Shown piece by piece: positions 1-64,000 of a stretch of DNA of 64,000 nucleotides. Source of the stretch: a phage; the sequence record PZ445487.1, one strand, 5' to 3'. How positions within the stretch are numbered: the first letter of the stretch is position 1; each line of letters begins with the position of its first letter. The position numbers and the translations under genes are program-made. The notes beneath the pieces are model-generated. The model saw nothing but the letters and a program-made list of their open reading frames with translations. It was not told where the DNA came from and ran no database searches.

Positions 1-2211
1 ATGGCGTATCAGAAGCGTGATATAGAATATGCCCCAATTAAAACGGGGTTCAAAATAGACGATGTGAAATTGCGTATGGACCAAACGTTCATGCGCAAAC
101 CTTCTGTGCGTGCTCCTCGAGTCGAGTTAATGCTGACAGATGAACAAGAAGACGAATTCGTTGAATGTTCTATGGATGCACACTACTTCGCCGCCAACTA
201 TTACAAGATAACCACGATCGATAAGGGCTTTATCCTTTTCGATATGCATGATTATCAGAAGCAGTTGTTCCACGACTTTCAGGACTATCGATTTAATGCG
301 GTCGTCCAGGCTCGTCAGTCCGGAAAATGTGTAAAAGGCGACACGCTTGTCACAGTTTACGATACTCTCAGCCAAGAGGAGTTGCTCCTGACTATAGGGG
401 AGCTTCACAGCCGCTTCGAGGACGTCAACCACGCTGTGCCGCTGAATACCATTGGCAACCATGACAAGTTCGTGGACAGCCGCTTCGGCAAACGTTACTT
501 TGTACAATCCGATAGTGGCTGGGTTCCGGTTATCGCAGCGCATAAGACGAAGAAATATGCGGAATTCGTTATTGTCACCGTTACCGGAAGGCGAATTAAC
601 GTGGCCGATGAACATATGTTCTTCACTCCGGACATGAAGGAGATATTTGCCAAAGACCTGAATGCTGGGTCATACATCATGACGACAGAAGGTCCAGAAG
701 AAATCCGTGAGATTTGGCAGACTGGTGAATATCACCATATGTACGATCTTCAGGTCAAATCTAGTGATCAACGTTATTACACGAATGGCTTTCTCAGTCA
801 TAACACGACCGTGGTGGCGGCGTTTCTTCTTTGGTATGCGATGTTCCATTCTGATAAGGAAATCGCAGTACTGGCAAACAAAGAGAAACAAGCGATAGAA
901 ATTCTTGACCGTATCAGAAAAGCATACCAAGACCTTCCATTCTTCCTTCAGCAGGGTTGTGAGAAGTTTGGTTCTACCCTGATAGAGTTTGAGAATGGTT
1001 CTAAGATATACGCTTATGCCACGTCTTCGGACTCCATCCGTGGTCGTTCTGTATCGCTCTTGTACGTTGACGAAGTCGCGTTTATCGAAAACGACTTTGA
1101 ATTTTGGGAATCAACTTTCCCAGCCATTGCATCTGCCGATACATCACGCTGTATTTTGACAAGTACTCCGAAAGGCCAGCGAGGGTTGTTCTATGATATT
1201 GTCACCAAAGCAGATCCGCGCCATCCACAATACAACGACTTCCACCTAACTGAAGTCCCATGGTATAAGGTTCCGGCATATACCAAAGATCCAGATTGGG
1301 AAACCAAACAACGTGCCCGTCTGGGGGATGCTCGTTTCGATCAAGAATTTGGCATTAAGTTCCGTGGTTCCGTGGGTTCATTGATTCCGGCCAAATGCTT
1401 AGATAAAATGACGTCCAAGTTGTATCGGGAACCTAATGAATTCACCAAGATTTATAAGGAATACGACCCACAACGTCTCTACTTTGGGATTGCGGACACT
1501 GGGAAGGGGGTGGAAGGAGATTATTCCGTCTTAACAATTCTGGATATAACTGAATATCCGCATGTTATAGCAGCCAAGTACAGGAATAACACGATACCTC
1601 CTATGATGTATGCATACACGATAGCTGATATGTGCACCGAATACGGGGAATGCCCTGTCCTTGTTGAAACAAACAACGACGTCGGCGGTCAGGTTATTAC
1701 AATTCTTTATCAAGAGATAGAATATCCAGAAATCATATTCACATCAACAGATAACAAAGGGACGGGGAAACGGATTGGTGGACGTAAACCGGAACCTGGT
1801 ATCAATACCAACAGAAAAGTCCGATCTATCGGTTGTGCTAACCTGAAAGCGCTCATTGAGAAAGAAATGTTGGTGATAGAAGACCAGGACACGATAGATG
1901 AACTCAGTACATTTGTGTTCAAAGGCGCTCGGTATGAAGCCGATGACGGTTGTCACGATGACTGTGTCATGCCGTTGGTCTTATATTCATGGGCGGTAAA
2001 ACAAGAATGGTTCAGTGACTTGACATCTACAAGTATTTCTCAGGACATGAGAAACCGAATGTCTTCAACTGAATCCCAGCAGGTATTCCCATTTGGCGGT
2101 TTAGTCGTTGGAGACACCCCATCCGAAACTGAGCATTTGCCTGGTTTCGGGGGTATTCAAGTTTTCAACGAAATGTCAGGGATGACCATGGATGAGTGGT
2201 TTAAGAATTGA
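1..2211 (+). CDS. 17: Terminase large subunit (T4 gp17-like), interrupted by an in-frame mini-intein
   Basis: Flanks of the insertion rejoin to a P-loop ARQSGK|TTVVAAFLL matching the T4 gp17 Walker A (SRQLGKTTVVA); Walker B-like LLYVDEVAF follows. ORF begins at window position 1, so the N-terminus may be cut by the window edge. Confidence 0.85.
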   Translation: MAYQKRDIEYAPIKTGFKIDDVKLRMDQTFMRKPSVRAPRVELMLTDEQEDEFVECSMDAHYFAANYYKITTIDKGFILFDMHDYQKQLFHDFQDYRFNAVVQARQSGKCVKGDTLVTVYDTLSQEELLLTIGELHSRFEDVNHAVPLNTIGNHDKFVDSRFGKRYFVQSDSGWVPVIAAHKTKKYAEFVIVTVTGRRINVADEHMFFTPDMKEIFAKDLNAGSYIMTTEGPEEIREIWQTGEYHHMYDLQVKSSDQRYYTNGFLSHNTTVVAAFLLWYAMFHSDKEIAVLANKEKQAIEILDRIRKAYQDLPFFLQQGCEKFGSTLIEFENGSKIYAYATSSDSIRGRSVSLLYVDEVAFIENDFEFWESTFPAIASADTSRCILTSTPKGQRGLFYDIVTKADPRHPQYNDFHLTEVPWYKVPAYTKDPDWETKQRARLGDARFDQEFGIKFRGSVGSLIPAKCLDKMTSKLYREPNEFTKIYKEYDPQRLYFGIADTGKGVEGDYSVLTILDITEYPHVIAAKYRNNTIPPMMYAYTIADMCTEYGECPVLVETNNDVGGQVITILYQEIEYPEIIFTSTDNKGTGKRIGGRKPEPGINTNRKVRSIGCANLKALIEKEMLVIEDQDTIDELSTFVFKGARYEADDGCHDDCVMPLVLYSWAVKQEWFSDLTSTSISQDMRNRMSSTESQQVFPFGGLVVGDTPSETEHLPGFGGIQVFNEMSGMTMDEWFKN
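328..804 (+). mobile_element. Mini-intein (159 aa) in the terminase Walker A P-loop
   Basis: Insert starts with Cys (CVKGDTLV), ends with SHN and is followed by Thr as +1 extein residue; about 160 aa with no room for a homing endonuclease domain. Confidence 0.7.
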
Positions 2212-2214
2212 TCA

Positions 2215-2221
2215 CTAAATA
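2215..2221 (+). promoter_or_regulatory. Late-promoter-like CTAAATA motif upstream of gene 18
   Basis: cactaaatatc about 40 nt upstream of the gp18 ATG; resembles the T4 late promoter TATAAATA with C at the first position. Confidence 0.3.
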
Positions 2222-2263
2222 TCTTTCAAATTGAGCGAAACTCTACCGAGAAGGAATGATATT

Positions 2264-4159
2264 ATGGCAACTCAAAGCTTCAGCGTTGCGCCGTCCGTTC
2301 AGTGGACTGAGCGTGATGCCACGCTTCAGACGTCCCCGTCCGTTGTTGTTCAGGGCGCGACCGTCGGCAAATTTCAATGGGGTGAAGTTGAACTTCCAGT
2401 GCTGGTGACTGGTGGTGAGACAGGTTTGGTGAAGAAATTCTTCAAACCCAACGACAGTACTGCGACCGATTTTCTCGTAATCGCGGACTTTTTGTCTTAC
2501 AGCTCTATGGCATGGGTGACCCGTGTTGTTGGTCCTCTGGCCAAGAACTCTGTTACCAAAGGTCAGACAGCGATTGCGATCAAAAACAAACTGGATTTTG
2601 AAACAGCAAGTCCTTCGGCGTCCATCACTTGGACTGGTCGTTATCCAGGTTCCCTGGGTAATGATATTGCTATCAATGTTTGTGATGCTGCTGGATTCTC
2701 AACTTGGGAATTCCGTAATAACTTTGCATACGCACCTCAGTCTGGTGAATTCCATGTAGTTGTCGTAGACAAAGTTGGTCGCATTACCGACTCTGCTGGC
2801 GCGGTCGGTCAGGTTGACCGTATCTCCGTTTCTGGTACGGCTACTGCTGCTGGCACCATCAGTGTGGCAGGTGAAGATATCGCATATCTGGATACTGATA
2901 CTCCAGCCGATTTGGCAACCAAAATCGGTACAGCACTAACTTCCCTGACAAGTGTTTATTCTTCTGTTGTCGTGAAGTCCAACACTGTCATCGTGACCCA
3001 TAAAGCTATTGGTCCCCAGACAGTTACTGCTATTGTTCCAGATGATAAGGGGCTGACTGCAACCGCCGTGATTACCACTGTTGGCGCATCTGGTTCTATT
3101 ATCGAAAAATACGAACTCATGCAGAACACACAGGGTTCCAAAAAGTCCGATGGCGCGAATGCGTACTTCAAAGATGTCATCAATGATACATCAAATTGGG
3201 TGTACACCTTCGCTACCGCTCTGGCCGCAGGTGTTGTTGAATTAGAAGGCGGCGTAGACGATTATAACATCAACCGCGTGGCAGCTATCCAAGTCTTGAA
3301 CAATGCTGAAGCATATGATGCGAAGCCAGTATTTGCGTACTGTGAAGAACTGATTGAGCAACAAGCATTGATCGACTTATCTACTGAGCGAAAAGATACG
3401 GTATCTTTCGTATCCCCGCTCCGTGATACGGTTGTTGGCAACCGTGGTCGTGAAATGGATGATGTCGTTGCTTGGCGTGAAAGCCTTGTTCGCGACTCTT
3501 CTTATTTCTTCATGGATGATAACTGGGCATATGTGTACGACAAGTACAACGACAAAATGCGTTGGATTCCGGCTTGTGGTGGCACCGCAGGTGTTTGGGC
3601 GCGAAGCATTGAAATCGCGGGTATCTACAAATCTCCGGCGTTCCACAACCGTGGTAAATACAACAACTATAATCGAATGGCGTGGTCTGCGTCTTCTGAT
3701 GAACGTGCTGTGTTGTACCGCAATCAGATCAACAGCATCGTAACCTTCTCCAATGAAGGCATCGTCCTGTATGGTGACAAAACTGGCCTGACCCGCCCGT
3801 CGGCGTTTGACCGCATCAACGTTCGTGGTCTGTTCATCATGGCTGAGCAGAACATCGCCGCAATCGCCAAATACTATCTTGGTGAGAACAATGACGCGTT
3901 TACACGTGGTCTGTTCAGCAATGCGGTTCGTCCATATATCCGCCAGCTGGCAAATATGGGCGCGATTTACGATGGTAAAGTCAAATGTGATGAAGACAAC
4001 AACACTGCTGATGTCATTGCGGCAAACCAAATGGTTGCAGGCATTTGGTTGAAGCCTGAGTACAGCATTAATTGGGTCTACTTAGATTTTGCTGCAGTTC
4101 GACCAGATATGGAGTTCAGCGAAATCGAATCCGGTGGCGGCATCGTTGCTGCTTCATAA
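2264..4159 (+). CDS. 18: Tail sheath protein (gp18-like)
   Basis: C-terminal half matches T4 gp18 as I recall it (YVYDKYNDKMRWIPA, PSAFDRINVRGLF). Start moved from track 2231 to ATG 2264, which has aaggaa 8 nt upstream. Confidence 0.9.
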   Translation: MATQSFSVAPSVQWTERDATLQTSPSVVVQGATVGKFQWGEVELPVLVTGGETGLVKKFFKPNDSTATDFLVIADFLSYSSMAWVTRVVGPLAKNSVTKGQTAIAIKNKLDFETASPSASITWTGRYPGSLGNDIAINVCDAAGFSTWEFRNNFAYAPQSGEFHVVVVDKVGRITDSAGAVGQVDRISVSGTATAAGTISVAGEDIAYLDTDTPADLATKIGTALTSLTSVYSSVVVKSNTVIVTHKAIGPQTVTAIVPDDKGLTATAVITTVGASGSIIEKYELMQNTQGSKKSDGANAYFKDVINDTSNWVYTFATALAAGVVELEGGVDDYNINRVAAIQVLNNAEAYDAKPVFAYCEELIEQQALIDLSTERKDTVSFVSPLRDTVVGNRGREMDDVVAWRESLVRDSSYFFMDDNWAYVYDKYNDKMRWIPACGGTAGVWARSIEIAGIYKSPAFHNRGKYNNYNRMAWSASSDERAVLYRNQINSIVTFSNEGIVLYGDKTGLTRPSAFDRINVRGLFIMAEQNIAAIAKYYLGENNDAFTRGLFSNAVRPYIRQLANMGAIYDGKVKCDEDNNTADVIAANQMVAGIWLKPEYSINWVYLDFAAVRPDMEFSEIESGGGIVAAS

Positions 4160-4167
4160 AAATGACC

Positions 4168-4191
4168 AACCCCGCTTCGGCGGGGTTTTCC
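4168..4191 (+). terminator. Rho-independent terminator after gene 18
   Basis: GC hairpin aaccccgc-ttcg-gcggggtt followed by a T-run. Confidence 0.6.
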
Positions 4192-4217
4192 TTTGTCTTA
4201 TTGATTTGAGTTATTGA

Positions 4218-4676
4218 ATGATATACGCATACAAAATTGAAACGATAACTAATGGAAAGGTCTACATCGGTGTGACCAATGACCCACAACGAAGATATGA
4301 TCAGCATTTTGCGAATGCTTTTCATCATGGAGTCCAAAGTGAATTGTATGATGCCATGCGTAAGTATGGAACATCTGGATTTACTTTCGTTGTAATTGCT
4401 CAGACCGATGAAGTCCATAAATGGGAATTAGAGAAGCAACTCATCGCTCAATATAATTCTTATGAGATGGGTTACAACATGAATAAAGGCGGTAATGATG
4501 GAAGTCATATGCTGGGTAAAACTGCAGCAAAATTGACATCTACAGGTGAACACATTGGTCTTGTTTCTCTCATAGACCCCCGTTGGGAATTGTGTGAAAT
4601 CGAACCCGTTTTAAGCAATGTTGACCACGGATTTGATTTTTCTTCCATGAAGATTAAAAGATTGACGACTAATTAG
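4218..4676 (+). CDS. GIY-YIG homing endonuclease-like protein (Seg-like), short form
   Basis: N-terminus IYAYKIETITNGKVYIGVTNDPQRRYDQH carries the GIY...YIG motif and conserved Arg; free-standing between gp18 and gp19. Only 152 aa, so the DNA-binding domain may be missing. Confidence 0.7.
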   Translation: MIYAYKIETITNGKVYIGVTNDPQRRYDQHFANAFHHGVQSELYDAMRKYGTSGFTFVVIAQTDEVHKWELEKQLIAQYNSYEMGYNMNKGGNDGSHMLGKTAAKLTSTGEHIGLVSLIDPRWELCEIEPVLSNVDHGFDFSSMKIKRLTTN

Positions 4677-4706
4677 AATTGTGTACTCTTATTTGGAGAT
4701 ATAAAA

Positions 4707-5240
4707 ATGGCGACAGTCAATGAGTTTCGCGCAGCCATGTCACGAGGGGGCGGCGTACAACGCCAACACCGCTGGCGTGTGACTGTAAACTTTCCTTCTT
4801 TTGTTGCTGGTTCCGACACAATTCGTGACGTGTCCTTGCTGGCTGTAACCACCAACACCCCAACAGGTCAGCTGGGTGAAATTCTGGTTCCTTGGGGTGG
4901 ACGTGAACTTCCGTTCCCAGGGGATCGTCGTTTCGAAGCGCTTCCTGTGACGTTCATTAACGTAGTGAACAACGCTCCATACAATGCTTTTGAAGTGTGG
5001 CAGCAATTCATCAACGGTAGTGAAAACAACCGCGCCAGCGCGAATCCAGATGATTATTTCCGTGATATCATCATGGAACTTCTGGACGCGAATGACAACG
5101 TGACTAAGACATGGACTTTACAGGGCGGCTGGCCTCAAAACCTCGGCCAACTGGAACTCGATATGTCGGCAATGGACTCTTACACACAGTTCACTGTCGA
5201 TTTGCGTTATTTCCAAGCCGTTTCTGACAAGTCATTGTAA
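4707..5240 (+). CDS. 19: Tail tube protein (gp19-like)
   Basis: 177 aa directly after the sheath gene; overall resemblance to T4 gp19, including the C-terminal TWTLQGGWPQNLGQLELD region. Confidence 0.8.
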   Translation: MATVNEFRAAMSRGGGVQRQHRWRVTVNFPSFVAGSDTIRDVSLLAVTTNTPTGQLGEILVPWGGRELPFPGDRRFEALPVTFINVVNNAPYNAFEVWQQFINGSENNRASANPDDYFRDIIMELLDANDNVTKTWTLQGGWPQNLGQLELDMSAMDSYTQFTVDLRYFQAVSDKSL

Positions 5241-5307
5241 TGTCCTCGGTGCTGGGGGAATGTTATTCCCCCTCACTAATTACAAGAAAACGTTGAGGAC
5301 TTAGATC

Positions 5308-6990
5308 ATGGCTGGATACGGCATGGGGTTCTTCGGTTTGTTTGGTGGCGGCGGTTTAGTCAATGCCAAAGTCGACACCGATAAGTTAGCCCAAAAACAA
5401 GATGAATTGTTGCTCACCAAGGCGACAGTTGTTGCTCTGGACGATGCTCAAGACGGTTCTATAATCCTTCAGGGCGGTGCAAACACCTACAACTATGTTG
5501 GCGTTGAGAGTGAACTTCTCAGCGTTAAAACAGTTGTGGAAGAATATCAGTCCATGGCTCAACAGCCTGAAATTCGCAAAGCTGTGGACATTATTGTCAA
5601 TGATGTTGTCACCTGTGAGGAAGATGAAACTCCAGTGACAGTAAACCTTGACAAAGTTGAAGGGATATCTGATACTGTTAAAGAATCTATCACCGAATGC
5701 TTCAAAGAAGTTATGCACTTGATGGACTTTGACAATACAGCATATCAGAAGATCCGGAAATGGTATGTTGACGGTCGACAAGCATATCATGTCATCGTTG
5801 ATCCCACGAATAAAAAAGGCGGGATCAAGAAATTGGTCATGCTGGATTCTCGTTGTATTCGTCCTGTGTACATCGTTGAAAAGGCAATGCGTGAAGGTGG
5901 TATAGAAGCGATCGAATCTGTAACGCTGAAATACTATTACAATCCGAATTATAATCGAAACCAATTCACTGGTCAATCAGGTACTTCTCAAAACTTCCAA
6001 CCTTCACAACAAGAACTCGTGTTTGATGACGAAAGCATTGTTTATATCGATAGTGGTGAAGAGCCATTGGCCAATGGTATTGTCCCAGGCCTTTTAAATC
6101 CTGCTATCCGTCCGTTGAACAACCTGGTTACGACTGAAGATGCGACTGTAATTTATGCCATCACTCGCGCCCCTGAGAAACGCGCATTCTATCTTGACGT
6201 CGGTACTCTCGGTAAGAAATCTGCTGAAGAATACATGACCATGATGATGGGTAAATTCAAAAACCGCAACGCATATGACCGCACCACTGGTAAGATAACA
6301 GGTAATGCCCATCTTATGGGTATTGCAGAGGATTATTGGTTGCCGCGCCGCGAAGGTCAGAATGCTACAGAGATTGCGACTGTTGGGGGTGGGAATCAAT
6401 TGGGCGAAATGGATCACGTGAACTATTTCCGTGAAAAACTCTATGATGCTCTAATGATCCCTAAGAGCCGCCTCCAAGAGGAAGGATCTATTAACATTGG
6501 GGGTTCTAACCTTGCGGAGATTACACAGGAAGAGCTGCGCTTCAGCAAGTTCTGTGCTGGGTTACGACGCCGTTACTCCCATTTCTTTATGGAATTCTTG
6601 CGCCGCCAGTTAATTTTGAAAGGCGTTACGGATGAAAAGGATTGGAATGAGAAGATCAAACCGTTTATAAAGTTTGAATTCACATCCGATAGTTACATTC
6701 GTGAACAACAAGAAAACGCTATCTTGAATGATCGTCTGGCTTCATTGAACACTGTTGAGCCATTTGTTGGTTCCATTTTCTCCATAGACTACGTCATGAG
6801 AAATGTATTGCGTATGTCTGATGAAGAAGTTAAAGAACAACAAACGAAGATCGCGGAAGAGAAGAAGAAAGGTCTCTATCCGAAGGTTCAAGCAGATGAA
6901 ACTGGCAATTATAGCGGTTCAGATGTTAGTCCGTTGAAGTTTAAACCTGAGACTATCCCATTCTCCGGTTCAACAGACGATAGTATTTAA
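5308..6990 (+). CDS. 20: Portal vertex protein (gp20-like)
   Basis: 560 aa; conserved blocks shared with T4 gp20 (KIRKWYVDGRQ, VIYAITRAPEKRAFYLDVG, TEDYWLPRREGQ). Confidence 0.9.
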   Translation: MAGYGMGFFGLFGGGGLVNAKVDTDKLAQKQDELLLTKATVVALDDAQDGSIILQGGANTYNYVGVESELLSVKTVVEEYQSMAQQPEIRKAVDIIVNDVVTCEEDETPVTVNLDKVEGISDTVKESITECFKEVMHLMDFDNTAYQKIRKWYVDGRQAYHVIVDPTNKKGGIKKLVMLDSRCIRPVYIVEKAMREGGIEAIESVTLKYYYNPNYNRNQFTGQSGTSQNFQPSQQELVFDDESIVYIDSGEEPLANGIVPGLLNPAIRPLNNLVTTEDATVIYAITRAPEKRAFYLDVGTLGKKSAEEYMTMMMGKFKNRNAYDRTTGKITGNAHLMGIAEDYWLPRREGQNATEIATVGGGNQLGEMDHVNYFREKLYDALMIPKSRLQEEGSINIGGSNLAEITQEELRFSKFCAGLRRRYSHFFMEFLRRQLILKGVTDEKDWNEKIKPFIKFEFTSDSYIREQQENAILNDRLASLNTVEPFVGSIFSIDYVMRNVLRMSDEEVKEQQTKIAEEKKKGLYPKVQADETGNYSGSDVSPLKFKPETIPFSGSTDDSI

Positions 6991-6997
6991 AGTTCAA

Positions 6998-7004
6998 CTA
7001 AATA
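6998..7004 (+). promoter_or_regulatory. Late-promoter-like CTAAATA motif
   Basis: aactaaatata about 28 nt upstream of the ATG at 7032. Confidence 0.3.
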
Positions 7005-7031
7005 TAGAAAATTAATTCGGAGATCAAAATC

Positions 7032-7202
7032 ATGAGCGCAATTGATATCGTTCGTGCAGTAATTGACGGTGACACTGAAACTGCTGTTGCAGAATGCAAC
7101 ATGGAACTTGATGCACGTAGTCAAGAACTATTAAACCAAGGCACAGCATATGTTCTGGATTCTATCGCAGCTGATATGAATTCAAACAACAACGGCCAGT
7201 AA
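7032..7202 (+). CDS. 67: Small prohead core protein (gp67-like), 56 aa
   Basis: ORF below the track size cut-off; SD ggaga 7 nt upstream; sits where T4 has gene 67, between portal and gp68/21. Confidence 0.45.
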   Translation: MSAIDIVRAVIDGDTETAVAECNMELDARSQELLNQGTAYVLDSIAADMNSNNNGQ

Positions 7203-7210
7203 GGAGATGC

Positions 7211-7528
7211 ATGATGGAAATCACAGAGATCGCCACGTTCGCTGATTTCCTGGCCTCTCGTATGGACGAGCAGCGAGTCATCGATAAAGTGAACGCTCGT
7301 GGTAAACGCCGCCGCCGCTTGAAATGTGCCCCTGGGTTCAAATTGTCGGCTGATGGTTCACGTTGTGAAGTTATGGACGCCAGCGAACGTCGTGTTCGCA
7401 AGATCGGCAACCGCAAAGCCCTCCGCTCTAAAAAGCGTATGGGAATGGGCTATCAACGTAAAATCGAGCGCCGCAAGAAAAAGGCTATGAAGTTCCGCAA
7501 AATGATGGGACTGAGTAAGAACAAGTAA
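7211..7528 (+). CDS. 68: Basic prohead core protein (gp68-like)
   Basis: Very Arg/Lys-rich 105 aa protein in the T4 gene 68 position; SD aaggag upstream. Confidence 0.5.
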   Translation: MMEITEIATFADFLASRMDEQRVIDKVNARGKRRRRLKCAPGFKLSADGSRCEVMDASERRVRKIGNRKALRSKKRMGMGYQRKIERRKKKAMKFRKMMGLSKNK

Positions 7529-7535
7529 GGAGTTT

Positions 7536-8204
7536 ATGATGAAACTGTTGCGTGAGATCACAGCGATAGGGAAGGATCTTCAAATCGGTGAGGCCACAAC
7601 CTCAACTGGTGGGAAGGCCATGTTCATCGAAGGTCCGTTTGTGATGTGTAACCAAGTCAACCGTAACGGGCGTAACTATGATCTGCAGAAAGTGGGTATT
7701 CCTGCTGTCGAAGCATACGACAAAGAGTATATCCAAGATCGTCGCGCAATCGGTGAAGTCACACATCCTGACTATCCTTTCCCTAATCTGGTGGAAGCTG
7801 CGCTCAAAACCGAATCCCTTCGCTGGGAAGGCACTAATGCCATCGGTCGGGCGCGAATTTTAAATACACCAAAAGGCCAAATCATACGTGCATTGGCCGA
7901 AGCAGACTTCAATCTGGCCGTGTCTACACGTGGTCTGGGTGAGACCAAGTCAGTAAACGGTTATGACGACGTTCAACCTGGCTTTATGCTCACCGCTGTT
8001 GATGCAGTCGACCGTCCTTCTGGACAAGTTTGTTATGTTAAGGCTGTGAGTGAATCTGTTGAATGGCAGCTTGATGAGGCTTCCGGTATTTGGATGCCTC
8101 GGGATGTTAAAGGAAACGTTGTTGACCAGTTGGTGAAAGCCAATATTCAAGTAGAAGACGACTTCCTGCGCCGCCTTGATGCAGCATTGAATCATCTGGG
8201 CTGA
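7536..8204 (+). CDS. 21: Prohead core protein/protease (gp21-like)
   Basis: 222 aa in the gene 21 position; similar in size to T4 gp21. Confidence 0.8.
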   Translation: MMKLLREITAIGKDLQIGEATTSTGGKAMFIEGPFVMCNQVNRNGRNYDLQKVGIPAVEAYDKEYIQDRRAIGEVTHPDYPFPNLVEAALKTESLRWEGTNAIGRARILNTPKGQIIRALAEADFNLAVSTRGLGETKSVNGYDDVQPGFMLTAVDAVDRPSGQVCYVKAVSESVEWQLDEASGIWMPRDVKGNVVDQLVKANIQVEDDFLRRLDAALNHLG

Positions 8205-8215
8205 AATTCAGCTCA

Positions 8216-8222
8216 CTAAATA
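8216..8222 (+). promoter_or_regulatory. Late-promoter-like CTAAATA motif upstream of gene 22
   Basis: cactaaatact about 30 nt upstream of the ATG at 8251. Confidence 0.3.
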
Positions 8223-8250
8223 CTGAAAAATCGTTCAGAAGGAAACTATC

Positions 8251-9090
8251 ATGAAACCTGAATTGCAAAAACTGTTTGAAGGCGTTAATGGCCTCAGCAC
8301 CGATTTCTTGGACAAAGTATCTGGTCTGCTGGAATCTAAAGTTGAAGCCGCCCGTCTGCAAGCTATTCAAGAAACTGAAGCGGCTGGTAACGTTGAGCGC
8401 CTGACTCTGGTAGAAGCCCACCAGAAAGAAGTCGCAGACCTTAAAGAAAATTTCACTCTTCAGTTGGCGGAAAAAGTTGATTCGTTCCTCAACGCGGTGG
8501 TTGAAGAATGGGCTAACAAAAATGCCCCAGCTATTGACGCTCAGATCAAAACTGAAGCTGCTGAACGCTTCCTCACTGGTTTCTCCAACGTGCTGAAAGA
8601 AGCAGGTGTGAGTTTCGCTACTGACCCAGACGGTCAGATTGCCGCCCTCACCAGTCGCCTTGCTGAAGCAGAACAACGCGCCAATATGGCTAATACAGAG
8701 TTGGCTCAGCTCAAAGAAAGCGAGACTAAACGCCAGCGCACCGACGTAATTGATCGCATTTGTGAAGGCATGGTTGACACCAAGAAAGACACTGTTGTCA
8801 ACCTGCTGGAAGGTATTGAATTCCAGACCGAGTCTGAATTTGAATCCCGTGTGCGCACCTTCCGTAACCTGGTAGAAGGCAAAGATGACTTCTCTGATAA
8901 AGTCGGCAAAGACAATGAAAAAGGCAAGCCGGATGGCGACAAGTCTGAAAAAGACATCAAAGAAGGTAAAAAACCGAAGAAAGAAGGTGAAGCCGACGAT
9001 GATGACGATGACGATGATGACAAAGACGAAGTTGGCAAAGAAGTCAACGAAGCCGTCCGTCGCCAGATCAGTGCTTTGCTGAACGGCTAA
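8251..9090 (+). CDS. 22: Prohead core scaffold protein (gp22-like)
   Basis: Alpha-helical, highly charged 279 aa protein with a poly-Asp run near the C-terminus, in the gene 22 position before the major capsid gene. Confidence 0.8.
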   Translation: MKPELQKLFEGVNGLSTDFLDKVSGLLESKVEAARLQAIQETEAAGNVERLTLVEAHQKEVADLKENFTLQLAEKVDSFLNAVVEEWANKNAPAIDAQIKTEAAERFLTGFSNVLKEAGVSFATDPDGQIAALTSRLAEAEQRANMANTELAQLKESETKRQRTDVIDRICEGMVDTKKDTVVNLLEGIEFQTESEFESRVRTFRNLVEGKDDFSDKVGKDNEKGKPDGDKSEKDIKEGKKPKKEGEADDDDDDDDDKDEVGKEVNEAVRRQISALLNG

Positions 9091-9181
9091 TTTTAGCAGC
9101 CACAGCCCTCGAAAGGGGGCTTGATTTTGAACTACTAAGTAATTTCAACTTAACTGAATATCAATGTAAGGAACGAGCATC

Positions 9182-10504
9182 ATGACTAAGAAACTTGTAA
9201 CCGAAGAAATGCGCAAACAGTGGCTGCCAGTTCTCCAAAAAGAATCTGAAGCTATTCAACCTCTGTCTGCCGAAAACGTAACCATCCGTCTGATGCAGAA
9301 CCAGGCTGAATGGAACGCAAAAAACCTGGGCGAATCTGACGCACCTGGTTCTGTGAACAGCACTGTCGGTAAATGGCAGCCAGTTCTGATCGACATGGCA
9401 AAACGTCTGGCGCCGATCAACATCGCGATGGACTTCTTCGGTGTTCAGCCGCTGTCTGGTCCTGACGGTCAGATCTTTGCACTGCGCGCTCGCCAGGGTG
9501 TTGGTGACAGTTCCAACACCGCACAGTCTCGTAAAGAACTGTTCATGCAGGAAGCCGATTCCGGCTATTCCGGTGATGGTACTGTACAGGCTGGCGACCC
9601 GTCAGGCTTTAGTCAGGCTGAGATCGAAGGTTCCGGCTCTGTCGTGACCACTATCGGTAAAGGTATGCCGTCAACCGACGCGGAACTGCTGGGTACTACC
9701 ACCAATCCGTGGGCGCGTGTTGGTATCACCGTTCAGAAAGCGACCGTTACTGCCAAGTCTCGCGGCCTGTACGCTGATTACAGCCATGAACTGCGTCAGG
9801 ATATGATGGCAATTCACGGCGAAGACGTGGATAATATCCTGTCTGACGTGATGGTAACTGAAATTCAGGCGGAAATGAACCGTGAATTCATCCGTACCAT
9901 GAACTTCAGTGCTGTTCGCTTCAAAAAATTCGGTACCAACGGTGTTGTTGATATCGCGCAGGACATCTCCGGTCGTTGGGCGCTGGAAAAATGGAAGTTC
10001 CTGACTTTCATGCTGGAAGTTGAAGCGAACGGTATCGGTGTTGACACCCGTCGTGGTAAAGGCAACCGTGTTCTGTGTTCTCCGAACGTGGCATCCGCTC
10101 TGGCGATGTCTGGCATGCTGGACTATGCTCCGGTTCTGCAGGAAAACACTAAACTGGCTGTTGACCCGACTGGCCAGACCTTCGCTGGTGTTCTGTCCAA
10201 CGGTATGCGCGTCTATGTTGACCCGTATGCTGTAGCAGAATATATCACCCTGGCATACAAAGGCGCAACTGCGCTGGATGCCGGTATCTTCTTCGCGCCG
10301 TATGTGCCGCTGGAAATGTACCGCACCCAGGGTGAAACCACCTTCGCTCCGCGTATGGCGTTCAAAACCCGTTACGGCATCTGTGCTAACCCGTTCGTAC
10401 AGATTCCGGCTAACCAAGACCCGCAGGTTTACGTGACTGCTGACGGTATTGCTCAAGACAGCAACCCGTATTTCCGCAAAGGTCTGATCAAATCTCTGTT
10501 CTAA
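9182..10504 (+). CDS. 23: Major capsid protein (gp23-like)
   Basis: Conserved gp23 blocks FGVQPLSGPDGQIFALRAR, AGIFFAPYV and MAFKTRYGICANPF; 440 aa, shorter than the T4 gp23 precursor. Confidence 0.9.
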   Translation: MTKKLVTEEMRKQWLPVLQKESEAIQPLSAENVTIRLMQNQAEWNAKNLGESDAPGSVNSTVGKWQPVLIDMAKRLAPINIAMDFFGVQPLSGPDGQIFALRARQGVGDSSNTAQSRKELFMQEADSGYSGDGTVQAGDPSGFSQAEIEGSGSVVTTIGKGMPSTDAELLGTTTNPWARVGITVQKATVTAKSRGLYADYSHELRQDMMAIHGEDVDNILSDVMVTEIQAEMNREFIRTMNFSAVRFKKFGTNGVVDIAQDISGRWALEKWKFLTFMLEVEANGIGVDTRRGKGNRVLCSPNVASALAMSGMLDYAPVLQENTKLAVDPTGQTFAGVLSNGMRVYVDPYAVAEYITLAYKGATALDAGIFFAPYVPLEMYRTQGETTFAPRMAFKTRYGICANPFVQIPANQDPQVYVTADGIAQDSNPYFRKGLIKSLF

Positions 10505-10523
10505 GCGACAGGTTTTGATAACA

Positions 10524-10547
10524 AACCCCGCTTCGGCGGGGTTTTTC
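10524..10547 (+). terminator. Rho-independent terminator after gene 23
   Basis: Hairpin aaccccgcttcggcggggtt plus T-run; the 22-nt core is identical to the terminator after gene 18. Confidence 0.6.
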
Positions 10548-10598
10548 TTTATAGGGATATGTAAGATAATAAAGCCTCATTTATCAAAGGAGGTTAAA

Positions 10599-10835
10599 AT
10601 GTCTCATCAATTATCTGGCGGTGCAGTCGATACTCTATTCGTTCTTTTCTGGTTTGGACCTCGTGAAGCTGGGGAAATACCTGCTAAATCTGGAGAAGCC
10701 GAATTGGCCTCCCTGGGGTTTTGTAAACGAGTTGATGTTAAAAACGTACCAAAAGGTCGAGATACACATCTGTGTGTACTCACCGAGGAAGGTTACAAAT
10801 ACGCATATCTGAAATATGTTTCTCAAAATACGTGA
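10599..10835 (+). CDS. Hypothetical protein (78 aa)
   Basis: ATG with SD aaaggagg upstream; the longer track ORF from 10515 would read through the gp23 terminator. Confidence 0.4.
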   Translation: MSHQLSGGAVDTLFVLFWFGPREAGEIPAKSGEAELASLGFCKRVDVKNVPKGRDTHLCVLTEEGYKYAYLKYVSQNT

Positions 10836-10922
10836 TTGTTTATCGTAACGATTTAATACGCGAATAGTTCAATAACAATTCCTGTTGTACGATATAACTT
10901 TCTTACAACAGGAGTATCAGTC

Positions 10923-11237
10923 ATGACAACCCGAAATATTACCTCTGAACAATCCGTGTCACAAATCCTCATTAATTCCCGCACCCAAAAAGAACGTCTT
11001 TTTGACATCCTCACTAATGTGATCAATATTCGTCGACAATTAGATGGTGAATTTCCCGAATCTGATTCTGAAGAAAAATCAACACACAATCCAGGTCTTG
11101 TTGGTGCTATCCTTAACATACAAGGAGAGCAGGACGATATCATCGATAGAATCAATGCTCACATGGACGTCATCCATACTAAACTGGGAACGTTTTATCA
11201 CCCAAATTGTGAAGACGAGTCTAAAGATAATTGTTAA
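10923..11237 (+). CDS. Hypothetical protein (104 aa)
   Basis: ORF with SD aggag upstream of the ATG; no recognisable motif. Confidence 0.4.
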   Translation: MTTRNITSEQSVSQILINSRTQKERLFDILTNVINIRRQLDGEFPESDSEEKSTHNPGLVGAILNIQGEQDDIIDRINAHMDVIHTKLGTFYHPNCEDESKDNC

Positions 11238-11298
11238 TGTTTTCAATAAATGGGTAATGAACCATCATTACCCAACTTTCACAATAGGAATACAACTC

Positions 11299-11493
11299 AT
11301 GGCAAAAGAAACTCTTAACAATGAAAACTCCAACTTTGCAGAATGGCATACCGAATTAGAGCGCGTTGCCCGTTCTCAACATGGTTCTGCCGCTGATGCA
11401 GATGCTTGGCGTGAAGATTATGAATCTGGAAAAACTCCACGTCAGGCTTGGGAAGACGAATGGGGGTGGGATGATGCCGACTCTAATCCGTAA
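11299..11493 (+). CDS. Hypothetical small acidic protein (64 aa)
   Basis: Internal ATG of track ORF 11044..11493 chosen to avoid overlap with 10923..11237; Trp/Asp/Glu-rich. Confidence 0.3.
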   Translation: MAKETLNNENSNFAEWHTELERVARSQHGSAADADAWREDYESGKTPRQAWEDEWGWDDADSNP

Positions 11494-11704
11494 GATATAT
11501 CTGGATAAGAACTATTTGGAATCTAAAATCGAAGTTTTCACGGCTCAAAAAATATTTGAAGACGGTGAAACGAGATATTATCTGAATCCAGACCTTTATC
11601 TCCCAGGAAGTAATTTGAATCGCGACATACCCCAAATAGATGGCACAATCATTCGTTGGGAAATAGCGACGCAAGAAGACAACTGTCACAACATAACACT
11701 TTGA
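11471..11704 (+). CDS. Hypothetical protein (77 aa)
   Basis: Internal ATG of track ORF 11366..11704, overlapping the preceding gene end. Confidence 0.3.
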   Translation: MMPTLIRKIYLDKNYLESKIEVFTAQKIFEDGETRYYLNPDLYLPGSNLNRDIPQIDGTIIRWEIATQEDNCHNITL

Positions 11705-11719
11705 AGTGAGAACTACATC

Positions 11720-12166
11720 ATGTCTAAACAAAATTATATCTTTATTAGTCCAGGACGTTCCCAGTTTTTTCGTAGCGACATCGATACACCTATCGAAGGT
11801 TTTCGCATTTTCAAATGCTATAAATTGGCCAGCGGTGACATTGATTATCAAAGTCACGACAATGACCGCCAAGACTTGGTTGATAACGGTTGGGAAGAAA
11901 TAGATTCTCCTCAATATCTGACCGTCAACCTTTATTATATGAAGGAAAGCGGTAAATATTATTCGACTGGGGAGTTGAAAATCCGAGTTTCAGAAGCCCA
12001 ATCCAATCCAGCAAAAAGTTGGTATGACACGCAAGAGTTAGTGCGTGATCTCCTGAAGAAAGGCGAACTGCCTGGCTTGGTTAAAGGTTCCCGTTTTGAT
12101 ACCTTCATGTCCTGTGAACAACACCCGTGCTATGTTCCGACTTTATTTAAAATCAGCAACATGTGA
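11720..12166 (+). CDS. Hypothetical protein (148 aa)
   Basis: ORF preceded by the recurring leader gaactacatcATG. Confidence 0.5.
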   Translation: MSKQNYIFISPGRSQFFRSDIDTPIEGFRIFKCYKLASGDIDYQSHDNDRQDLVDNGWEEIDSPQYLTVNLYYMKESGKYYSTGELKIRVSEAQSNPAKSWYDTQELVRDLLKKGELPGLVKGSRFDTFMSCEQHPCYVPTLFKISNM

Positions 12167-12177
12167 GAGATTAATAT

Positions 12178-12552
12178 ATGAGCAATTTACCACTGCTTCA
12201 AGTCGGCGATGTGTTCGTTCTCACAGAAGAAATGACCATTGAAACTCAGGTGCCTAAGCATTTCTTGTACTCTAATTGCAAGGGAGATTGGCAAACGGAC
12301 TCTGGTTATATCACCCCTGAGGGATTCTTCGGTTACATGCAAGGGCATTATGTCGTTACCAAAACAGCTCTACAAGGAGGTAGCGCTGGTCACGACCCAT
12401 ACCCAGACGGTCATCATGTTTGGGCACAGCATACCGAAAATGAACGCATCAGGATCTGTTTTTATCAGACAGGCAGCTTCAGAAACATGCACCGTAACGT
12501 TCCAGTAGTCGGAAAAGCCAAGGCGCAAACATGGACTTGGGAGAAATTATGA
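12178..12552 (+). CDS. Hypothetical protein (124 aa)
   Basis: ORF tightly packed after 11720..12166. Confidence 0.45.
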   Translation: MSNLPLLQVGDVFVLTEEMTIETQVPKHFLYSNCKGDWQTDSGYITPEGFFGYMQGHYVVTKTALQGGSAGHDPYPDGHHVWAQHTENERIRICFYQTGSFRNMHRNVPVVGKAKAQTWTWEKL

Positions 12553-12785
12553 GAATCAAAAAGATTGGAGCAAGCCCGTTGACGGGCACTATCTTCCAAG
12601 GTACATTGAATACCAAAACCAGTATGTGGGTAGGTGAGAAGACCGACGTGACTAACGACTGTGTAGCGGCTACGGCTGAACACATGCGCCACATCAAGAA
12701 AGACTACTGCTTCCCTACTAAAGACGGCAAGTTCCTGGTGCTGAGCGCTGAGGTTCACGACACTCTTCCTGATCGCTTCAAATAA
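12549..12785 (+). CDS. Hypothetical protein (78 aa)
   Basis: ATGA start/stop overlap with the preceding ORF. Confidence 0.4.
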   Translation: MRIKKIGASPLTGTIFQGTLNTKTSMWVGEKTDVTNDCVAATAEHMRHIKKDYCFPTKDGKFLVLSAEVHDTLPDRFK

Positions 12786-12805
12786 ATTTAAAATTTATTC
12801 AATAA

Positions 12806-12839
12806 ACGGGGTTTACTTCTTCAATAAACCCCGTATACT
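12806..12839 (+). promoter_or_regulatory. Hairpin overlapping a sigma70-type early promoter (PeSL-like cassette)
   Basis: Stem acggggttt/aaaccccgt; -35 gtttac (about 12811-12816), 17-nt spacer, -10 tatact (about 12834-12839); conserved leader ataagcag...gaaatgaaggaactacatcATG follows. Confidence 0.5.
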
Positions 12840-12888
12840 TCATTCCATAAGCAGCACAACACTGACTCTGAAATGAAGGAACTACATC

Positions 12889-13353
12889 ATGACAACCGTA
12901 AAAATCTCCGTCTGGGCATTCAACAATTTCACCAAATTTGACGCGTTTGTTAAAAACGCTCTGGGCATCACCAACATAGAATCTTTCACTTCTTATGACC
13001 GCGAAGATCAGGTCAAAATGCTTCGTCCTGAAATCGACCTTGACGCAATGCTGAACGCCATCAAGAATCACGATGACAATCTGGCTGAATTCGAAAACCT
13101 CCGCACCTCTATCTTCAAAAAGAATGGTGGCATCCGTAAGCTGAGCAACAAAACCATCAAATATGTCACCGAAGGGTTCTTTGTGGTGTTCGACTTCATA
13201 GAAACCAAGCCGAACGAACTTCGTAAAGATTTAGACGGCAACGTTATCACCCTGAAAATGTTTGGCGAAGCCAAGGCCGATATGATGCGTGACGGCCTGT
13301 GTGATGAGACATTCACATACGACGAATATTGCGATCAGTGCCAAGATCTGTAA
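12889..13353 (+). CDS. Hypothetical protein (154 aa)
   Basis: First gene downstream of the promoter cassette; RBS aaggaa. Confidence 0.5.
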   Translation: MTTVKISVWAFNNFTKFDAFVKNALGITNIESFTSYDREDQVKMLRPEIDLDAMLNAIKNHDDNLAEFENLRTSIFKKNGGIRKLSNKTIKYVTEGFFVVFDFIETKPNELRKDLDGNVITLKMFGEAKADMMRDGLCDETFTYDEYCDQCQDL

Positions 13354-13421
13354 TTTGTTCTAAACCATTTGAACGGGTATGTTAAAATCATACCCAACCC
13401 CTACAAATAGAGGACTATAAC

Positions 13422-13745
13422 ATGGCTTGTAAAACACCAGAAATGAAATTAGTTGTTTCGTCAACGGGACGTCGCAGTCGCAGCCGCAGTCGAAATCTCA
13501 TCACCCGTTTAGATATTCTACGTCAAAAATATCAAGGCCACAGCGTGTTCACTCGCATCCGTAACGCATTAAAGGAAGGGCGAACCGAGTTGGAGCTATA
13601 TCGTCCAAACGGTTCCACTCGTGCGTATCAGACCACCGACGGCTTGCTGGAACTGATCCGCCTCTCGGGAATGAGCATAGAACCTCGTTCATCAGGGACT
13701 CCCTTGTGCAGCCTGTATGTAATCGGCAATCTTGGGGCGCTGTGA
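13422..13745 (+). CDS. Hypothetical protein (107 aa), Arg/Ser-rich N-terminus
   Basis: ORF with RSRSRSR stretch near the N-terminus. Confidence 0.4.
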   Translation: MACKTPEMKLVVSSTGRRSRSRSRNLITRLDILRQKYQGHSVFTRIRNALKEGRTELELYRPNGSTRAYQTTDGLLELIRLSGMSIEPRSSGTPLCSLYVIGNLGAL

Positions 13746-13750
13746 GTTCT

Positions 13751-14173
13751 ATGAAGAAGTATATCGTTCTTATAACGGGTTCCCGTTCTATAACTGAGCG
13801 GGATAAAATATTTGCCAAATTAGATGAACTCTTAATCCCTCACGAGATAGAGACGTTTATTGAAGGTGAAGCAGTAGGTGTGGATCTGATATCCCGTGAT
13901 TGGTGTGAAATCAATTATGTGTATATTACACCAATGCCGATTCCTCAAAATTACCATACGTTATATGGGAAAGGTGCGGGCAATCAACGTAACAAAGATA
14001 TGCTGGACAAGGCTCTAACATTGGCGAAGCAAAAAGATCTTGAGGTCTTTGGAATTGCATTATGGGATGGTTCGTCTACTGGGACGCAAGACATGATCAA
14101 GCGCATGAAGAAAGCGGGAATAAATGTCAATATCACTCTCATGGGCAAACCCAAAACCAAACGATTGTTATAA
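13751..14173 (+). CDS. Hypothetical protein, possibly SLOG/DUF2493-like Rossmann-fold protein
   Basis: IVLITGSRS...IEGEAVGVDLISRDWCE resembles the YspA/DUF2493 pattern (V-ITGG...GAD...WA) as I recall it; weak. Confidence 0.4.
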   Translation: MKKYIVLITGSRSITERDKIFAKLDELLIPHEIETFIEGEAVGVDLISRDWCEINYVYITPMPIPQNYHTLYGKGAGNQRNKDMLDKALTLAKQKDLEVFGIALWDGSSTGTQDMIKRMKKAGINVNITLMGKPKTKRLL

Positions 14174-14203
14174 ATAAATTTGCCACCCATGAGGAGTTAT
14201 ACC

Positions 14204-14374
14204 ATGTTACAAATACTGTTGGTGCTTTGTGTCGCATTTACCATGTACTTCATGGCGCGCATCTGTTTTATTACTTTAGATGACATGAAGGGTATCCCAC
14301 GTGACCCCAAATTCATCTTTCTGAAGAAGTTTGCCAAAAAGTTCTCAGAAAACTTTATTTATCATCTACCATGA
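14204..14374 (+). CDS. Small hydrophobic protein (56 aa)
   Basis: SD gaggag upstream of ATG; one predicted transmembrane segment (LQILLVLCVAFTMYFMARICFI). Confidence 0.4.
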   Translation: MLQILLVLCVAFTMYFMARICFITLDDMKGIPRDPKFIFLKKFAKKFSENFIYHLP

Positions 14375-14379
14375 TTAAA

Positions 14380-14404
14380 TACCCCCAAAATTGGGGGTAT
14401 TTTT
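14380..14404 (+). terminator. Hairpin with T-run
   Basis: taccccc-aaaatt-gggggta followed by ttttt immediately before the ATG at 14405. Confidence 0.45.
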
Positions 14405-15133
14405 ATGAACGCACAAATCTACGATGTCCTTTCCTCTGGTAACGCATTTAGCAATCCGCTTCCGTCCCTCTCCGGTCCCTCACAGGATTTAATCACCAGT
14501 GGTAGTACCAATATACCATTGATAACTACCAACGCGACTCCGGAGATGCAGGCGGCTATGTCAGCAGGTGGACTAACACCAGAAAAACTCACAGCAGCCA
14601 CCACCATGTATAGCACCGCCAACACGGGGATAACGACACTGAACACATATGGCGACCAAAGTATCAATGACGCGTATTCTCGCATCGGTACTTCCGTGTC
14701 ATACAAATCAGGTTTGAAAAGTATATCACGAGAGCCAAACAATTGTGATTTGATCAACAAGGCTTTTGGTGTTGTTCAGGATTTAGGACGCCAATGGCTG
14801 AATGCTATGGAAGGCGCTCTCCAGACTGTGACTAACAAGATATCGGAATTGTATGACATGATTATGGAAGGTGCCTCAGAAGGGATGGCAAAACTACAGC
14901 AATTGGCTGCTGAAGTAACAGGACATATCAATGAGGCAATAACCGCCGTCAATGGAGTTATAAATGATATCACCGATGGGATAGCTGCAGAACTTGCTCA
15001 TATTGAAAGTATGATCAAAGAATGTCTAAACTTCTCTTTTGCGAATGTTCTTGGAGAATGGGCCAAAGATCTCTGTGCTGGAGGCGTTATTGATAAAATA
15101 GGGACTCCAGAATTAAAAGAGTCCCTGAAATAA
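14405..15133 (+). CDS. Hypothetical protein (242 aa)
   Basis: Ser/Thr/Asn-rich N-terminal part, helical C-terminal part; no assignable motif. Confidence 0.5.
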   Translation: MNAQIYDVLSSGNAFSNPLPSLSGPSQDLITSGSTNIPLITTNATPEMQAAMSAGGLTPEKLTAATTMYSTANTGITTLNTYGDQSINDAYSRIGTSVSYKSGLKSISREPNNCDLINKAFGVVQDLGRQWLNAMEGALQTVTNKISELYDMIMEGASEGMAKLQQLAAEVTGHINEAITAVNGVINDITDGIAAELAHIESMIKECLNFSFANVLGEWAKDLCAGGVIDKIGTPELKESLK

Positions 15134-15787
15134 TCAATGTCTAGCGGGGAGAACTCCCACTGGTTCGATACCTTCCATCACCAGGGAGTTCACCCCAACA
15201 TCACTCATCCGAATCCATACTTTACCGCCTGGTCTTATTTCATAGATGTTCATTTCATTACCTACAGCAGATCCATTAACGAAAACACCCTGAGTGGCAA
15301 TTCGGATCGGAGATTTGGTGTTATTAACTATCTGAAATGATATTGCAACGTCTCTGGTGATTTCTACGTCCCTTGCTTGAGTATTCCTTCTGAGTTTGTC
15401 AAAGAAAGAAGGGTTGAAAGTCGCTATGATGCTATTATTCTGAGAGTAATAAATACTTGCGGATAGATATGGGATCTTTCCTTCGTCACCTTTCCTCAAT
15501 AGGGGAATCGTGGTTTTCCAGTATGGTCTCAGTGACTGGTTGTTATCATCAAAACAACCAACAGCTTGAAGAGTCTGGAAGTTCTGAAAATCAGATACTA
15601 CTTGATTCAGAATATTTTTATTGCATTTATCAATGTCGGCTGAGATGTTAACAGGTATGGTTCTGATTTCAGGATCCCAGAGGTCGGTTACAGAAATGAC
15701 GGACGTGACAAAGATACGGCAACTTGTGAGTGCAAGCACCATTATCATCGTCATGATCCATTTTCTGAATCCGCGTGTCAGGAACAC
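15134..15787 (-). CDS. Putative lipoprotein encoded on the opposite strand (about 217 aa)
   Basis: Minus-strand ORF converging on 14405..15133. GTG start chosen because ggaga lies 8 nt upstream and it gives a signal peptide with RK n-region, hydrophobic core and lipobox LTSC. Confidence 0.45.
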   Translation of the reverse strand: MFLTRGFRKWIMTMIMVLALTSCRIFVTSVISVTDLWDPEIRTIPVNISADIDKCNKNILNQVVSDFQNFQTLQAVGCFDDNNQSLRPYWKTTIPLLRKGDEGKIPYLSASIYYSQNNSIIATFNPSFFDKLRRNTQARDVEITRDVAISFQIVNNTKSPIRIATQGVFVNGSAVGNEMNIYEIRPGGKVWIRMSDVGVNSLVMEGIEPVGVLPARH

Positions 15788-15817
15788 TAAAACGTTCTCC
15801 ACAGCAAAGGTGCTAAC

Positions 15818-16315
15818 ATGACAGGTGTACAATTCAAAAACGAAAATCCTAATTTCGCGGCTTCCGATAAATGGCGCTTAACTATCGGAGACCTGATATT
15901 GCTTACTCGTTCAATACATGACTTCAGTATTCCTGGAGTGTATTCTGAAGGTATCGAGGGTCCATCCCCTGGCGATGTGCTCAACTCCATACCTTCAGAA
16001 CGTCTCACGTATGACCCCATCGTATTTACGTTCGTTATCGATGAGAGTTGGTACAACTGGGAACAGATTTACAATTGGATTGCGTCTAATGCTGGATCTG
16101 ATTTAGCTGTTAGCCGCGACATCACCATCGACCTTCTTGATAACATGAATCGACCTATTGGTCTACAATTGTTGTTGGAAGAAGCCCGTCCCACAGCTTT
16201 GGATAACGTATTGGTGGATGTGGATGCTGCGGTTCCCCAACTGGTCACGACTGTTACGTTCAAATATTTGAAACTGACTCCGACTCGCGTCACCCGCGAA
16301 ATTGATAAACAATAA
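15818..16315 (+). CDS. Hypothetical protein (165 aa)
   Basis: ORF with no recognisable motif. Confidence 0.45.
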   Translation: MTGVQFKNENPNFAASDKWRLTIGDLILLTRSIHDFSIPGVYSEGIEGPSPGDVLNSIPSERLTYDPIVFTFVIDESWYNWEQIYNWIASNAGSDLAVSRDITIDLLDNMNRPIGLQLLLEEARPTALDNVLVDVDAAVPQLVTTVTFKYLKLTPTRVTREIDKQ

Positions 16316-16353
16316 GTTATAATACAGAGAGTTGAAACAGCAGGGAATAAATC

Positions 16354-16809
16354 ATGAGCGAAACAAAACTTGAAACGATGAAAACCGAAGATATAATGGC
16401 AGAATTGGAACCTCTTATTTCGGTAAATCCTGAAGACATGAACTTAGACCAAATGTCATTGAAAATTGGTCGTTCGTGGATGACTGTGCAACGCCATTAT
16501 ATTCGTGAAGGAAGATATCTGGAGTATCTAACTGGCAAATTCCGCCAAATAGATCTCTATTTACGCCGATTTTATGCAGGGGAATTGCCGCCCAACGTTT
16601 ATGTTGAACGCCCATTAAAAGTTCGACCCCTGAAATCTGATATAGATGTATGGGTAAAAGCAGATGATGATTATATCGAATTGTCTAGCATGCTTCAAGA
16701 GCAGAAAGCCAAAGTCAAGTTCATCGAAAGTTGCTTAGATCGTTTGAACAAACTCGGATATGAAGTGAAGAATGCTATTGATTGGCGAAAATATTTGGAT
16801 GGGATGTAA
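16354..16809 (+). CDS. Hypothetical protein (151 aa)
   Basis: ORF preceded by aggg...aaatcATG. Confidence 0.45.
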   Translation: MSETKLETMKTEDIMAELEPLISVNPEDMNLDQMSLKIGRSWMTVQRHYIREGRYLEYLTGKFRQIDLYLRRFYAGELPPNVYVERPLKVRPLKSDIDVWVKADDDYIELSSMLQEQKAKVKFIESCLDRLNKLGYEVKNAIDWRKYLDGM

Positions 16810-17555
16810 TGGTTTCTCTACAGGCTTTGCGCAAACTTAATGACTTTGAAAATCGTCATCATACATTTCAGCAATATTCCTTGCCGTTTAAGGAACTGAC
16901 TTGCGTAACTACCGAAAATGGTCGTCACTATGTTTCCCCCACTGGAGTCAAACTAACTTCAGTGACGACCATGTTAGGGCGTACTGGTGACCACACATGG
17001 TTAGAAGCCTGGCGGGACAAGTTGGGGCATGAAGCTGCTGATATAGAAACACATCGTTGCGCAGACCGTGGGGAAAAACTTCATTTGGCTTGTGAGTTGT
17101 ATCTCAAAAACAGACCAATGAAGGAAGTTCTGGAAGCTGCAGGGGAATACGTGTTTATGTTCAAACAGGTTTTCCCCTACCTTAACAAAATGAGCAAGAT
17201 ATATGCACAAGAGATTCCATTATATAGCGAAGTCCTGGGTCTTGCTGGTCGTGTTGACCTCATCGGGGTTTACGAAGGAATTCCAAGCATAATCGATTTC
17301 AAAACATCTAACACCCTAAAAACTCGAAGCATGATAGAAGATTATAGTATTCAATTGTGTCTATACTCAGTCATGTTTCAACAAATGTTTAATGTCAAGA
17401 TAGAGCGTTTAATCAATATTATATCCAACGAAAATGCCCTTGTTCCCACCATAATCGAATTCGATCGCAAAGACGTTATTTCTAAAATGTTTGACCGTGT
17501 CCGTCTGTATCACAAAATGGACAAAGAACAGAAAGGAATCTGGGCGGATCGCTAA
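16809..17555 (+). CDS. Putative PD-(D/E)xK family nuclease
   Basis: GRVDLIG ... IIDFKTSN fits the D...(D/E)xK core of RecB/Cas4/lambda-exonuclease-type nucleases; ATG overlaps the preceding stop. Confidence 0.45.
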   Translation: MVSLQALRKLNDFENRHHTFQQYSLPFKELTCVTTENGRHYVSPTGVKLTSVTTMLGRTGDHTWLEAWRDKLGHEAADIETHRCADRGEKLHLACELYLKNRPMKEVLEAAGEYVFMFKQVFPYLNKMSKIYAQEIPLYSEVLGLAGRVDLIGVYEGIPSIIDFKTSNTLKTRSMIEDYSIQLCLYSVMFQQMFNVKIERLINIISNENALVPTIIEFDRKDVISKMFDRVRLYHKMDKEQKGIWADR

Positions 17556-17584
17556 ATACTCCATAATATTGGGGGAAATTAGTG

Positions 17585-19084
17585 ATGTCTGAGATCCAAA
17601 TAGTCAAAGTGAACGAAGTTAGAATGCGGATCCTTGCCGAGGATTATATCCGTGAAGAACTCAACGATTACTTCAAATTTGAAGATCCTAATTTCCAACC
17701 GAATCCGTTCAGTAAATGGGACGGCGTAGTGCGGTTGTTCACAAAGAGTTCTGGGCTTATCGACATCGGCCTGTTATTTGAGGTGTTCAAATTCTGTAAG
17801 ATGAACGGTTACACCATCAAATTAGATCCGGCCTTAAAATATATTCAAGATATTCCGGATGAAGAAATTCATGCGTTCATCGATACATTGAATGCGGTGT
17901 ACCGAGACGAAAACAAACAATATCAAAAAGCGATTGTCCGCGATTATCAATTTGATTCCGTTACCACAGCAATACGCCAAAGCAGATGTGTCCTCGAAGC
18001 TGCCACGAGTGCTGGCAAATCCTTTATTTTGTACATCATGGCGCGTTACTACAGGCAACGCAGAGATGCCATCGAAAGTAATCTGAGGACGTTAATCGTT
18101 GTACCATCCATTCATTTGGTGACTCAGTTGTATGACAACTTCGAAGAATATAGCCACGGGACAGAATGGAAACCATTGATGAATGTCCAGACAATATACG
18201 AAGGGGCAACGAAAGAGATTTTCAAACCCATAGTTATTTCAACTTGGCAAGGTATCCAGAACCAACCCAAAGAGTGGTTCCATCAATTTGGAGATATCGT
18301 CGTCGACGAAGTACATACATCAAAATCAGATAAATTGTCTTACATCTTGAATAACTGTATTAACGCTGATCAACGTTTGGGAGTAACCGGAACCCTGGCG
18401 AATACAAAGGTCGCAGGGTTACAAGTCGTTGCTCACTTTGGCGCATATCATAAAATTATTACAGCGCGCGATTTAATCGATCTAGGATATGCGGCAGACA
18501 TCAATGTTAATATGATTGAAGTCATACATCCTATGGCAGACTGTATTGAAATGCACGGTGCTGAGTATCAAAAGGAAATAGAATTTCTCATTGCTAACGA
18601 ACGCCGCAATGAATTGATAGCCCGAATGGCTCTGTCTTTGAAAGGGAACGTGGCGGTCATGTTCGAACGTATCGATGCACACATGATGTTGGTTTATGAA
18701 ATGCTATCGGCAGTCAAGAAAAACGTATTCGTCATCAACGGGGAAGTCAAGACAGAAGTTCGTAAACAGATTCAGGCTGCTATGGAAGAAGGGGAAGATA
18801 TAACACTGTTGGCATCATATGGTACTATGCAACAGGGCGTATCTATCAAAAAACTCCATCATCTGATATTGGCCCATCCCAGCAAATCTTATATCCGTGT
18901 TATACAGACATTGGGGCGTTTGATGCGTCAGCATTCCTCTAAGGATGTTGCGCGAATCTGGGACCTGGTAGACAACCTGCGCTACAACGGTTCCTACAAC
19001 CATGCTCTCAGGCATTCTCATGAGAGATATAAATTTTATCTTATGGAGCGCCACCCTGTTAAAATGAAAAAAGTGGCGCTCTAA
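17585..19084 (+). CDS. uvsW: UvsW-like SF2 DNA/RNA helicase
   Basis: Walker A ATSAGKS, DEVH box IVVDEVHT, motifs TGTL and QTLGRLMR; about 500 aa, similar in length and motif order to T4 UvsW. Confidence 0.85.
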   Translation: MSEIQIVKVNEVRMRILAEDYIREELNDYFKFEDPNFQPNPFSKWDGVVRLFTKSSGLIDIGLLFEVFKFCKMNGYTIKLDPALKYIQDIPDEEIHAFIDTLNAVYRDENKQYQKAIVRDYQFDSVTTAIRQSRCVLEAATSAGKSFILYIMARYYRQRRDAIESNLRTLIVVPSIHLVTQLYDNFEEYSHGTEWKPLMNVQTIYEGATKEIFKPIVISTWQGIQNQPKEWFHQFGDIVVDEVHTSKSDKLSYILNNCINADQRLGVTGTLANTKVAGLQVVAHFGAYHKIITARDLIDLGYAADINVNMIEVIHPMADCIEMHGAEYQKEIEFLIANERRNELIARMALSLKGNVAVMFERIDAHMMLVYEMLSAVKKNVFVINGEVKTEVRKQIQAAMEEGEDITLLASYGTMQQGVSIKKLHHLILAHPSKSYIRVIQTLGRLMRQHSSKDVARIWDLVDNLRYNGSYNHALRHSHERYKFYLMERHPVKMKKVAL

Positions 19085-19089
19085 CCATT

Positions 19090-19455
19090 TCAAATATCTT
19101 GATTCACATAGGCGGGGGTTGCCTCGCCTTCTTTGTTGGAACCAAATAAACAGTCGATCGTGCCAATACATTGTTGTAGCACTTTCGGCTCAAGAATCTG
19201 AGAAAACAATTCTTCATTGGATGCCAGCAATGGAACAACTTTCACTTCCCGCGCCTGGCCTTGTTGAATAATGCCAACATATAGACCTTTGTTATTTGGG
19301 AGTAATGGTATCACCAACATCGGTGACACAATAAACCCCGATGTACAGAAAAGGCTTTGTAAATAAACGCCTTTAAATGACGGACGTTGTTCTGCTATGG
19401 AAAGAATTACTTCTTGGTCTTCCCCTACTGCGTATAAACCAACAAATTGCTTCAT
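19090..19455 (-). CDS. Hypothetical protein (121 aa), opposite strand
   Basis: Only ORF in an otherwise non-coding 700-bp stretch after uvsW; weak SD (gaga); could be spurious. Confidence 0.3.
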   Translation of the reverse strand: MKQFVGLYAVGEDQEVILSIAEQRPSFKGVYLQSLFCTSGFIVSPMLVIPLLPNNKGLYVGIIQQGQAREVKVVPLLASNEELFSQILEPKVLQQCIGTIDCLFGSNKEGEATPAYVNQDI

Positions 19456-19794
19456 ATATTATTTCTCACGTGTTAGCAAACTTGACTACATAATAATGTC
19501 ATGCTCTGTTTAGACCAAATAAAATATTTTACTTGTTGAATAAAAATCGCTTTCTTGTTGAACAATCCGTGCGTAATATACGAGTTGTGAGCTTTGCGAG
19601 CAACGAGTATTATCACGAGCGAAGCGAGTAGACTGATAAAGAAAGGTTTTATTAAAACAGAATATTATAAATGCCGTCAGGCATTTATTTATCGCGCGTA
19701 GGGCAATTTATCACTTGTTCTATAACTACAAACACGCGATACTAATTTGCGTCAAATATGACTTGAACCCCACTATATTTTGAGGATACAACTA
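19456..19794. other. Long AT-rich non-coding region with short repeats upstream of gene 45
   Basis: About 340 bp without an ORF; direct repeats cttgttgaa (x2) and cgagc(a)acgag / cgagcgaagcgag; hairpin aaatgccgtcaggcattt next to tataaat. Confidence 0.4.
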
Positions 19795-20463
19795 ATGCAA
19801 GAGATCACTCTCTCCGAACGCACTTTACAACTGCTGGCTAACTTTGAAACCATCTGCCCCTCTATCGTTCTGGCACCTGGTAAAAAGTTACGCACTGTTA
19901 ACGATTCCAGTACAGTTATCGCTATTGCCGACATTGACGAAGACTTCCCGTTCGAATTCCCGATTCTGGATCTGACCAAATTGCTGGCAATCCAGCGTCT
20001 GCCGAGTTTTAAAGGCGGTAAAATTGAAATGTCGGAAGACCACATTTTGCTGAAAGGTGAAAACTCCCAACTGCAATTCTGGCGTTCCGCTAAAGAACTG
20101 ACTGTCGTTCCGGCAGACAGCATCGATCTCCCGTCTGTAGAATTTGAAGCAACAGTCACTCCTGAAAAAATGAAAGAGCTGACTCGCGCCTGTTCTACTC
20201 TGGGCCACAAAACTGTACGCCTGGTGGCCAGCGGCGGTAAAACTCGTCTGGTGGGCACGACCACTACTATCGATAATTCCAACGATTACACTGTTGAGTT
20301 GGGTGAAACAACTCTGGGTGATTTTGCTATGCCTGTTGATGTGGTCAACCTGAAAATGATCGAAGGCAACTACGTGATCCGCGCCTGTGCCGAAATGCAA
20401 CTGGTTAACTTCCAATCCGCAGATGGCACCATCAACTATTACGTCGGCATGCAGCTGGATTAA
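19795..20463 (+). CDS. 45: Sliding clamp (gp45-like)
   Basis: 222 aa; N-terminus LSERTLQLLANFETICPS parallels T4 gp45 LSKDTTALLKNFATINSG; followed by the clamp-loader genes. Confidence 0.85.
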   Translation: MQEITLSERTLQLLANFETICPSIVLAPGKKLRTVNDSSTVIAIADIDEDFPFEFPILDLTKLLAIQRLPSFKGGKIEMSEDHILLKGENSQLQFWRSAKELTVVPADSIDLPSVEFEATVTPEKMKELTRACSTLGHKTVRLVASGGKTRLVGTTTTIDNSNDYTVELGETTLGDFAMPVDVVNLKMIEGNYVIRACAEMQLVNFQSADGTINYYVGMQLD

Positions 20464-20540
20464 TCAATAACGATTCGGCGCTTTATTATCGGTGGCGGGG
20501 TTTCCCCGCCCTTTGAAACGTTTTATCTAAAGAGGCTGCA

Positions 20541-21530
20541 ATGTCTAACATCACTATCGTCACAGATCAATACGCGTGGGAAAACAAATATCGCCCTGAC
20601 AATCTGGATGAGATCGTCCTCCCTTCAGACGTCCGTGCAAAAATCCATGGCTATGTTACATCAGGCAATGGAAACATCCCCTCAATGCTGTTCTATTCCC
20701 CTCAGCCTGGTACGGGCAAGACTACTTCTGCTCTGGCTGTTTGCAACGAAATCGGTTGTATCAAACCGTTGATGATCAATGCGTCACTGGATAACAGCAT
20801 TGATGTCATCCGTGACCGTGTTATTCAATACGCAACTGGCGTCAGTGTTTTCGGTGGCCGTAAAGTCGTTATCCTTGATGAAGTTGAGCGACTTTCTATG
20901 GCGGCACAGGAATCCCTGAAAGGCATCGTAGAGAAAGTCTCCAAAAACTGCTCCTTCATCCTGACGACTAATGCGAAACAGCGCGTTAACGAACCTCTGC
21001 GTTCCCGCTGTCGCGAAATTGATTTTATCTGGTCTGAAAAGGAAGCAGATGAAGTTAAACTTCAATTCATGCGTCGTTGCGCAACTATCCTGACAGAGGA
21101 AGGCATTCCGTATGAAGCTGGTGTAATTGCTTCCATTGTGAAATCATATTTCCCAGATAATCGCAAAATTATGGGAACTCTTCAGGATAATGCCACCACG
21201 TTTGGTAAAATCGATGAACGCGCTCTGGCACAGGTTAAAGCAGGGGAATTCCAAGCGTTGGTGGATTTCCTAAAAACCAATGATTGGGCTGGGATGAAGC
21301 AGTGGGTGACCGACAACCAAAACTACATCACTGAAGATTTTTATTCCCGTTTCTTCCATTTCTGCGTTCCCCAGAACAAGGAAAAGACTCCTTTGATTCA
21401 AAACGAGTCAATCCCTGATCTGGTATGCGTCTGTGGTCAGTCTCAGATTGAACATCGTTCCGTCGGCGACGTCTGGTTACACGGCGTTTACTTCTTGACT
21501 AACGTCATGCTCAACATCAAATGGAAGTAA
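20541..21530 (+). CDS. 44: Clamp loader large subunit (gp44-like AAA+ ATPase)
   Basis: Walker A PQPGTGKTT, Walker B VVILDEVE, SRC motif LRSRCREIDF. Confidence 0.9.
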   Translation: MSNITIVTDQYAWENKYRPDNLDEIVLPSDVRAKIHGYVTSGNGNIPSMLFYSPQPGTGKTTSALAVCNEIGCIKPLMINASLDNSIDVIRDRVIQYATGVSVFGGRKVVILDEVERLSMAAQESLKGIVEKVSKNCSFILTTNAKQRVNEPLRSRCREIDFIWSEKEADEVKLQFMRRCATILTEEGIPYEAGVIASIVKSYFPDNRKIMGTLQDNATTFGKIDERALAQVKAGEFQALVDFLKTNDWAGMKQWVTDNQNYITEDFYSRFFHFCVPQNKEKTPLIQNESIPDLVCVCGQSQIEHRSVGDVWLHGVYFLTNVMLNIKWK

Positions 21531-21534
21531 TATT

Positions 21535-21957
21535 ATGGCCGCTCCGTCACTGTTCGATTACCTCGGTGCGTTGAATAGCACCAAAGAGAATCTGTTGATG
21601 ACCGAAGACCCCGAAATCAGAAAGGCTTTTGATCCTTTCATGACTCGGCGCGGCCTTGCTCAGAGTAAAGACACGCTTGTGGTTGCCGAACAAATGAACC
21701 GCTTCCATGCCATTACTCCTTGGATGCAATGGAACCTGGCGTTTCATAGCATTCCGGCAAAACGTCGCTATGACAAGTGGTCTAAGAAGGGAGCTATGGA
21801 TCCTGATGTGAAATTGATTTCTGAGTATTATTACATCAGTCCTGAAAAGGCTTCAGAATATGTTCGATTCCTGCCGAAAGAAGTCCTGGCTGAAATCAAG
21901 GCGAAGGTCGAACGTTCCAACAGCAACGAAAAAGCCAAACCGCGCAAGGCTAAGTAA
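21535..21957 (+). CDS. 62: Clamp loader small subunit (gp62-like)
   Basis: Sits between 44 and regA; region MNRFHAITPWMQWNLAFHSIPAKRRYDKW resembles the T4 gp62 block AVPRGKRYGKW. Confidence 0.65.
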   Translation: MAAPSLFDYLGALNSTKENLLMTEDPEIRKAFDPFMTRRGLAQSKDTLVVAEQMNRFHAITPWMQWNLAFHSIPAKRRYDKWSKKGAMDPDVKLISEYYYISPEKASEYVRFLPKEVLAEIKAKVERSNSNEKAKPRKAK

Positions 21958-21986
21958 TTCAAATAATTGTTAAAGGGGTATGAGTC

Positions 21987-22451
21987 ATGGCGCGTAATAC
22001 GCTGGACATCTTAAAACTTTCAGCTGTCAACGATGAGGCCAGCATTGTTGACTGTATGGTTGAAGTTCAATTGAACCAAGACAAACCAGGGATTTTCCTG
22101 GGTATCAAGGAAACGCTGAGTCGGATAGGGGTTAACACTCGTCAAGAGCCTAACACCTTGTATCAAACGTGCCATATCCTGCATAAATTTGGCAGATATC
22201 ACATCGTGCATTTCAAGCATTTGTTCATGCTAGATGGGCACTACAACGGCTTTACGCGTGAAGATGTCCTGCGTATGAATCGGATTATACGGCTTCTGGA
22301 GCAATGGAATATGGTTAAGATCTTGCATCCGGAACAAATAACCGAAGTGGCTGACATGTCTCGGATCAAAGTTGTAAAACATGACCAAGTTTCTGAGTGG
22401 AAATTGGTTCCAAAATACACTATTCGCCCAAGTCGGGCAAAAAGCGAATAA
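21987..22451 (+). CDS. regA: Translational repressor RegA
   Basis: KETLSRIGV, LYQTCHILHKFGRYHIVHFKHLFMLDG and EWKLVPKYTI match T4 RegA blocks; has about 23 extra N-terminal residues if the SD-supported ATG at 21987 is used. Confidence 0.8.
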   Translation: MARNTLDILKLSAVNDEASIVDCMVEVQLNQDKPGIFLGIKETLSRIGVNTRQEPNTLYQTCHILHKFGRYHIVHFKHLFMLDGHYNGFTREDVLRMNRIIRLLEQWNMVKILHPEQITEVADMSRIKVVKHDQVSEWKLVPKYTIRPSRAKSE

Positions 22452-22467
22452 CTGGAGTCGCTATATT

Positions 22468-23337
22468 ATGACAACTACATTTAATAAAAACGTGAGATTG
22501 AATTTGGCTTTTGGTAATGCGGCTGGAGATATTACAGCCCCTGACTTCGGTAAAATTCGCAATCAGGCCAAACTGGTTCTGGAAGAGACCCGCGAATTAC
22601 TGGAAGCGGCTTATTTCGACCACGAGGTGAAAATTGAGTTCACTGCATCTCCGCGAGTCCTGAAAGAACCTGCTGTTGTCGACATCAAAGACATTATGCG
22701 CCAGATTCTGGACGCTCAGGGTGATATCACAACAGTCAATGACGGCGTGGCACACATTGCTGGTTTCAACGGCGATGAGTGCTTGCAGCGTGTTTATGCC
22801 TCCAACATGAGCAAATTTATTCGCTCAGAAGATGAAGTCGGTCCGGCACTGGAATATTATTATTCACGCGGTTTCCCAGATGGCCAGTTACGTGTTGAAG
22901 GTGAATTCCCTCAGGCATGCATCAAAGTGAATGAGACTGTGATGTGGAATGGCAAAGAATATCCGAAAGGAAAATTCCTGAAAAACATGGCTGTGTTCAA
23001 AGAGCCTGATTTCTCTGATATGCTGACGAATACCCCTTCCCGTCAGATCAATGACATCGTTGCCAGCATGGCAATTGAAGAAGGTCAGGTATTTGTTGAT
23101 GATTTGAACGGCGTGGCGTTGGTATCTCCAAAAACGTTGGAAATAATTCTTTCTATGGCAGTTGAAAAATCTTCTCGACCCGTAGATGTTAACGGCCAAA
23201 TTGAAAGTTATGTGCCAGCGTATATCATTAACGATACCAATATGCCTAAGCTGTGTGGGGTGTGGGGTGCTAATGTTCGTGTATACGCGTGCGCACCTGT
23301 TCAAAACACTGTGACACACCTCTCTCGCTTCGATTAA
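22468..23337 (+). CDS. Hypothetical protein (290 aa), possible MazG-like NTP pyrophosphatase fold at the N-terminus
   Basis: AKLVLEETRELLEAAY ... DIKDIMRQILDAQGDI loosely fits the all-alpha NTP-PPase EExxE...D pattern; T4 has gene 43 after regA, absent here. Confidence 0.4.
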   Translation: MTTTFNKNVRLNLAFGNAAGDITAPDFGKIRNQAKLVLEETRELLEAAYFDHEVKIEFTASPRVLKEPAVVDIKDIMRQILDAQGDITTVNDGVAHIAGFNGDECLQRVYASNMSKFIRSEDEVGPALEYYYSRGFPDGQLRVEGEFPQACIKVNETVMWNGKEYPKGKFLKNMAVFKEPDFSDMLTNTPSRQINDIVASMAIEEGQVFVDDLNGVALVSPKTLEIILSMAVEKSSRPVDVNGQIESYVPAYIINDTNMPKLCGVWGANVRVYACAPVQNTVTHLSRFD

Positions 23338-23406
23338 TATAATCCGTTATTCACTAAACAACAGAGGCTATAATGGCCTCTGTTTTTGTATTCTAGAGAG
23401 GATACC

Positions 23407-24612
23407 ATGAAAGATAAACCACATGACATCCCATATTGCGGTGTCCGTGAAACCAAAATCAAATCAGCCCATCCTATGTTAAGTTCATTCCACCGCCAGC
23501 TGGCATATGAATGGATGAGGGATCGTTATGCGATACATGTCAAGAAGGACGTGCAATGCCTTCCAGCGCCATGGACGGATAATCCGGTATTACGCCAAGT
23601 CAAGTTTTGTAACGTGCGGAGAGAGCACGATAGGCAGTCTCGAAATTTGATCAATAATATCATCCTCGATCAGGATCTCACGCTATCTGACAAAATGTTC
23701 AACTGTGTATTGTTCCGCATGTACAACATGTGGGAACCTATACAGGCTTTGGGTGGTCCATGGACGATCGAAGAATTCGGAAACATAAATCTTGAATGGT
23801 GTCGAGATGTTCTTCAGGAATTCGAATCTAAAGGTGGCAAAGTTTTCACCAATGCGTTTAATACAGGCGGTCTGAAACAATGCCTGGCTTTCCCTGAACT
23901 AGTTGTCAACCACAAGGAGCAACGCTTTGGCGGCATGAAGGTAAAAGTCCATCGGGTTGGCGGTGTTATAGATGAAATGGATTACAAGGTTGCCAAGAAG
24001 CTGGCCGAAGATAATCCTGGTGAATACAAAATAGAAGGCTGGGAACCATACATGCCGATGCGAGTCATCCGCTCTTTGAAGGCATTCGTCAACAAACACC
24101 CTCATTACTTTGATCGCCTCAGGGAATTTAGCCGTCCCGACTCTGTTTACCAGGCGATGTATGACGACATTGAGGGGCTTGGACCATTCTTGGCATACCA
24201 GATTTGGGTTGATTTTACATACATCGATGAATATCCATTCAGTGAAAACCACTTCACTATCGCTGGTCCAGGTTGCCGTGCTGGTATCGATCTGTTATTT
24301 TTGGACAAGGACGGCATGACGCATGAAGAATGCATATTCTGGGTTCGTGATCATCAAGATCAATTGTTCGCTCAGTACGGGTATAAACGTAATGAATTTT
24401 GGTCGGCAGAAGAACCGGAAGACCGTTGCATGAATGTTATGCAGTTGGAGAACATGTTCTGTGAACTTCAGAAATATACCCGCTGCGTTGAGGCGGTGAT
24501 GCGCGGGGAGAAACCTCGAGGAAAGGTGGGGTATAATGGTGGTGAAGTTAATCAGCCATTACAGAAGACTCCCGTTCGTTCTATTAATCTGTTAGAGAAG
24601 ATGAAAAAATGA
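23407..24612 (+). CDS. Hypothetical protein (401 aa), possible helix-hairpin-helix motif
   Basis: SD agagagga upstream; DIEGLGPFLAYQIWVDF ... AGPGCRAGID is reminiscent of an HhH-GPD element; no P-loop. Confidence 0.45.
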   Translation: MKDKPHDIPYCGVRETKIKSAHPMLSSFHRQLAYEWMRDRYAIHVKKDVQCLPAPWTDNPVLRQVKFCNVRREHDRQSRNLINNIILDQDLTLSDKMFNCVLFRMYNMWEPIQALGGPWTIEEFGNINLEWCRDVLQEFESKGGKVFTNAFNTGGLKQCLAFPELVVNHKEQRFGGMKVKVHRVGGVIDEMDYKVAKKLAEDNPGEYKIEGWEPYMPMRVIRSLKAFVNKHPHYFDRLREFSRPDSVYQAMYDDIEGLGPFLAYQIWVDFTYIDEYPFSENHFTIAGPGCRAGIDLLFLDKDGMTHEECIFWVRDHQDQLFAQYGYKRNEFWSAEEPEDRCMNVMQLENMFCELQKYTRCVEAVMRGEKPRGKVGYNGGEVNQPLQKTPVRSINLLEKMKK

Positions 24613-25016
24613 AACCCGTAAAACATCATCGTTCATGGAAAGTATGCCCAGCGTGTTCAAGTCGGGCGACAAAATTGTTCAACATGAATACTGGGAAATA
24701 TGAATGTCAAGTCTGTCGGCATCATTATGATGATCCAAAATGTCGATCTTTGGTCGACAAAATTTATAAATTTATCATTTTGTTGGGTAATTGCGAGCAA
24801 TATCAATATACCGTGTATGGTGATAGTTTAAGCCAGATCGATAAACATCTTTTGAAATTGATTTCGAAATACGATAAAGAAAGCAAGCGCCCTGTGCGCG
24901 TTGTGAGTACTCCAAAGGGTTATCCAAAGGGAACAAGATCAGTTACGGTTGTTGGTTACACCAGTTATGACGGGAAACGGTTCAGAAGTATTCGAGTAAA
25001 CATGATTCCCGTTTAA
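24609..25016 (+). CDS. Zinc-ribbon protein (135 aa)
   Basis: CPAC...(19)...CQVC motif near the N-terminus; ATGA overlap with the preceding gene. Confidence 0.45.
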   Translation: MKPVKHHRSWKVCPACSSRATKLFNMNTGKYECQVCRHHYDDPKCRSLVDKIYKFIILLGNCEQYQYTVYGDSLSQIDKHLLKLISKYDKESKRPVRVVSTPKGYPKGTRSVTVVGYTSYDGKRFRSIRVNMIPV

Positions 25017-25112
25017 ACTTTTCAATAAATCTTTTCAGCGTATATTGACCTCACTTTAACGACGCGCCCCGATAAGGGCGCTCACTTTGAACTGAAACAG
25101 GAAGACTATACC

Positions 25113-27131
25113 ATGGCAGAATTCAAACCCTTCGCAACGGCAGTTAATAACAACGTGCTGGCGATGTCCGCAACTGGTCTGTTCATGACCAATATCGATA
25201 AAGATGCTCTTTGGGATCTGTATCTGGCATCTTTCCCTGCTGGTACTAACCCGCTGTACCGCGAACGTACTGAACACGATTGCACCTGCTGTAAACAATT
25301 CATCCGTAACATCGGCGGTGTTGTCACCATCGATTCAGAGCTGAACGTAATTTCTATCTGGGACAACATTGATCTGGGCAATGAATATGACGTGGTGGCT
25401 GCGGCTCTTTCCGCGTATGTCAAACAACACGCAATCGTCGATGTTTATTTTAACGATTCTGCTAAAGTCGGCCTGTCTCACAATCACGAATCTGGTGAAG
25501 ATGGCAAAATCCGTACTTACAATCATTTCCATACCCAATTACTTGGTAGCTATGTTCTGCGTCCGGACGCAATCGCTTCGAAAAAAGGTGAAATCCGCCA
25601 GGCTATTGAATTGTTTGAACGCGGTCTGCGTGAAATTACTCTGGAATCAGCTGAAATCGTTCTGGAACTGATTGACCAGAATTCTCTGTATCGCGGCGCA
25701 GAACACAAAGCAGCAGTGAAGGGATTTGTTGAAACCAAAAAGGCATATGAACAAGTCCCCGAATCAGCCCGTTCTCTTTGGGCATGGCATACTGGATACC
25801 GTTCAAACAATCATGTTCCACACGGCATCCGCAACACAGTTATCGGCACTCTGCTGACAGATATCAGTGAAGGCGTGGAACTGGAAAAGGCTGTTAAATC
25901 GTTTGAATCCAAAGTTGCTCCGGCGAACTACAAACGTCCGACAGCGCTGGTTTCAAAATCCATGATCGAAAACGCTCAGAAAGAAGTTATTGCTCTGGGT
26001 TTGGAAGACTCACTGGCGCGTCGTTATGCGGTTTACGATGATCTGACAATCAACAACGTTCTGTTCGCAGATCTGGCTGCTCAGAAAGCGATGGATCCGT
26101 TTGCACAGCTGGCCGCCGAAGTGAAAACTCCGACCAAGTCCCTGGAAAAAGTTGAAGAGATCAGCGTTGATGATTTCCTGAGCAATGTTCTGCCAAAAGC
26201 GCATTCAATGGAAGTGCTTGTAGAGAATTCTCATACTAGCAACCTGATGTCCCTGGTTGCTCCGGCGAACCCAGATGCGCCTAACCTGTTCAAGTGGAAC
26301 AACGGTTTCTCCTGGTCTTACAACGGTGAAGTGACCGATTCCATTAAAGAACGTGTAAAGGCTGCTGGTGGTAAAGTTGACGGGTATCTGCGCGTTTCCT
26401 TGGCGTGGCACAACAACGACGACCTCGATCTGCATATGTTCAACAACATGGAGCACGTTTACTTCCGCGATCGCCGCTCTATGACAGGTGCCCATCTGGA
26501 TATCGATATGAACGGTATGGATGGTATTGATCCAAACCGCGCTCCGGTGGAAAATATCATCTTTACAGATGAAAGCAAGCTGCGCGATGGTGAATACCGT
26601 TTCGAAATCCACAACTACAATCAACGTGAAAAAATCGACGAAGGGTTTGAAGTCGAAGTAGAATACAAAGGCGCAACGCATCGTTTCAGCCATCCTGGCC
26701 TGAAAGATCAGGGACGTATCACCGCAGTCATCTTGACTGTTAAAGACAAACAAGTTGTTGGCATTAAGTCCGAACTGGCTAATGTTGATAAGTCTAAAGA
26801 AGTTTGGGGTATCAAGACTGCGACCTTCCAGAAAGTACAGCTGGTCCTGAACTCACCAAACCATTGGGATGGCGAGCAGACAGGCAACAAGCACGTGTTC
26901 TTCATCCTGGAAGGTTGTGCTAATCCTGAAGGTACTCGTGGTTTCTACAACGAATATCTGAAGCCGGAACTGGATAAACATCGTAAGGTTTTTGAAATGT
27001 TGGGTAGTAAAATGAAAGTCCAGCCGAATGAAAACCAACTGTCTGGTCTGGGATTCTCGACGACGCAACGCAACCACGTGTTCGTCAAAGTGTCCGGCGC
27101 GTTTAACCGTACTGTAAAAGTCATCTTCTAA
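25113..27131 (+). CDS. Large hypothetical protein (672 aa)
   Basis: Long uninterrupted ORF with good RBS context; no canonical motif recognised (no Walker A, no polymerase or ligase motifs). Confidence 0.55.
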   Translation: MAEFKPFATAVNNNVLAMSATGLFMTNIDKDALWDLYLASFPAGTNPLYRERTEHDCTCCKQFIRNIGGVVTIDSELNVISIWDNIDLGNEYDVVAAALSAYVKQHAIVDVYFNDSAKVGLSHNHESGEDGKIRTYNHFHTQLLGSYVLRPDAIASKKGEIRQAIELFERGLREITLESAEIVLELIDQNSLYRGAEHKAAVKGFVETKKAYEQVPESARSLWAWHTGYRSNNHVPHGIRNTVIGTLLTDISEGVELEKAVKSFESKVAPANYKRPTALVSKSMIENAQKEVIALGLEDSLARRYAVYDDLTINNVLFADLAAQKAMDPFAQLAAEVKTPTKSLEKVEEISVDDFLSNVLPKAHSMEVLVENSHTSNLMSLVAPANPDAPNLFKWNNGFSWSYNGEVTDSIKERVKAAGGKVDGYLRVSLAWHNNDDLDLHMFNNMEHVYFRDRRSMTGAHLDIDMNGMDGIDPNRAPVENIIFTDESKLRDGEYRFEIHNYNQREKIDEGFEVEVEYKGATHRFSHPGLKDQGRITAVILTVKDKQVVGIKSELANVDKSKEVWGIKTATFQKVQLVLNSPNHWDGEQTGNKHVFFILEGCANPEGTRGFYNEYLKPELDKHRKVFEMLGSKMKVQPNENQLSGLGFSTTQRNHVFVKVSGAFNRTVKVIF

Positions 27132-27168
27132 TTGATTTGACCACAAATTCGTAATAAGGAACAATGAA

Positions 27169-27540
27169 ATGTTTGATCAAGCAACCCGTTTAAAACTGCG
27201 TTTCAACTCTAACAAAGGTCTGCTGTCTGTTGAGCAGGTTTGGGATCTGAACCTGAATGCCCTAAACGAACTGGCGAAAGACCTCAGCCGTCAGGTGAAG
27301 GAAGCCGCCAGCGATGAAGAAGATTTCATCGGCGTGAAAAGCGCAGTCGACTCTCAGTTACAACTGCGTTTCGATATCGTGAAAGCGATCATCGGTGTTA
27401 AACTGAAAGAACGTGACGAAAGCGCAACCGCCGCCGAACGTAAAGCGAACAACCAGGTTATTCTGGAACTGATCCAGCGTAAGAAACAGCAGGAGCTTGA
27501 AGGTAAATCTCTTGAAGAACTGGAAGCGCTGTTGAAATAA
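27169..27540 (+). CDS. Hypothetical coiled-coil protein (123 aa)
   Basis: Charged helical ORF with SD aaggaa, followed by a terminator hairpin. Confidence 0.45.
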   Translation: MFDQATRLKLRFNSNKGLLSVEQVWDLNLNALNELAKDLSRQVKEAASDEEDFIGVKSAVDSQLQLRFDIVKAIIGVKLKERDESATAAERKANNQVILELIQRKKQQELEGKSLEELEALLK

Positions 27541-27562
27541 TCTGTCGGCTCCGGCCTGAGCA

Positions 27563-27588
27563 ACCCCGCCGTGTGCGGGGTTTCTTTT
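27563..27588 (+). terminator. Rho-independent terminator
   Basis: ccccgc-cgtgt-gcgggg followed by tttcttttgg. Confidence 0.5.
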
Positions 27589-27599
27589 GGAGAAATATT

Positions 27600-27836
27600 A
27601 TGAAACAAATTACTAAGACAGTACAAATCACCCAATATCAAACGGATGACGGCAGAGTGTTCGATACTCTTGGTCAGGCCGAACATTATGAGAAGATGAA
27701 GTCTGGTATTCGCAAGGTATGCCCTTCTTGTGATGGCAAAGGTCGCGACTCTCCGTCGGGCGACGGGCGTGATATGACGACTTGTCATTATTGTGGTGGT
27801 AAAGGCTGGGTAGAAAAGAAAGAGATATGGGGTTAA
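27600..27836 (+). CDS. Small zinc-finger protein with two CxxCxGKG repeats (78 aa)
   Basis: CPSCDGKG and CHYCGGKG resemble DnaJ-type zinc-finger repeats; SD ggag upstream. Confidence 0.5.
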   Translation: MKQITKTVQITQYQTDDGRVFDTLGQAEHYEKMKSGIRKVCPSCDGKGRDSPSGDGRDMTTCHYCGGKGWVEKKEIWG

Positions 27837-28246
27837 TGAAACCTGTCATCTGTGATTACTGCGGTCAACCTGCCCAATACGTCGGGGGCGATGCTGTATA
27901 CCCCCACCGCCCCGACCTCCGCAATCTGAAGTTCTGGGTATGCTCGCCATGCGACGCTCGTGTGGGTTGCCATACCCATGGGGATGGTAGACAACCTCTG
28001 GGAAGGATGGCGAATGCCGCTCTCCGTGCTGCTAAGCAGGAAGCTCATAGGTCGTTTGACCCTATCTGGAAAAGTGGGCAGAGGAGCAGGAGTGATGCTT
28101 ACAGCTGGCTGGCTCATAATCTGGGGATCAAGAAGCGCGATTGCCATATCGGCTTGTTCGATATCGATATGTGCCGTAAAGTAGTCGCTGTGTGTAATCA
28201 ACTAAAGGCACAAGATAATGTCAAAGGAAATACAAGAAGCATTTGA
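27836..28246 (+). CDS. Zinc-finger protein (136 aa)
   Basis: CDYCG...CSPCDARVGCH cysteine cluster; TAATG overlap with the preceding gene. Confidence 0.45.
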   Translation: MKPVICDYCGQPAQYVGGDAVYPHRPDLRNLKFWVCSPCDARVGCHTHGDGRQPLGRMANAALRAAKQEAHRSFDPIWKSGQRSRSDAYSWLAHNLGIKKRDCHIGLFDIDMCRKVVAVCNQLKAQDNVKGNTRSI

Positions 28247-28469
28247 AAAATTATCTCAGGTAATGACCGACTGCAACCGCCGAAATTACTGCGATGAAGC
28301 GTATACCAAATTGAAAACTGCTGTTGAAACCGAGCTGGCAGGTCTTTCCGTTTTCAAAGATATTCAGACCGAAGTGCTATATCTGTCGGATGAAGATTTA
28401 AGGCGTTGCCCCCGCAAGATTTACCAATTACTGGATCGTTTGGTGAAAGTGGGGGTGAATAATGGGTAA
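28218..28469 (+). CDS. Hypothetical protein (83 aa)
   Basis: ORF overlapping the neighbouring gene ends. Confidence 0.35.
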   Translation: MSKEIQEAFEKLSQVMTDCNRRNYCDEAYTKLKTAVETELAGLSVFKDIQTEVLYLSDEDLRRCPRKIYQLLDRLVKVGVNNG

Positions 28470-29187
28470 TCGTGAAGGGATTAAACTCACACCAGAACTT
28501 CTGAAGTCACATATTGCTGAAGTGATTTATGAAGACCGTGAAGTTGGTGGTCACCGCGTCATTACATGCCATTTCAAGATGGACAATGGGTTCGTTGTGT
28601 GGGGTAAGAATAGTTCCACATCGGTAGACCCTGCCAACTTCGATGAAGAAATAGGCAAGCAGCTGGCCTATGAAAAGACCCTTTCTCAACTGTGGGAACT
28701 GGAAGCATATCGCGCGATAGTAGAAAAGCAGATCATCGATGTGTCCGCCAAAGATGATAAGATCAACATTGATGAATATGTGTCAGAAAGGGAAGCGATA
28801 CATGAGATGGGTGGTTTTGAATTCCTTGAGGGTAAAGGACAATCCGTCGTGTTTCGTCATCCCAAGGATCCAAGTCGGGGATTTCGAGTTGAATTTGTTC
28901 GCACCGATAATGAACGTTATGACGAACGGCGTAATGGTGAAGCAAGATCTTTGGTGGAAGCGTATCTTCGCTCGTTTATGACTTCTGAAGATCTAAATTC
29001 TGAACTTGTCTTGCGTTTGGCGAAAACGTGTAATGCTGCTTCAGGGGATTATCCGTGGTGTGACCTGTCAGAAGAAAAACGCCAAGCAGCTTGTGATCGT
29101 GTTAAGAAATTCTTGTTAGATCCGAAAGCCCAACCTGGTGATTCCGTGGGGGCGCTGTATAGAGCCATCGTGGTGTCATACTTGTAA
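28462..29187 (+). CDS. Hypothetical protein (241 aa), N-terminal Gp49-like region
   Basis: LTPELLKSHIAEV...HRVITCHFKMDNGFVVWG resembles a conserved phage family I recall as Gp49-like; low certainty. Confidence 0.4.
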   Translation: MGNREGIKLTPELLKSHIAEVIYEDREVGGHRVITCHFKMDNGFVVWGKNSSTSVDPANFDEEIGKQLAYEKTLSQLWELEAYRAIVEKQIIDVSAKDDKINIDEYVSEREAIHEMGGFEFLEGKGQSVVFRHPKDPSRGFRVEFVRTDNERYDERRNGEARSLVEAYLRSFMTSEDLNSELVLRLAKTCNAASGDYPWCDLSEEKRQAACDRVKKFLLDPKAQPGDSVGALYRAIVVSYL

Positions 29188-29454
29188 TTCTTCAAAAGTC
29201 TTTCAAAATCAATAACGTCCGGCAAATTGCTGGGCGTTTCAATTAACAAGCCAAGGTATAATGGCCCAATTGTAAAGCGAGGGAAATTACTTTGCCCAAA
29301 CCATTTTTGCGTTCAGGAGTTGACTCTCTTGACTCACAGTTTAAACCCAGCGAAGTTTTAATTCAACAGATTGAAACTAATCGCGAATTCATAGAACACA
29401 TGCTGGCGAAGCCGGAAGGTGAAGCCGTCCATACCACTAAAGAAGGTAATAACG

Positions 29455-31671
29455 ATGATTGAATCATTAACATTTAAGAATGCGGTTGCGACCGTCGCGC
29501 CGTCTAACCATGTAATCGTTGTGGATATCTCCGGTTCCATGTATCGTTCACTTCCAGAAGTCCGTAAGCATCTGAAGGAGAACCTGCCTTCCCTGGTGAA
29601 ACCGGAAGATACTGTGAGCATCCTTTACTTTTCATCTCGCGGTGATTTCGGAACGGTATTTGCCGGACGTCAGATTAACAGTGCAACTGATCTCAGTGAG
29701 ATCAATAATTTAATTGACCGTTTCCTGAAGCCTTCTGGTTGTACTGGTTTTGTTGAGCCGCTGAAATTGGCTGCGGAAACTGCCATTAGCTTGAATAAAC
29801 CTGGTTATGTTAATAACCTGGCATTCATGACCGACGGATATGACAACTGCTGGCGTTCTAATGAAATCCTGGATGCCGCTGAAGTACTGCCCAAAGCGTT
29901 TGATAACATTACCTTCATCGAATACGGTTGGTATTGTAATCGCGAACTGCTGGCGCTAATGGCAGAACGTTCTGGTGCGACCCACGTATTCGCCGAAGGC
30001 CAGAATGAATATCAGACCGAATTGGAAAACGTGCTAAAAACTTCTTCACCGAAAGTGGTGGTCGATGTTCCCCTGGTTTACACCCATGCCATTTATGTTG
30101 AAAATGGCGTGGCGACTGTTTTAGCTGTGCATCCTGATGAAGAGCACCCTATTGGCCACGTCAGCATCCCTGAAAGCGTTTCTCAGCTGTGGGTTGTAAA
30201 CCCCAACATGATCGACCAGCTGGATAATCTGGCAGACATCCAAGCGGCATACGTGCTGGCATTTTACGGCGTGTATACCATGGACGCAGATTTGGTTTGG
30301 GCTGCGCTGAAGAAAACGGGTGACGTCCGCTTCATCAAACAATACAGCAACTGTTTCACCAAGCAGGATTACTCCAACATCAAAGTCGATCTGACTCAGG
30401 CTATCGTAGACGAATCTCTGCGAGGAGTTGATGGCATCGATTATAATATGGTTCCGGCTGAAGACGCCACCACCATTGTTGATGTTCTGACGTATTTGGC
30501 TGAAGCAGATGTCTCTATCGTCACCAAGCATCCGCTATTCTCTTACAAGAGCATTGGGCGCGGTACTATACAAAAAGTTGACGACACCGAAGACAAGTTG
30601 GCCGAAGAGATTGCGAATGCGACTTCTAAAGAAGAGCGTAAAGCCCTGGCGCTCAAACTGGCCGAGCACGAAGATTGGACGCCGGAATTCAATCCAGCAG
30701 ATGATAAAGGGATTGTCCCGATCAGCAATTTGGTCTATAATTCAGAACGTCCTAACATCAGTGTGCAGACAGTTCAACACGGAACGGTTATTGTGCCTGA
30801 GTTTGTACAGAAGAAATATGAACTTCCTGAAGAGCTGGGAACCTGGCGTTATCGCAATTACACCATTGTCAAGGATGGTATCATCAACCTGAAAACAATG
30901 CCTATCACTGCAGATTCTCCGATTGTTCGGGCTAAGGTGGCACAGGATTTGACTGCCATGGGTGTTCATGTGTTTGGTGGGCCGGAAGTCTTCATTGTAA
31001 ATCTGGAAAGTGTCCCAATGGTTAACCGCGCCATGACAAAGAATATCAGTGCTGCTGAATTCTTTGCAGACAATGTGCGCCGTGAAGCATTGAAGGCAAA
31101 GCAAAAAGTTCTGAAATTCTACCGTGATGAACTGGTTGGCAAAGGCAACGCTACTGGTCTGGCTTCAAAATATGGCAAAGAAGCGGCTGATTTCCTGTCA
31201 GCAAACGGCATTCGCGACTATGGATTTTCACCGAAGACTTCTTCTGTAGAATCAACCGATGTCTATATGAGTCGTGAATTGAATGTGAAAATCAAAGGCG
31301 CATCTTCACTGCCGAGCATCGCGTCTGTTATCAAAAAACAGACGGACGGTAAAAAACTGAATGTCGCTGATCAGCTGATCGCTAATGCCCTGGCCGAATA
31401 CAATGCGTTTGTTAAATCGCCGATGATCACCAGCGTACCGGAAGAGACTCAGAAAAAGCTGATCGAAAGTTGGATTGGTGATGCAGCAAAAGCAGCTATC
31501 AACGAAGTTCGATCTCTGAACAAAACGCTGTCCAAGGTAGTTTATGGGATTGTTGCAGGCCATGGTTGGTTTACCGACCTGGATTTGGAAGAATCCACTA
31601 TGGATGTGGAAGTTGATGGGGTGAAATACACTGTCACTGCCGAACTGGCTGAAAAAGAAGTCAAAATCTAA
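29455..31671 (+). CDS. von Willebrand factor A (vWA) domain protein (738 aa)
   Basis: N-terminus carries the MIDAS motif in VIVVDISGSMY (DxSxS) with downstream T and D positions typical of vWA; about 550 aa of unassigned sequence follow. SD aagaagg before ATG 29455. Confidence 0.55.
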   Translation: MIESLTFKNAVATVAPSNHVIVVDISGSMYRSLPEVRKHLKENLPSLVKPEDTVSILYFSSRGDFGTVFAGRQINSATDLSEINNLIDRFLKPSGCTGFVEPLKLAAETAISLNKPGYVNNLAFMTDGYDNCWRSNEILDAAEVLPKAFDNITFIEYGWYCNRELLALMAERSGATHVFAEGQNEYQTELENVLKTSSPKVVVDVPLVYTHAIYVENGVATVLAVHPDEEHPIGHVSIPESVSQLWVVNPNMIDQLDNLADIQAAYVLAFYGVYTMDADLVWAALKKTGDVRFIKQYSNCFTKQDYSNIKVDLTQAIVDESLRGVDGIDYNMVPAEDATTIVDVLTYLAEADVSIVTKHPLFSYKSIGRGTIQKVDDTEDKLAEEIANATSKEERKALALKLAEHEDWTPEFNPADDKGIVPISNLVYNSERPNISVQTVQHGTVIVPEFVQKKYELPEELGTWRYRNYTIVKDGIINLKTMPITADSPIVRAKVAQDLTAMGVHVFGGPEVFIVNLESVPMVNRAMTKNISAAEFFADNVRREALKAKQKVLKFYRDELVGKGNATGLASKYGKEAADFLSANGIRDYGFSPKTSSVESTDVYMSRELNVKIKGASSLPSIASVIKKQTDGKKLNVADQLIANALAEYNAFVKSPMITSVPEETQKKLIESWIGDAAKAAINEVRSLNKTLSKVVYGIVAGHGWFTDLDLEESTMDVEVDGVKYTVTAELAEKEVKI

Positions 31672-31679
31672 ATTCAACT

Positions 31680-31700
31680 GGCGGGGAAACCCGCCTTCAT
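31680..31700 (+). terminator. Rho-independent terminator after the vWA gene
   Basis: ggcgggg-aaa-cccgcc then ttcatttt. Confidence 0.5.
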
Positions 31701-31714
31701 TTTGAGATATGCTT

Positions 31715-32026
31715 ATGTCAAACAAACCAACTTATGTTGAAGTAATGCGTGTTCTGGCTCAGTACGCTTGTGACAACCTGAACATGGAAACTTGGCGCAA
31801 CGGGGATCACAAGGACAAGTTTGATAACATTGATGATAATATCGATGCTTTAGCGCCGTTACGGGTTAAGAATGATCTCGGCGGTGACGATCTTGACATG
31901 ATTGAGCTGGTCATGGAAATCGAAGAAGAGTACGATGTAGAAATTAGTGACGAGTGGGTGGGTAAACATGGAGATGATCCTACCCTCGGAGAGTTAGCTG
32001 AACTCGTCGTTGCCCTGCGCAAGTAA
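31715..32026 (+). CDS. Acyl carrier protein-like protein with Asp in place of the phosphopantetheine-attachment Ser
   Basis: DLGGDDLDMIELVMEIEEEYDVEISDE aligns to the ACP core DLGADSLD(T/M)VELVMALEEEF...I.DE, but the modified Ser is D (codon gat). Confidence 0.5.
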   Translation: MSNKPTYVEVMRVLAQYACDNLNMETWRNGDHKDKFDNIDDNIDALAPLRVKNDLGGDDLDMIELVMEIEEEYDVEISDEWVGKHGDDPTLGELAELVVALRK

Positions 32027-32032
32027 CTGAAG

Positions 32033-32059
32033 ATCCCCAACAAACGTTGGGGATTTTTA
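32033..32059 (+). terminator. Rho-independent terminator
   Basis: atccccaac-aaac-gttggggat followed by ttttt. Confidence 0.55.
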
Positions 32060-32068
32060 CTTTTAGGG

Positions 32069-32098
32069 GTTTACTTCTATAAGGCAAATGCGTATTAT
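32069..32098 (+). promoter_or_regulatory. Sigma70-type early promoter
   Basis: -35 gtttac, 18-nt spacer, -10 tattat, about 50 nt upstream of the ATG at 32150. Confidence 0.45.
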
Positions 32099-32149
32099 TC
32101 AATAACTGGCGAACGATGGGTTCACCAGGTTGAAAGGTAAGATTATATC

Positions 32150-32389
32150 ATGAAGAACAAAATGGTAGAAACTTCAGTGGAGATTGATCGTAATTGGGGC
32201 TTGCTCCGCGCTAAAGGGTTCCGTCGTGTGTATGCGACCAAAGAAGTATATGCCCAGCGCCGCGATGTTATCATCAGCAAGAAGGGAAAAGATTGGGTTG
32301 CCGAAGAAGTCGATGTCGAAACAGGCGTCGTCGGAAAGGTGAAAGCCAAGGCCGCGATCCTCTTCGCTCTTCTGAAGCACATCAGTTAA
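32150..32389 (+). CDS. Hypothetical basic protein (79 aa)
   Basis: ORF with RBS aaggtaag upstream. Confidence 0.45.
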   Translation: MKNKMVETSVEIDRNWGLLRAKGFRRVYATKEVYAQRRDVIISKKGKDWVAEEVDVETGVVGKVKAKAAILFALLKHIS

Positions 32390-32405
32390 TTCTATAACTT
32401 AGGGT

Positions 32406-32448
32406 GGGGTATGATTACCCCGCCTATTTGAAATGAAGGAAATACATC
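32406..32448 (+). promoter_or_regulatory. Conserved 5' leader: hairpin plus atttgaaatgaaggaaatacatc
   Basis: Hairpin ggggta-tgat-tacccc followed by the conserved leader; nearly identical to the element at 32962..33007. Confidence 0.45.
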
Positions 32449-32955
32449 ATGACCGATCAACAAATTCAAGATTTATTTTACCTCGTCCATGATAAGTCCC
32501 ACATCATGCGCCCTGGCACTGTTTCCCCTGCCATCCGTGGTCTGGTGCAAGAATTACGCGAACCGCAGATGACCACACTTTATCGCGGGTTGCCTAAAGA
32601 GGACGTTGCGCGTTTGGAGATGATGTTTGAACGAGGAGACATGTTTCAGACATGGGATTCTTGTCTTAGTTTCAGCGAACTGAAGCATGTGGCCAAACAA
32701 TTTTCTAAATCGTATGGAACCAAAGCTGTTGCCCGCATTTGTTATAAACATCGAAACGGACTCCCAGAGGGGCTTAATGTCTTTGGTTCTCTAGAAAAAT
32801 TTGTGAACAAAGGCGATGAATCAGAAATGGATATGCTGGACTTGGCGTCCATGGAGAAAGAATGGATATTCTGTCAGCCTCGCGTCTTCCCAGTTTCAAG
32901 AAAAATGGCAACAGATGGGACGATGGTTTTTACCGTATCACTTGTTACCCTATAA
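32449..32955 (+). CDS. Putative ADP-ribosyltransferase (ModA/ModB-like)
   Basis: R-S-ExE arrangement: LYRGLP (Arg), WDSCLSFS (Ser motif), EKEWIF (ExE) in the order and spacing of T4 ModA as I recall it; 168 aa. Confidence 0.4.
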   Translation: MTDQQIQDLFYLVHDKSHIMRPGTVSPAIRGLVQELREPQMTTLYRGLPKEDVARLEMMFERGDMFQTWDSCLSFSELKHVAKQFSKSYGTKAVARICYKHRNGLPEGLNVFGSLEKFVNKGDESEMDMLDLASMEKEWIFCQPRVFPVSRKMATDGTMVFTVSLVTL

Positions 32956-32961
32956 ACCCAC

Positions 32962-33007
32962 GGCGGGGTATCTTTGCCCCGCCCATTTGAAATGAAGGAA
33001 CTATATC
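32962..33007 (+). promoter_or_regulatory. Conserved 5' leader: hairpin plus atttgaaatgaaggaactatatc (second copy)
   Basis: Hairpin ggcgggg-tatctttg-ccccgcc plus leader; the downstream gene also begins MTDQ. Confidence 0.45.
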
Positions 33008-33286
33008 ATGACAGATCAAAGAAGTATTGCTCGTTCGGAAATCAAAGATATTATACAGAGCAAAACCAACGAAACTCATGCTCAATCCAGAATGCTATCT
33101 CGATTTGTTGAAATTAAGTTTGACATTGAAGAGAATAACAATCGGAGAGCGCTGGAGGGAATGTTGGCGATTATCTTGGGCCATGTCACCAATTCAGCAT
33201 ACGACATGGATGATTTAACTCGTTTGTTGAACGCCCAGAATAACGTTGGGAATTCTGTTCGCGAATTGCTGTTTAAGTCCGAATGA
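33008..33286 (+). CDS. Hypothetical protein (92 aa)
   Basis: Shares leader and first four codons (MTDQ) with 32449..32955; the rest is unrelated. Confidence 0.45.
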   Translation: MTDQRSIARSEIKDIIQSKTNETHAQSRMLSRFVEIKFDIEENNNRRALEGMLAIILGHVTNSAYDMDDLTRLLNAQNNVGNSVRELLFKSE

Positions 33287-33323
33287 ACTAACTAAGGGAT
33301 AATCCTATATCCCGAGGTGTGTC

Positions 33324-33773
33324 ATGTTCCTTACATCCTTTATTGACTGGATGAATATCATAAATGGCCTGAGGATTCCTGTTGGGAACCTCGGGCTTTC
33401 TCGTTCTTCTATGCCGCAAATCGATGCCGACAAACAAGAAGATTTTCACAAATATCTTGAAGACAACGGCGTGTCCATAGATGCTGCGCAAGTGCCCATC
33501 AAAATGCTTCGTCTTACCCAGAACGAAATCAATAAAATGAAGGTCTGGAAGATTATGAAGCAGATCAGAAATAAGAAGCCCATGGGTCGAGTTTGGGTGT
33601 CTTCTGACAATTACGTTGTTGACGGGTCTCACCGATTTGTCGCTGCGTTGAACATGGACGGCAAACAGCGCATGAAGGTCTACAAAGTTGATTTGCCAGC
33701 GATGGAATTTGTTAAACTCGCTAAACAGTTTCAGGGTGTGCGATACAGAACGGTCTCAGATTCGAGATACTAA
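33324..33773 (+). CDS. ParB/sulfiredoxin-like nuclease-domain protein
   Basis: YVVDGSHRFVAA matches the ParB N-terminal domain signature (x-DG-HR-xA). Confidence 0.45.
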   Translation: MFLTSFIDWMNIINGLRIPVGNLGLSRSSMPQIDADKQEDFHKYLEDNGVSIDAAQVPIKMLRLTQNEINKMKVWKIMKQIRNKKPMGRVWVSSDNYVVDGSHRFVAALNMDGKQRMKVYKVDLPAMEFVKLAKQFQGVRYRTVSDSRY

Positions 33774-33774
33774 T

Positions 33775-34050
33775 ATGGACGTCTATTCAGAACTTATCGA
33801 AATAGGAGCGAAACGTCATTTCGTAAACAAATATCTTTCGCTCATTTCTTCTTTTAGTCATTACCAAGGCGTCGGGGAGAAGCACCTATTGAAAGGTAAG
33901 ACGAGAGGGGAAGCCCTGAAACAAGTATTCGGTTCCAATGACGCAGAAATTTGGGCACAGGTTCGGCCAATTATTCTACGGTTGGATAACGGTTGGGACC
34001 CTTTAACTTGCGAAAAATGGGTTAATCGTTATGGGGTGGAATACCAGTAA
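33775..34050 (+). CDS. Hypothetical protein (91 aa)
   Basis: Internal ATG of track ORF 33688..34050 chosen to avoid overlap. Confidence 0.35.
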   Translation: MDVYSELIEIGAKRHFVNKYLSLISSFSHYQGVGEKHLLKGKTRGEALKQVFGSNDAEIWAQVRPIILRLDNGWDPLTCEKWVNRYGVEYQ

Positions 34051-34144
34051 ACCACCCGTTTCTGAATACGATAGTTTATTGAAACCCTTTACTCAACATG
34101 GTGACAGCCCTATCATTTTATCCAATGAAATAAGGAGAATCACC

Positions 34145-34834
34145 ATGAAACGTTTAATCATCGGGGTTGTGCTGGCTGGTCTGGCACTTCCTGCCACCGC
34201 CAAGCTGAATTCCACGGGTGAAAAACTGTGGTCTGATCTTTCCTACTGTGCTGGGTTCTCCCAAGCCGTCGCTATAGACAAAACTGGTTCCATAGAGAAC
34301 TTTGCTGAACTCTGGACCACAGGTAATGTCACAGATGCCGTTGTAAATGCTGGTATTGAGTTTAATCGATATAAGCAAGGCGCGTTCAACCTGAAAGGAT
34401 ATATGAACGACAAAGAATTTAACCGAGGAGGCATGGAGGCGAGCGATCTTATTATGACTGGTCGTATGGGCACACAAGGACGAATGACCGTAAGACAGTG
34501 CCGTTCTCTTCCTTCTCCAGCATTACAAAAAGGTGTGCAGGTTGGCCGACGTCAGCTGGATCTCATCAATGATGGCAACCAATGTATCCGAGTATTTGAA
34601 TACAGTGCTGATCAAGAATCAGATCGACGTTTGAAAAAGGAATGGCGGACTCGCGCCCTTGGCCTGAGAGCATGGCTGGTGGAAAATGATCATTATTATG
34701 AAGACCGTGTTCAGAATGGTTTGAAAGATCTTTCCACTAATTTGTCTGTCAATCTTGATGATCCCAGGCTTGCCCGTGAACTCAAGCAAACAAGAATTGA
34801 CTGTGATAATATGATGAAGGAGAACGAAAGATGA
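34145..34834 (+). CDS. Secreted/periplasmic hypothetical protein
   Basis: SD aaggag; N-terminal signal peptide MKRLIIGVVLAGLALPATA. Confidence 0.5.
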   Translation: MKRLIIGVVLAGLALPATAKLNSTGEKLWSDLSYCAGFSQAVAIDKTGSIENFAELWTTGNVTDAVVNAGIEFNRYKQGAFNLKGYMNDKEFNRGGMEASDLIMTGRMGTQGRMTVRQCRSLPSPALQKGVQVGRRQLDLINDGNQCIRVFEYSADQESDRRLKKEWRTRALGLRAWLVENDHYYEDRVQNGLKDLSTNLSVNLDDPRLARELKQTRIDCDNMMKENER

Positions 34835-35151
34835 GAAACATAATATTCTTGTTATTCTTTTCTATGTTGGCATCATTCCAAGTTGTGGCAACTCCGGCTA
34901 GCAAATTGAATATGTGTGCGGCCTGGTTGTCTACTTATCAACAATTTCACCCTGATGATAAAGATACATCCATCCTTTTATCAGATTATGAAGGTGAGTT
35001 GAAACGCCTTGATCTCTACAGCGTGGATCAAATAGAGAATGCTTTGGATTTGCCAATGATGGAGTCCGCTGCCGACAATAGCAAACAGACGATCAAAGAT
35101 CTGACTATGTGTCGGGAAATAGCGACTAATTTCGTTGGAAATCAAAGATAA
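34831..35151 (+). CDS. Small secreted hypothetical protein
   Basis: ATGA overlap with the preceding gene; signal peptide MRNIIFLLFFSMLASFQVVA. Confidence 0.45.
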   Translation: MRNIIFLLFFSMLASFQVVATPASKLNMCAAWLSTYQQFHPDDKDTSILLSDYEGELKRLDLYSVDQIENALDLPMMESAADNSKQTIKDLTMCREIATNFVGNQR

Positions 35152-35201
35152 TTTTCAGGTTAAAATTTAACTTCCATTGAACTGAAAGGAAATACTTCGT
35201 G

Positions 35202-35993
35202 ATGATTATTACCAAAAAGATCGCCGAATCGATCATTGAAAAGAATAAGATGTTCGCGCCCAACAAAGCAAAGGTCATTCTGATTCACGAAGACGGACGC
35301 GTCATCTTCGCTGAAAAGTTCGAGCAGGGTTGTGCTTTCTGGTTCGCAGACACTATGCGCGAAAGCAAGCTGCAGGGCATCATCTATAAACTGACTCTGG
35401 TTGCCAAGCGCAATGATCAGGGTGATTGGGTTACGGTTTGTGATTTCAGCTCCAAGGTTGATACTCGACCAAAATCTCGCCAAGAGAGAATTCTGGAAGC
35501 TCAGGAAAAACTTGTTGCTGCTCGTACTTCACCAGTCGTTAAGCCCGCAGTCATCTCCCCTTCTATTGATCTGCCGCCTGTCAGCCAAAAGGCTGTTGAG
35601 CAATATGCAGAAAAACGAAAAGAAGAACCCGTGAAGTCTCCAGTTGAGAATAAAGAAGAATCTGAATTTATTTCAATCAGGCAATTATGCCCGCAAGAAA
35701 GGCGATTTTCTTCACCAAATGATTTATTCGTGTCTTTCCGGTCTAATGGGAAGATTATATTGTGCAAAACCCTACGGGAACAATTGCAGTGGCCTAACAT
35801 CAATATGATGGTGAGTCGGAACTTCAAACGATTCGCAATCGGTGAAGGTAAAGATTATCCTGTTAATAAGAGCGGAACATATGCAAATCGTCATATGTGC
35901 GACAAATTGTCTTTCCCAAACGATTCTGGCACTATTCGTGTTCGTTTAGAATGGGATGAAAGTTTGAACATGTATGTCGGTGATATAAAATAA
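35202..35993 (+). CDS. Hypothetical protein (263 aa)
   Basis: Preceded by a leader related to the conserved one (gaaaggaaatacttc). Confidence 0.5.
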   Translation: MIITKKIAESIIEKNKMFAPNKAKVILIHEDGRVIFAEKFEQGCAFWFADTMRESKLQGIIYKLTLVAKRNDQGDWVTVCDFSSKVDTRPKSRQERILEAQEKLVAARTSPVVKPAVISPSIDLPPVSQKAVEQYAEKRKEEPVKSPVENKEESEFISIRQLCPQERRFSSPNDLFVSFRSNGKIILCKTLREQLQWPNINMMVSRNFKRFAIGEGKDYPVNKSGTYANRHMCDKLSFPNDSGTIRVRLEWDESLNMYVGDIK

Positions 35994-36050
35994 TTCAATA
36001 ACATTAGGGCGGTTATTATTAAACCGCCTTTTATTTGAGAGATCTATATT

Positions 36051-36719
36051 ATGAACAACAAGAGCCGTATTATCATCGGGGCTGACCAGGGTAATTTATA
36101 TTTTGAAAGATCTGGTGTTGTCGCCCACGCTATCCTTCCCACTGGAATTTCCGTTTATTGTGTGGAACATCCTGACCCTGCAGTTAAACGTCTTTGCTAT
36201 GTCTCCCGTGAAAATGGACTAATTGTATTGCCAGAAGGCGCGATTATGCGCGCTCGTTTTTGGCCGATCGATTTTAATTCCATGAGCAATAGGGAGATCG
36301 ACGCCCGTTTCTTCGTACATAATATGAACCGGACTCTGAAAAATGAAACTCAGAGAGTTGTTCATTTCGACAATGAAACTCATGGAGTGACGTTAGAATT
36401 CAGAACTCGTGGTGAAGCTCTTCAGGTGAAGAAATCAAGCTGGAAAACTGAAGGGACGTTCACATATGATTATGCGTTAATCGACAAATTGTGTAATCAG
36501 TTTCGCATTAGCCTGACTGCCAACGACGATTTAGGTCAGTATGTTGTATGGACAGCCCGTTCACCACATATGAACGGTATCATGATGGAGAGTGAAACTC
36601 GTAATCGCGCTGTGCTCCAACTGCTGCTGTTAGACGCGTATTCTCGCAACCCGTTGGAATATCTGTCTCGGGAACAGATTGATAACGCGCTTTCTCATTG
36701 TAACCGTCTGGAGGTGTAA
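36051..36719 (+). CDS. Hypothetical protein (222 aa)
   Basis: ORF with no recognisable motif. Confidence 0.5.
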   Translation: MNNKSRIIIGADQGNLYFERSGVVAHAILPTGISVYCVEHPDPAVKRLCYVSRENGLIVLPEGAIMRARFWPIDFNSMSNREIDARFFVHNMNRTLKNETQRVVHFDNETHGVTLEFRTRGEALQVKKSSWKTEGTFTYDYALIDKLCNQFRISLTANDDLGQYVVWTARSPHMNGIMMESETRNRAVLQLLLLDAYSRNPLEYLSREQIDNALSHCNRLEV

Positions 36720-36720
36720 T

Positions 36721-37008
36721 ATGTCCGGCGTATGGTGTGATGTATTGTTGGTAAGATTTTCAAACGGGATGGATAATCAGATCATTTCATTCTTTTATCC
36801 TGTTCCCTTTTCTTCTATGGGTCTGACTGTCAAGCGCGTTCTTGACATAGAAGAAAAACTCAACACGATGCCGTATATGGCGCGACCACACGTGCTGGGT
36901 TGTGAACTGTTAAACGAAATGATGATTGACGAGAATCTTGTTGAAACAATTATCACGCGTGAACAGATGAAAACCATACTGTCTCAGGGAGAACCCCATG
37001 TCGAATAA
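36721..37008 (+). CDS. Hypothetical protein (95 aa)
   Basis: ATG immediately after the preceding stop. Confidence 0.4.
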   Translation: MSGVWCDVLLVRFSNGMDNQIISFFYPVPFSSMGLTVKRVLDIEEKLNTMPYMARPHVLGCELLNEMMIDENLVETIITREQMKTILSQGEPHVE

Positions 37009-37318
37009 ACCGTTTGAACTTAAATTTCGCGTTTGGCATATTCCCCAGGTTCCTGGGATCGCTTTTCATGTTGAGGTTCCAACATTTGAAGAAGCGCAGC
37101 GCCTGAAGAATACTCTGGCTGATTATGATTTGTTCCAGTTCAACAACAATATCAAGCCGGATTATTGTAATGCTTCGGGCATTCAGATTTATCAACATGA
37201 TCTGACTGAAGAAGATCTAAATGATATGGGACTGGATGATCGTTGGGTTGATATCGAAGATATTGACGAACTCAACGATTATTTTGATCATCTGCGTAGC
37301 ACAGGGTGGGAAATATGA
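36998..37318 (+). CDS. Hypothetical acidic protein (106 aa)
   Basis: ORF overlapping neighbouring gene ends; Asp/Glu-rich C-terminus. Confidence 0.45.
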   Translation: MSNKPFELKFRVWHIPQVPGIAFHVEVPTFEEAQRLKNTLADYDLFQFNNNIKPDYCNASGIQIYQHDLTEEDLNDMGLDDRWVDIEDIDELNDYFDHLRSTGWEI

Positions 37319-37524
37319 TCGGGTTAATCCGTTATCTGTTCATATTCGTAATAACAACATTCATTTTATTTTTCTTTTTCAAATACTTGAAAGAGACTAA
37401 AATCTACCGGAGTAAACGTTGGCGCAAACGGGTGAGGGTAACTTTCCTACTGCTGATTTCTTCGGTTACAATAACTGCACTCACATTGGGTGCTTATATT
37501 TACATTTTTGAAGGAGTACATTGA
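37315..37524 (+). CDS. Small membrane protein (69 aa, two predicted TM segments)
   Basis: Hydrophobic stretches LIRYLFIFVITTFILFFFF and FLLLISSVTITALTLGAYIYIF; overlaps the downstream SPFH gene start. Confidence 0.4.
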   Translation: MIGLIRYLFIFVITTFILFFFFKYLKETKIYRSKRWRKRVRVTFLLLISSVTITALTLGAYIYIFEGVH

Positions 37525-38315
37525 TGTTCAAGAAACTGGTATTTGGCGCAATTATGGTCCTAGCGGCAAGCCTTCTTTCAGGCTGCGGCGGTGTTATCGA
37601 TGAAGGAAACGTCGGTGTTCGAACCCAATGGGGTGAAGTGGACATGAACCCTGTAACCGCAGGTATCTACACCAGTTTCGTTTCAAGTGTAGATGTCTAT
37701 ACGACTAAAGAAGCCGTCGTGAGTCTGACGAAAATGACGCCAAAGGCCAAAGACAACCTGACCTTGGAAGATCTGGATGTGGACGTTTATTACACACCGA
37801 ACGTCGCGAAGGTTCCTTGGTTCCATACCAAATTTGCAGGTCAGAGCGCTGAACTCGGTGACGGCACGATAGCGGTGGGATTCAACCTGGTTAAAACCGC
37901 CGCAGCATCCTCAACGATGGACGCCGTTTCTTCTTTGGATTCTATGACAATTCACACCCAACGGGCTGAGTTAGAAAAGATGATCAAGGAACGCACCCAG
38001 CAGCAATTAGAAACAGCTGCACCTGGCATGTTCACAATCACACGCGTGTTGGTCAAAAAGGCGCTGACAGATCCTTCGATTGAGCAATCTATCCGTGATA
38101 ATGTCATGGCCGACAAACGTTTGGATACAGCAAGAAAGAACGTTGAAATTCGCGACCAAGAAGCCAAGGCGAATCAGAAACTGACGACATCTCTGACACC
38201 TGAATATTTACAACACGAATATAACATGGTGTTGCAATCTTGCGCCAACAGCGGGAAATGTACTCTGATTGTTGATGGTTCAGGCTCAAGTAAAATGCTA
38301 AACGTCGGCAAATAA
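37521..38315 (+). CDS. Lipoprotein with SPFH/band-7-like domain
   Basis: Lipoprotein signal MMFKKLVFGAIMVLAASLLSGC; then IDEGNVGVRTQWGEV, resembling the start of SPFH domains; helical C-terminus. Confidence 0.5.
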   Translation: MMFKKLVFGAIMVLAASLLSGCGGVIDEGNVGVRTQWGEVDMNPVTAGIYTSFVSSVDVYTTKEAVVSLTKMTPKAKDNLTLEDLDVDVYYTPNVAKVPWFHTKFAGQSAELGDGTIAVGFNLVKTAAASSTMDAVSSLDSMTIHTQRAELEKMIKERTQQQLETAAPGMFTITRVLVKKALTDPSIEQSIRDNVMADKRLDTARKNVEIRDQEAKANQKLTTSLTPEYLQHEYNMVLQSCANSGKCTLIVDGSGSSKMLNVGK

Positions 38316-38398
38316 ACGCTTTATTCAATAATATTTGTTAGGTAAGCTGTAGTCCTCTTGTAGTGAAACATTGTAAACAACTAACTGGAGTAATCCGA

Positions 38399-38677
38399 AT
38401 GAACCGTACTGATTTTATTGCTCACATCGCCCAGACTCAGGGTATGACCAAAGGCGAAGCTGAGAAAATCGTTGCATCTTTTATCAATGGCGTGAAAACT
38501 GCAGTCGCGGCTGGCCAATCTGTCCAATTCGTAGGCTTCGGCGCGTTCGAAGTTAAACATCAGGAAGCGCGCACTGGCCGCAACCCGCTGAACGGACAAC
38601 AGATCCAGATCGAAGCGAAAAATGTAGTTAAATTCAAAGTCGGTGAAGGTCTGAAAGCTGCTGCCAACGGCCAGTAA
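38399..38677 (+). CDS. HU/IHF-family DNA-binding protein
   Basis: MNRTDFIAHIA...GEAEKIV..F...QFVGFGAFEVKHQEARTGRNPLNGQQIQIEAKNVVKFKVGEGLK matches the HU consensus including the RNP arm; SD ggag. Confidence 0.8.
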   Translation: MNRTDFIAHIAQTQGMTKGEAEKIVASFINGVKTAVAAGQSVQFVGFGAFEVKHQEARTGRNPLNGQQIQIEAKNVVKFKVGEGLKAAANGQ

Positions 38678-38737
38678 TCACACCAGGCGTCGGCCCAGCG
38701 CATGTCTGCAGTGCAGCGGCGCAAGGCTAAAAGGAGA

Positions 38738-38765
38738 AGCCGAGGTTAATGCCTCGGCTTTTTCG
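38738..38765 (+). terminator. Rho-independent terminator after the HU gene
   Basis: agccgagg-ttaat-gcctcggct followed by ttttt. Confidence 0.6.
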
Positions 38766-38812
38766 TTGTTGGGATTCGGGTAAACTATAACAGAATCCAA
38801 AGGAGGAACAAC

Positions 38813-40534
38813 GTGACAGCATTTAATCAACACCGAAAGGCGATTGACGCCATAGGCCGTAAGGTTCCTGTGGAAGAAATACAACGCCTTACCAAAGATG
38901 AATTCCCATATGACAAAGCGAACCCAGGCCAGATGGAATGCATCGTCGAAGCCATAGATGCGCTTATCAACAAAAAGGTTAAACATGTCATCATTGAAGC
39001 TCCGACAGGTGTCGGTAAATCTTTGATTGGCACTACCATTCATAAAGTGATTCGCCATCTAGTTTTACAGGCTGATCCTTATGGGCAATTTCGCACTTCT
39101 ATCAGCACCCCGACCAAAGGTCTGCAAGATCAGTATGCTGCTGAAAAGGCGGTGGCGATAGACATCCTAAAAGGCAAGAAGAACTATCGTTGCCACGTAC
39201 ATCCAGATGTGTATTACAATGCTGTCCAATGCCGTATAGCATGCCGTGACGGGCATTGTAGCAAACGCCGCTGTCCTTATGTACAGGCGCGTAATTTGTG
39301 GACGGATATTTCATCATTGCGTTGTACTAATGCTGCCATGATGATCGAAATGTGTACAACCATCTGCATGAAGCCCGAAAACCGTTCCGATATGCTGATC
39401 CTTGACGAGTGCCATAAAATGCCCTCTACGCTCCTAGAGCACACGATCATGGAATACAATACAAAGGCCGTGGAGGGGCTGCGTTCTATCCCTGAGGGCA
39501 AGGAGATCGTCTCTACCATTGGTGATATCGTAGAACGCACCAAGGACTATGTCCTGGGCAAGTTATATTCTTTGTCTGGTGAACTGCATTCAATGTTTGA
39601 AGCCCTCCATCTCAAAGTAGAAAATTTGTTGGAAGTTCTTGAAGAATTGGTCGAAGATGATCGCTTGAGTGAAAGCCAAGTGATGAAACTCGCCGACATT
39701 ATAGATGTCTTGCATAACTTGAGTGATTATTGCGGTATTATGTCACAAACCCAAGCAAGTACATTTATTGTGCAAGATAAGGGGGAAGATTTTATCCGGT
39801 TTAAACCTGTTATGCCTTCTGATGTAAGCGAATTCGGGTTATTCCGAAAAGCCGATTATCACGTTCATATGTCAGCAACGATCTGTGGTATAGATTCATA
39901 TGCTCGTTCATTGGGTATTCGACAGGGGGATTATCATTCCATTCAGATCGGCAACCCTATCCCGATTGAAAACAGAAAAGTCAACTATATGCCCATAGTG
40001 AAGATGACTAACAATATGGGTGACTATGAAATGAAAAGGTTGACGGAATATATTGATGAAATAATCGCGTTCCACCCAGGTCAGTCCGGCATTATCCATA
40101 CAGTGAGTTATGATCGCGCCTTGGCAATACAAAAATTCAGCAAATATCAGAATTTTATCCATGTTCCGCGTACCCGAAAGGCGTTGATGGATATTATGGA
40201 AAATGCTTTTAGAACAAAGTCCCCATGCGTCATTGCCAGTCCGGCTATGGAAGAAGGTTATGATTTCAAAGGGGATTACAGCCGTTTCCAAATACTGATC
40301 AAAGTCCCTTATGATTATCTGGGCGATCCACTGATAGCACATATCAATTCAGTGGATCCGTCGGCATACTTCCGCAATGCAGTACTGCGCATTGTTCAAA
40401 TGTGTGGACGTTCGGTCAGGGGTGTTGATGACTGGGCTGCGACATACATCATTGATTCATCCTTTGAATCTCTTATGATGCGCAACCCAGAATTCTTCCC
40501 AACCTGGTTCACCGATGCAGTGTTTGAGGTTTAA
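38813..40534 (+). CDS. DinG/XPD-family (Rad3-like) FeS helicase
   Basis: GTG start with SD aaggagga; Walker A EAPTGVGKS, DECH box ILDECHK, four Cys between helicase motifs (CHVHPD...C...CRDGHC...RRCPY), motif VI GRSVRG. Confidence 0.7.
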   Translation: MTAFNQHRKAIDAIGRKVPVEEIQRLTKDEFPYDKANPGQMECIVEAIDALINKKVKHVIIEAPTGVGKSLIGTTIHKVIRHLVLQADPYGQFRTSISTPTKGLQDQYAAEKAVAIDILKGKKNYRCHVHPDVYYNAVQCRIACRDGHCSKRRCPYVQARNLWTDISSLRCTNAAMMIEMCTTICMKPENRSDMLILDECHKMPSTLLEHTIMEYNTKAVEGLRSIPEGKEIVSTIGDIVERTKDYVLGKLYSLSGELHSMFEALHLKVENLLEVLEELVEDDRLSESQVMKLADIIDVLHNLSDYCGIMSQTQASTFIVQDKGEDFIRFKPVMPSDVSEFGLFRKADYHVHMSATICGIDSYARSLGIRQGDYHSIQIGNPIPIENRKVNYMPIVKMTNNMGDYEMKRLTEYIDEIIAFHPGQSGIIHTVSYDRALAIQKFSKYQNFIHVPRTRKALMDIMENAFRTKSPCVIASPAMEEGYDFKGDYSRFQILIKVPYDYLGDPLIAHINSVDPSAYFRNAVLRIVQMCGRSVRGVDDWAATYIIDSSFESLMMRNPEFFPTWFTDAVFEV

Positions 40535-41298
40535 TAACCCGCAATAAACGATAAATGGCACTTGATATTTGGTTCAAGTGTCGTTATCGTGATAATCATA
40601 TTGTCCACATCTTGGCTGAAAGATATATTTGCGATCGGTTTGGTTTGAACATGATTATACAGGCTATAAATCAGATCTTCACCACGATAACCGATTTTGC
40701 CATCAGTGTCCTGCCAATGACCGAGGGTAGACTCTCGAGCGTGTACTCGGAATTCGACCATATGAAACAATGCTTTTGGGATGGTCTTCAGTATGCTGGT
40801 CCCAACAACCGGAATATCAATAGAAGAGTCGTTGGAGTTTCCTTCATAAACAGATTCCCAACCAAATATTGGATCACCTCCTGCCACAGGAGTTCTTTTC
40901 CAGTATTGGAATTCTGGGTTGCCCGAAGCGTTCTTTTGTAGGAGGATTACTTCACCGCCTTCAAAATTGGAAGTGTCTATATCGTCCCTTGCTAATAAAT
41001 CTGCCGGAGAACCAATAAATTTCCAAGTTTCGCGATCTAAAATAGACTTATAATAATCGGTGAATACGTTGCTGTCGTTAGCTGCATTGATTGCGTCTTT
41101 AAGACCTTCACCTGTGACCATCTCATTAAGTTTTAGCCACATGTTTTTGACAGCTGACGCAGCTGCGACTTGACCTTCAGTCCCACCCGCCGTGTAGTCA
41201 TAAATGATGTCCAGCTTTTGTATGGAATCATTTATAGACAAGAGCAAACGCTCAATTTCTGGGGCGGTCAGACTGAAACGATATGCGCGTTCTGACAT
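40531..41298 (-). CDS. Hypothetical protein (255 aa), opposite strand
   Basis: Minus-strand ORF converging on the helicase gene; SD gagga 7 nt upstream of its ATG. Confidence 0.5.
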   Translation of the reverse strand: MSERAYRFSLTAPEIERLLLSINDSIQKLDIIYDYTAGGTEGQVAAASAVKNMWLKLNEMVTGEGLKDAINAANDSNVFTDYYKSILDRETWKFIGSPADLLARDDIDTSNFEGGEVILLQKNASGNPEFQYWKRTPVAGGDPIFGWESVYEGNSNDSSIDIPVVGTSILKTIPKALFHMVEFRVHARESTLGHWQDTDGKIGYRGEDLIYSLYNHVQTKPIANISFSQDVDNMIITITTLEPNIKCHLSFIAGY

Positions 41299-41340
41299 GA
41301 TTCGTTCCTCATCGATAAAACCAGTTTGGGATACTTATAC

Positions 41341-41868
41341 ATGATTGAAATATACACTGACGGGGCATCGTCCCCTCAGAAGACACGAGCCGCTGGTTGG
41401 GCATTTGCCATCAGTCCAATCACTGGAGAGCAATGGAAAGTGTTTTATGGGTATTTACCCCCGCCGTCAACGAACAATATAGCTGAGTTACTCGGGGTTA
41501 TAAACGCAATGAAGATCCTATGGAAATTCTCTAATTGCGGTGAACGCTGCATTCCCCCAGCCCGCATTATATCCGACAGCCAATATGTTATCAATAGCGT
41601 TTTGGAGTGGCGTCGTAAATGGGAATATGAAGGAATGCCGCCTAAGAACACAGAACTTCTGCTCGAGTTGTTCGATTATTATGACAAAGTTTGTTCAATT
41701 TGTGAACTTGAATTAAAATGGGTGAAAGGTCATGCAGGAACGATGGGCAACGAAATTGCGGATCAGTGGAGCGTTAGAGCCAAAGAAGATAGTTCAATGG
41801 TTCTTGAAAATAACCGTTTCTCGGTCAAGAAAGTCGTTGGTTCTTTCAATGAATTCATTGGTATTTGA
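41341..41868 (+). CDS. Ribonuclease HI
   Basis: IEIYTDGAS...TNNIAEL...SDSQYVINSV...WVKGHAGTMGNEIAD follows the E. coli RNase HI catalytic blocks (D, E, D, H, D). Confidence 0.8.
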   Translation: MIEIYTDGASSPQKTRAAGWAFAISPITGEQWKVFYGYLPPPSTNNIAELLGVINAMKILWKFSNCGERCIPPARIISDSQYVINSVLEWRRKWEYEGMPPKNTELLLELFDYYDKVCSICELELKWVKGHAGTMGNEIADQWSVRAKEDSSMVLENNRFSVKKVVGSFNEFIGI

Positions 41869-41879
41869 GGATTATCACG

Positions 41880-42671
41880 ATGGGTATGAATTTTGTAGAC
41901 AGGGGTGATAACGTCACCAAATATTTCACAGACGAAGATAATGACCGTGTTGTTGGAATATTGAGAGATTGGATTCCGGCTCGCAAAAAGGCTTTGGCCG
42001 AAGGAACACCCCTACCAAGAATCCCCAATTATGTGGCCATGAATGTTCAGATGATTATTAAGAACATGAGTATGCGCTACAACTATCGTGATTATCCATA
42101 CCGCGAAGACATGGTCAGTGAGGCCGTTGTCAACATCCTTCGTTACCTCCATACATTTGACGTCAGTCATATCGGCAAGAAAGGAAAAATCAATTTCTTC
42201 TCTTGGGTAACGATGTGCGCCGATCGTTCATTCGCCAAGAAACTCACCAGTGAAGAAGAACACAATTATATCAAGTTGCGTTCATTTGAAGAAGCAGGTG
42301 GTTTCGCTGCATTATCAGATGACCCAGACTTCCAGCAACAGACATTCGTAGACAGCACTGGTATAACAATGGACTTCCGTGAGCGTATCGGAAATTTTGA
42401 AACTAAGAAAGAAGCACAGCGCGAAAAGGAACGCCAAAAGCAAATCGCCATCAAAGAAGAGGAAAAGAATAAGAAAATTCCTCGCGGTATACTTCAATGT
42501 CTCACAAAGAGTGAAAATACCATTACCGCCGACGCCGAAGATAATTCAGACTATGACTTCGGCTCTACTCAATTCAATCTGGAAGACGAAATATGTTCTA
42601 TGGAACCAGATTGGGAAGAAGCAAAGAAACGAGCATTAGAACGGGAGCAACAAAATAATGGCGATTGCTAA
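41880..42671 (+). CDS. 55: Late-transcription sigma factor (gp55-like), extended
   Basis: Region VAMNVQMIIKNMSMRYNYRDY...NILRYLHTFD...FFSWVTMCADRSF parallels T4 gp55 (LAIMLIAEGLSKRFNFSGY...KGLHNFD...YITQACFNAFVQRI); gene order 55-47-46 as in T4. Confidence 0.5.
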   Translation: MGMNFVDRGDNVTKYFTDEDNDRVVGILRDWIPARKKALAEGTPLPRIPNYVAMNVQMIIKNMSMRYNYRDYPYREDMVSEAVVNILRYLHTFDVSHIGKKGKINFFSWVTMCADRSFAKKLTSEEEHNYIKLRSFEEAGGFAALSDDPDFQQQTFVDSTGITMDFRERIGNFETKKEAQREKERQKQIAIKEEEKNKKIPRGILQCLTKSENTITADAEDNSDYDFGSTQFNLEDEICSMEPDWEEAKKRALEREQQNNGDC

Positions 42672-43773
42672 AATAGGCGATTTACATATCGGGAGCCGTA
42701 ATGGTTCCCGTTACGTTCGAGAATTCATAAAGAATTATCTCATCAATTATTTTATTCCAGAATTGGTTGACGCCGATATTAAAGAAGTGTGGCAATTTGG
42801 TGATACGTTTGATGTTCGCAAATTCATGTATGGTCGCGATAAAGATTGGTTGAAAGATGAATTGACGCCAGCGCTGCGCAAAGCAGGTATTAAATGGAAT
42901 GGCATCGTCGGCAACCATGATATCACGTTAGAAGAGTCCAATCGTATTAACTGGCCTTCTTATCTTAATGAATTGGCACCGGATGTTTATCATTATTACA
43001 GCGAACCAACTGAAGTAATGATTGAAGGTGTCAAGACCCTCCTACTGCCGTGGATTAACAAAGAGAACTATGATGCGTCCATTAAAGCGATACAAGATAC
43101 AGACGCCAAGTACTGTTTTGCGCATCTGGAGTTGGCAGGGTTCAAAATGTACCAGTCCTCTGTATGTGATAAAGGTCAGATCGACGTGGCGCTCCTTTCG
43201 AAATTCGAGCGCGTGGATACCGGACATTTCCATACCCGTTCGATGGAAGGTAACATTCAGTATATTGGGACTCCTTATCACCTTACCTGGGAAGACCACA
43301 AAGACGGGACGAACCGAGGATTCTATGTAGACGACATGAATGGCGGGGAATTGTTTATCCCCAACAACGAACAACAAACGTTGTTCCGGTTCGTGGAATA
43401 CGACTACACCCAAATGTCTTCTGATACTGAAGGTAATTGGATCGACCCCGATTGGTTAAACAATGTTTTGGGTATTGAAGGGCAAATCGTTAAGGTGATT
43501 GTACAGAACCGTGACAATGCCAAGCATTATGAAAAGTTCTGTGACGCATTGAAGCGCTGTAAATGCATCGATTACAACTTCATCGATCGGACGATTACTG
43601 TTGCTTCCGAGAAGGTAGAAGTCACTGAAGAGATGGTGGCTACTGATGCGGTGGAAGTCTTGAAGAAAGATATCCGCGCCGCCAATAATATCCAGCGCCC
43701 TGAAAATGTTTGCAAATTAGCAGAACAATTCTATAATGCTGCCCAACAACGCCTGAACACATTGGATGCATAA
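42658..43773 (+). CDS. 47: Recombination nuclease subunit gp47 (Mre11/SbcD-like)
   Basis: Metallophosphatase motifs GDLHIG, GDTFD, GNHD, HLE; directly upstream of the Rad50-like gene. Confidence 0.85.
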   Translation: MAIAKIGDLHIGSRNGSRYVREFIKNYLINYFIPELVDADIKEVWQFGDTFDVRKFMYGRDKDWLKDELTPALRKAGIKWNGIVGNHDITLEESNRINWPSYLNELAPDVYHYYSEPTEVMIEGVKTLLLPWINKENYDASIKAIQDTDAKYCFAHLELAGFKMYQSSVCDKGQIDVALLSKFERVDTGHFHTRSMEGNIQYIGTPYHLTWEDHKDGTNRGFYVDDMNGGELFIPNNEQQTLFRFVEYDYTQMSSDTEGNWIDPDWLNNVLGIEGQIVKVIVQNRDNAKHYEKFCDALKRCKCIDYNFIDRTITVASEKVEVTEEMVATDAVEVLKKDIRAANNIQRPENVCKLAEQFYNAAQQRLNTLDA

Positions 43774-43775
43774 TA

Positions 43776-46109
43776 ATGAACAATGTAGACCTATTATCAA
43801 AATTTGGTTCGCTGTTGAAAGAAGCGGACACTCCTGTTTCTGTTGAAGTACCATTTGAAATTCGTGGGGAAATTACCCACAAACTGACTTTCCATCGCGG
43901 TCGCGCTAAAAACTTCCGTTCTATCGGTAATGAATTCATGGAAATTGATTACCAACGCAATTCGGCAACCTTGGTTACATCCGATGACAATGGCGCTGGT
44001 AAATCCACCATGCTTGTCTGGCTGCTGTTCTTCGTTCTGTATAATGACACATATAGCAAGAAAGAAAAGAAAGCCGGATTAGTCAATTCCCAAAACAAAA
44101 AGGAATGCGTGGGTGAAGTTGAGTTCTCCACTCGAGGAAGTGAATGGAAAGTCCGTCGTGGTATCAAACCTGATTTCGTAGAAGTCTATCAGATGGTAGA
44201 CGGTGAGTGGAAGCAGGTCGTGAATGATGCGGCCAAAGCCGACATGAACAAATATATTGTGAACCTGATTGGCGTAGACCAGAAGATGTTTGAGAACTCC
44301 CTGGTTCTAGGCAAAGAGAAGTTCATCCCATTCACGGAAATGTACACTGCCGACCGTCGCGCTATGGTAGAGACAATCTGGGATTTGGGGTTCTTCAGTC
44401 TGATGAATGAAGATGTAAAAGCATCTATCAAGACAGTAACGAATGAACTCACGACGGTCACCAATGATTACGCCTTTCATGATGTAAATTTAAAAGGCCA
44501 GCAAGCGCAGTTGGAACAGATCAATAATTCCAATGCGATGATCCAGCAACAATCTGCGGATATCCTTGTCCAAGAGAAGGAACGTCTGAATAGCCTGAAT
44601 TCAGATATCAACGCAGTGCAGGAACAACTGACAGAGTCCCGTGCTCAAGACTCTAAATTGGAATCAGAATTATCAGAAGTCCGTAATCGCCTGAACGCTG
44701 AAATGAAGGTGGATATCGATTCCATCAATGACGAGTATTTTGCCAAAATTCAAGCGGTTCAGGATGAGGCTGATACCAAGGCTGAAGACTATGAGCGTAT
44801 CGAGGTGTCTGATGGCGAACGTTCATTACAAGAAATTCGGGAGAGAATGGCGGTAGTCGCGGAACGTAAAAATGATCTGGTTAGCCAACGGAATGCTAAC
44901 CTGGATGAACTGAACAAAGCATTAGCGCGGCGTCAGCAGGGTGAGAACTTCCGTATCAAATTCGTAACAGAAATGGAAGGACATGAATCTGCCATCAAAC
45001 GTTTCCACGATATGGGCACTTGCCCTACGTGTACGCAATTAGTGTCGGACGATACCAAATCACGCATTGAAAGTCAATATTATCCACAAATCAGTGAACT
45101 GACTGACAAGATTCTTCAGGTTGATACAGCCCTAGAAGAAGTGAATTCCCTGATTGAGAATTACAATGTCAGAGATTCAGAATTATCTTCTCAGATTTCG
45201 GTTATTGACAAAGAACTGGATGCTTTGCGCAATGAAATTCGAGAAGCGGAATCGGCGATCGCTACATTAAAACGCGACATCCAAGGTTTCTACGAAGTTG
45301 CGGCGGTTGAGAAAACATCTTTACAGCGGGAACAACAGTCCAAAATTAACGACGTCCTCAAGGCCGTAGACACCCGTTACGAAGATATCACGACGTCAAT
45401 CCGTCAAGCCCGTGAGCAGCTCTCTAAGAGTATCAACGACACGGCTGATAAACTCACCAGCCTGAAATCACTCCGTGCCCCTCTGGAGGCATCCATTGCT
45501 GATTTAGAGCGTAAATTGGCGGTTAAGCCGACACCAACTGACGCCCTGGAAGAAGAGATCGCTCGCATCACGGCATTAATGGAAGATCTGAATGCGCGGC
45601 GCGTAGAGTTGGATGAGAAATTGCAAGACCTGAACCATCTTCTGTTCTTCCTAAAAGATGATCAGACCAAGGCTCGAATTATCAGTCTGTATTTGCCTTT
45701 CCTCAATAGTAAAATAAACGAGTATCTTGAAGCACTCAATATGTTCTTGGATATTGCTGTTGATGATACATTTGAAATCACCATGAGCGCTGCTGGTCGT
45801 AAAGGGCAAAGCATATTCTCCCTGTCTACAGGACAACGCAGCCGACTCAATCTGGCTGTGACATTAGCCCTACGGGACGTCGCTAACCTGAAGGCGTCTG
45901 TACAATGTAACCTCTTCGTGTTGGATGAGATACTCGAAAACATGAGTGAGCGAGGGGTTCAAGAATCCATCGAGATGCTGAAACATAAATTTGGTGGGAA
46001 CAATCTGTTTGTCATCAGTCAGCGTGAGCAGGAGTTCCAAGAATATTTCCAACATAACATTCGTTATGGTCTGCGTAATGGCATGACCGAAGTGATTAAG
46101 AAGGATTGA
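43776..46109 (+). CDS. 46: Recombination ATPase subunit gp46 (Rad50/SbcC-like)
   Basis: Walker A DDNGAGKST, long coiled-coil with CPTC zinc hook, signature LSTGQRSRLNLA, Walker B LFVLDE. Confidence 0.85.
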   Translation: MNNVDLLSKFGSLLKEADTPVSVEVPFEIRGEITHKLTFHRGRAKNFRSIGNEFMEIDYQRNSATLVTSDDNGAGKSTMLVWLLFFVLYNDTYSKKEKKAGLVNSQNKKECVGEVEFSTRGSEWKVRRGIKPDFVEVYQMVDGEWKQVVNDAAKADMNKYIVNLIGVDQKMFENSLVLGKEKFIPFTEMYTADRRAMVETIWDLGFFSLMNEDVKASIKTVTNELTTVTNDYAFHDVNLKGQQAQLEQINNSNAMIQQQSADILVQEKERLNSLNSDINAVQEQLTESRAQDSKLESELSEVRNRLNAEMKVDIDSINDEYFAKIQAVQDEADTKAEDYERIEVSDGERSLQEIRERMAVVAERKNDLVSQRNANLDELNKALARRQQGENFRIKFVTEMEGHESAIKRFHDMGTCPTCTQLVSDDTKSRIESQYYPQISELTDKILQVDTALEEVNSLIENYNVRDSELSSQISVIDKELDALRNEIREAESAIATLKRDIQGFYEVAAVEKTSLQREQQSKINDVLKAVDTRYEDITTSIRQAREQLSKSINDTADKLTSLKSLRAPLEASIADLERKLAVKPTPTDALEEEIARITALMEDLNARRVELDEKLQDLNHLLFFLKDDQTKARIISLYLPFLNSKINEYLEALNMFLDIAVDDTFEITMSAAGRKGQSIFSLSTGQRSRLNLAVTLALRDVANLKASVQCNLFVLDEILENMSERGVQESIEMLKHKFGGNNLFVISQREQEFQEYFQHNIRYGLRNGMTEVIKKD

Positions 46110-46420
46110 TCATGGGTAGCCTGATTCGTGTATCAAAGAAATCCAAGGGCGCTGAAAAGCGCCTGTACAAAGCCGTTCGCCTGATGATCCTCTACAAGTA
46201 CAAAGCGGAGAATCAATGCTGGCGCAAGAAGACGCGTGTCCGCTACCAAGTCGCCCAGTACCAGATGAAGCTGCGCGTTATCCGTTTGGCGATGAAGATC
46301 GCAGGGAATTACAAGTATTGGACATGTGAGGCTGTGGGCAGTCGCAAGGCAATTGACCTTGTCGAAGACCGGAATCTGTCCTTCCTGATCAATCTATCTA
46401 ATTATGAGGACATGACATGA
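46106..46420 (+). CDS. Hypothetical basic protein (104 aa)
   Basis: ATGA overlap with gene 46 stop; Lys/Arg-rich. Confidence 0.4.
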   Translation: MIMGSLIRVSKKSKGAEKRLYKAVRLMILYKYKAENQCWRKKTRVRYQVAQYQMKLRVIRLAMKIAGNYKYWTCEAVGSRKAIDLVEDRNLSFLINLSNYEDMT

Positions 46421-46539
46421 TGGTTAGTGCTGGTGTAAACCACGCCCCTGCCACGGGGATGTTTACGTCAAAGTGATCGGTCGTATTAAACTATTCCGTA
46501 AGTTGGGTAAATCTTTTACTGAATATTTGAGACAAACAT

Positions 46540-46824
46540 ATGTCAGAAGAGAAAGATGAAATTCAGATTGCTTGTGATATCGCTGTCGAGTTATGGAATC
46601 AGCGAAACAAACATTATCAGGTGACGTTGACCCCAAAGCGTTATCTAGAGCAAGGTGGCTTAATAGTCGTTGATGCCGTGTTAGGTTTCAACAAATATAC
46701 TGACATGCAAATCTTGGACGGGGATTTCACTATTGCTTCCAATACAGCTTGGGATGATCCTATGGAATTTGTCTACGGTTGGTTGGAATGCATCGAGGAA
46801 TCATACCATCTGATCTACGAATAA
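46540..46824 (+). CDS. Hypothetical protein (94 aa)
   Basis: ORF followed by a hairpin terminator. Confidence 0.45.
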   Translation: MSEEKDEIQIACDIAVELWNQRNKHYQVTLTPKRYLEQGGLIVVDAVLGFNKYTDMQILDGDFTIASNTAWDDPMEFVYGWLECIEESYHLIYE

Positions 46825-46830
46825 GGTGAA

Positions 46831-46862
46831 GGGCACTAAATATCAAGTGCCCTTTATCTTTT
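46831..46862 (+). terminator. Terminator hairpin with CTAAATA in its loop
   Basis: gggcact-aaatatca-agtgccc followed by tttatctttt; the loop carries the late-promoter-like ctaaata. Confidence 0.5.
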
Positions 46863-46920
46863 AACCCTGTCAGGAGGCTCAATCGAGCTGCAAGTCGACA
46901 AACACATAAGGAACGCCATC

Positions 46921-47538
46921 ATGACGATGACAACGTTGAAGGCCATGGCCTTGTCCGTGACCTTTACCATTGCCAGCGGGAGTGTGCACGCTTCCCAAAG
47001 TACCACCCAATGTGATTACGAATTTTCTGATCAACAACTTTCAACCATGGCCACAGCCTATCACATAGGCAAACAACAAGACCTTGGTTTCACCCTCGCC
47101 GCGATATCATGGAGGGAAAGCCGCGCCGGAGAAGATGTTGTATCCATGCGGAATAACCTGAAATCGGCTAACATGGGGGCATTTCAAAATCGCGTCCAAA
47201 CCGTCGGGAAACGGGAGGGATGCAAAACACAGAAGTGTTACGCCAATGTCGCGATCAAATTACTGGTCAATCAAGAATATGCTGCCAATGCTGCCCTTGA
47301 TGAAATGAATTTCTGGCTAGAATATCACAACCAAAACATTCGCAAATCCCTTTCCTCTTACAATGCTGGGTTCAATCGTAACCAGAAATCCAATTCTTAT
47401 GCAGCCGACGTCGTGAAGAAGGCTAAATATCTTCAACGATGTGTGTCTTTCAAAAGCATGGCAATAAACCCAAAGGTCGACCCAGGAGTGATCGCCATGA
47501 ATAAGCGCACGATTGAGAAACTCAAGAGGACCAGATAA
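46921..47538 (+). CDS. Secreted lytic transglycosylase-like protein
   Basis: Signal peptide MTMTTLKAMALSVTFTIASGSVHA; AISWRESR (candidate catalytic Glu-Ser) and SYNAGFNR (YNxG motif) as in SLT-domain enzymes. Confidence 0.45.
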   Translation: MTMTTLKAMALSVTFTIASGSVHASQSTTQCDYEFSDQQLSTMATAYHIGKQQDLGFTLAAISWRESRAGEDVVSMRNNLKSANMGAFQNRVQTVGKREGCKTQKCYANVAIKLLVNQEYAANAALDEMNFWLEYHNQNIRKSLSSYNAGFNRNQKSNSYAADVVKKAKYLQRCVSFKSMAINPKVDPGVIAMNKRTIEKLKRTR

Positions 47539-48176
47539 TGAATATCACTCCATCTCAGACCGGATATGAACACATAATGGTGTTTCTGGCTATTCAGGGC
47601 GCGAAGGAAGGGATCATTACTTCAGAATATTCCGGTACAATGCGCCTTGCGGATTATGTCGCGCCGGAAGCATTCATCAAGAAATGCATCGACGCTTGGT
47701 GCCTTTATGCACTCGGCACGTATCCATCCCCTCCTGCTGGTGAGTTATTGTTTACCATACCGACTCCGGCAACTGGTGACACAGACGCGATATTCGCCGA
47801 TATGCTGTCAAAGGGTTATCTGACATATGACAGTGCTCACAGCGTGTATGATTTTTCTGCGCTGAATCGTATCTTCGGATTCACCATAACTTCTGAAGCG
47901 AATATTCCTGATTATGGAATACTAGCATGGGGCGTCGACGGTTTGGGGGCAACATATGCATCTTCGGATGTCGGTCCTGTGTTGATAGACCCAGGGGTGA
48001 CGATGGAGCAATACATGTCACAATTCCCTCAGCATAATGTTACCGGAAGCGACATCATTATTGTCTATCCTGGTTCTAATGCGCTACCCCGTTTGGTCAC
48101 GGGTTGGCAGTCACAGTTGAAGGACATTGTCTCTGGAATCAGGTTCCATATTCCTGTTGTCAATCCAACACCTTAA
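47538..48176 (+). CDS. Hypothetical protein (212 aa)
   Basis: ATG overlaps the preceding stop; no motif. Confidence 0.45.
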   Translation: MNITPSQTGYEHIMVFLAIQGAKEGIITSEYSGTMRLADYVAPEAFIKKCIDAWCLYALGTYPSPPAGELLFTIPTPATGDTDAIFADMLSKGYLTYDSAHSVYDFSALNRIFGFTITSEANIPDYGILAWGVDGLGATYASSDVGPVLIDPGVTMEQYMSQFPQHNVTGSDIIIVYPGSNALPRLVTGWQSQLKDIVSGIRFHIPVVNPTP

Positions 48177-48189
48177 AATATTCAATAAA

Positions 48190-48232
48190 AGGGGCAAAAG
48201 CCCCTTTACTTCTTCAATAACCCACGTATAAT
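48190..48232 (+). promoter_or_regulatory. Hairpin overlapping a sigma70-type early promoter (PeSL-like cassette)
   Basis: Hairpin aggggc-aaaa-gcccct; -35 ctttac, 17-nt spacer, -10 tataat; conserved leader ataagcag...aggaactacattATG follows. Confidence 0.5.
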
Positions 48233-48280
48233 TCTAAACATAAGCAGTACGACACCAACTTGAAAAGCAGGAACTACATT

Positions 48281-48556
48281 ATGAAAATCATCCTCGACGC
48301 ATATATCCGTTACGGCAGCAAATGGTTGATGGCCAAAGTTTACGACGGTGAAGAATTAGTCCACGCCCAAACCGCCCCTTCTGAACAATTGCGTGAAATT
48401 ATGAAACGCGATTTTCCTACTGCTGAAATGATTGAACCTGCCAACCAAACCGAAGTTGACAAAGAATGGGAACGCGAATGGAGTCCGGCGGCGTTGGCAC
48501 AATTTGATAAGAATTACAACAATCGCCAAAACGCGTCTCGCCCGTTTCGTCGTTAA
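48281..48556 (+). CDS. Hypothetical protein (91 aa)
   Basis: ATG after the conserved leader; the track ORF begins at an upstream TTG (48260). Confidence 0.45.
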   Translation: MKIILDAYIRYGSKWLMAKVYDGEELVHAQTAPSEQLREIMKRDFPTAEMIEPANQTEVDKEWEREWSPAALAQFDKNYNNRQNASRPFRR

Positions 48557-48621
48557 GAAGCACCCCTTTCTTTTCGCTAATTAAGGGAAACCGCACCGAT
48601 TTTATAATCAGGAGAATTACA

Positions 48622-51009
48622 ATGGCCATCCCATCTTTCTTGAACTTTCTTGAAGAGTCTAAACAATTAGACGAAGCGTTTAACTCATCCCCGTATGAAT
48701 TGACATTCGGCAAGAAGAACGCTGGTGACATTTTCTTCACATTTGTTGATGAAGACGAAAAAGAATTCCGTATTCAATTCTATACCCCACAAGGTCTAGG
48801 CAAGAATGTTCGCCAAGTCTTTATCGGTCAGAAGCGTGGTTCCACATATCCCGATGCCATCGGTCGTTTCAAGAATCCGATGCGTGTTATCGCATCCATG
48901 ATTGAAGCAACAAAGCAATTCATGGCGACGCCTTTGGGGAAAACCATTGACGGCTTTGCAATTAACTTCTCCAAGAAAGCATTGGAGCGTGGTGTTACCC
49001 TCCTGCCGAAGATTATCCGTCAGTCCGGCCTGAAGCAAAAGCTCAATGTCATGGACCTGACGTATACCCCTATCCCTGATCGTGCATTCGTATGGGTTGT
49101 GCGTAAAGGCAAGGATCCTGCTCAGGTATTCGATGGTCCGAAAATGAAAGGCGTGACTTGGGACGACCCAGACAAAGTCGGTGACGTTCCTGACCAGGCT
49201 GCTCGTGACGCCGCACTACAAGGTGACATGGATGATTTGAGCCAATCCATAAATGCCGATTCTCGCTGGATTCTGACCAAAGCTGATCATACTCAGCCTA
49301 TGCTGGTCTGGTCTGGTAAAGAACGTGGGCGGACTATTACCGCCAATATCGCACCTCACGCGAATGAACCTGGTGTGTATGCTGGTAGTATCATGAACGA
49401 GAAACGGATCCGCGCTCAATCCCCAGACGCTATTGTACGCCAACTGGGATTACCGCAGATCCCTGTGAATATTCTGAATGATTTCACCAAGCAGTCGTCC
49501 ATCTTCTGGAAAGAGATGACGGGGGATTCTGGAAAAATAGACATGCAGACTTTGCCAAAAACAGGATCTGTGGATGACTTACGAAATCAGGGTTATATTG
49601 CTCGCCTTCTGGGGATTGTAGACACATATGCTCCACAACAGGTCGGTATGTATGCAGGTGAGAAACTAACACGAATCGGCGCGGGCAAATATCGTACTTC
49701 GGGTGGTCTGGACATTCAGGTTTATTTCTGGGGAATTGTCAACGGAAAACTTTCTGTAGAAGTGGTTTCTGATTTATCTGGCAATGAACAGCTGATGCTG
49801 GAAGGCGACGTGAAAAACGCTGCTTTTGAAATCGTCAGTGCGATATCCCGTGCTGCTGATTCTCAGTTCAACGGTGAAGTGGAATGTCGTGTTGTTCCGA
49901 TCAACGGTGCCCCATACCCGATTCAAAAGGTTTCCCGTTCTCAGGGTTATTCTTATGTCGATTGTATTTCGTTTACTTTGAAGATCGCCGATGCATTGTT
50001 AAATCGATTTACTCTGGGTAAGGCAGTCAAACTCGATCTGATAAAAGAGTTCCCTCGAACGACGTTTATTGTTCGTTATGACTGGCGCAGCAAAGATACT
50101 CTGATGGTCCAGTCTTCTGATGGGAAGACTATCTTCGGCGAAATCAACACAAATTCCAGTGATAACGCTGTCATCACTGCGAACCTGAAAGCCCCAAGCA
50201 ATGCGAAGATATTTGGTGAAACCGTTCATGGGTTCTCTGTGGCTTGGGACTTCCAGTTCCCTGCGGGTAGCCAGCTGCAAGCCGCACGGTTCGTTACGAA
50301 CGTGACTTACGACTTCGATCGTAATAAGGCCAACATCACGACCATGCTGACAGAAAATGGCCGAAATGTAGTCAATAGCAGCGGATATGACATTCAGTTA
50401 TCTGTCAAGTCTGTGCAAGATGCATTGAATGAGACTTCACAACGCCTGAAAGACGCTGCGGCTCAATTGAGCCATCTTGGTTCATCAAACTATAACCCGA
50501 ACAAGCTGTTCCTGAATGATATCACCGTCAGTAAGTTTGGTGCAATTATGTTCCAAGACAAAGATCTGGCACAGTCCAAAAACCGCACGGCAGTCATTGA
50601 TGCTTTGGCTCGGGCGAAAGATCAGGTCGCTGGTGGTAAGAATGCAGGCGATCTGGCCACCTATGCCGGATCCATTCGTGATAGCGCTCCTAATGGACGA
50701 GATCTGGATTGGCAGGTATACACAGCCAGTAATGGTACAGTTCTGAATGTTGCCTGGGATATCACTTTCCGTCGCAATACGACCGAAGGAGCATATCGTG
50801 AATTCAAGGATCAGATCAACCGTGCCAACCAATACCTGCAAACGGTATACAACGACGCGAAATCTAAAGGCTATAATCCTACCGAGCCAAATCTCATGAC
50901 TCTTGAACGCGCTCGCCAATCCGACGAATGGGCTATGAGTAATGGTGATAGTGCATACAGTGAATATGAACAATCGCTGGGTGGTAATCTTCAGATTAGT
51001 CTGAAATAA
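48622..51009 (+). CDS. Large hypothetical protein (795 aa)
   Basis: Long ORF with RBS aggaga; contains the motif SPDAIVRQLGLPQIPVNIL also found at the C-terminus of the next gene product. Confidence 0.55.
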   Translation: MAIPSFLNFLEESKQLDEAFNSSPYELTFGKKNAGDIFFTFVDEDEKEFRIQFYTPQGLGKNVRQVFIGQKRGSTYPDAIGRFKNPMRVIASMIEATKQFMATPLGKTIDGFAINFSKKALERGVTLLPKIIRQSGLKQKLNVMDLTYTPIPDRAFVWVVRKGKDPAQVFDGPKMKGVTWDDPDKVGDVPDQAARDAALQGDMDDLSQSINADSRWILTKADHTQPMLVWSGKERGRTITANIAPHANEPGVYAGSIMNEKRIRAQSPDAIVRQLGLPQIPVNILNDFTKQSSIFWKEMTGDSGKIDMQTLPKTGSVDDLRNQGYIARLLGIVDTYAPQQVGMYAGEKLTRIGAGKYRTSGGLDIQVYFWGIVNGKLSVEVVSDLSGNEQLMLEGDVKNAAFEIVSAISRAADSQFNGEVECRVVPINGAPYPIQKVSRSQGYSYVDCISFTLKIADALLNRFTLGKAVKLDLIKEFPRTTFIVRYDWRSKDTLMVQSSDGKTIFGEINTNSSDNAVITANLKAPSNAKIFGETVHGFSVAWDFQFPAGSQLQAARFVTNVTYDFDRNKANITTMLTENGRNVVNSSGYDIQLSVKSVQDALNETSQRLKDAAAQLSHLGSSNYNPNKLFLNDITVSKFGAIMFQDKDLAQSKNRTAVIDALARAKDQVAGGKNAGDLATYAGSIRDSAPNGRDLDWQVYTASNGTVLNVAWDITFRRNTTEGAYREFKDQINRANQYLQTVYNDAKSKGYNPTEPNLMTLERARQSDEWAMSNGDSAYSEYEQSLGGNLQISLK

Positions 51010-51013
51010 GTCA

Positions 51014-51035
51014 TAGCCCCTTCGGGGGCTAAATA
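51014..51035 (+). promoter_or_regulatory. Hairpin followed by late-promoter-like CTAAATA
   Basis: tagcccc-ttcg-ggggcta then ctaaata about 25 nt upstream of the ATG at 51061. Confidence 0.35.
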
Positions 51036-51060
51036 CATCAAAATCCTTAGGAGATCCACG

Positions 51061-51606
51061 ATGAAACCGTTTATCGAATATTTTAAAGAACAAGCTCAAC
51101 AACCGCAAACTCATGGCGGCATACAAGGCAAAAGTGTAACCATCACCAAACAGGCCGACGGAACCCAATGGTGTACTGGTGCCACCGTGACCCAGATCAC
51201 TCCAGATAATCAGGCCGACATCTATAATCTGGAATTGACTAATGGCAACACCATCAAAGTGAAGCTAACTCCAAACCAGACCCACGGCATTACCCAAGGC
51301 CAAGAAGTTGTTGCCGTCCATGATGGTTTTGAATTTTTCTTCGGCAAGTCAGCTGACAAAGGTCAGGTTACTGAAGCGGAAGGCTGGCGTTTCGTCGGTG
51401 ACCGTGGCGCTCATATTCTGATGTATGACGCAAAAGTTGGCGGTGCCTCCACTATCCTTCGCAGTCCAACAGATCGAACCAAATTTGTTGGTGGTCTCAT
51501 CAACGGTAGAAAAATTTTGGGTAATTCCCCAGAAGAACTGGCGGCAAAATTAGGTCTTCCAAAAATTCCTGATAATTTATTAAAATCGTTTTTTGGTAAA
51601 AAGTGA
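51061..51606 (+). CDS. Hypothetical protein (181 aa)
   Basis: RBS aggaga; C-terminus SPEELAAKLGLPKIPDNLLKSFF shares a motif with the preceding large protein. Confidence 0.5.
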   Translation: MKPFIEYFKEQAQQPQTHGGIQGKSVTITKQADGTQWCTGATVTQITPDNQADIYNLELTNGNTIKVKLTPNQTHGITQGQEVVAVHDGFEFFFGKSADKGQVTEAEGWRFVGDRGAHILMYDAKVGGASTILRSPTDRTKFVGGLINGRKILGNSPEELAAKLGLPKIPDNLLKSFFGKK

Positions 51607-51619
51607 TTATAAAATACAA

Positions 51620-51646
51620 TCCCCCTAAATACAGGGGGATTTTCTT
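51620..51646 (+). terminator. Terminator hairpin with CTAAATA in its loop
   Basis: tccccct-aaatac-aggggga followed by ttttcttttt. Confidence 0.5.
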
Positions 51647-51662
51647 TTTAGGGGTAAATATC

Positions 51663-52016
51663 ATGGTCAATGCGAGTATATTCATCAACCGTGGACTGCT
51701 TGCTATAGCCCACTCCCATGCCCTCCACTTCGTTACAACGTCCTATGCCAAGCACAAGGCACTCGGGGAGTTCTACGGGGAACTGGAGGACTTGCTGGAT
51801 ACCTTCACAGAGGCATATATCGGCGCGGGTGGTGTATATGTCCCAGGGTTTGAGAATATTAAACTGTACAACCCAGATCCTATATCGTATGTCAACAGTG
51901 TCGTTATCGACGTAAACGGAATTTATGGTCAATGCGACAGCCATCTTCAAAATACGCTTGATGAAATCAAAACTTTGTGCTATCAAACGATTTACAAACT
52001 GAAGCAATTGTCCTAA
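51663..52016 (+). CDS. Hypothetical protein (117 aa)
   Basis: Internal ATG of track ORF 51603..52016, chosen because the upstream part overlaps the terminator hairpin. Confidence 0.4.
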   Translation: MVNASIFINRGLLAIAHSHALHFVTTSYAKHKALGEFYGELEDLLDTFTEAYIGAGGVYVPGFENIKLYNPDPISYVNSVVIDVNGIYGQCDSHLQNTLDEIKTLCYQTIYKLKQLS

Positions 52017-52079
52017 CTCAATAGGATCATCGTCAGGTTATAATTTTGCCCATTCGTCATCAATAGGATACAGATAACA

Positions 52080-52697
52080 ATGGGCAAAATCTTTATACCT
52101 TCTCACTCAGAAGGTTGTCAAATCGCTGCAAAATTTCTACACAAACAAATGAATTGTGGTGCTGTGTTCGTAGAACCAAATTCATTCGATAATCGTGAAT
52201 CCCCTGACGCCATCGGGTTCAGACCTGGGGGTTGTTCTATATTAATGGAAGTTAAAGTCTCCCGCGCCGACTTCCTGACAGACAAAAAGAAACCTCATCG
52301 CATGAATCCTTCCATAGGCATGGGAGCATATCGTTTCTATGTTTGCCCAGCAGATGTTATTAAAATTGAAGACCTCCCTCCCAAATGGGGTTTGTTGTAC
52401 TTCACCCCTAGAAAATCTTTGAAGCCCGTTCACGTTCCGAATATGCAATATTCCTCTTTGTCTTCACCGGAACATTATGCATCATATTTGTCTAAATCTT
52501 TGGGCAAAAGAAGTCCTACAGATATCCCTCCTTATCTATTAGGGTACAAACAGATGCTGGAAGAATTTGCCCACTTTGATCGCAATCAGGTTGCGGAACA
52601 AAATATTCTGTATGGGGCTTGGCGACAGCTTTGCATAGCTCAAAGTCGCGGGGTGGATTATAATGTGACAGAAGTGTTCCAGAGGCCAAATATCTAA
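52080..52697 (+). CDS. Hypothetical protein, possible PD-(D/E)xK nuclease fold
   Basis: DAIGFRPGGCSILMEVKVS fits a D...(I/L)xEVK core; otherwise unassigned. Confidence 0.4.
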   Translation: MGKIFIPSHSEGCQIAAKFLHKQMNCGAVFVEPNSFDNRESPDAIGFRPGGCSILMEVKVSRADFLTDKKKPHRMNPSIGMGAYRFYVCPADVIKIEDLPPKWGLLYFTPRKSLKPVHVPNMQYSSLSSPEHYASYLSKSLGKRSPTDIPPYLLGYKQMLEEFAHFDRNQVAEQNILYGAWRQLCIAQSRGVDYNVTEVFQRPNI

Positions 52698-53761
52698 TGA
52701 AATTCTTGGACGAACAATACATCAATTTTCTCGCCCCCCGACTTGATAAATTCAGTTGGGAACGTGTTGGCGCTGTCGCCAAATTTCGTTGCCCATTATG
52801 TGGGGATTCTAAGAAGAGTGCCAACAAGCGTCGTGGTCACTTCTTTTATGATCGTGATGACGATGTGTTTCGTTTCAAGTGCCACAACTGTAATGAAATG
52901 AGCGGTTGGGCGTTTGAATTCTGGTTGAAGAAGTTTGACGAGCGTCTGTATAATGAATACAACCTTGAAAAATTCAGAATCATGGGGGATACCAGTTCCC
53001 GCCCGTTACAAAAACTCAAACCACTACAGCGCCTGACCCAGACAGCACGTATCGGTTCTCAGGTCGCCAAACGGGATGAAGAGCACCTTGGGAATATGAT
53101 ACGCCTTGATCTTCTTGACCGTGATCATATCGCCCGTCGTTATGTTGAAGGCAGGGGAATGCCGGAGAGCACGTTATCTTTGTTGTATTACAGCAGGAAT
53201 TTTCGTCAAGATCTTCTGAGTTTCGAAACGGATGTTGAGAAGCAGAAGAAGATACCCGAAGATGAGCGGCTGGTAATCCCATTCTGGACCCAAGACGGGC
53301 GCATGAAGATAGTTCAGGGGCGCGCATTCGGCGATAACCTTCCTGATGGGGTATTACGGTATGCCACTGTCAAGCCTAAGAACGAAGATACTAAGATCTA
53401 CGGGGAAGAGCGCATCATTTGGAACAAAACAAAGTTGGTAGTAGAAGGTCCAATTGATAGCTTGTTTCTACCCAATTGTCTTGCGACTGCCGATGCCGAC
53501 TTATTAAGTGCTAAGGGAGACATCTATATCCCCGATAACCAATACAGGAACAAACAAGTTTGTGACGGTATACAGAAGATGATAGACAGCGGAGTCAAAG
53601 TCGTTCTGTTTCCACCGGAAATACCGTGGAAGGATATCAATGATATGGTTCGCCCCGACAAGGGAAATATCCCGATACGGGATCTGCTTCAGATCATAGC
53701 CAAGAACGTATATCAGGGACTGTCGGCGTCCTTACGATTTTCTGACTTGAGGAAGATATGA
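52697..53761 (+). CDS. 61: DNA primase (gp61-like)
   Basis: Zinc ribbon FRCPLCGDSKKS...KCHNCN; blocks PESTLSLLYY, ERLVIPFW, KIYGEERI and VVEGPIDSLFLPN parallel T4 gp61; C-terminal ...QGLSASLRFSDLRKI resembles the T4 end. Confidence 0.85.
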   Translation: MKFLDEQYINFLAPRLDKFSWERVGAVAKFRCPLCGDSKKSANKRRGHFFYDRDDDVFRFKCHNCNEMSGWAFEFWLKKFDERLYNEYNLEKFRIMGDTSSRPLQKLKPLQRLTQTARIGSQVAKRDEEHLGNMIRLDLLDRDHIARRYVEGRGMPESTLSLLYYSRNFRQDLLSFETDVEKQKKIPEDERLVIPFWTQDGRMKIVQGRAFGDNLPDGVLRYATVKPKNEDTKIYGEERIIWNKTKLVVEGPIDSLFLPNCLATADADLLSAKGDIYIPDNQYRNKQVCDGIQKMIDSGVKVVLFPPEIPWKDINDMVRPDKGNIPIRDLLQIIAKNVYQGLSASLRFSDLRKI

Positions 53762-53967
53762 TGGATTTGAAAGAACTGAATAGTATGGACGATGAAGAGA
53801 TTCTTCGCGGGTATATGCAAGCCCGTGAAGGATATGTCCTATCTGGTTTAGAATCTAAGAGTTTCATCCATGGTTGGAGGAACGGAATGGTGGACTTCGG
53901 CGGTTGTCCTATCACTGAAGAACAAATGAATTTGGCTCGCCAGTATTTGAAAAAGAAGCCGACCTAA
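53758..53967 (+). CDS. Hypothetical protein (69 aa)
   Basis: ATGA overlap with primase stop. Confidence 0.4.
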   Translation: MMDLKELNSMDDEEILRGYMQAREGYVLSGLESKSFIHGWRNGMVDFGGCPITEEQMNLARQYLKKKPT

Positions 53968-53995
53968 AACTTTTTAACTCAAAAACCTTCTCTCT

Positions 53996-54020
53996 AGGCC
54001 TCATTCTACGAGGCCTTTTA
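53996..54020 (+). terminator. Rho-independent terminator
   Basis: aggcctc-attctac-gaggcct followed by tttt. Confidence 0.5.
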
Positions 54021-54059
54021 AAATACTTCAAAAATAATTTAAAAATTTATTGAAAAAGA

Positions 54060-54089
54060 CTTTACTCTTAAATAATCATGCACTATTAT
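54060..54089 (+). promoter_or_regulatory. Sigma70-type early promoter
   Basis: -35 ctttac, 18-nt spacer, -10 tattat; a hairpin (ggcgg...ccgcc, about 54101-54121) and the leader ...ggaattacatcATG follow. Confidence 0.45.
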
Positions 54090-54166
54090 AGTTCACATAG
54101 GGCGGTACACAACACCCCGCCGAATGAAAAGTGAAACGACCCAACTACATTATGAGGAATTACATC

Positions 54167-54655
54167 ATGGCTACTACCAAAACTCTGATCACCAACGGCA
54201 CCATCTCTTTTGAACTGAACACCGAAGTTGCAAAAGTTGAAATGTTCCGCATCGCTCAGGCAGCTGGCTTCACTGGTGGCAAAACTTCCTTCATGAATCT
54301 GCTGAACGGCAAAGTGAAAGCGACCAACGGCTTCACCCTGGTAGAGCAGGTTGTCGTAGACAAAGCCGTGGTTGCCAAGACTGCTGACAAGGTTGGCATG
54401 CTGAAAGACCTGGGCCATGACATCCACGTTGTCGAAGCGAACACCGAAACTTACGGCACCATCGTAGTCGGTAAAGGTCGCATTCAGCTGAACCCGCTGA
54501 ACAACGGAACCTTCTCCGTGATGGTATTCCCGAAAAAGGGTTATGACAACAGCGATATCGTGAAAGCCGCTGGCGGTGAAGCGAAATCCCAGTATGTCAA
54601 AATGGGTAAACTGAGCGCCGACGCAGTAGAAACTCTGGTGAACAAACTGGCTTAA
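54167..54655 (+). CDS. Hypothetical protein (162 aa), probably highly expressed
   Basis: Framed by a promoter, the conserved leader and a strong terminator; Gly/Val/Lys/Thr-rich; no motif recognised. Confidence 0.5.
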   Translation: MATTKTLITNGTISFELNTEVAKVEMFRIAQAAGFTGGKTSFMNLLNGKVKATNGFTLVEQVVVDKAVVAKTADKVGMLKDLGHDIHVVEANTETYGTIVVGKGRIQLNPLNNGTFSVMVFPKKGYDNSDIVKAAGGEAKSQYVKMGKLSADAVETLVNKLA

Positions 54656-54659
54656 CCGC

Positions 54660-54685
54660 AAGGGGGAAACCTCCCCCTTTCAAAG
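54660..54685 (+). terminator. Rho-independent terminator
   Basis: ggggg-aaac-ctccccc followed by tttcaaagtttt. Confidence 0.55.
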
Positions 54686-54705
54686 TTTTGGTAGGAGAAT
54701 GAGAC

Positions 54706-54894
54706 ATGAGTAGAGCAATTATCCAAGCCTCTCCTGGCGCTCTATGGGTTGCCGACCGAATTCCCAACGCGCACTTTCCTCAGTTCCAAGAGGAACTGGA
54801 ACAAGCGATGTTGAAAATATTTGAAAAATATGGGTATGATTCCGAAGTTAGGACTTCCTTCAAAGAAATCATGCCTATCGTCGTAGTCAGATAA
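54706..54894 (+). CDS. Hypothetical protein (62 aa)
   Basis: Small ORF with SD ggagaatgag upstream of the endolysin gene. Confidence 0.35.
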   Translation: MSRAIIQASPGALWVADRIPNAHFPQFQEELEQAMLKIFEKYGYDSEVRTSFKEIMPIVVVR

Positions 54895-54963
54895 TCGACA
54901 CTAAATCCTCAAGTTCGACTTTCACTTTAAATACCTTCGCATACATTGCGGAGGTATTTTCTT

Positions 54964-55758
54964 ATGGCCATTCTAAAACTTGGCAACCGAGGTTCTGAAG
55001 TCAAAGCACTTCAACAAAGCCTCAACAAAATCGGTTTCTCTCTTACAGCCGATGGCATATTTGGTAAGGCAACAGAGAATGCCGTCAAATCCGTTCAGGC
55101 AGGTGCTGGATTGGTTATTGATGGTATTGCTGGGCCAAAGACCTTCTATGCTATCCGCAACGCTGGAGACGCTCACCAGGAACATCTGACCGAAGCGGAC
55201 TTGGTTGACGCAGCACGTGAACTTGGTGTTGAGCTGGCCAGTATGAAAGCGGTGAACCAGGTAGAATCCCGTGGTACGGGTTTTACCAAAACTGGCAAGA
55301 TCAAAACTCTGTTTGAGCGCCACATCATGTACAAAAAGGTGACGGCCAAATTCGGGCAAGCAAGAGCCAATGCTCTGTACCAACTCTACCCAACATTGGT
55401 TAACCCCAATTCTGGCGGGTATATCGGCGGAGACGCGGAGTTGGAACGCCTTCAGGGTGCAATCGCCCTTGACGAGGACTGCGCTTACGAGAGTGCTTCC
55501 TACGGCCTATTCCAGATCATGGGGTTCAACTGCCAAATCTGTGGCTATTCAAATGCCAAAGAGATGTTCACTGATTTCCTGACTGGTGAACGCGCTCATC
55601 TTCTGGCATTTGTCAAGTTCATCAAGGCTGATGCCAATATGTGGAAAGCCCTGAAGAACAAGAATTGGGCCGAGTTTGCTCGTCGGTACAATGGTCCGGC
55701 ATATGCGAAAAACCAGTATGATACTAAACTGGCGGCAGCATACAAGAGTTTCTGTTAA
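54964..55758 (+). CDS. Endolysin: peptidoglycan-binding domain plus N-acetylmuramidase-like domain
   Basis: N-terminal PG_binding_1-type repeat (LKLGNRGSEVKALQQSLNKIGF...DGIFGKATENAVKSVQ...IDGIAGPKTF); C-terminal FARRYNGPAYAKNQYDTKLAAAY typical of phage muramidases. SD gcggagg. Confidence 0.8.
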   Translation: MAILKLGNRGSEVKALQQSLNKIGFSLTADGIFGKATENAVKSVQAGAGLVIDGIAGPKTFYAIRNAGDAHQEHLTEADLVDAARELGVELASMKAVNQVESRGTGFTKTGKIKTLFERHIMYKKVTAKFGQARANALYQLYPTLVNPNSGGYIGGDAELERLQGAIALDEDCAYESASYGLFQIMGFNCQICGYSNAKEMFTDFLTGERAHLLAFVKFIKADANMWKALKNKNWAEFARRYNGPAYAKNQYDTKLAAAYKSFC

Positions 55759-55764
55759 TTCTCA

Positions 55765-55790
55765 AGGCCGGAAACGGCCTTTTTCTTTAT
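55765..55790 (+). terminator. Rho-independent terminator after endolysin
   Basis: aggccg-gaaa-cggcct followed by ttttcttt. Confidence 0.55.
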
Positions 55791-55865
55791 CTGATATACA
55801 GGTATGCTGGGCGTGTCGCTTAATTAAAGGTGTCGACAACCCCTGTAGATATAGGAAGGTTCAAC

Positions 55866-56705
55866 ATGCAATCTGCGTCTAAAGTTGTATCCATGAAGCC
55901 AGCGAAGACAAAATCTGCTCGTAAGAAAGACACCATCCAGAAGGAAGAAGACTGGATGAAGTTTTCCAAAGGCGATTTCAAAATTGCTCCGTTCAATGGC
56001 CTCTCAGAAAATCAGAACCTCGCATATCAATCCGCACTCAATGAACATCTCACTATCGCTATCGGTCCGGCAGGTACAGGCAAATCCTATTGTGGTGCAT
56101 CTGCTGCAGCAAAACATCTGATTGACAAAACCATCAACAAGATTATCATCACGCGTTCTCCCCTTCCAACTGGCACCACAGCAGGGTTCCGGCCTGGTGA
56201 TACATATGAAAAGTTGATGCCTTATTTGATGCCGCTCATACAGACATTCAAAAAGGTTCTCAAAACAGATACGGGTTCCGACGGTTTCTTCAACTATCTG
56301 TGGGAGAAACGCATCATAGAAATTCAAGACCTTGAAACTGTAAAAGGGATGACTTTCGATGATTGTTTCCTGATTATCGAAGAGGCGCAGGAATGCGATA
56401 TGGAGCAGCTGAAGAACTTACTGACCCGTGCTTCAGATTCTTCGTACATCTTCGTGAATGGAGATATCAAACAGTCTAACAAGCGATTGCGTGATAGTGC
56501 GTTACAGACGTATGTGGATTCCTTTAAAGACTTCAACAATAAGCTGGAAACAGGTTCCTTGCAAATTGACGGTGTAGAAATCGGAGATGAATATCCAGAG
56601 TGGGTTCAACCATTCAGCATCATCGAATTCGATAAGTCTGATCGTAATGGTCGCGGCAACTTCACCCGCCTGATGTTAGAAATTAACGACCTGTACAACA
56701 TTTAA
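55866..56705 (+). CDS. phoH: PhoH-like P-loop ATPase
   Basis: Walker A GPAGTGKS and overall PhoH organisation (IITRSPLP, IIEEAQE, FVNGDIKQSN). Confidence 0.85.
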   Translation: MQSASKVVSMKPAKTKSARKKDTIQKEEDWMKFSKGDFKIAPFNGLSENQNLAYQSALNEHLTIAIGPAGTGKSYCGASAAAKHLIDKTINKIIITRSPLPTGTTAGFRPGDTYEKLMPYLMPLIQTFKKVLKTDTGSDGFFNYLWEKRIIEIQDLETVKGMTFDDCFLIIEEAQECDMEQLKNLLTRASDSSYIFVNGDIKQSNKRLRDSALQTYVDSFKDFNNKLETGSLQIDGVEIGDEYPEWVQPFSIIEFDKSDRNGRGNFTRLMLEINDLYNI

Positions 56706-56789
56706 ATACCACACGAACTTCCCCGTCGCCTTCAATCCATGGAGGCGACGTATAATAACAGCCTGCATAAACACAAACCGAGGATCGCT

Positions 56790-59066
56790 ATGATTAACAT
56801 CATAAAGCGGGACGGATCTTCTGTCCCCTTTGACATTGAAAAACTCCATACCGTTATTGAACGAGCATGTGACGGCCTTGAAGGAGTATCGGTGTCTGAG
56901 GTGGAAGCCGCATCGAAGATTCAATTCACCGATAACATGAAAACCGAACGCATTCAGGATATCATTATCCAAGCTGCGGCCACCTTAATTTCTGTTGATA
57001 AACCCAACTATCAATATGTTGCTGCCCGCCTGAAGTCGTATGACCTGCGCAAGGTTGTCTATGGTCAGTACAAGCCACCTCATTTGCTGGATATTTTTGC
57101 AAAGAACACCAAGCTGGGTGTTTATGACCGCGAATTCCTCGAACTTTACTCTAAAGAAGAATTCGAAGAACTTAACACAGTCATCAACCACAAACGCGAC
57201 AAGAATTTCACTTGGGCAGCAATGGGCCAGCTGACTCAAAAATATCTTTTGCGTGATCGTTCTTCTGACAGCAAAGTGTATTATGAAACCCCTCAAGTCA
57301 TGTACATGGCAATCGCTATGGCATTATTCTCAGCGTGGGATAAAGAAAGCAGACTGACAATGGTGAAGAAGTTCTATGAATACGCCAGTACAGGCAAATT
57401 CAGTCTTCCAACACCTATTATGTCCGGCGTCCGCACCCCGACCCGACAGTTCAGCTCTTGTGTATTGATCAAAACTGGTGATACATTGGACTCAATTAAT
57501 GCCACTGCGAAAAGCATCGTGGATTATGTTTCCAAACGTGCTGGCATCGGATTCGATGTTGGGGCAATTCGTGGCATCGGTAGCCCTATCCGTAAAGGGG
57601 AAATGGTCCATACAGGTCTGGTTCCATTCATCAAGTATTTGACTGGTGCCCTGAAGTCTTGCTCTCAAGGCGGTATCCGTGGTGGATCGGCAACATGCTA
57701 TGTTCCCATCTGGCATTATCAATTTGATGATGTCGTTGTTCTCAAAAACAACCGTGGATTGGAAGAGAACCGTGAACGCCGTATCGACTATGGGATTCAG
57801 ATTAACCGCGTCATGTTCGAGCGCCTGGTGAACAAACAGCCTCTATACCTGTTTGATCCAAAAGACAACCGCGAAATGTATGAAGCATTTTTCGCAGACG
57901 TCAATAAATTCCGCGAAATGTACGACAATATGATCAAGGCCGCCGACGCCGGATTATGTCGTTCCAAAAAGCTGCAAGCTGAAGAAGTGTTCCAAATGCT
58001 ACTAGACCAGCGTTCTGACACTGGACGGATCTACATCGCATTCGTTGATCACATGAACGAGTATAGTCCGTTCAATTTGGACACGATTTATAGCTCTAAT
58101 CTGTGTTTAGAAATCGCGCTTCCGACTCGTGAGTTCCAACAGTATGATGATGAAGATGGTCGCATTGCCCTGTGTACACTCGCATCATTTAACCTGACGG
58201 CATTTGAAGATCCAACAGAAATGGAAGATGTTGCTTTCGTTCTGGTTTCAGCTTTGGATATGTTGTTGGAATATCAGGACTACCCAGCTCGCCAAGCCCG
58301 TTTGGCCGTAGAAGAATATCGTCCTCTGGGTATCGGTATCGTCAACGTCGCACATTTCCTGGCCAAGAATTTCACGGGTTATGGATCGCCTATCGGATTA
58401 GAACTTCTAGACAAGTGGATGGCGCATCTTCATTTCTACTTGGTCAAAGCGTCCAACCGTCTGGCCATGCGTTTCGGATCTTGTAAGAAGTCAACTATCC
58501 ATGATTCCGGATTTGTAACAGCCGACCTTCAGCCTCTCCCGCTGGACATCCTACCCAATGGCAAAAAGCCTGTTGGGCAAGCCTATGGTCTTGACTGGGA
58601 AGGTCTTAAGCAGAACCTATCCGAGTATGGGATCCGTAACGCCACGTTGTTAGCCGTAGCACCAACTGAAAGCTCCTCTCAGGTGCTGAACGCAACGAAC
58701 GGTATAGAGCCACCAAAAGGTCTCATCAGCATCAAAGGCAGCAAGGACGGCGTCTATAAACAGATCGTTCCGGATGTAGAAACCCTTGGTCCTCTATATG
58801 ACCTGAAATGGAATCTGGATTGTATTGAATACCTGAAGACGGCTGCGGTCATACAACGTTGGGTAGATCAATCTATCAGCACCAACACATGGTATGACCC
58901 AGAGAAATATCCAGAAGGCAAGATCCCGCGCTCTCTTATGATGCAGGATATTCTGTCTTTCTACATGTGGGGTGGTAAAACTCTGTATTACAACACCAAC
59001 AAAGACTCCAAGGAAGATGAAGAGTTGAAACAAGTTGAAGAAATTTGTGATACCTGTGTTGTTTGA
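56790..59066 (+). CDS. nrdA: Ribonucleotide reductase class Ia alpha subunit (NrdA)
   Basis: Extensive blocks shared with NrdA (PTPIMSGVRTPTRQFSSCVLI, SCSQGGIRGGSAT, NLCLEIALP, PTESSSQ, C-terminal Cys pair). Start set to the SD-supported ATG aligning with the T4 N-terminus. Confidence 0.9.
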   Translation: MINIIKRDGSSVPFDIEKLHTVIERACDGLEGVSVSEVEAASKIQFTDNMKTERIQDIIIQAAATLISVDKPNYQYVAARLKSYDLRKVVYGQYKPPHLLDIFAKNTKLGVYDREFLELYSKEEFEELNTVINHKRDKNFTWAAMGQLTQKYLLRDRSSDSKVYYETPQVMYMAIAMALFSAWDKESRLTMVKKFYEYASTGKFSLPTPIMSGVRTPTRQFSSCVLIKTGDTLDSINATAKSIVDYVSKRAGIGFDVGAIRGIGSPIRKGEMVHTGLVPFIKYLTGALKSCSQGGIRGGSATCYVPIWHYQFDDVVVLKNNRGLEENRERRIDYGIQINRVMFERLVNKQPLYLFDPKDNREMYEAFFADVNKFREMYDNMIKAADAGLCRSKKLQAEEVFQMLLDQRSDTGRIYIAFVDHMNEYSPFNLDTIYSSNLCLEIALPTREFQQYDDEDGRIALCTLASFNLTAFEDPTEMEDVAFVLVSALDMLLEYQDYPARQARLAVEEYRPLGIGIVNVAHFLAKNFTGYGSPIGLELLDKWMAHLHFYLVKASNRLAMRFGSCKKSTIHDSGFVTADLQPLPLDILPNGKKPVGQAYGLDWEGLKQNLSEYGIRNATLLAVAPTESSSQVLNATNGIEPPKGLISIKGSKDGVYKQIVPDVETLGPLYDLKWNLDCIEYLKTAAVIQRWVDQSISTNTWYDPEKYPEGKIPRSLMMQDILSFYMWGGKTLYYNTNKDSKEDEELKQVEEICDTCVV

Positions 59067-59097
59067 TTAGGTCTATACAACACAAACGTTTAATATC

Positions 59098-59117
59098 AGG
59101 GGTGATTCGTCACCCCT
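59098..59117 (+). other. Hairpin in the nrdA-nrdB intergenic region
   Basis: aggggtga-ttcg-tcacccct with only a weak T-run; possible attenuator or RNA-processing site. Confidence 0.35.
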
Positions 59118-59136
59118 TATTCATCAGGAAAGAAAC

Positions 59137-60240
59137 ATGAACGAACAAAAGCAATTCTCAGTATTCGATCCATCTTCAAATAATACAGGACTGCCATTCT
59201 TTGGCGACCCTGTAAGTATCCAGCGTTATGACAAAGTGGCTTGGCCTTTTGTTCAAAAATGGTATGAAAAAGGCCTCAGCCAATTCTGGCGTCCGGAAGA
59301 AGTGGATGTCACCAAAGACAAAGCAGACTTTGCCACTCTATCCGCTGCGGAACAACACATCTACTTCAGCAACCTGAAACGACAGACCATGCTGGATTCT
59401 ATCCAGGGTGCTGCTCCGTTCGAAGCGTTTGGCCCATGGGCATCAACACCAGAAGCGCAATTTGCTATTCTGGAGTGGACGCGCCAAGAAGCCATCCACT
59501 CACTATCTTACACGCATATCCTTCGTAACACAGTGAATGATCCTGGTATCGTTTTTGACCATGTTCTGGACGTTCAGGAGATCGTCGATTGCGCCGGACA
59601 GATCAGCGTATACTACGACGACATGGTGCGTTACAGCGGGATGCGTATGGCTGGACGCGCGTTCACCCGTGAAGACATCATGAACGCCAAGCGTGCATTC
59701 TGGCGTGCTCTGTTTGCCGCCAACTCCCTCGAAGGCGTCCGTTTCTATGTTTCATTTGCGTGTTCTTGGGCATTCATGCAATTCCTCAACAAAATGGAAG
59801 GCAACGCTAAAATCATCCGTCAGATTGCTCGTGATGAGCAAGATCACCTCATCCTGACCCAGACTTTCCTGAACCGTCTGCCACTGATGGACCCTGATTT
59901 TGCCATTATTAGAGAAGAACTGCGCGGCGAAATGACCCAGATGTATGTCGACGTTGTCAACCAAGAAAAAGAATGGGCGAATTATCTGTTCAAAGACGGC
60001 TCAATGCTGGGACTGAATGCAAATATCCTTCATCAAATGGTGGACTGGTTGGCAACACACCGTATGGGAGCTATTGGCCACCCATATCCAGGACAAGCCC
60101 GTAAAGACAATCCGGTGCCATGGATAAATGAGTGGCTAGATAATAAAACAATGCAATATGCATTACAGGAAGCGGAAGCTCCTGATTATCTGACTGGTGT
60201 CCTTACTGGATCAGTCTCCGACGGTCTGAAATTTGCCTAA
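59137..60240 (+). CDS. nrdB: Ribonucleotide reductase class Ia beta subunit (NrdB)
   Basis: Di-iron/tyrosyl-radical protein hallmarks (RPEEVDV, EAIHSLSYTHI, EGVRFYVSFA, RDEQDH); uninterrupted ORF, no intron. Confidence 0.9.
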   Translation: MNEQKQFSVFDPSSNNTGLPFFGDPVSIQRYDKVAWPFVQKWYEKGLSQFWRPEEVDVTKDKADFATLSAAEQHIYFSNLKRQTMLDSIQGAAPFEAFGPWASTPEAQFAILEWTRQEAIHSLSYTHILRNTVNDPGIVFDHVLDVQEIVDCAGQISVYYDDMVRYSGMRMAGRAFTREDIMNAKRAFWRALFAANSLEGVRFYVSFACSWAFMQFLNKMEGNAKIIRQIARDEQDHLILTQTFLNRLPLMDPDFAIIREELRGEMTQMYVDVVNQEKEWANYLFKDGSMLGLNANILHQMVDWLATHRMGAIGHPYPGQARKDNPVPWINEWLDNKTMQYALQEAEAPDYLTGVLTGSVSDGLKFA

Positions 60241-60249
60241 AGGTGAGAA

Positions 60250-60474
60250 ATGATTACGATTTATTCCAAACAAGGTTGTGCGCAATGTTTACAAGCTGAA
60301 AACATCTGTCGCATTCGCGGTATTGAACACCAAATTCTGAAGCTAGACAAAGACTACAAGCTGGAAGAATTACAGAAAATCACTGGTAAGCAACGCATGT
60401 CTATGCCCGTGATTGTTCTGGCTGACCAAACCGTGACCGACGTTACTGGACTCGCCGCAAGTTTGAAACGCTGA
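60250..60474 (+). CDS. Glutaredoxin/NrdH-like redoxin
   Basis: 74 aa with CAQC active site in a thioredoxin-fold context, directly after nrdB (the position of nrdC in T4). Confidence 0.75.
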   Translation: MITIYSKQGCAQCLQAENICRIRGIEHQILKLDKDYKLEELQKITGKQRMSMPVIVLADQTVTDVTGLAASLKR

Positions 60475-60482
60475 TCTTTCAA

Positions 60483-60529
60483 AGCCCCTCATTGAGGGGC
60501 TTTACTTTTGAAACCTTTCCGCCTATACT
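60483..60529 (+). promoter_or_regulatory. Hairpin overlapping a sigma70-type early promoter (PeSL-like cassette)
   Basis: Hairpin agcccctc-att-gaggggct; -35 ctttac, 18-nt spacer, -10 tatact; leader ...aatagcaggaactatatcATG follows. Confidence 0.5.
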
Positions 60530-60580
60530 TCCCAGTAATTCATTGGCAAACGCCACAAATTGAATAGCAGGAACTATATC

Positions 60581-60814
60581 ATGACCAACTCTGAAATATA
60601 TCATGCTTCTATGCATTATCACGACCTACGCGCCCGTCCAGGACACGCCAAACAAAAAGCATTCTGGGTGGCAGAACTCAGATTACGCCGTGCTGTCGTT
60701 AACCACCAAATAATCATGAATCGGAAAAACGACAAATCACCGTTGTTGGCAGATTCTTATCTTGAACTCCGCACAGCCTATGAACAAGCCAAACAGCACG
60801 TAATAGGAGCATAA
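60581..60814 (+). CDS. Hypothetical protein (77 aa)
   Basis: ATG after the conserved leader; the track ORF begins at an upstream TTG (60560). Confidence 0.45.
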   Translation: MTNSEIYHASMHYHDLRARPGHAKQKAFWVAELRLRRAVVNHQIIMNRKNDKSPLLADSYLELRTAYEQAKQHVIGA

Positions 60815-60815
60815 T

Positions 60816-61277
60816 ATGTCCAACAAATTACTCACCAACCCCCGCCACAACTTTGGTTATATCCAATTACCAGAAGTGATAGACACGTTGTTTGCTGAAG
60901 ACAAGGAAGAAGTTTGTTGGGCACCAGCGACTCTTATTGAACGCGAAATTTTCAAATCTGAAGTAGACGTGATGTTCCGCATCGGTTCATCCGGAGACCT
61001 CCATTATTTGGGGAAAGTGACCGAGTTAAAGACCTGCCATGCTCAAAGATTTTTGCGCATTGACACCACTCAATGTGAAGACTTTTCATTCAGCATTCTG
61101 CGTGAATATGTTCAGGTCAACCGTCCTGTGTATCAACACCGTCCTTATTTGACGTCGATGCATATAGACAATTATATTTCTGACATTCATTTACGTGCAT
61201 CAACTATCCATGAAGAAGATTCTGGTGTCGCGGTTGATACAGTACTCAATATGATCGTCATTACTTTGGTGCCGTGA
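60816..61277 (+). CDS. Hypothetical protein (153 aa)
   Basis: ORF 1 nt after the preceding stop. Confidence 0.45.
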   Translation: MSNKLLTNPRHNFGYIQLPEVIDTLFAEDKEEVCWAPATLIEREIFKSEVDVMFRIGSSGDLHYLGKVTELKTCHAQRFLRIDTTQCEDFSFSILREYVQVNRPVYQHRPYLTSMHIDNYISDIHLRASTIHEEDSGVAVDTVLNMIVITLVP

Positions 61278-61278
61278 T

Positions 61279-61617
61279 ATGTACAAATTCCCGATATTAG
61301 AAACAGTGTACTCTGTTCACAAAAAGGAAGGTCCATTATTTGAAAATTTGGATATTCTGTTAAAGGAAAATGTCCGTATCCCTCTGGTTCTAAAGGGAAA
61401 GCAAATAGGATATAGCCATGACTGCCAAATAATGCGTTCTGAAGGCACCGACGTCTTACGCATCCGTCTGACATTTGTGTTGACAGGTAATCTGGACGGT
61501 ATGGTGGTTAATCTGAAACCAACCACCATAGTCCACAGAACGGGTGGGAAAATATTATATCGTTTATTAACTCATTTTGAGTTGGTGACAAAATGCTCTG
61601 CCACGGACGTTCTTTAA
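61279..61617 (+). CDS. Hypothetical protein (112 aa)
   Basis: ORF immediately after the preceding gene. Confidence 0.4.
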   Translation: MYKFPILETVYSVHKKEGPLFENLDILLKENVRIPLVLKGKQIGYSHDCQIMRSEGTDVLRIRLTFVLTGNLDGMVVNLKPTTIVHRTGGKILYRLLTHFELVTKCSATDVL

Positions 61618-61998
61618 TCAATTTGTCCGTTTCAACCATATGGTGTCTGTTATCGGCTCTGGGTTGTTGACCACATAGAACGTGATGGTTACGCCCAGAG
61701 AATGATAATCGTCCGACAATGATACATCAACAGATTGCAATTCAGCTCTTGGCTCAAAAAGAGCAATGGCATCTTCAACTTTGTTCTTCACGTCGACCTG
61801 TATCGTGGGATTTGTATTTTCTCCCAGCATGGTATACAACCCCGCCCCAATACTCGGATACGTCGGCCAATCACCTACCGTCGCCATCACTATATTACGC
61901 ACAGATTGTAGTACAGCATAAATGCCTGTTTTCTTAGTGACATCTTTGGTGACCGGATGCATGCCAAACTTCAGGTCAATGTCCTTGTACTCTTTCAT
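61618..61998 (-). CDS. 25: Baseplate wedge protein gp25-like
   Basis: Minus strand; MKEYKDIDLKFG...VRNIVMATVGDWP...LFEPRAEL...VTITFYVVNNPEPI parallels T4 gp25; SD aagggg before the chosen ATG. Confidence 0.7.
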   Translation of the reverse strand: MKEYKDIDLKFGMHPVTKDVTKKTGIYAVLQSVRNIVMATVGDWPTYPSIGAGLYTMLGENTNPTIQVDVKNKVEDAIALFEPRAELQSVDVSLSDDYHSLGVTITFYVVNNPEPITDTIWLKRTN

Positions 61999-62062
61999 GT
62001 TAAACCCCTTTGGATATTGCCTCTCCAGCACGAGAGGGCATTATCTGCCCTCACCAGTGTAA

Positions 62063-63688
62063 TCATGCGCCTTTACCACCAAAATTGCCGCCGTTATCCT
62101 CTAACTCCGGTTTTATATCAATTGGACCTGGGCCTGTAGTTGTTACAGGAGTTGCCCCCGCACGTGAGGCGGCGCGGCCAGCGCCTTCAGCATATTTGAT
62201 GTTGCCTTCAATAGTCTGTGCAACCGATAATTTATCACAAATTATTTCAGTTGCCAGTATCTTAGGAACCTTCAAAGTGTTAGACACTTCAAACATTTCA
62301 CAGATGAGACGCAACACGTTCTGTGCCTGTATCTCAGCCAATTGGGAAAATTTCATCAACGCTGTTCCAGCGACCACATTGGAATAGTTAGAAGAGTGTA
62401 AGTGGTAAACTTCTCCTTTCTTGCGCTGTACTTCAGTCCCACCAATTGTCAGGTTATGATCACCCCCCACATAATAACGTTTGTCGAACATCGTCAGGTC
62501 ATAATGATCTTTGACTGATTTATTAACAACATCACCGTCAGGAAGCATTTGCTTGTAAGACCCAGAAGAGTGCATCCAATGCAAACGTTCCCCGCCTGGA
62601 GTGTCATCGACCTCCATAATATGCCCAGCTCGAGAAGCCATAACATTGTTGTATGGATAACGAGACCCTCCAGCCGAAGGAACCGATACCTCTCCTGTGT
62701 TGTCAATATCCTGAACACGACCAGAAGGAGGCGGTGTTTCTTGGACTTTCGGGGTACGATCTGGAATAGGTTCAGACCATTTACCGTTTTGTTGTGCCGG
62801 AGCTGCTGAAGCTGTAGTTGCTGGACCTGGCCAACGATAACCCAACACGGATGAGCGGCTAAAACGGCTCACCTTCACAGAATCGGATTGGTTTCCCCCG
62901 ATACACCAAACGTAGTTGGCGTCAAATTTCTGAACGAATGCAACGTGACCGAATGTCGGGTTGTTCCCGCGCCGGAACACTACAACAGCGCCGTAACGTG
63001 GTTCTGACAGAGGAGACCCCCATTGTAAATATGAACGAGCCAAAGCAGAACGTGTTGATGTATATCCGGCCTGTATCAGAACCCATCCGACAAACGACGC
63101 ACACCAACTAACTTCATCTTCTGACGCCCCCAGGGAAGTTGTCTTATGATATTCCAATATCCTTGGGTTGTTATTGAACTTACCAGAATATTCTTTGACA
63201 CCCAATTCCCCACGAGCCACGGTCATCCACTTCTCAGGATCATATCCGTCTACTGGTGGTTGTGGATCCGGTTGCGGTTCATCCTCAATCTTAACAGGAA
63301 CATTCTCGACGGCATTATACTTCTGCCTTTCTATAGATTGAACGACCTGACCCAGCGCCAATGGGTTTGTATCTGACCCATCTGTTGGTGTTGCTGCTGG
63401 CCATACCCATGCAATACGGATGTTCTGATATGCTTCATCCAAAGCAAACCCCATGACGTCAGAGCCGACAGTGATACCCGTCGGAGACCAGCCTAAACCT
63501 GCCGAGGAGGCGTTAGATGCTGGCATAAGCATTTTACCCCAAGGCAATAATTCTGTAGGCAGGAGAGTGGTATCCTCCGTGTGTACCCCATAGATGCGTA
63601 CTGCGACGCGCCCGTTTTGATCGGGATCATTCACGTCTTCAACGCGCCCGTAAAACCAACGCAAGTTGTCTAACATATTGAAACCCAT
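62063..63688 (-). CDS. 5: Baseplate hub/tail-associated cell-puncturing protein gp5-like, with CHAP-type domain
   Basis: Minus strand; N-terminus LRWFYGRVEDVNDPDQNGRVAVRIYGVHTEDTTLLPTELLPWG parallels T4 gp5; central SWCASFVGWV and GHVAFV give Cys/His of a CHAP fold; C-terminal VGGDHNLTIGGTEV beta-helix-like repeat. Confidence 0.8.
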   Translation of the reverse strand: MGFNMLDNLRWFYGRVEDVNDPDQNGRVAVRIYGVHTEDTTLLPTELLPWGKMLMPASNASSAGLGWSPTGITVGSDVMGFALDEAYQNIRIAWVWPAATPTDGSDTNPLALGQVVQSIERQKYNAVENVPVKIEDEPQPDPQPPVDGYDPEKWMTVARGELGVKEYSGKFNNNPRILEYHKTTSLGASEDEVSWCASFVGWVLIQAGYTSTRSALARSYLQWGSPLSEPRYGAVVVFRRGNNPTFGHVAFVQKFDANYVWCIGGNQSDSVKVSRFSRSSVLGYRWPGPATTASAAPAQQNGKWSEPIPDRTPKVQETPPPSGRVQDIDNTGEVSVPSAGGSRYPYNNVMASRAGHIMEVDDTPGGERLHWMHSSGSYKQMLPDGDVVNKSVKDHYDLTMFDKRYYVGGDHNLTIGGTEVQRKKGEVYHLHSSNYSNVVAGTALMKFSQLAEIQAQNVLRLICEMFEVSNTLKVPKILATEIICDKLSVAQTIEGNIKYAEGAGRAASRAGATPVTTTGPGPIDIKPELEDNGGNFGGKGA

Positions 63689-63709
63689 TAGTCAATTAGA
63701 ATCATGTGA

Positions 63710-63717
63710 TATTTATG
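63710..63717 (-). promoter_or_regulatory. Late-promoter-like CATAAATA upstream of gene 5
   Basis: Minus-strand cataaata (7 of 8 match to TATAAATA) about 22 nt upstream of the gp5 ATG. Confidence 0.3.
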
Positions 63718-64000
63718 GCGGGGATTTGAAATCTGTCGAATAATATATTATAGGAAGCTCTGCTTCCGTTCAACCTTTATTCTTTTCGTTCCTACTCGCT
63801 GAAGCTCGTAACACCGCCTTGACAGGCAGTCCCATTCCAATGCCATGGAGGCATAAAGGCGAGGAAAATACTGTACACCTCAGAACATGCGTAGAAAAGG
63901 ATTATTTTTGCTTCAAAACAAATTCAAACCCCAATTACACAACACTTACTTCAGCAACAACGGTGTTATAGCAATTTAAGGTTAAACGTTCCTGTCTTAA

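What the first reader, a model, noticed from the sequence alone, without database searches (positions are those of the whole stretch)
15134..15787. Opposite-strand lipoprotein gene embedded among forward-strand genes
This is one of only a few minus-strand genes in 64 kb. It converges on the neighbouring gene with overlapping stops and encodes a protein with a lipoprotein signal. Isolated opposite-strand membrane proteins in phages are often superinfection-exclusion or immunity factors.
Basis: partly seen in the sequence, partly recalled or inferred. Interest (0 to 1): 0.5.

Follow-up and report, generated by a model that had tools for sequence, protein, structure and literature searches.

The report
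Conserved phage outer-membrane lipoprotein, function untested
This is a real, strongly conserved gene of phage CBA120 for an exported lipoprotein of unknown function (Pfam DUF7424); relatives sit next to the repressor gene in many prophages, so its most likely job is to block entry of further phages, but nobody has tested this.

Summary
The window is Escherichia phage CBA120 (Kuttervirus, Ackermannviridae). The finding is annotated orf170 (YP_004957834.1, 217 aa), minus strand, 15134-15787.

- **Real gene:** dN/dS is 0.04. It is intact in 346 of 349 phage records. It is present in essentially every Ackermannviridae genome, always divergent from the gp3 tail-completion gene.
- **Lipoprotein signal:** the n-region, h-region and lipobox LTS|C23, with R/K at +2, persist down to 18-25% identity. 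So do two further cysteines.
- **Family and fold:** the protein is Pfam DUF7424. Its fold matches no solved structure, and it is absent from the LIMEstone1 virion proteome.
- **New here:** DUF7424 is a large family of about 220-aa lipoproteins. Of 12 non-Ackermannviridae contexts, 6 lie directly downstream of a prophage repressor, 2 are extra genes in myovirus tail modules, and none is beside recognisable lysis genes.

This supports, indirectly, a superinfection-exclusion ("lytic conversion") role resembling T5 Llp, Cor or Ltp in function only; there is no homology.

Caveats: it is a core gene, not an accessory one. Vibrio relatives carry a late-promoter-like motif upstream. No target is known. 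Confidence is about 0.45.

The parts
15134..15787 (-). CDS orf170 (CBA120_gp131, YP_004957834.1): 217-aa lipoprotein precursor, GTG start, TGA stop at 15136-15134
   Evidence: Pfam DUF7424 at 205 bits against a cutoff of 27. dN/dS 0.043.
15797..15800 (-). Shine-Dalgarno GGAG, 9 nt upstream of the GTG start
   Evidence: read from the sequence. The Maynard annotators also mark a ribosome-binding site at the equivalent place.
15722..15787 (-). Signal peptide, residues 1-22: n-region with R5, R8, K9; h-region WIMTMIMVLAL
   Evidence: the only hydrophobic segment in the protein. The architecture is conserved in all homologues.
15719..15730 (-). Lipobox L20-T21-S22-C23. Cys23 (15721-15719) is the predicted lipidated first residue of the mature protein; the +2 residue is Arg.
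   Evidence: L-[TV]-S-C in the enterobacterial clade; IGGC, LSSC, ISSC and LMSC in Serratia and Vibrio relatives. C23 is invariant in alignments A1 and A2.
15137..15721 (-). Mature DUF7424 domain: 195 aa, 21.9 kDa, alpha/beta fold, with a beta-strand starting 2 residues after the lipid Cys
   Evidence: Pfam match to residues 26-216. AF2 model with pLDDT 80.5 and pTM 0.77. No C-terminal transmembrane segment.
15623..15625 (-). Invariant Cys55, the putative disulfide partner of Cys78
   Evidence: invariant in A1, A2 and the prophage-type alignment A3. The disulfide itself is inferred, not shown.
15554..15556 (-). Invariant Cys78
14405..15133 (+). Convergent neighbour orf171 (DUF7217). Its stop codon abuts the stop codon of orf170.
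   Evidence: The LIMEstone1 homologue ORF129 is a confirmed virion protein.
15818..16315 (+). Divergent neighbour gp3 (tail completion and sheath stabiliser). Its start lies 30 nt from the orf170 start. This pairing is conserved across the whole family.
15785..15793 (+). Weak late-promoter-like element CACTAAAAC, 33 nt upstream of gp3. Its CAC is the reverse complement of the orf170 GTG start codon.
   Evidence: It has two mismatches to the CACTAAATA core and is not conserved in LIMEstone1. It is a candidate only.

Best explanation
[quoted passage not shown] Its compact 195-aa DUF7424 domain would be held close to the membrane in the periplasm. My best reading is that it acts there on a host envelope component to block a step in phage entry: receptor use, tail penetration or DNA passage. 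That would make it a superinfection-exclusion or 'lytic conversion' factor.

In prophages, relatives would be made together with the repressor and protect the lysogen. In the obligately lytic Ackermannviridae, the protein would protect the infected cell, and above all the progeny, from wasteful adsorption or injection into infected cells and lysis debris.

Shown here:
- the gene is real and under strong purifying selection;
- the lipoprotein signal and three cysteines are conserved across the family;
- it is a core gene in fixed synteny;
- homologues lie in prophage immunity regions.

Inferred, not shown:
- lipidation and outer-membrane sorting (from the lipobox and the R/K at +2);
- the Cys55-Cys78 disulfide;
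- the exclusion activity itself, its target, and the time of expression.
For: - **Export signal.** A canonical lipoprotein signal and lipobox are invariant from Kuttervirus to Vibrio phages at 18-25% identity. The +2 residue is R or K, not the Asp that retains lipoproteins in the inner membrane. Two further invariant cysteines fit an oxidising, periplasmic location.
- **Not a virion protein.** In LIMEstone1 both flanking genes (ORF127 gp3 and ORF129) encode confirmed virion proteins. The homologue between them, ORF128, was not detected (PMC3296691).
- **A large lipoprotein family.** A profile search of 1.8 billion representatives gave 249 clusters. They are nearly all 190-240 aa; 136 of the 150 listed proteins matched a loose lipobox pattern within their first 70 residues, for most at the signal-peptide Cys. 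All 10 that were scanned are DUF7424.
- **Genomic context outside Ackermannviridae.** Six of 12 contexts lie directly downstream of a prophage repressor on the same strand: Aeromonas, Haemophilus, Pasteurellaceae and Gallibacterium P2/HP1-like prophages, a Paracandidimonas lambdoid prophage, and a TARA phage contig. Two are extra genes in myovirus tail modules. Three are in islands or prophage remnants with toxin-antitoxin or defence-like genes. None is next to a recognisable lysis gene.
- **Precedent.** The repressor/integrase position is where the exclusion lipoprotein Ltp of phage TP-J34 lies (PMC3952083). An outer-membrane lipoprotein with an internal disulfide that blocks a receptor from the periplasmic side is established for T5 Llp (PMC9586334).
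- **Evolutionary rate.** The protein diverges faster than its core neighbours at every distance. Against Serratia phage 3M, for example, it is 35% identical, against 63% for gp3 and 74% for the exonuclease. This is as expected for a host-interface protein.
Against: - There is no direct functional evidence of any kind.
- From my own knowledge, exclusion genes are usually accessory and variable. Here the gene is a core gene in fixed synteny, found in 349 records against 357 for gp3.
- In Vibrio relatives the gene is preceded at about -40 by the same CTAAATA-type motif that precedes the head and tail genes. This suggests late transcription. From my own knowledge, T5 llp and T4 imm and sp are early genes.
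- No promoter could be assigned in the enterobacterial clade.
- The target is unknown. Ackermannviridae adsorb through polysaccharide-degrading tailspikes.
- The prophage clade and the Ackermannviridae clade could have diverged in function.
Confidence: 0.45

Rival explanations
1. It is an envelope lipoprotein that benefits the phage or lysogen without excluding phages. Possibilities include stabilising or remodelling the outer membrane, a Bor/TraT-like host-fitness or serum-resistance role, interference with an envelope-based host defence or stress response, or control of vesicle or debris formation.
For: The same localisation evidence applies. Genes expressed from prophage immunity regions and extra genes in tail modules include fitness factors as well as exclusion genes; lambda bor and lom are examples from my own knowledge. 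Core status in a lytic family fits a function needed in every infection better than a competitive one. Some family members lie in islands beside toxin-antitoxin or defence-like genes.
Against: There is no similarity to Bor, TraT or any other Pfam family. A serum-resistance benefit makes little sense for an obligately lytic phage. The strong bias toward the position just downstream of the repressor (6 of 12) is most typical of exclusion or immunity genes.
Confidence: 0.25
2. It is a lysis-associated outer-membrane lipoprotein: an atypical o-spanin, another outer-membrane disruptor, or a regulator of lysis timing or lysis inhibition, made late in infection.
For: It is an outer-membrane lipoprotein, as o-spanins are. 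Vibrio relatives carry a late-promoter-like motif upstream. No canonical spanin pair is evident in this window. orf133, annotated 'Rz-like spanin' through phrog_3843, has a signal-peptidase-I-type signal and no lipobox. Kutter et al. reported no identified lysis genes and apparent lysis inhibition at high multiplicity (PMC3184105).
Against: The mature protein is a well-folded 195-aa alpha/beta domain with 5% proline. It is not a small proline-rich peptide. It has no C-terminal transmembrane segment, so it is not a u-spanin. No i-spanin-like gene is adjacent. It lies about 40 kb from the endolysin gene. Homologues co-transcribed with prophage repressors would be lethal or pointless as lysis effectors, and none of the 12 contexts is in a lysis cassette.
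Confidence: 0.1
3. It is a virion or assembly protein belonging with the neighbouring tail genes gp3 and orf171.
For: It sits between two virion-protein genes, and some prophage homologues lie inside tail modules.
Against: A conserved Sec/SPase II export signal is incompatible with cytoplasmic virion assembly. The LIMEstone1 virion proteome did not detect it, although both neighbours were detected. It is on the opposite strand.
Confidence: 0.03
4. It is a chance or non-functional ORF lying antisense to a transcribed spacer.
For: No promoter or terminator could be assigned. The ORF is wedged in with 0-nt and 30-nt spacers.
Against: dN/dS is 0.04. The ORF is intact in 346 of 349 records. It matches a Pfam family at E = 1e-60. 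The lipobox and cysteines are conserved at about 20% identity.
Confidence: 0.01

Closest known systems
T5 Llp and the Cor lipoproteins of T1, phi80 and N15 (superinfection-exclusion outer-membrane lipoproteins)
   Same: They are phage-encoded lipoproteins anchored in the inner leaflet of the outer membrane, with an internal disulfide. Llp belongs to a lytic phage, acts from the periplasmic side on an outer-membrane protein, and is called a 'lytic conversion' protein (PMC9586334).
   Different: There is no sequence or fold similarity. From my own knowledge, Llp and Cor are far smaller, about 60-80 aa when mature, against 195 aa here. llp lies beside the receptor-binding protein gene and is early. 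orf170 lies beside gp3 and its timing is unknown or possibly late. The Llp target, FhuA, is known; no target is known here.
Ltp of Streptococcus thermophilus phage TP-J34 (and, from my own knowledge, lactococcal Sie2009-type genes)
   Same: It is an exclusion lipoprotein encoded in the lysogeny module between the integrase and repressor genes and expressed from the prophage (PMC3952083). This is the position that prophage DUF7424 genes occupy in P2/HP1-like prophages.
   Different: [quoted passage not shown] The sequence and fold are unrelated. The mechanism described in that paper is prevention of DNA injection; nothing is shown for DUF7424.
Pfam DUF7424 (PF24199) / PHROG 3832
   Same: orf170 is a full-length, high-scoring member.
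   Different: The family has no assigned function and no literature. The prophage-type members carry an extra conserved 'EDSR(K)PS' motif after the second Cys, which the Ackermannviridae clade lacks.
Spanins (Rz1-type o-spanin, T1 gp11-type u-spanin)
   Same: They are phage outer-membrane lipoproteins with conserved cysteines.
   Different: orf170 has no adjacent i-spanin gene, no C-terminal transmembrane segment, a large folded domain and no lysis-cassette context. The spanin criteria are from my own knowledge.
T4 Sp (spackle) and Imm
   Same: They are exclusion proteins of a lytic myovirus that act in the envelope against incoming tails or DNA. CBA120 also has a gp5-like tail lysozyme.
   Different: Sp is a soluble periplasmic protein and Imm is an inner-membrane protein. 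Both are early genes and neither is homologous. These properties are from my own knowledge.

Membership tests
Pfam DUF7424 (PF24199) | Match to the family HMM above the gathering score, over the full domain | tested here: met
   205.2 bits against a cutoff of 27, E = 1.1e-60; residues 26-216 match model positions 2-195 of 196. Also phrog_3832 at E = 4e-113.
Bacterial lipoprotein (SPase II / Lgt substrate) | Basic n-region, hydrophobic h-region, and a lipobox [LVI][ASTVI][GAS]C with the Cys at about position 15-35 | tested here: met
   MFLTRGFRKWIMTMIMVLALTS|C23 fits a PS51257-type rule written from memory. Conserved across the family.
Bacterial lipoprotein (SPase II / Lgt substrate) | Actual diacylglyceryl modification, globomycin-sensitive cleavage and Lol-dependent outer-membrane sorting | not testable with these tools
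   Inferred only, from the lipobox and the non-Asp (R/K) residue at +2.
Llp / Cor exclusion lipoproteins | Sequence or structural homology to Llp or Cor | tested here: not met
Llp / Cor exclusion lipoproteins | Blocks infection by binding the phage's own outer-membrane receptor | not testable with these tools
   Needs expression and challenge experiments. The irreversible receptor of Ackermannviridae was not identified in the sources I read.
Prophage-encoded superinfection-exclusion genes (functional class) | Located in the lysogeny or immunity module and co-oriented with the repressor | tested here: inconclusive
   Met for 6 of 12 non-Ackermannviridae DUF7424 genes. Not applicable to orf170 itself, because CBA120 has no lysogeny module.
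o-spanin (Rz1-like) | Small outer-membrane lipoprotein encoded with, within or next to an i-spanin gene in a lysis cassette | tested here: not met
   The mature protein is a folded 195-aa domain. Its neighbours are gp3 and a virion protein. The endolysin gene is about 40 kb away.
u-spanin (T1 gp11-like) | N-terminal lipoprotein signal plus a C-terminal transmembrane segment | tested here: not met
   The only hydrophobic segment is the signal peptide. The maximum 19-residue Kyte-Doolittle average near the C-terminus is 1.11.
TraT / lambda Bor lipoproteins | Match to the corresponding Pfam models | tested here: not met
   The Pfam scan at E <= 1 returned only DUF7424.
Known anti-phage defence proteins (PADLOC) | Match to a PADLOC model | tested here: not met
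   0 families at E <= 1.

The most novel reading that the evidence does not exclude
DUF7424 is a large, uncharacterised family of phage-borne outer-membrane lipoproteins that block phage entry from the periplasmic side. It would be used both by temperate phages, which express it with the repressor, and, as a universally retained core gene, by the lytic Ackermannviridae. Its binding partner would then point to the still-unknown envelope component that these mostly contractile-tailed phages need after tailspike-mediated adsorption.
Probability: 0.4. Interest if true: 0.65.

Novelty: new variant of a known kind. Interest (0 to 1): 0.45.

Why it matters
Ackermannviridae (CBA120, ViI, LIMEstone and relatives) are widely used for biocontrol, detection and therapy. 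About half of their genes have no known function, and the envelope steps after tailspike binding are not understood.

A core, exported lipoprotein is one of the few phage products that must act on the host envelope. If it is an exclusion factor, three things follow:
- It would define a new and widespread family of such lipoproteins, with 249 clusters at 50% identity, many of them in prophage immunity regions.
- It would give a handle (pull-downs, suppressor mutants) on the unknown secondary receptor or entry route.
- It would matter for designing phage cocktails, because infected or lysogenic cells could exclude related phages.

If it instead turns out to be a lysis or envelope-remodelling factor, it would fill a gap in the poorly defined lysis system of this family.

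Tried and rejected
- **Virion proteomics of Sajous1 (PMC10892097).** The paper's 'gp214 tail completion / gp215-217 operon' looked like this locus. In GenBank MW021757 those numbers belong to a 795-aa protein and its neighbours, homologous to window 48622-52016, so the data say nothing about orf170.
- **Other libraries.** PADLOC, NCBIfam and a PDB sequence search found nothing.
- **Literature.** There are no papers on DUF7424, and no Kuttervirus or CBA120 transcriptome. The Ackermannviridae review does not mention lipoproteins, exclusion or spanins.
- **Promoter search.** There is no sigma-70-like site directly upstream. The 10-of-12 site 911 nt upstream in CBA120 is not conserved in Maynard, Klebsiella 0507-KN2-1, LIMEstone1 or Serratia 3M. 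T4's TATAAATA is not enriched. The late-like CTAAATA motif lies upstream of the gene only in the Vibrio clade.
- **Terminator scan.** It found no more sites than shuffled sequence gives.
- **The search for related loci.** Contexts were obtained through the look-up of encoding contigs instead.
- **Recent acquisition.** Rejected. GC and GC3 match the neighbouring genes, and synteny is family-wide.

Full report
**Identity of the window and the gene.** A 4-kb stretch around the finding is 100% identical to Escherichia phage CBA120 (Kuttervirus, Ackermannviridae). It runs as the reverse complement of NC_016570.1. The finding coincides exactly with annotated orf170 / CBA120_gp131 / YP_004957834.1, a 'hypothetical protein' of 217 aa. 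Close relatives annotate it as 'putative lipoprotein' or 'conserved hypothetical lipoprotein'. It belongs to Pfam DUF7424 (205 bits, E = 1e-60) and PHROG 3832, both of unknown function. No paper mentions DUF7424.

**Checking the observation.**
- The open frame runs 15134..15832 on the minus strand.
- The annotated GTG at 15787 has a GGAG 9 nt upstream. The in-frame ATGs further in would leave a signal peptide with no charged n-region. GTG is also the annotated start in Maynard and LIMEstone1.
- Four of about 84 annotated CDS in the window lie on the minus strand.
- The stop codons of orf171 (15131-15133) and orf170 (15136-15134) abut with no spacer; they do not overlap. The start lies 30 nt from the divergent gp3 start at 15818. 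The back-to-back stops recur in LIMEstone1 and Klebsiella phage 0507-KN2-1; Maynard has a 1-nt gap.
- The N-terminus MFLTRGFRKWIMTMIMVLALTS|CR fits a PROSITE-type lipoprotein rule, which I wrote from memory. Only one other ORF in the window passes my stricter lipoprotein filter: the SPFH/Band-7 lipoprotein orf126.

**Is it a real gene?**
- tblastn finds it in 349 phage records, 346 of them near full length.
- The neighbouring core gene gp3 is found in 357 records. The counts per host genus are identical except for Vibrio, 69 against 64.
- dN/dS against Maynard is 0.043, with pS 0.62 and pN 0.055.
- Divergence from gp3 on the opposite strand is conserved in Miltonvirus, Limestonevirus, Taipeivirus, Campanilevirus and unclassified Vibrio phages, at 18-35% protein identity.
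- GC and GC3 match the neighbours.
- It is therefore a core gene of the family and not a recent insert.

**Anatomy of the protein.**
- Across all clades the lipid Cys (C23) is invariant and the +2 residue is R or K. Two further cysteines (C55, C78) are invariant, together with W90, Y113, N155, G176, S195 and G206.
- The signal peptide is the only hydrophobic segment. There is no C-terminal membrane anchor. The mature protein is 195 aa, 21.9 kDa, with 5% proline.
- AlphaFold2 gives a confident alpha/beta domain (pLDDT 80.5, pTM 0.77). Its first beta-strand starts two residues after the lipid Cys, so there is essentially no tether.
- It evolves faster than gp3, UvsY and the exonuclease at every phylogenetic distance.
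- From these features I infer an outer-membrane-anchored periplasmic protein stabilised by a disulfide. This is not shown.

**Not a virion protein.** In the LIMEstone1 virion proteome both neighbours were detected: ORF127 (gp3) and ORF129 (the orf171 homologue). ORF128, the lipoprotein homologue, was not (PMC3296691).

**The family outside Ackermannviridae.**
- A profile search of 1.8 billion representative proteins found 249 clusters at E <= 1e-3. Almost all are 190-240 aa. Of the 150 listed, 136 matched a loose lipobox pattern within their first 70 residues. For most, this is the signal-peptide Cys followed directly by a strand-like segment.
- All ten that were scanned are DUF7424.
- The closer ones lie on contigs of 130-157 kb and are probably further Ackermannviridae-like phages.
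- The rest occur sporadically in Proteobacteria, including Pasteurella, Haemophilus, Gallibacterium, Aeromonas, Alcaligenes, Castellaniella, Halomonas and Enterobacter.
- They share the three cysteines and the N-D-T and L-S-D-V-S motifs with the phage clade.

I looked at 12 genomic contexts:
- **Six lie directly downstream of, and co-oriented with, a prophage repressor.** These are Aeromonas, Haemophilus, Pasteurellaceae 'Pebbles2' and Gallibacterium P2/HP1-like prophages, a Paracandidimonas lambdoid prophage (where the 129-aa upstream gene is only a putative repressor), and a marine phage contig. In two of them the integrase gene lies further downstream on the same strand.
- **Two are extra genes inside myovirus tail modules:** Pasteurella (E217-like) and Enterobacter (Mu-like).
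- **Three are in islands or prophage remnants** with toxin-antitoxin or defence-like genes.
- **One has no mobile signature**.
- **None is next to a recognisable lysis gene.**

**Interpretation.** A gene co-transcribed with the repressor must be harmless and useful in the lysogen. That position is the classical home of exclusion genes. The exclusion lipoprotein Ltp of TP-J34 lies between int and the repressor (PMC3952083). T5 Llp shows how a disulfide-containing outer-membrane lipoprotein can shut a receptor from the periplasmic side (PMC9586334). I therefore favour an entry-blocking, exclusion or 'lytic conversion' role for orf170, with a confidence of about 0.45. The mechanism is an analogy, not homology.

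**What argues against it, and the rivals.**
- The gene is core and syntenic rather than accessory.
- No target is known.
- In Vibrio relatives a motif sits about 40 nt upstream of the lipoprotein gene: CTAAATATA in D509, TTAAATATA in 207E48.1 and CCTAAGTAA in YC. The same motif precedes the sheath, portal and scaffold genes in D509. The only two minus-strand occurrences in 50 kb sit in front of two isolated minus-strand genes: the lipoprotein gene and the orf123 counterpart.
- In CBA120 the same core, CTAA[ATG]T[AT] (best form CACTAAATA), precedes the head and tail genes. With one mismatch allowed it occurs 13 times on the plus strand and twice on the minus strand. It is not found within 200 nt upstream of orf170.
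- Late expression would fit protection of progeny from debris. It also keeps a lysis-related role alive, at about 0.1. That reading is weakened by the large folded domain, the lack of an adjacent i-spanin gene or a C-terminal anchor, and above all by the repressor-linked homologues.
- A non-exclusion envelope function, such as membrane remodelling or host fitness, remains plausible at about 0.25.
- Virion or assembly roles and a spurious ORF are effectively excluded.

**Transcriptional geometry.** With 0-nt and 30-nt spacers, the gene's promoter must lie inside gp3 and its terminator inside orf171. Plus-strand transcripts that reach gp3 either cross orf170 in antisense or start at a weak CACTAAAAC element whose CAC is the complement of the orf170 start codon. 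No conserved sigma-70-like promoter exists upstream. Expression timing needs RNA-seq.

**Verdict.** The gene is already annotated, as 'hypothetical' or 'putative lipoprotein', and its family is catalogued as a DUF. What is new is the family-wide picture: a core Ackermannviridae gene related to extra genes in prophage immunity regions. The interest is moderate.

Noticed in passing
window 2213, 5274, 6996, 8214, 17550, 46834, 51623 and others (+ strand): A CTAA[ATG]T[AT] core (best form CACTAAATA) lies 32-49 nt upstream of the sheath, tube, portal, scaffold, major head, uvsW and other genes. With one mismatch allowed it occurs 13 times on the + strand and twice on the - strand. It is a good candidate for the late promoter of ViI-like phages, which Kutter et al. 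2011 said had not been identified. The same motif precedes late genes in Vibrio phage D509 (L024).
   Followed up: partly
window 40531-41298 (-), orf123: This is a second isolated opposite-strand gene (255 aa, phrog_3833, no Pfam match), between the helicase and RNase H genes. A gene of similar size at the same position and orientation in Vibrio phage D509 (hyp32, L024 23928-24671) also has the late-like motif directly upstream. I did not test homology between the two.
   Followed up: partly
window 34831-35151 (+), orf133, annotated 'Rz-like spanin': The product has a signal-peptidase-I-type signal (…FQVVA|TPAS) and no lipobox. The upstream orf135 also looks secreted rather than membrane-anchored. 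The spanin annotation, which comes from phrog_3843, looks doubtful. No canonical spanin pair is evident in this window.
   Followed up: partly
window 36998-38315 (+), orf127 and orf126: The window already carries a Pfam GP17 'superinfection exclusion gene product 17' homologue (orf127). It also carries a second lipoprotein with an SPFH/Band-7 domain (orf126). A small gene, orf127A, separates the two.
   Followed up: partly
window 15785-15793 (+): A weak late-like element, CACTAAAAC, lies 33 nt upstream of gp3 and overlaps the GTG start codon of orf170 on the other strand. It is not conserved in LIMEstone1.
   Followed up: partly
GenBank OR844942.1 ('Enterococcus phage Efm 3-10', 111 kb): This record encodes the lipoprotein and gp3 at 99.5-100% identity to Kuttervirus. 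The host label is almost certainly wrong, or the record is contaminated.
   Followed up: no
PMC10892097 against GenBank MW021757 (L007): The paper's 'gp214 tail completion protein' and its proposed gp214-217 'ferritin entry operon' correspond in GenBank to a 795-aa protein and three small genes. These are homologues of window 48622-52016, not the gp3 locus. Either the function label or the numbering is inconsistent.
   Followed up: partly
loci L011, L012, L014, L017, L022, L028: All six prophages whose tail type could be read from the DUF7424 neighbourhood are contractile-tailed (P2/HP1-like, E217-like, Mu-like), as are the Ackermannviridae. The sample is too small to call this an association.
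   Followed up: no
L016 (Alcaligenes sp. SDU_A2): Here the DUF7424 gene has no phage genes nearby. It lies three called genes away from a TonB-dependent receptor gene. This is anecdotal, but it is worth noting because Llp and Cor target TonB-dependent receptors.
   Followed up: no

What the first reader, a model, noticed from the sequence alone, without database searches (positions are those of the whole stretch)
16809..17555. PD-(D/E)xK nuclease candidate upstream of uvsW, and a second one at 52080..52697
Two unrelated ORFs carry D...(D/E)xK-like cores. Nucleases adjacent to recombination helicases often act in recombination-dependent replication or host DNA degradation.
Basis: partly seen in the sequence, partly recalled or inferred. 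Interest (0 to 1): 0.35.

Follow-up and report, generated by a model that had tools for sequence, protein, structure and literature searches.

The report
Two real phage PD-(D/E)xK nucleases
Both flagged genes of phage Cba120 are genuine DNA-cutting enzymes of the restriction-endonuclease-like fold: one is the phage counterpart of the human mitochondrial exonuclease MGME1 and is already annotated as an exonuclease, and the other is an unannotated, divergent relative of the bacterial MmcB DNA-repair nuclease that always sits next to the primase gene, so the result is solid but mostly ordinary.

Summary
The window is Escherichia phage Cba120 (Kuttervirus), at 100% identity.

**ORF1 (16809-17555, orf167, annotated "exonuclease")**
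- It passes the Pfam PDDEXK_1 cutoff.
- Its family profile hits human MGME1 at E=2e-18.
- A confident AF2 model (pLDDT 93) superposes on MGME1 with TM 0.70/0.77 and rmsd 2.0 Å.
- MGME1's catalytic residues H180/E223/D238/D251/K253 map to invariant H92/E135/D150/D163/K165, with identical spacing.
- It overlaps uvsY in a TAATG stop/start and precedes uvsW.
- The MGME1-phage link was published in 2013.

**ORF2 (52080-52697, orf107, "hypothetical")**
- It has no Pfam or NCBIfam hit.
- Its family keeps E32, P42-D43 and E57-x-K59 invariant.
- The AF2 model (pLDDT 91) has the α-β-β-β-α-β core.
- Its only significant PDB match is 3dnx, an MmcB-like structure. It also matches phage proteins named MmcB-like.
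- It overlaps the gp61 primase start, and this adjacency holds down to 39% identity.
- The family is very large (7,124 clusters) and lies just outside PF06319.

**Verdict**
- The fold prediction is right.
- The proposed roles are untested.
- This is a new member of a known kind.
- Interest is low to moderate.

The parts
16354..16809 (+). uvsY recombination mediator gene (Cba120 orf168). Its TAA stop overlaps the ORF1 ATG (TAATG).
   Evidence: Pfam UvsY E=5e-12 and phrog_231 E=5e-45. Junction sequence.
16809..17555 (+). ORF1 = Cba120 orf167/gp128, an MGME1/Ddk1-like PD-(D/E)XK exonuclease of 248 aa.
   Evidence: PF12705 at 30 bits against a cutoff of 22. phrog_298 'exonuclease' E=1e-85. Family profile against human MGME1 E=2e-18. 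AF2 pLDDT 93.4. Foldseek MGME1 5zyu_A E=2.6e-13, TM 0.70/0.77, rmsd 2.0 Å.
17082..17366 (+). ORF1 active-site codons: H92 (17082), E135 (17211), D150 (17256), D163 (17295), K165 (17301), and Q182/Y186 (17352/17364).
   Evidence: All are invariant in the 29-sequence alignment A2. The spacing 43/15/13/2 is identical to MGME1 H180/E223/D238/D251/K253.
17585..19084 (+). uvsW helicase gene (orf165).
   Evidence: UvsW_N, ResIII and Helicase_C. RefSeq annotation.
19110..19129 (+). Terminator-like hairpin (8 pairs, 6 of them GC, followed by a T-rich tail) that closes the gp3-uvsY-ORF1-uvsW unit.
   Evidence: Consensus scan only, not shown to function.
52080..52697 (+). ORF2 = Cba120 orf107/gp083, a divergent MmcB-like PD-(D/E)xK nuclease of 205 aa, annotated 'hypothetical protein'.
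   Evidence: No Pfam or NCBIfam hit. phrog_631 E=5e-82 and phrog_5429 'DNA repair protein' E=1e-10. AF2 pLDDT 91.4. Foldseek 3dnx E=1.2e-4, probability 1.0. BFVD matches named MmcB-like, down to E=2.6e-8.
52173..52256 (+). ORF2 core-motif codons: E32 (52173), P42-D43 (52203-52208), E57 (52248), K59 (52254), followed by the S-R-A-D-F-x-x-D-x-x-K stretch.
   Evidence: Invariant in the 26-sequence alignment A1. D43 lies at the start of strand β2 and E57/K59 at the end of β3 in the model. The motif aligns to 3dnx residues 44-72.
52697..53761 (+). gp61-type DNA primase gene (orf106). Its ATG overlaps the ORF2 TAA stop (TAATG).
   Evidence: phrog_47 DNA primase E=1e-78. Junction. The adjacency is conserved in L009, L011 and Vibrio phage D503.
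41440..41868 (+). Context gene: a type-1 (RnhA-like) RNase H (orf121). It is the only RNase H or flap-type nuclease recognisable in the genome besides ORF1.
   Evidence: PF00075 E=4e-18. No FEN-type domain elsewhere.

Best explanation
Both ORFs encode active, metal-dependent PD-(D/E)xK nucleases that belong to two different families and serve the phage's DNA replication, recombination and repair machinery.

**ORF1.** ORF1 is the Kuttervirus member of the phage exonuclease family whose eukaryotic relative is mitochondrial MGME1/Ddk1.
- Inferred from MGME1: it is a single-strand-specific, end-dependent exonuclease. It is expected to pass ssDNA under a helical arch and to use two metal ions held by H92, D150 and D163, with E135 and K165 assisting.
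- Shown here: it is made from the same transcription unit as UvsY and UvsW, and its start overlaps the uvsY stop.
- Inferred role: it trims ssDNA flaps and 5' tails that arise during strand invasion, branch migration, annealing and strand-displacement synthesis. Because Cba120 has a type-1 RNase H but no FEN-type T4 RNase H, it may also remove Okazaki-primer flaps, as MGME1 does in mitochondria.

**ORF2.** ORF2 is an outlying member of the MmcB-like nuclease group.
- Its catalytic residues are D43, E57 and K59, probably with E32.
- It has an Ackermannviridae-specific helical insertion at about residues 120-165.
- Shown here: its stop overlaps the primase start, and this pairing survives genome rearrangement.
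- Inferred role: a DNA endonuclease that acts on damaged or branched replication intermediates, by analogy with MmcB, and is expressed together with the primase.

**How sure.** Fold and family assignment: about 0.9. ORF1 as an ssDNA exonuclease: about 0.7. A specific flap-trimming role for ORF1: about 0.4. A repair or fork-processing role for ORF2: about 0.3.
For: **ORF1**
- Pfam PDDEXK_1 is above its cutoff.
- 2,195 homologs were found, and nearly all of the 120 listed carry PF12705.
- H92, E96, E135, D150, D163, K165, Q182 and Y186 are invariant.
- The family profile hits MGME1 at E=2e-18 over positions 42-233.
- The model has pLDDT 93. Foldseek ranks MGME1 first at E=2.6e-13, TM 0.70/0.77 and rmsd 2.0 Å, about eight orders of magnitude ahead of RecE and Cas4.
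- The catalytic residues published for MGME1 (PMC6237815) map with identical spacing.
- Human MGME1 reciprocally finds 504 phage records of the same family.
- The uvsY-exo-uvsW order is kept in Aeromonas phage phiA8-29 and Vibrio phage D507.
- Elsewhere the gene clusters with gp33/gp59/gp32 or with primase/RNase H/SSB.
- Cba120 has a type-1 RNase H and no FEN domain.

**ORF2**
- The invariant PD...ExK motif holds across 26 sequences down to 35% identity.
- The model has pLDDT 91 and the αβββαβ order.
- Sequence profile (E=8e-4) and structure (E=1.2e-4, probability 1.0) both point to 3dnx.
- BFVD matches to phage proteins named MmcB-like reach E=2.6e-8.
- Family member P0040 hits PF06319 at 21.6 bits against a cutoff of 22, over profile positions 14-122 of 148.
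- The primase adjacency is conserved at 49%, 53% and 39% identity.
- MmcB is described as an SOS-induced PD-(D/E)XK endonuclease that protects against mitomycin C and cisplatin (PMC9578287).
Against: - No biochemical or genetic data exist for either Cba120 protein. All activities are inferred from homologs.
- Cba120 ORF1 alone matches MGME1 only weakly by sequence (phmmer E=0.02). The link needs the family profile or the structure.
- The idea that ORF1 stands in for the T4 FEN-type RNase H is weakened. Cyanophage S-B68 and Stenotrophomonas phage YB07 carry both genes.
- Host Pol I could also process primers (general knowledge, not tested here).
- ORF2 hits neither the Pfam nor the NCBIfam MmcB models.
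- The sequence match to 3dnx covers only 29 residues.
- The broader ORF2 family sits in varied contexts without a primase: the Stx-phage exo-xis region, a plasmid/ICE-like contig and others. The primase coupling may therefore be lineage-specific operon organisation rather than a functional partnership.
- Expression timing could not be inferred. σ70-like and T4-late promoter matches are at chance level.
Confidence: 0.8

Rival explanations
1. ORF1 is the functional replacement for the FEN-type T4 RNase H. Together with the type-1 RNase H (orf121) it removes Okazaki primers by a mitochondria-like route: RNase H1 cuts first, and a flap exonuclease finishes. On this view its position by uvsY and uvsW is incidental.
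For: - Cba120 lacks any 5_3_exonuc_N or RNaseH_C domain, while the T4 control is detected.
- orf121 is PF00075.
- In cyanophage S-BM3 the homolog lies in exo-gp33-gp59-...-gp32, where T4 has rnh-dsbA-33-59-segG-32.
- T4-type rnh is rare where the exonuclease is common: Synechococcus phages have 41 against 377 records.
- The mitochondrial pathway of RNase H1 followed by flap removal by MGME1, FEN1 and DNA2 is described in bioRxiv 10.1101/842617.
Against: - S-B68 has both rnh and the exonuclease.
- YB07 has primase-RNase H-hyp-exonuclease in one cluster.
- Some jumbo phages also appear in both hit lists.
- Displacement is therefore not a general rule.
- Host Pol I 5'-exonuclease could do the job (general knowledge).
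Confidence: 0.3
2. One or both nucleases degrade host DNA, which contains thymine, to supply nucleotides and shut the host off. Phage DNA would be spared because its thymidines are hypermodified (5-NeOmdU). This would parallel T4 endonucleases II and IV.
For: - Cba120 DNA carries 5-NeOmdU (PMC8989533).
- The genome paper raises the T4 analogy of selective host-DNA degradation (PMC3184105).
- No denA or denB homolog is annotated in the genome.
Against: - Both families are abundant in phages and mobile elements that are not known to modify their DNA: cyanophages, pelagiphages, Stx lambdoid prophages and a plasmid-like contig.
- ORF1's closest characterised relative is an ssDNA-end exonuclease, not a dsDNA endonuclease (PMC6237815).
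- Both genes sit in replication or recombination operons, not among host-shutoff genes.
Confidence: 0.1
3. ORF1 is a Cas4-type protein that interferes with or exploits host CRISPR adaptation, as proposed for Cas4-like genes of some Campylobacter phages.
For: Weak hits to Cas4 models: TIGR00372 E=1.4e-8, PADLOC Cas4 E=4e-9, phrog_1706 'CRISPR/Cas system associated' E=4e-10. Foldseek matches to Cas4 structures at about 1e-4.
Against: - The TIGR00372 score is 34.8 bits against a cutoff of 65.
- No cysteine is conserved in the family, so there is no Fe-S cluster.
- MGME1 matches are about eight orders of magnitude better.
- The hits reflect the shared RecB-type core only.
Confidence: 0.03
4. ORF2 is a junction-resolving or other branched-DNA endonuclease that clears branches before packaging or at forks. 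T7 endonuclease I and archaeal Hjc, which also have the PD-(D/E)xK fold, are the models (from general knowledge). On this view it is not a lesion-repair enzyme.
For: - It has the PD-(D/E)xK fold with invariant basic residues R62, K71, R74 and R85.
- There are weak fold matches to NucS/EndoMS, VRR-NUC and T7-like endonuclease I.
- It lies in a replication gene cluster.
Against: - Cba120 already encodes a RuvC-like resolvase (orf087; PF02075).
- Those fold matches are not significant (E>0.05).
- The significant matches are all MmcB-like.
Confidence: 0.15

Closest known systems
[quoted passage not shown]
   Same: - The same PD-(D/E)XK/PDDEXK_1 core.
- The same five catalytic residues with identical spacing.
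- Near full-length superposition: TM 0.70/0.77 and rmsd 2.0 Å over 206 columns.
- No Fe-S cluster.
- A single-domain protein of about 220-250 aa.
- Phage relatives of MGME1 were already noted by Szczesny et al. 2013 (PMC3597694).
   Different: - Only about 20% identity.
- Cba120 ORF1 has an N-terminal extension of about 25 residues that is shared only with Ackermannviridae and Vibrio-phage members.
- It is encoded in a phage recombination operon rather than a eukaryotic nucleus.
- Substrate preference, directionality and oligomeric state are untested.
T4-like cyanophage 'exonuclease' (gene cluster T4-GC0325) and the pelagiphage and jumbo-phage homologs, compared with ORF1
   Same: The same family: 30-35% identity and 996 phage records in all. 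Both sit among replication and recombination genes.
   Different: The neighbours differ. In cyanophages the order is PhoH-exo-gp33-gp59. In Ackermannviridae it is gp3-uvsY-exo-uvsW.
Cas4 / RecB / AddAB / RecE nuclease domains, compared with ORF1
   Same: The shared RecB-type motif set (E, D, D-x-K, Q-x-x-x-Y) and fold, with Foldseek E of about 1e-4 to 1e-5.
   Different: There are no conserved cysteines and so no Fe-S cluster. The score is below the Cas4 model cutoff. TM-scores are much weaker (0.3-0.4) than for MGME1.
MmcB-like DNA repair nucleases (Pfam PF06319/DUF1052; PDB 3dnx SPO1766; Caulobacter MmcB), compared with ORF2
   Same: - The D...E-x-K-x-S-R-A-D-F-x-x-D-x-K motif.
- The same fold: Foldseek probability 1.0, TM 0.63 on the target.
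- Phage proteins named MmcB-like are significant structural matches.
- A family member reaches 21.6 bits on PF06319 against a cutoff of 22.
   Different: - ORF2 itself hits neither the Pfam nor the NCBIfam model.
- After the motif it carries K-P-H-R...G-M-G-x-Y-R and W-G-L signatures.
- It has an insertion of about 40 residues that is absent from the 171-aa Stx-phage member.
- It is phage-encoded and coupled to the primase, rather than SOS-regulated on a chromosome.
T4 RNase H (rnh; FEN family), compared with ORF1 by function only
   Same: A possible shared task: removing 5' flaps and primers on the lagging strand. The two genes occupy a similar position beside gp33/gp59/gp32 in cyanophages and in T4.
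   Different: The fold is unrelated (PIN-like FEN against PD-(D/E)xK). Some phages carry both genes.

Membership tests
PD-(D/E)XK nuclease superfamily (ORF1) | Match to a superfamily profile above the curated cutoff | tested here: met
   PF12705 PDDEXK_1 at 30 bits against a cutoff of 22, E=6e-7.
PD-(D/E)XK nuclease superfamily (ORF1) | Conserved catalytic D ... (D/E)-x-K on the core β-strands | tested here: met
   D150 and D163-x-K165 are invariant in 29 sequences. They lie on strands E145-155 and E158-167 of the model.
MGME1/Ddk1-like exonucleases (ORF1) | Catalytic set H, E, D, D, K equivalent to MGME1 H180/E223/D238/D251/K253 | tested here: met
   H92/E135/D150/D163/K165, with identical spacing of 43/15/13/2.
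MGME1/Ddk1-like exonucleases (ORF1) | Full-length structural similarity to solved MGME1 | tested here: met
   Foldseek 5zyu_A E=2.6e-13, TMq 0.70, TMt 0.77, rmsd 2.0 Å over 206 columns. All of the top 9 hits are MGME1.
MGME1/Ddk1-like exonucleases (ORF1) | Reciprocal sequence relationship between MGME1 and the phage family | tested here: met
   The family profile hits MGME1 at E=2e-18. Human MGME1 by tblastn finds 504 phage records of the family. Cba120 ORF1 alone reaches only E=0.02.
MGME1/Ddk1-like exonucleases (ORF1) | Helical arch over the active site that admits only ssDNA | tested here: inconclusive
   The model has helices 63-72 and 74-99, the second carrying H92, at the place of MGME1 α2/α3. 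The arch geometry was not measured.
MGME1/Ddk1-like exonucleases (ORF1) | Metal-dependent ssDNA exonuclease activity that needs free ends | not testable with these tools
   Needs biochemistry.
Cas4 (ORF1) | Score above the TIGR00372 cutoff | tested here: not met
   34.8 bits against a cutoff of 65.
Cas4 (ORF1) | Four conserved cysteines that hold an Fe-S cluster | tested here: not met
   No cysteine column is conserved in A2. The ORF1 cysteines at 32, 84, 95 and 184 are not conserved.
PD-(D/E)XK nuclease superfamily (ORF2) | αβββαβ core with D at the start of β2 and (D/E)-x-K on β3 | tested here: met
   The model (pLDDT 91.4) has H9-22, E28-31, E44-48, E52-58, H62-68 and E84-89, with D43, E57 and K59 in the expected places. 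These residues are invariant in 26 sequences.
MmcB-like (Pfam PF06319; NCBIfam MmcB family) (ORF2) | Match to the family HMM at or above the curated cutoff | tested here: not met
   No Pfam hit even at E<=10 and no NCBIfam hit. The best family member, P0040, scores 21.6 bits against a cutoff of 22.
MmcB-like (Pfam PF06319; NCBIfam MmcB family) (ORF2) | Structural similarity to the solved family member 3dnx | tested here: met
   Foldseek E=1.2e-4, probability 1.00, TMt 0.63. It is the only PDB hit below 1e-3. BFVD hits named MmcB-like reach E=2.6e-8.
MmcB-like (Pfam PF06319; NCBIfam MmcB family) (ORF2) | Shared extended motif D...E-x-K-x-S-R-A-D-F-x-x-D | tested here: met
   The profile aligns to 3dnx residues 44-72 at E=8e-4. 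The 3dnx motif used as a query retrieves ORF2 orthologs of Klebsiella Ackermannviridae.
MmcB-like (Pfam PF06319; NCBIfam MmcB family) (ORF2) | Role in tolerance of cross-linking damage, with SOS control | not testable with these tools
   Known only for Caulobacter MmcB (PMC9578287).
FEN / T4 RNase H family (any gene of Cba120) | 5_3_exonuc_N or RNaseH_C domain | tested here: not met
   Only the T4 control matched among 45 sequences. phmmer with T4 rnh found nothing in 44 unannotated CDSs or in any window ORF.

The most novel reading that the evidence does not exclude
Ackermannviridae, and perhaps most T4-like cyanophages, mature their lagging strands by a mitochondria-type route. A type-1 RNase H removes most of the primer, and the MGME1-like exonuclease trims the displaced flap, in place of the FEN-type RNase H used by T4.

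[quoted passage not shown] Its members would process stalled or damaged forks in mobile elements.
Probability: 0.25. Interest if true: 0.5.

Novelty: new member of a known kind. Interest (0 to 1): 0.3.

Why it matters
**ORF1.** It gives a precise and testable identity to a gene annotated only as "exonuclease". It is a phage MGME1 homolog in a genetically tractable coliphage. That could serve as a simple model for how MGME1-type enzymes work with a replisome and recombination proteins.

**ORF2.** It assigns a fold, catalytic residues and a nearest family to a gene that nearly every record seen here labels "hypothetical protein". It also shows that this is a very large family missing from Pfam. 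[quoted passage not shown]

Neither result overturns current understanding.

Tried and rejected
- **'ORF1 displaces T4 rnh' as a general rule: rejected.** The gene order in S-BM3 and the absence of a FEN in Cba120 suggested it. But S-B68 and YB07 carry both genes. I keep it only as a lineage-specific possibility.
- **ORF1 as Cas4: rejected.** It scores below the model cutoff and has no conserved cysteines.
- **ORF1 and ORF2 as paralogs: rejected.** hhalign probability is 1.4%.
- **The 168-aa hypothetical between RNase H and the exonuclease in YB07 as an ORF2 relative: rejected.** hhalign probability is 1.3%.
- **Expression timing from promoters: no result.** σ70-like matches are at chance level (13 found against 10.7 expected, and 6 against 6.9). 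There is only one T4-late TATAAATA in 64 kb against 1.9 expected.
- **Defence-system membership: none for ORF2.** ORF1 gives only weak Cas4 and DruK core hits.
- **Literature on MmcB/DUF1052 in phages, on Ackermannviridae transcriptomics and on exo-xis nucleases: nothing specific**.
- **A whole-genome tblastn for rnh failed** because accession-fetched loci were not visible to the script. I replaced it with the alignment workaround.
- **Rfam scan of the unannotated gap after uvsW: no hit**.
Full report
**Source and coordinates**

The window is the reverse strand of Escherichia phage Cba120. This is a Kuttervirus of the Ackermannviridae, a ViI-like, T4-related myovirus. Identity is 100% over both regions tested.

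ORF1 (16809-17555, + strand, 248 aa) is Cba120 orf167/gp128. It is annotated "putative exonuclease" or "exonuclease". ORF2 (52080-52697, + strand, 205 aa) is orf107/gp083. Nearly every record I saw annotates it "hypothetical protein".

**Is the observation more than chance?**

It occurs in 45 of 65 long plus-strand ORFs of the window. It also occurs in 81% and 55% of residue shuffles of ORF1 and ORF2. The picks are nevertheless correct, and independent evidence shows this.

**ORF1: identity**

- It passes the curated cutoff of Pfam PDDEXK_1 (30 bits against 22) and hits phrog_298 "exonuclease" at E=1e-85.
- It has 2,195 detectable homologs. Nearly all of the 120 listed carry PF12705.
- In a 29-sequence alignment reaching 33% identity, the RecB-type motif set is invariant: H92, E96, E135, D150, D163-x-K165 and Q182...Y186. 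No cysteine is conserved.
- A profile of this alignment matches human MGME1 at E=2e-18 over almost its whole length.
- The AlphaFold2 model is confident (pLDDT 93.4, pTM 0.89).
- Foldseek places nine MGME1 chains on top. The best has E=2.6e-13, TM 0.70/0.77 and rmsd 2.0 Å over 206 columns. RecE, Cas4, ACE1, Exo5, Dna2 and AddAB follow at about 1e-4 to 1e-5.
- The MGME1 residues shown by mutagenesis to matter are H180, E223, D238 and D251, together with K253 of the D-x-K motif (PMC6237815). They align to ORF1 H92, E135, D150, D163 and K165 with identical spacing, 43/15/13/2.
- In the reverse direction, human MGME1 used as a tblastn query finds 504 phage records. These are cyanophage "exonuclease" genes, pelagiphages and Stenotrophomonas phage YB07, at 26-31% identity and near full length. 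They are the same genes that ORF1 finds.

ORF1 is therefore the Kuttervirus member of the phage MGME1/Ddk1-like exonuclease family. This relationship is not new. Szczesny et al. 2013 reported that Ddk1-like nucleases group with exonucleases of Caudovirales that infect cyanobacteria and proteobacteria, and they proposed a phage origin (PMC3597694). Cas4 membership is rejected: 34.8 bits against a cutoff of 65, and no Fe-S cysteines.

**ORF1: context and likely role**

The uvsY stop and the ORF1 start overlap (TAATG). uvsW follows after 29 bases, and a strong terminator-like hairpin follows uvsW. The uvsY-exo-uvsW order is kept in Aeromonas phage phiA8-29 and, as hyp-exo-helicase, in Vibrio phage D507.

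In cyanophage S-BM3 the homolog lies in PhoH-exo-gp33-gp59-...-gp32. In YB07 it lies in primase-RNase H-hyp-exo-...-SSB. The constant feature is association with recombination and lagging-strand genes.

Cba120 encodes gp46/gp47, a RuvC-like resolvase, UvsX and a type-1 RNase H (PF00075). It has no FEN-type T4 RNase H. Among 44 unannotated CDSs and all window ORFs, only the T4 control matched 5_3_exonuc_N or RNaseH_C.

In mitochondria RNase H1 removes most of the primer. MGME1, FEN1 and DNA2 then remove the displaced flap (bioRxiv 10.1101/842617). ORF1 could act in the same way here. I do not claim a general displacement of rnh, because S-B68 and YB07 carry both genes.

The best-supported mechanism, inferred from MGME1, is end-dependent degradation of ssDNA tails and flaps generated during UvsX/UvsY strand invasion, UvsW branch migration and strand-displacement synthesis.

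**ORF2: identity**

ORF2 has no Pfam or NCBIfam hit even at E<=10. It hits phrog_631 (unknown function, E=5e-82) and, more weakly, phrog_5429 "DNA repair protein".

An alignment of 26 homologs down to 35% identity shows these invariant residues: H9, E32, E40, P42-D43, E57-x-K59, R62, D64, D68, K71, R74, G80, G82, R85, W103-G104-L105 and E173.

The AlphaFold2 model (pLDDT 91.4, pTM 0.88) has the α-β-β-β-α-β order. D43 opens β2, and E57/K59 close β3.

Evidence for the MmcB link:
- The only significant PDB hit is 3dnx (SPO1766), the solved MmcB-like/DUF1052 protein. The sequence profile gives E=8e-4 on the shared D...E-x-K-S-R-A-D-F-x-x-D motif. Structure gives E=1.2e-4, probability 1.0 and TM 0.63.
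- The non-significant tail of that search is dominated by PD-(D/E)xK proteins: Cas4, NucS, McrC, Exo5, BamHI and VRR-NUC.
- In the viral structure library, 18 matches are below 1e-3. Several are named MmcB-like or MmcB family DNA repair protein. The best named one has E=2.6e-8, TM about 0.6 and rmsd 2.3 Å.
- Family member P0040 hits PF06319 over profile positions 14-122 of 148 at 21.6 bits against a cutoff of 22.
- The 3dnx motif used as a query retrieves ORF2 orthologs of Klebsiella Ackermannviridae. One of those records is already labelled "DNA repair protein".

ORF2 is thus a genuine PD-(D/E)xK nuclease of an outlying sister group of MmcB-like proteins. It fails the formal HMM membership test and passes the structural and motif tests.

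The group is very large. There are 7,124 representative clusters at E<=1e-3 and 1,213 at E<=1e-30. None of ten sampled representatives hit a nuclease Pfam model.

**ORF2: context and likely role**

The ORF2 stop overlaps the start of the gp61-type primase (TAATG). The adjacency is kept in three divergent relatives:
- a metagenomic relative at 49% identity, whose primase is 59% identical;
- another at 53% identity, where a NUMOD3 homing-endonuclease gene has inserted between the two;
- Vibrio phage D503 at 39% identity, where the rest of the neighbourhood is rearranged.

More distant members lack a primase neighbour. A 171-aa full-length member (hhalign 99.9%) lies in the variable part of the exo-xis region of Stx2 phages, downstream of gam-bet-exo. 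Others lie in a plasmid/ICE-like contig and a phage-like contig. Compared with the Stx-phage member, Cba120 ORF2 carries an insertion of about 40 residues (roughly 120-165).

MmcB of Caulobacter is described as an SOS-induced PD-(D/E)XK endonuclease. It protects against mitomycin C and cisplatin, and is thought to act with translesion polymerases (PMC9578287). By analogy, I infer that ORF2 cuts damaged or branched replication intermediates and is co-expressed with the primase. This step is inference only.

**Alternatives**

Host-DNA degradation is conceivable, because Cba120 DNA carries 5-NeOmdU (PMC8989533). However, both families are common in phages and mobile elements that are not known to modify their DNA, and nothing found here supports it. 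A junction-resolvase role for ORF2 is possible but less likely, given the RuvC-like gene and the non-significant matches to resolvase-type folds.

**Verdict**

- The functional reading is only partly supported.
- ORF1 is already annotated, and its MGME1 kinship is published at family level.
- ORF2's assignment is new for this gene, but it is a new member of a known kind.
- Interest is low to moderate, at 0.3.

Noticed in passing
window 41440-41868 (+); whole Cba120 genome: The annotated 'RNase H' (orf121) is a type-1, RnhA-like enzyme (PF00075). No FEN-type T4 RNase H domain was found in 44 unannotated CDSs or in any window ORF. Cba120 therefore pairs a type-1 RNase H with an MGME1-like exonuclease.
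   Followed up: yes
L013:5992-6507 (Stx2-converting phage Stx2a_WGPS8, AP012540.1): A 171-aa full-length member of the ORF2 nuclease family (hhalign 99.9%) lies in the variable part of the exo-xis region of Shiga-toxin phages, downstream of gam-bet-exo. About 100 Stx-phage records carry it. The exo-xis papers I read do not describe it as a nuclease.
   Followed up: partly
L011:5636-6415; also Salmonella phage allotria (hit H85): A NUMOD3-type homing-endonuclease gene is inserted exactly between the ORF2 homolog and the primase gene in some relatives.
   Followed up: no
OR844942.1 'Enterococcus phage Efm 3-10' (111 kb), positions 16798-17541: A record labelled as an Enterococcus phage carries ORF1 at 100% identity, and one Enterococcus-labelled record also matches the surrounding Kuttervirus DNA. 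It is probably a mislabelled or contaminated record.
   Followed up: no
window 19085-19794: An unannotated gap of about 700 bp lies between uvsW and the gp45 clamp gene. It holds a terminator-like hairpin (19110-19129) and a minus-strand ORF of 121 aa (19090-19455). There is no Rfam match.
   Followed up: partly
window 51618-51641: A perfect hairpin of 9-10 bp reads as a terminator on both strands. It lies between orf109 and the DUF5856 gene (orf108) that precedes ORF2, and may mark the start of the orf108-ORF2-primase unit.
   Followed up: no
P0278 (428 aa) and P0267 (311 aa), from the representative search: The ORF2-type nuclease domain occurs fused to a TniB-like AAA+ ATPase and to DUF4326. 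This hints at roles in transposition-like or other mobile-element processes.
   Followed up: no
L018:8028-8717 (Synechococcus phage S-B68): The gene at the PhoH-exo-gp33 position, where the MGME1-like exonuclease lies in cyanophage S-BM3, is annotated 'exonuclease A, DexA'. This is probably a misnomer, because T4 DexA belongs to a different family (my own knowledge; the S-B68 protein itself was not compared here).
   Followed up: no
Cba120 genome, 'hypothetical' CDSs scanned in alignment A3: 5-hmdU DNA kinase (HMUDK_hel) and amino-acid:DNA transferase (ADDT) domains appear among genes annotated as hypothetical. This fits the published 5-NeOmdU hypermodification of Cba120 DNA. I did not locate which CDSs they are.
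   Followed up: no

What the first reader, a model, noticed from the sequence alone, without database searches (positions are those of the whole stretch)
19456..19794. 340-bp non-coding region with short direct repeats between uvsW and gene 45
This is the largest ORF-free stretch in the window. It is AT-rich and contains repeated cttgttgaa and cgagc-acgag-like units plus a hairpin next to tataaat. In T4 a replication origin lies near the uvsY/uvsW region, so this could be an origin or recombination hotspot, or it may encode a small RNA.
Basis: inference. Interest (0 to 1): 0.45.

Follow-up and report, generated by a model that had tools for sequence, protein, structure and literature searches.

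The report
Conserved folded RNA element upstream of clamp gene
The 339-base gap before the sliding-clamp gene of phage CBA120 (a ViI-like phage, not T4) holds three likely promoters and a strongly conserved two-hairpin element that is probably an undescribed structured RNA, with one or two sister copies elsewhere in the genome.

Summary
Window 19456-19794 is a real, AT-rich (34% GC), non-coding spacer with the described repeats and hairpin. The window is Escherichia phage CBA120 (Kuttervirus, Ackermannviridae), not T4. The left neighbour is an unannotated 121-aa gene on the minus strand, not uvsW.

The spacer is 72-79% identical across four genera, about as conserved as gp45. The "cgagc/acgag" units are the arms of two hairpins, H1 (19578-19610) and H2 (19615-19629), interrupted by tandem G·A internal loops. 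Base pairing is kept by compensatory changes: 100% of cells paired and 4 covarying pairs in H1. A model built from this element finds one more copy in the CBA120 genome, upstream of baseplate gene gp6. A third, partial copy lies upstream of the gp5-like hub gene, inside this window at 63794-63854 (minus strand). Those copies carry an extra covarying pseudoknot module.

No Rfam family matches. No small ORF is conserved. The "cttgttgaa" repeats lie in promoter-like blocks.

Best reading: a composite control region with a new promoter-proximal structured RNA; its mechanism is unknown. A T4-type origin is not supported, but an origin is not excluded. One conflict is unresolved: the predicted -10 overlaps the base of H1.

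The parts
19490..19518 (-). Predicted sigma70-type promoter P121 for the divergent 121-aa gene: -35 TTGGTC (19518-19513), 17-nt spacer, -10 TATTAT (19495-19490).
   Evidence: Both hexamer blocks are conserved in 11 phages of 4 genera. The spacer varies in sequence but keeps a fixed length (alignment A1). The hexamers were read from the sequence. Inferred, not mapped.
19523..19565 (+). Two tandem 22-bp units holding CTTGTTGAA (19532-40 and 19554-62), with an A-tract at 19542-46. They are variants (TTGTTGAATAA / TTGTTGAACAA) of the phage's recurrent promoter-associated motif TTCTTCAATAA.
   Evidence: 5 matches in the window against 0.93 expected.
19551..19579 (+). Predicted promoter P_A: -35 TTTCTT (19551-56), 17-nt spacer, -10 TAATAT (19574-79).
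   Evidence: It has the same geometry (A-tract, 27 nt, then the -10) as the conserved promoter upstream of paralog B. The -10 is TAnTAT in all genera. The start site is not mapped, and the -10 overlaps the base of H1.
19578..19610 (+). Hairpin H1: ATAC-GA-GTTGT-GA-GC-TTT-GC-GA-GCAAC-GA-GTAT. Three stems are separated by two tandem G.A internal loops.
   Evidence: Across A and B copies, 12 pairs are 100% paired in 111 cells. Four pairs changed on both sides. None of 500 shuffles reaches the covariation score, and slid controls give 21-68% paired. It is the minimum-energy fold of the + strand only.
19615..19629 (+). Hairpin H2: AC-GA-GC-GAA-GC-GA-GT. It has the same YGAGC...GCGAR motif as the top of H1. 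The loop varies (GAA, GTA, AAA, TTCA, or an extended stem in paralogs).
   Evidence: The pair C-G changes to U-A in Aglimvirinae. Four pairs are 97.5% paired.
19630..19666 (+). AT-rich spacer, variable in sequence and length between genera (indels of 19-21 nt).
   Evidence: Alignment A1, columns 205-255.
19667..19688 (+). Hairpin H3 (ATAAATGCC-GTCA-GGCATTTAT) followed by TTATC.
   Evidence: I9. It is kept in Kuttervirus and Aglimvirinae. Taipeivirus has a different hairpin at the same place (AATAGAT-TA-ATCTATT). The scan flags it as terminator-like only in the minus orientation.
19693..19698 (+). CGCGCG box, present downstream of both A and B elements in every genus. It can pair with the 5' arm of H2 as an alternative fold.
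   Evidence: Support for the long-range pairing is weaker than for local H2 (3 of 11 sequences break one pair).
19715..19743 (+). Predicted gp45 promoter P45: -35 TTGTTC (inside the invariant CACTTGTTCTATAA), 17-nt spacer, -10 GATACT.
   Evidence: The two blocks are invariant in all 11 sequences, and the spacer is variable in sequence with a fixed length. The -10-to-ATG distance of about 50 nt is typical of this phage's other promoters. Inferred.
19744..19794 (+). gp45 5' leader with ribosome-binding site GAGGA (19782-19786). The ATG is at 19795.
63794..63854 (-). Paralog C, cut off from its full context by the window's end: helix X, pseudoknot, helix Y and an H2-type hairpin (ACGAGC-TTCA-GCGAGT). 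It lies upstream of the gp5-like hub/lysozyme gene.
   Evidence: In the B/C module, 16 pairs are 100% paired, and 4 pairs are compensatory, one of them a pseudoknot pair.
63753..63898 (-). Context of paralog C: promoter-like TTTTCT (63898-93), N17, TACAGT (63875-70). After the element comes a terminator-like GGAAGC-AGA-GCTTCC (63767-63753) plus TATAATAT, then a late-promoter-like CATAAATA.

Best explanation
The spacer is a composite control region of an Ackermannviridae phage.

Shown: it is non-coding. It is about as conserved as the neighbouring essential gene gp45. Its core (19578-19629, + strand) folds into two hairpins, H1 and H2, whose stems are interrupted by tandem G.A internal loops and are kept by compensatory changes. 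The same module recurs once more in every related genome examined from Kuttervirus, Agtrevirus, Limestonevirus and Taipeivirus (B, upstream of gp6), and a partial copy (C, upstream of the gp5-like gene) was found in Kuttervirus. B and C carry an inserted pseudoknot module.

Inferred: three sigma70-type promoters share the spacer. P121 fires leftward. P_A fires rightward, just before H1. P45 fires rightward, about 50 nt before the gp45 ATG. The H1-H2 module is transcribed rightward as RNA, and hairpin H3 marks its end or a checkpoint.

Conservation sits in the stems and G.A loops. The terminal loops and linkers vary. The module therefore most likely works as a protein-recognition RNA, not as a base-pairing antisense RNA.

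My committed mechanism is a promoter-proximal structured RNA that acts in one of two ways. (a) It acts on its own transcription complex or transcript, setting how much transcription passes H3 and later intergenic terminators into the gp45-44-62-regA cluster (about 0.3). (b) It is released as a stable RNA of about 100 nt that binds a host or phage protein (about 0.3).
For: - Identity and context.
- Conservation: the spacer is 72-79% identical to CBA120 across genera, against 76-82% for gp45, 70% for the helicase and 55% for the 121-aa ORF.
- H1: 100% of 111 cells paired, 4 compensatory pairs, 0 of 500 shuffles.
- H1+H2 in A-type copies, including Erwinia phage Bue1: 99.3% paired, 3 compensatory pairs.
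- B/C insert: 100% of 128 cells paired, with a covarying pseudoknot pair.
- G.U pairs and G.A loops make sense only on this strand. The + strand minimum-energy fold is exactly H1+H2; the - strand fold is not.
- The covariance model finds only A and B in the 157-kb genome (B at 44 bits, E 3.7e-8).
- H1 occurs exactly twice per genome in IMG/VR Ackermannviridae.
- Divergent relatives (gp45 53-56% identical) keep H1/H2 while the rest of the spacer has diverged.
- Promoters: conserved hexamer blocks, variable spacers of fixed length, and shared geometry between P_A, P_B and P_C.
- Paralog C sits between a strong upstream terminator and its own terminator-like hairpin, as expected of a separate small transcription unit.
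- No conserved ORF. No Rfam match.
Against: - There is no expression data. No transcriptome of any Kuttervirus was found.
- The fold of element A is not unusually stable (z = -0.88).
- The best -10 for P_A (19574-79) overlaps the 5' base of H1. A start near 19586 would delete the 5' arms of H1's outer and middle stems, yet the outer stem covaries. The start site, the promoter call or the RNA assumption is therefore wrong somewhere.
- H3 is a weak terminator. Paralog B lacks a clear terminator outside Kuttervirus.
- Much of the covariation rests on few independent events (genus-level splits and the A/B duplication).
- Tandem G.A pairs and GNA triloops (GCGAAGC) are also classic stable single-stranded DNA motifs (my own knowledge).
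Confidence: 0.55

Rival explanations
1. Replication origin that uses folded single-stranded DNA. A transcript from P_A forms an R-loop over H1-H2 and the AT-rich spacer. The displaced + strand folds into the G.A hairpins, which stabilise the bubble or recruit the helicase loader or primase. Copies A, B and C would be multiple origins, as T4 has several.
For: - The -10 overlap fits better if the folded strand is DNA opened from about -11.
- An AT-rich, sequence-variable spacer follows the hairpins.
- There are 2-3 copies per genome in large intergenic regions next to promoters.
- GCGAAGC and tandem G.A are known very stable DNA motifs, and ColE1-type origins combine an R-loop with hairpin assembly sites on the displaced strand (my own knowledge).
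- The phage encodes RNase H, a gp59-like loader and a UvsW-like helicase.
Against: - No replication evidence is available.
- With DNA parameters the fold is marginal (-3.5 kcal/mol, z = +0.99).
- A covarying pseudoknot and frequent G.U-type pairs are typical of functional RNA.
- Terminator-like hairpins after A, B and C in Kuttervirus suit RNA genes.
- T4 oriF/oriG need a MotA-type middle promoter, and no homologue of the T4 early/middle regulators was found in this phage (PMC3184105).
Confidence: 0.15
2. A purely double-stranded DNA control region. The repeats are binding sites for RNA polymerase or for phage or host DNA-binding proteins, and the apparent hairpins are by-products of operator-like symmetry.
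For: - Three promoter-like blocks lie in the spacer.
- CTTGTTGAA copies are 22 bp apart, two helical turns.
- TTCTTCAATAA-type motifs recur at other promoters.
- The phage encodes HU-like and other DNA-binding proteins.
Against: - Every interruption of the symmetry is G-A opposite G-A (5' to 3' on each arm) in all three internal loops and in both paralogs. That is an RNA or single-strand structural motif, not operator symmetry.
- Substitutions are compensatory, including U.G to U-A, and loop sequences and lengths are free.
- The B/C module has a pseudoknot.
Confidence: 0.1
3. The spacer encodes one or more small proteins.
For: Mechanical ORFs of 20-47 codons exist on both strands, and some were annotated as hypothetical proteins in a few relatives.
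Against: - Most of the ORFs start at TTG or GTG.
- None keeps frame, length and start across genera.
- Indels that are not multiples of three fall inside them.
Confidence: 0.02

Closest known systems
HK022 put RNAs (putL/putR), factor-independent antiterminator RNAs
   Same: They are short phage RNAs made of two stem-loops with bulges and non-canonical pairs. Two sequence-related copies per genome lie downstream of different early promoters, and putL lies immediately after its promoter. They act through structure, on RNA polymerase (PMC9378689). Here there is a two-hairpin module of about 52 nt with G.A pairs, in 2-3 related copies. Each sits just after a conserved promoter and before terminator-like hairpins. 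The phage has no known middle-mode or antitermination factors, and its gene cluster is full of internal terminator-like hairpins.
   Different: No sequence relationship was shown. No evidence exists of RNA polymerase binding or of terminator read-through. Copies B and C sit upstream of late genes that have their own late-type promoters, which is odd for an early antiterminator. The predicted start of the element A transcript would truncate H1.
T4 oriF (uvsY) / oriG R-loop origins
   Same: A promoter is followed by an AT-rich segment in a large regulatory region of a T4-related replication and recombination gene neighbourhood. Several copies exist per genome.
   Different: T4 origins use a MotA-dependent middle promoter plus an unwinding element, and have no conserved hairpins (my own knowledge). 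No homologue of the T4 early/middle regulators, including AsiA, was found in this phage. The region is not in or beside uvsY. Its hallmark is a covarying folded element.
PeSLs, composite terminator/early-promoter cassettes of T4-like phages
   Same: They are repeated intergenic regulatory cassettes that combine a stem-loop with an early promoter of the TTTACW-N17-TAYWAT type (PMC4122927). CBA120 has such cassettes elsewhere (GGGG-TTTACTTCTTCAATAA-CCCC-G-TATACT). The CTTGTTGAA units resemble their TTCTTCAATAA segment.
   Different: PeSLs are many and short, have G/C-rich stems, and lie in hyperplastic regions. H1/H2 occur 2-3 times per genome in core regions, have G.A-interrupted stems downstream of the promoter, and are conserved across genera.
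T4 gene 32 mRNA leader pseudoknot and other phage leader structures
   Same: Each is a conserved structured RNA upstream of a replication gene, followed by an unstructured AU-rich stretch. Paralogs B and C contain a compact H-type pseudoknot.
   Different: Element A has no pseudoknot and lies upstream of gp45's own predicted promoter. No autoregulatory protein is implicated.

Membership tests
T4-type R-loop origin (oriF/oriG) | MotA-dependent middle-mode promoter (MotA box at -30) | tested here: not met
   The promoter-like blocks are of the CTTT(T)CT-N17-TAnnnT and TTGTTC-N17-GATACT types. [quoted passage not shown]
T4-type R-loop origin (oriF/oriG) | DNA unwinding element downstream of the promoter | tested here: inconclusive
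   A 37-nt AT-rich spacer of variable sequence (19630-19666) follows H1/H2. This is compatible with an unwinding element but not specific to one.
T4-type R-loop origin (oriF/oriG) | Persistent RNA-DNA hybrid and replication initiation in vivo | not testable with these tools
   Needs marker-frequency analysis, 2D gels or R-loop footprinting.
HK022 put-type antiterminator RNA | RNA of about 70 nt made of two stem-loops with bulges and non-canonical pairs | tested here: met
   H1+H2 span 52 nt, with 15-16 pairs and three tandem G.A loops, supported by covariation. Definition from PMC9378689.
HK022 put-type antiterminator RNA | Located downstream of an early promoter, in the sense direction of the operon | tested here: inconclusive
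   Conserved promoter-like blocks lie directly upstream of A, B and C. The start sites are unmapped, and the -10 of P_A overlaps the base of H1.
HK022 put-type antiterminator RNA | Two related copies per genome behind different promoters | tested here: met
   A and B are present in every genome examined, and C was found in Kuttervirus.
HK022 put-type antiterminator RNA | Binds the RNA polymerase beta-prime zinc-binding domain and suppresses terminators | not testable with these tools
   Needs in vitro transcription or read-through reporters.
HK022 put-type antiterminator RNA | Sequence homology to put | not tested
   No put sequence was available for comparison. The Rfam scans gave no match of any kind.
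PeSL cassette | G/C-rich stem-loop coupled to a TTTACW-N17-TAYWAT early promoter, in many copies in hyperplastic regions | tested here: not met
   Region A has no G/C-rich stem-loop at its promoters. H1/H2 occur 2-3 times per genome in conserved core contexts.
Any Rfam 15 family | Covariance-model match | tested here: not met
   Only chance-level hits with E up to 10 for A. None for B. Chance-level only for C. No gathering-score hit in the whole window.
Intrinsic terminator (H3) | G/C-rich stem followed by a U tract on the transcribed strand | tested here: inconclusive
   The stem has 9 bp with only 3 G-C pairs. The U-rich run is partly inside the stem. The scan flags it only on the minus strand. 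A different hairpin holds the same place in Taipeivirus.
Small protein gene | ORF conserved in frame, start and length | tested here: not met

The most novel reading that the evidence does not exclude
H1/H2 and their paralogs are a new class of factor-independent (put-like) RNAs that bind RNA polymerase. ViI-like phages, in which no MotA/AsiA-type regulators have been found, would use them to carry early or middle transcription through the many intergenic terminators of their long co-directional gene blocks. If so, they would supply the regulator of prereplicative transcription that the CBA120 genome paper could not identify.
Probability: 0.15. Interest if true: 0.8.

Novelty: new variant of a known kind. 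Interest (0 to 1): 0.6.

Why it matters
- ViI-like phages (CBA120, Det7, SFP10, LIMEstone and others) are used in biocontrol and as a structural model. Their early and middle gene control was declared unidentifiable by informatics in 2011 (PMC3184105).
- This work gives concrete candidates, each with exact coordinates and mutations that would test it. They are three promoter calls in the gp45 spacer, a small promoter class shared with other loci, and a covariation-supported structured element with 2-3 copies per genome that is absent from Rfam.
- If the element controls transcription of the replication-gene cluster, it fills a gap in T4-superfamily regulation.
- If it is a protein-binding small RNA, it is a new phage RNA family.
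- If it is a folded-DNA origin, it would be the first origin defined in this family.

Tried and rejected
1. T4-based reading. Rejected: the window is CBA120.
2. Rfam. Nothing was found for A, B, C or the whole window.
3. Small ORFs. They are not conserved.
4. Thermodynamic significance. Element A is not more stable than shuffles (z = -0.88 as RNA, +0.99 as DNA), so the case rests on covariation and conservation. B reaches z = -2.6.
5. A generic scan for "stem-GA-stem-loop-stem-GA-stem" was far too permissive. Counts in shuffles ran to about 200-270.
6. The single metagenome scan and the single genome-collection scan were wasted on a mis-specified pattern (one base too many). They returned only chance hits with no H2. 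Distribution outside viral collections is therefore untested.
8. The pattern GGCGGTNTTACGAGC was also unspecific, but it recovered the C copies.
9. Vibrio Ackermannviridae have a spacer of similar length with other hairpins and no H1/H2.
10. The promoter-like site TTGTGA-N17-TATTAT inside H1 is not conserved outside Kuttervirus.
11. Long-range pairing of the H2 5' arm with the CGCGCG box, predicted by RNAalifold and by several minimum-energy folds, has weaker support than local H2.
12. TATAAAT as a late promoter. The phage's late-type motif is CTAAATA, 40-48 nt before the ATG. The TATAAAT here lies 128 nt upstream and is not kept in Taipeivirus.

Full report
**What the window is**

A 601-base query around the finding is 100% identical to Escherichia phage CBA120 (Kuttervirus, Ackermannviridae). 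The window is the reverse complement of record positions 46302-110301 and differs from the record at two bases. This is a ViI-like phage, not T4.

Local gene order:
- UvsY-like gene, exonuclease, UvsW-like helicase (ends at 19084).
- A 121-aa gene on the opposite strand (19090-19455). CBA120's record does not annotate it, relatives do, and it matches phrog_4255 of unknown function.
- The 339-base spacer.
- gp45 (ATG at 19795), gp44, gp62, regA.

**Checking the observation**

- GC is 34% against 45% for the window.
- CTTGTTGAA occurs twice, 22 bp apart, with a third variant. The window holds 5 copies against 0.93 expected.
- YGAG units cluster in 19581-19628.
- A perfect 9-bp hairpin lies at 19667-19688 next to TATAAAT.
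- The spacer is the largest ORF-free stretch lying wholly in the window. The only annotated gap of equal size is an unannotated 112-aa ORF. The window's end cuts into a 518-bp gap.

**Conservation**

The spacer alone finds 273 phage records, and 271 of them cover at least 80% of it. They include Limestonevirus, Agtrevirus and Taipeivirus at 74-80% identity.

Global identity to CBA120 across genera:

| Segment | Identity |
|---|---|
| Spacer | 72-79% |
| gp45 | 76-82% |
| Helicase 3' end | about 70% |
| 121-aa ORF | about 55% |

No small ORF keeps frame, start and length across genera. The constraint is therefore on the nucleic acid itself.

**What the repeats are**

In an 11-genome alignment the cgagc/acgag units are invariant.

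RNAalifold and single-sequence folding place them in a hairpin:

H1 = ATAC-GA-GTTGT-GA-GC-TTT-GC-GA-GCAAC-GA-GTAT (19578-19610)

H1 has three stems separated by two symmetric loops in which G-A faces G-A (5' to 3' on each arm).

A second, smaller hairpin has the same motif:

H2 = AC-GA-GC-GAA-GC-GA-GT (19615-19629)

Counts on H1 from ten distinct sequences, including the paralog:
- 12 pairs, with 111 of 111 cells paired.
- Four pairs changed on both sides (A-U/C-G, A-U/U-A, C-G/U-A, C-G/U-A).
- None of 500 shuffles reaches the covariation score.
- Slid controls give 21-68% paired.

For H1+H2 in ten A-type sequences, including Erwinia phage Bue1 (gp45 56% identical), 99.3% of cells are paired and 3 pairs are compensatory.

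Loops and the H1-H2 linker vary freely in sequence and length.

The fold is strand-specific. The G.A loops and U.G pairs would be C.T and A.C on the other strand. The + strand minimum-energy fold is exactly H1+H2, and the - strand fold is not.

A caveat: the fold is not more stable than shuffled sequence (z = -0.88), so the support comes from evolution, not from thermodynamics.

**Sister copies**

Searching the whole CBA120 genome (assembled) gave two further loci.

- **Copy B.** A second H1 lies at record 133.3 kb, minus strand, in the 352-bp divergent spacer upstream of baseplate gene gp6.
- **Copy C.** An H2-type hairpin lies in the 518-bp spacer upstream of the gp5-like hub gene. In the window this is 63794-63809, minus strand.

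A covariance model built only from A-type sequences finds exactly A and B in the 157-kb genome, with B at 44 bits and E 3.7e-8.

In IMG/VR, the H1 pattern matches 36 stretches. All but one lie on contigs of about 152-162 kb, nearly always twice per genome. The exception is a 6-kb fragment that carries H1/H2 upstream of a gp45 gene.

Between H1 and H2, copy B carries a 48-nt insert. Copy C has the same insert without H1.

The insert folds as helix X, a pseudoknot between the loop of X and a downstream ATGG, and helix Y. All 128 cells are paired, and 4 pairs are compensatory, including the pseudoknot pair A-U/C-G.

C copies were found only in Kuttervirus. H1's outer stem differs between copies but stays complementary:

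| Copy | Outer stem |
|---|---|
| A | ATAC/GTAT |
| B | CTTC/GAAG |
| B, Aglimvirinae | CTTT/AAAG |
| A, Bue1 | ATATTC/GAATAT |

None of A, B or C matches any Rfam family. No transcriptome or description of these elements was found in the literature searches.

**The rest of the spacer**

Three blocks show the classic promoter signature: two conserved hexamer regions around a spacer that varies in sequence but keeps its length.

- **P121** fires leftward: TTGGTC-N17-TATTAT.
- **P_A** fires rightward: A-tract, TTTCTT, N17, TAATAT, ending at 19579.
- **P45** fires rightward: TTGTTC-N17-GATACT, about 50 nt before the ATG.

P_A has the same geometry as the strongly conserved promoter upstream of B (A-tract, 27 nt, then the -10). 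It resembles the one upstream of C. The motif CTTTTCTA-N16/17-TAnnAT also occurs at two other intergenic sites.

Late-type promoters in this phage read CTAAATA, 40-48 nt before the ATG. The TATAAAT in H3 is unlikely to be one.

H3 is a weak terminator-like hairpin. Taipeivirus has a different hairpin at that place.

A CGCGCG(AG) box follows both A and B in every genus. It can pair with the 5' arm of H2 in predicted folds, but with weaker support than local H2.

**Interpretation**

The evidence best fits a structured, strand-specific RNA module placed just after a promoter and before the next gene's own promoter. It recurs at two or three heads of transcription units.

Because stems and G.A loops are conserved while terminal loops and linkers are not, I infer recognition by a protein, not antisense pairing.

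I cannot decide between a cis-acting element and a released small RNA.
- A cis-acting element would work on elongation or termination. The closest analogue is HK022 put: two stem-loops of about 70 nt, with two related copies behind early promoters (PMC9378689).
- A released small RNA is favoured by copy C, which sits between a strong terminator and its own terminator-like hairpin.

The gene cluster after gp45 has many terminator-like hairpins between co-directional genes. The CBA120 paper itself cites a suggestion that antitermination may matter in T4 relatives that lack middle-mode signals.

**Unresolved conflict**

The -10 of P_A overlaps the base of H1. A normal start near 19586 would remove the 5' arms of H1's outer and middle stems, yet the outer stem covaries.

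Three resolutions are possible: the start lies upstream, the outer stem matters only in read-through transcripts, or the folded strand is DNA.

The last option keeps an origin-type rival alive. In that model the displaced strand of an R-loop folds into G.A hairpins, and GCGAAGC is a well-known stable DNA mini-hairpin (my own knowledge). DNA-parameter folding is weak, and the pseudoknot argues for RNA.

**Limits**

- No expression or replication data exist for this phage family in the sources searched.
- The covariation rests on few independent events.
- The two large-collection scans were lost to a pattern error.
- Vibrio members of the family lack H1/H2. The element is therefore confined to the enterobacterial branch and the Erwinia branch.

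Noticed in passing
window 61279-61617 (+): The other 340-bp "gap" in CBA120's annotation is completely filled by an intact 112-aa ATG ORF that the RefSeq record does not annotate.
   Followed up: partly
window 19090-19455 (-): A 121-aa ORF is missing from the CBA120 record (orf164 is absent) but is annotated in relatives and matches phrog_4255 (E 1.8e-60). It evolves fast, at about 55% nucleotide identity across genera.
   Followed up: partly
window 63677-64000 (-), continuing to record 46108: This is a 518-bp spacer upstream of the gp5-like hub/lysozyme gene. In order it holds a strong terminator, a CTTTTCTAC-type promoter, paralog C (pseudoknot module plus H2), a terminator-like hairpin and a late-type CATAAATA.
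   Followed up: partly
L017 23105-23456 (record 133104-133455, minus strand), outside the window: Paralog B sits upstream of gp6: H1, a 48-nt pseudoknot insert, then H2 with an extended stem in Kuttervirus. It is preceded by a very conserved promoter block (AAACTACTTTTCTA...ACTGTATnnT).
   Followed up: partly
window 12812-12839, 32070-32098, 48205-48232, 54061-54089, 60501-60529 (+): Strong early-type promoters TTTACT-N16/17-TATAMT, several of them wrapped in or preceded by G/C stem-loops (for example GGGG-TTTACTTCTTCAATAA-CCCC). They resemble the PeSL terminator/promoter cassettes of T4-like phages.
   Followed up: no
window, 40-48 nt upstream of the genes starting at 2264, 7032, 8251 and 17585, and at 63725-63731 (-): The motif C(T/A)AAATA recurs upstream of structural genes. 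It is probably the late promoter that the 2011 genome paper said was unidentified. It also precedes the helicase gene.
   Followed up: no
window 45472 and 54070: These are the only two single-base differences between the window and NC_016570.1.
   Followed up: no
L005 1-832 (Dickeya phage RC-2014): The UvsW-like helicase gene is split by an HNH endonuclease insertion just upstream of the conserved spacer. This is consistent with the intron reported in LIMEstone uvsW (PMC3296691).
   Followed up: no
L384 1190-1494 and L385 1170-1494 (Vibrio Ackermannviridae): The helicase-gp45 spacer is again about 300-350 nt and AT-rich. It holds a promoter-like site and position-conserved but sequence-different hairpins, one of them TGATTGC-GAA-GCAATCA. 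It has no G.A-loop hairpins and no opposite-strand gene of 121-aa size.
   Followed up: partly
window 19605-19610: GAGTAT, a -10-like NANNAT, is invariant in all A-type copies about 20 nt downstream of the predicted P_A start. putL has a -10-like pause element at +23 to +28 (PMC9378689). This may be coincidence.
   Followed up: no
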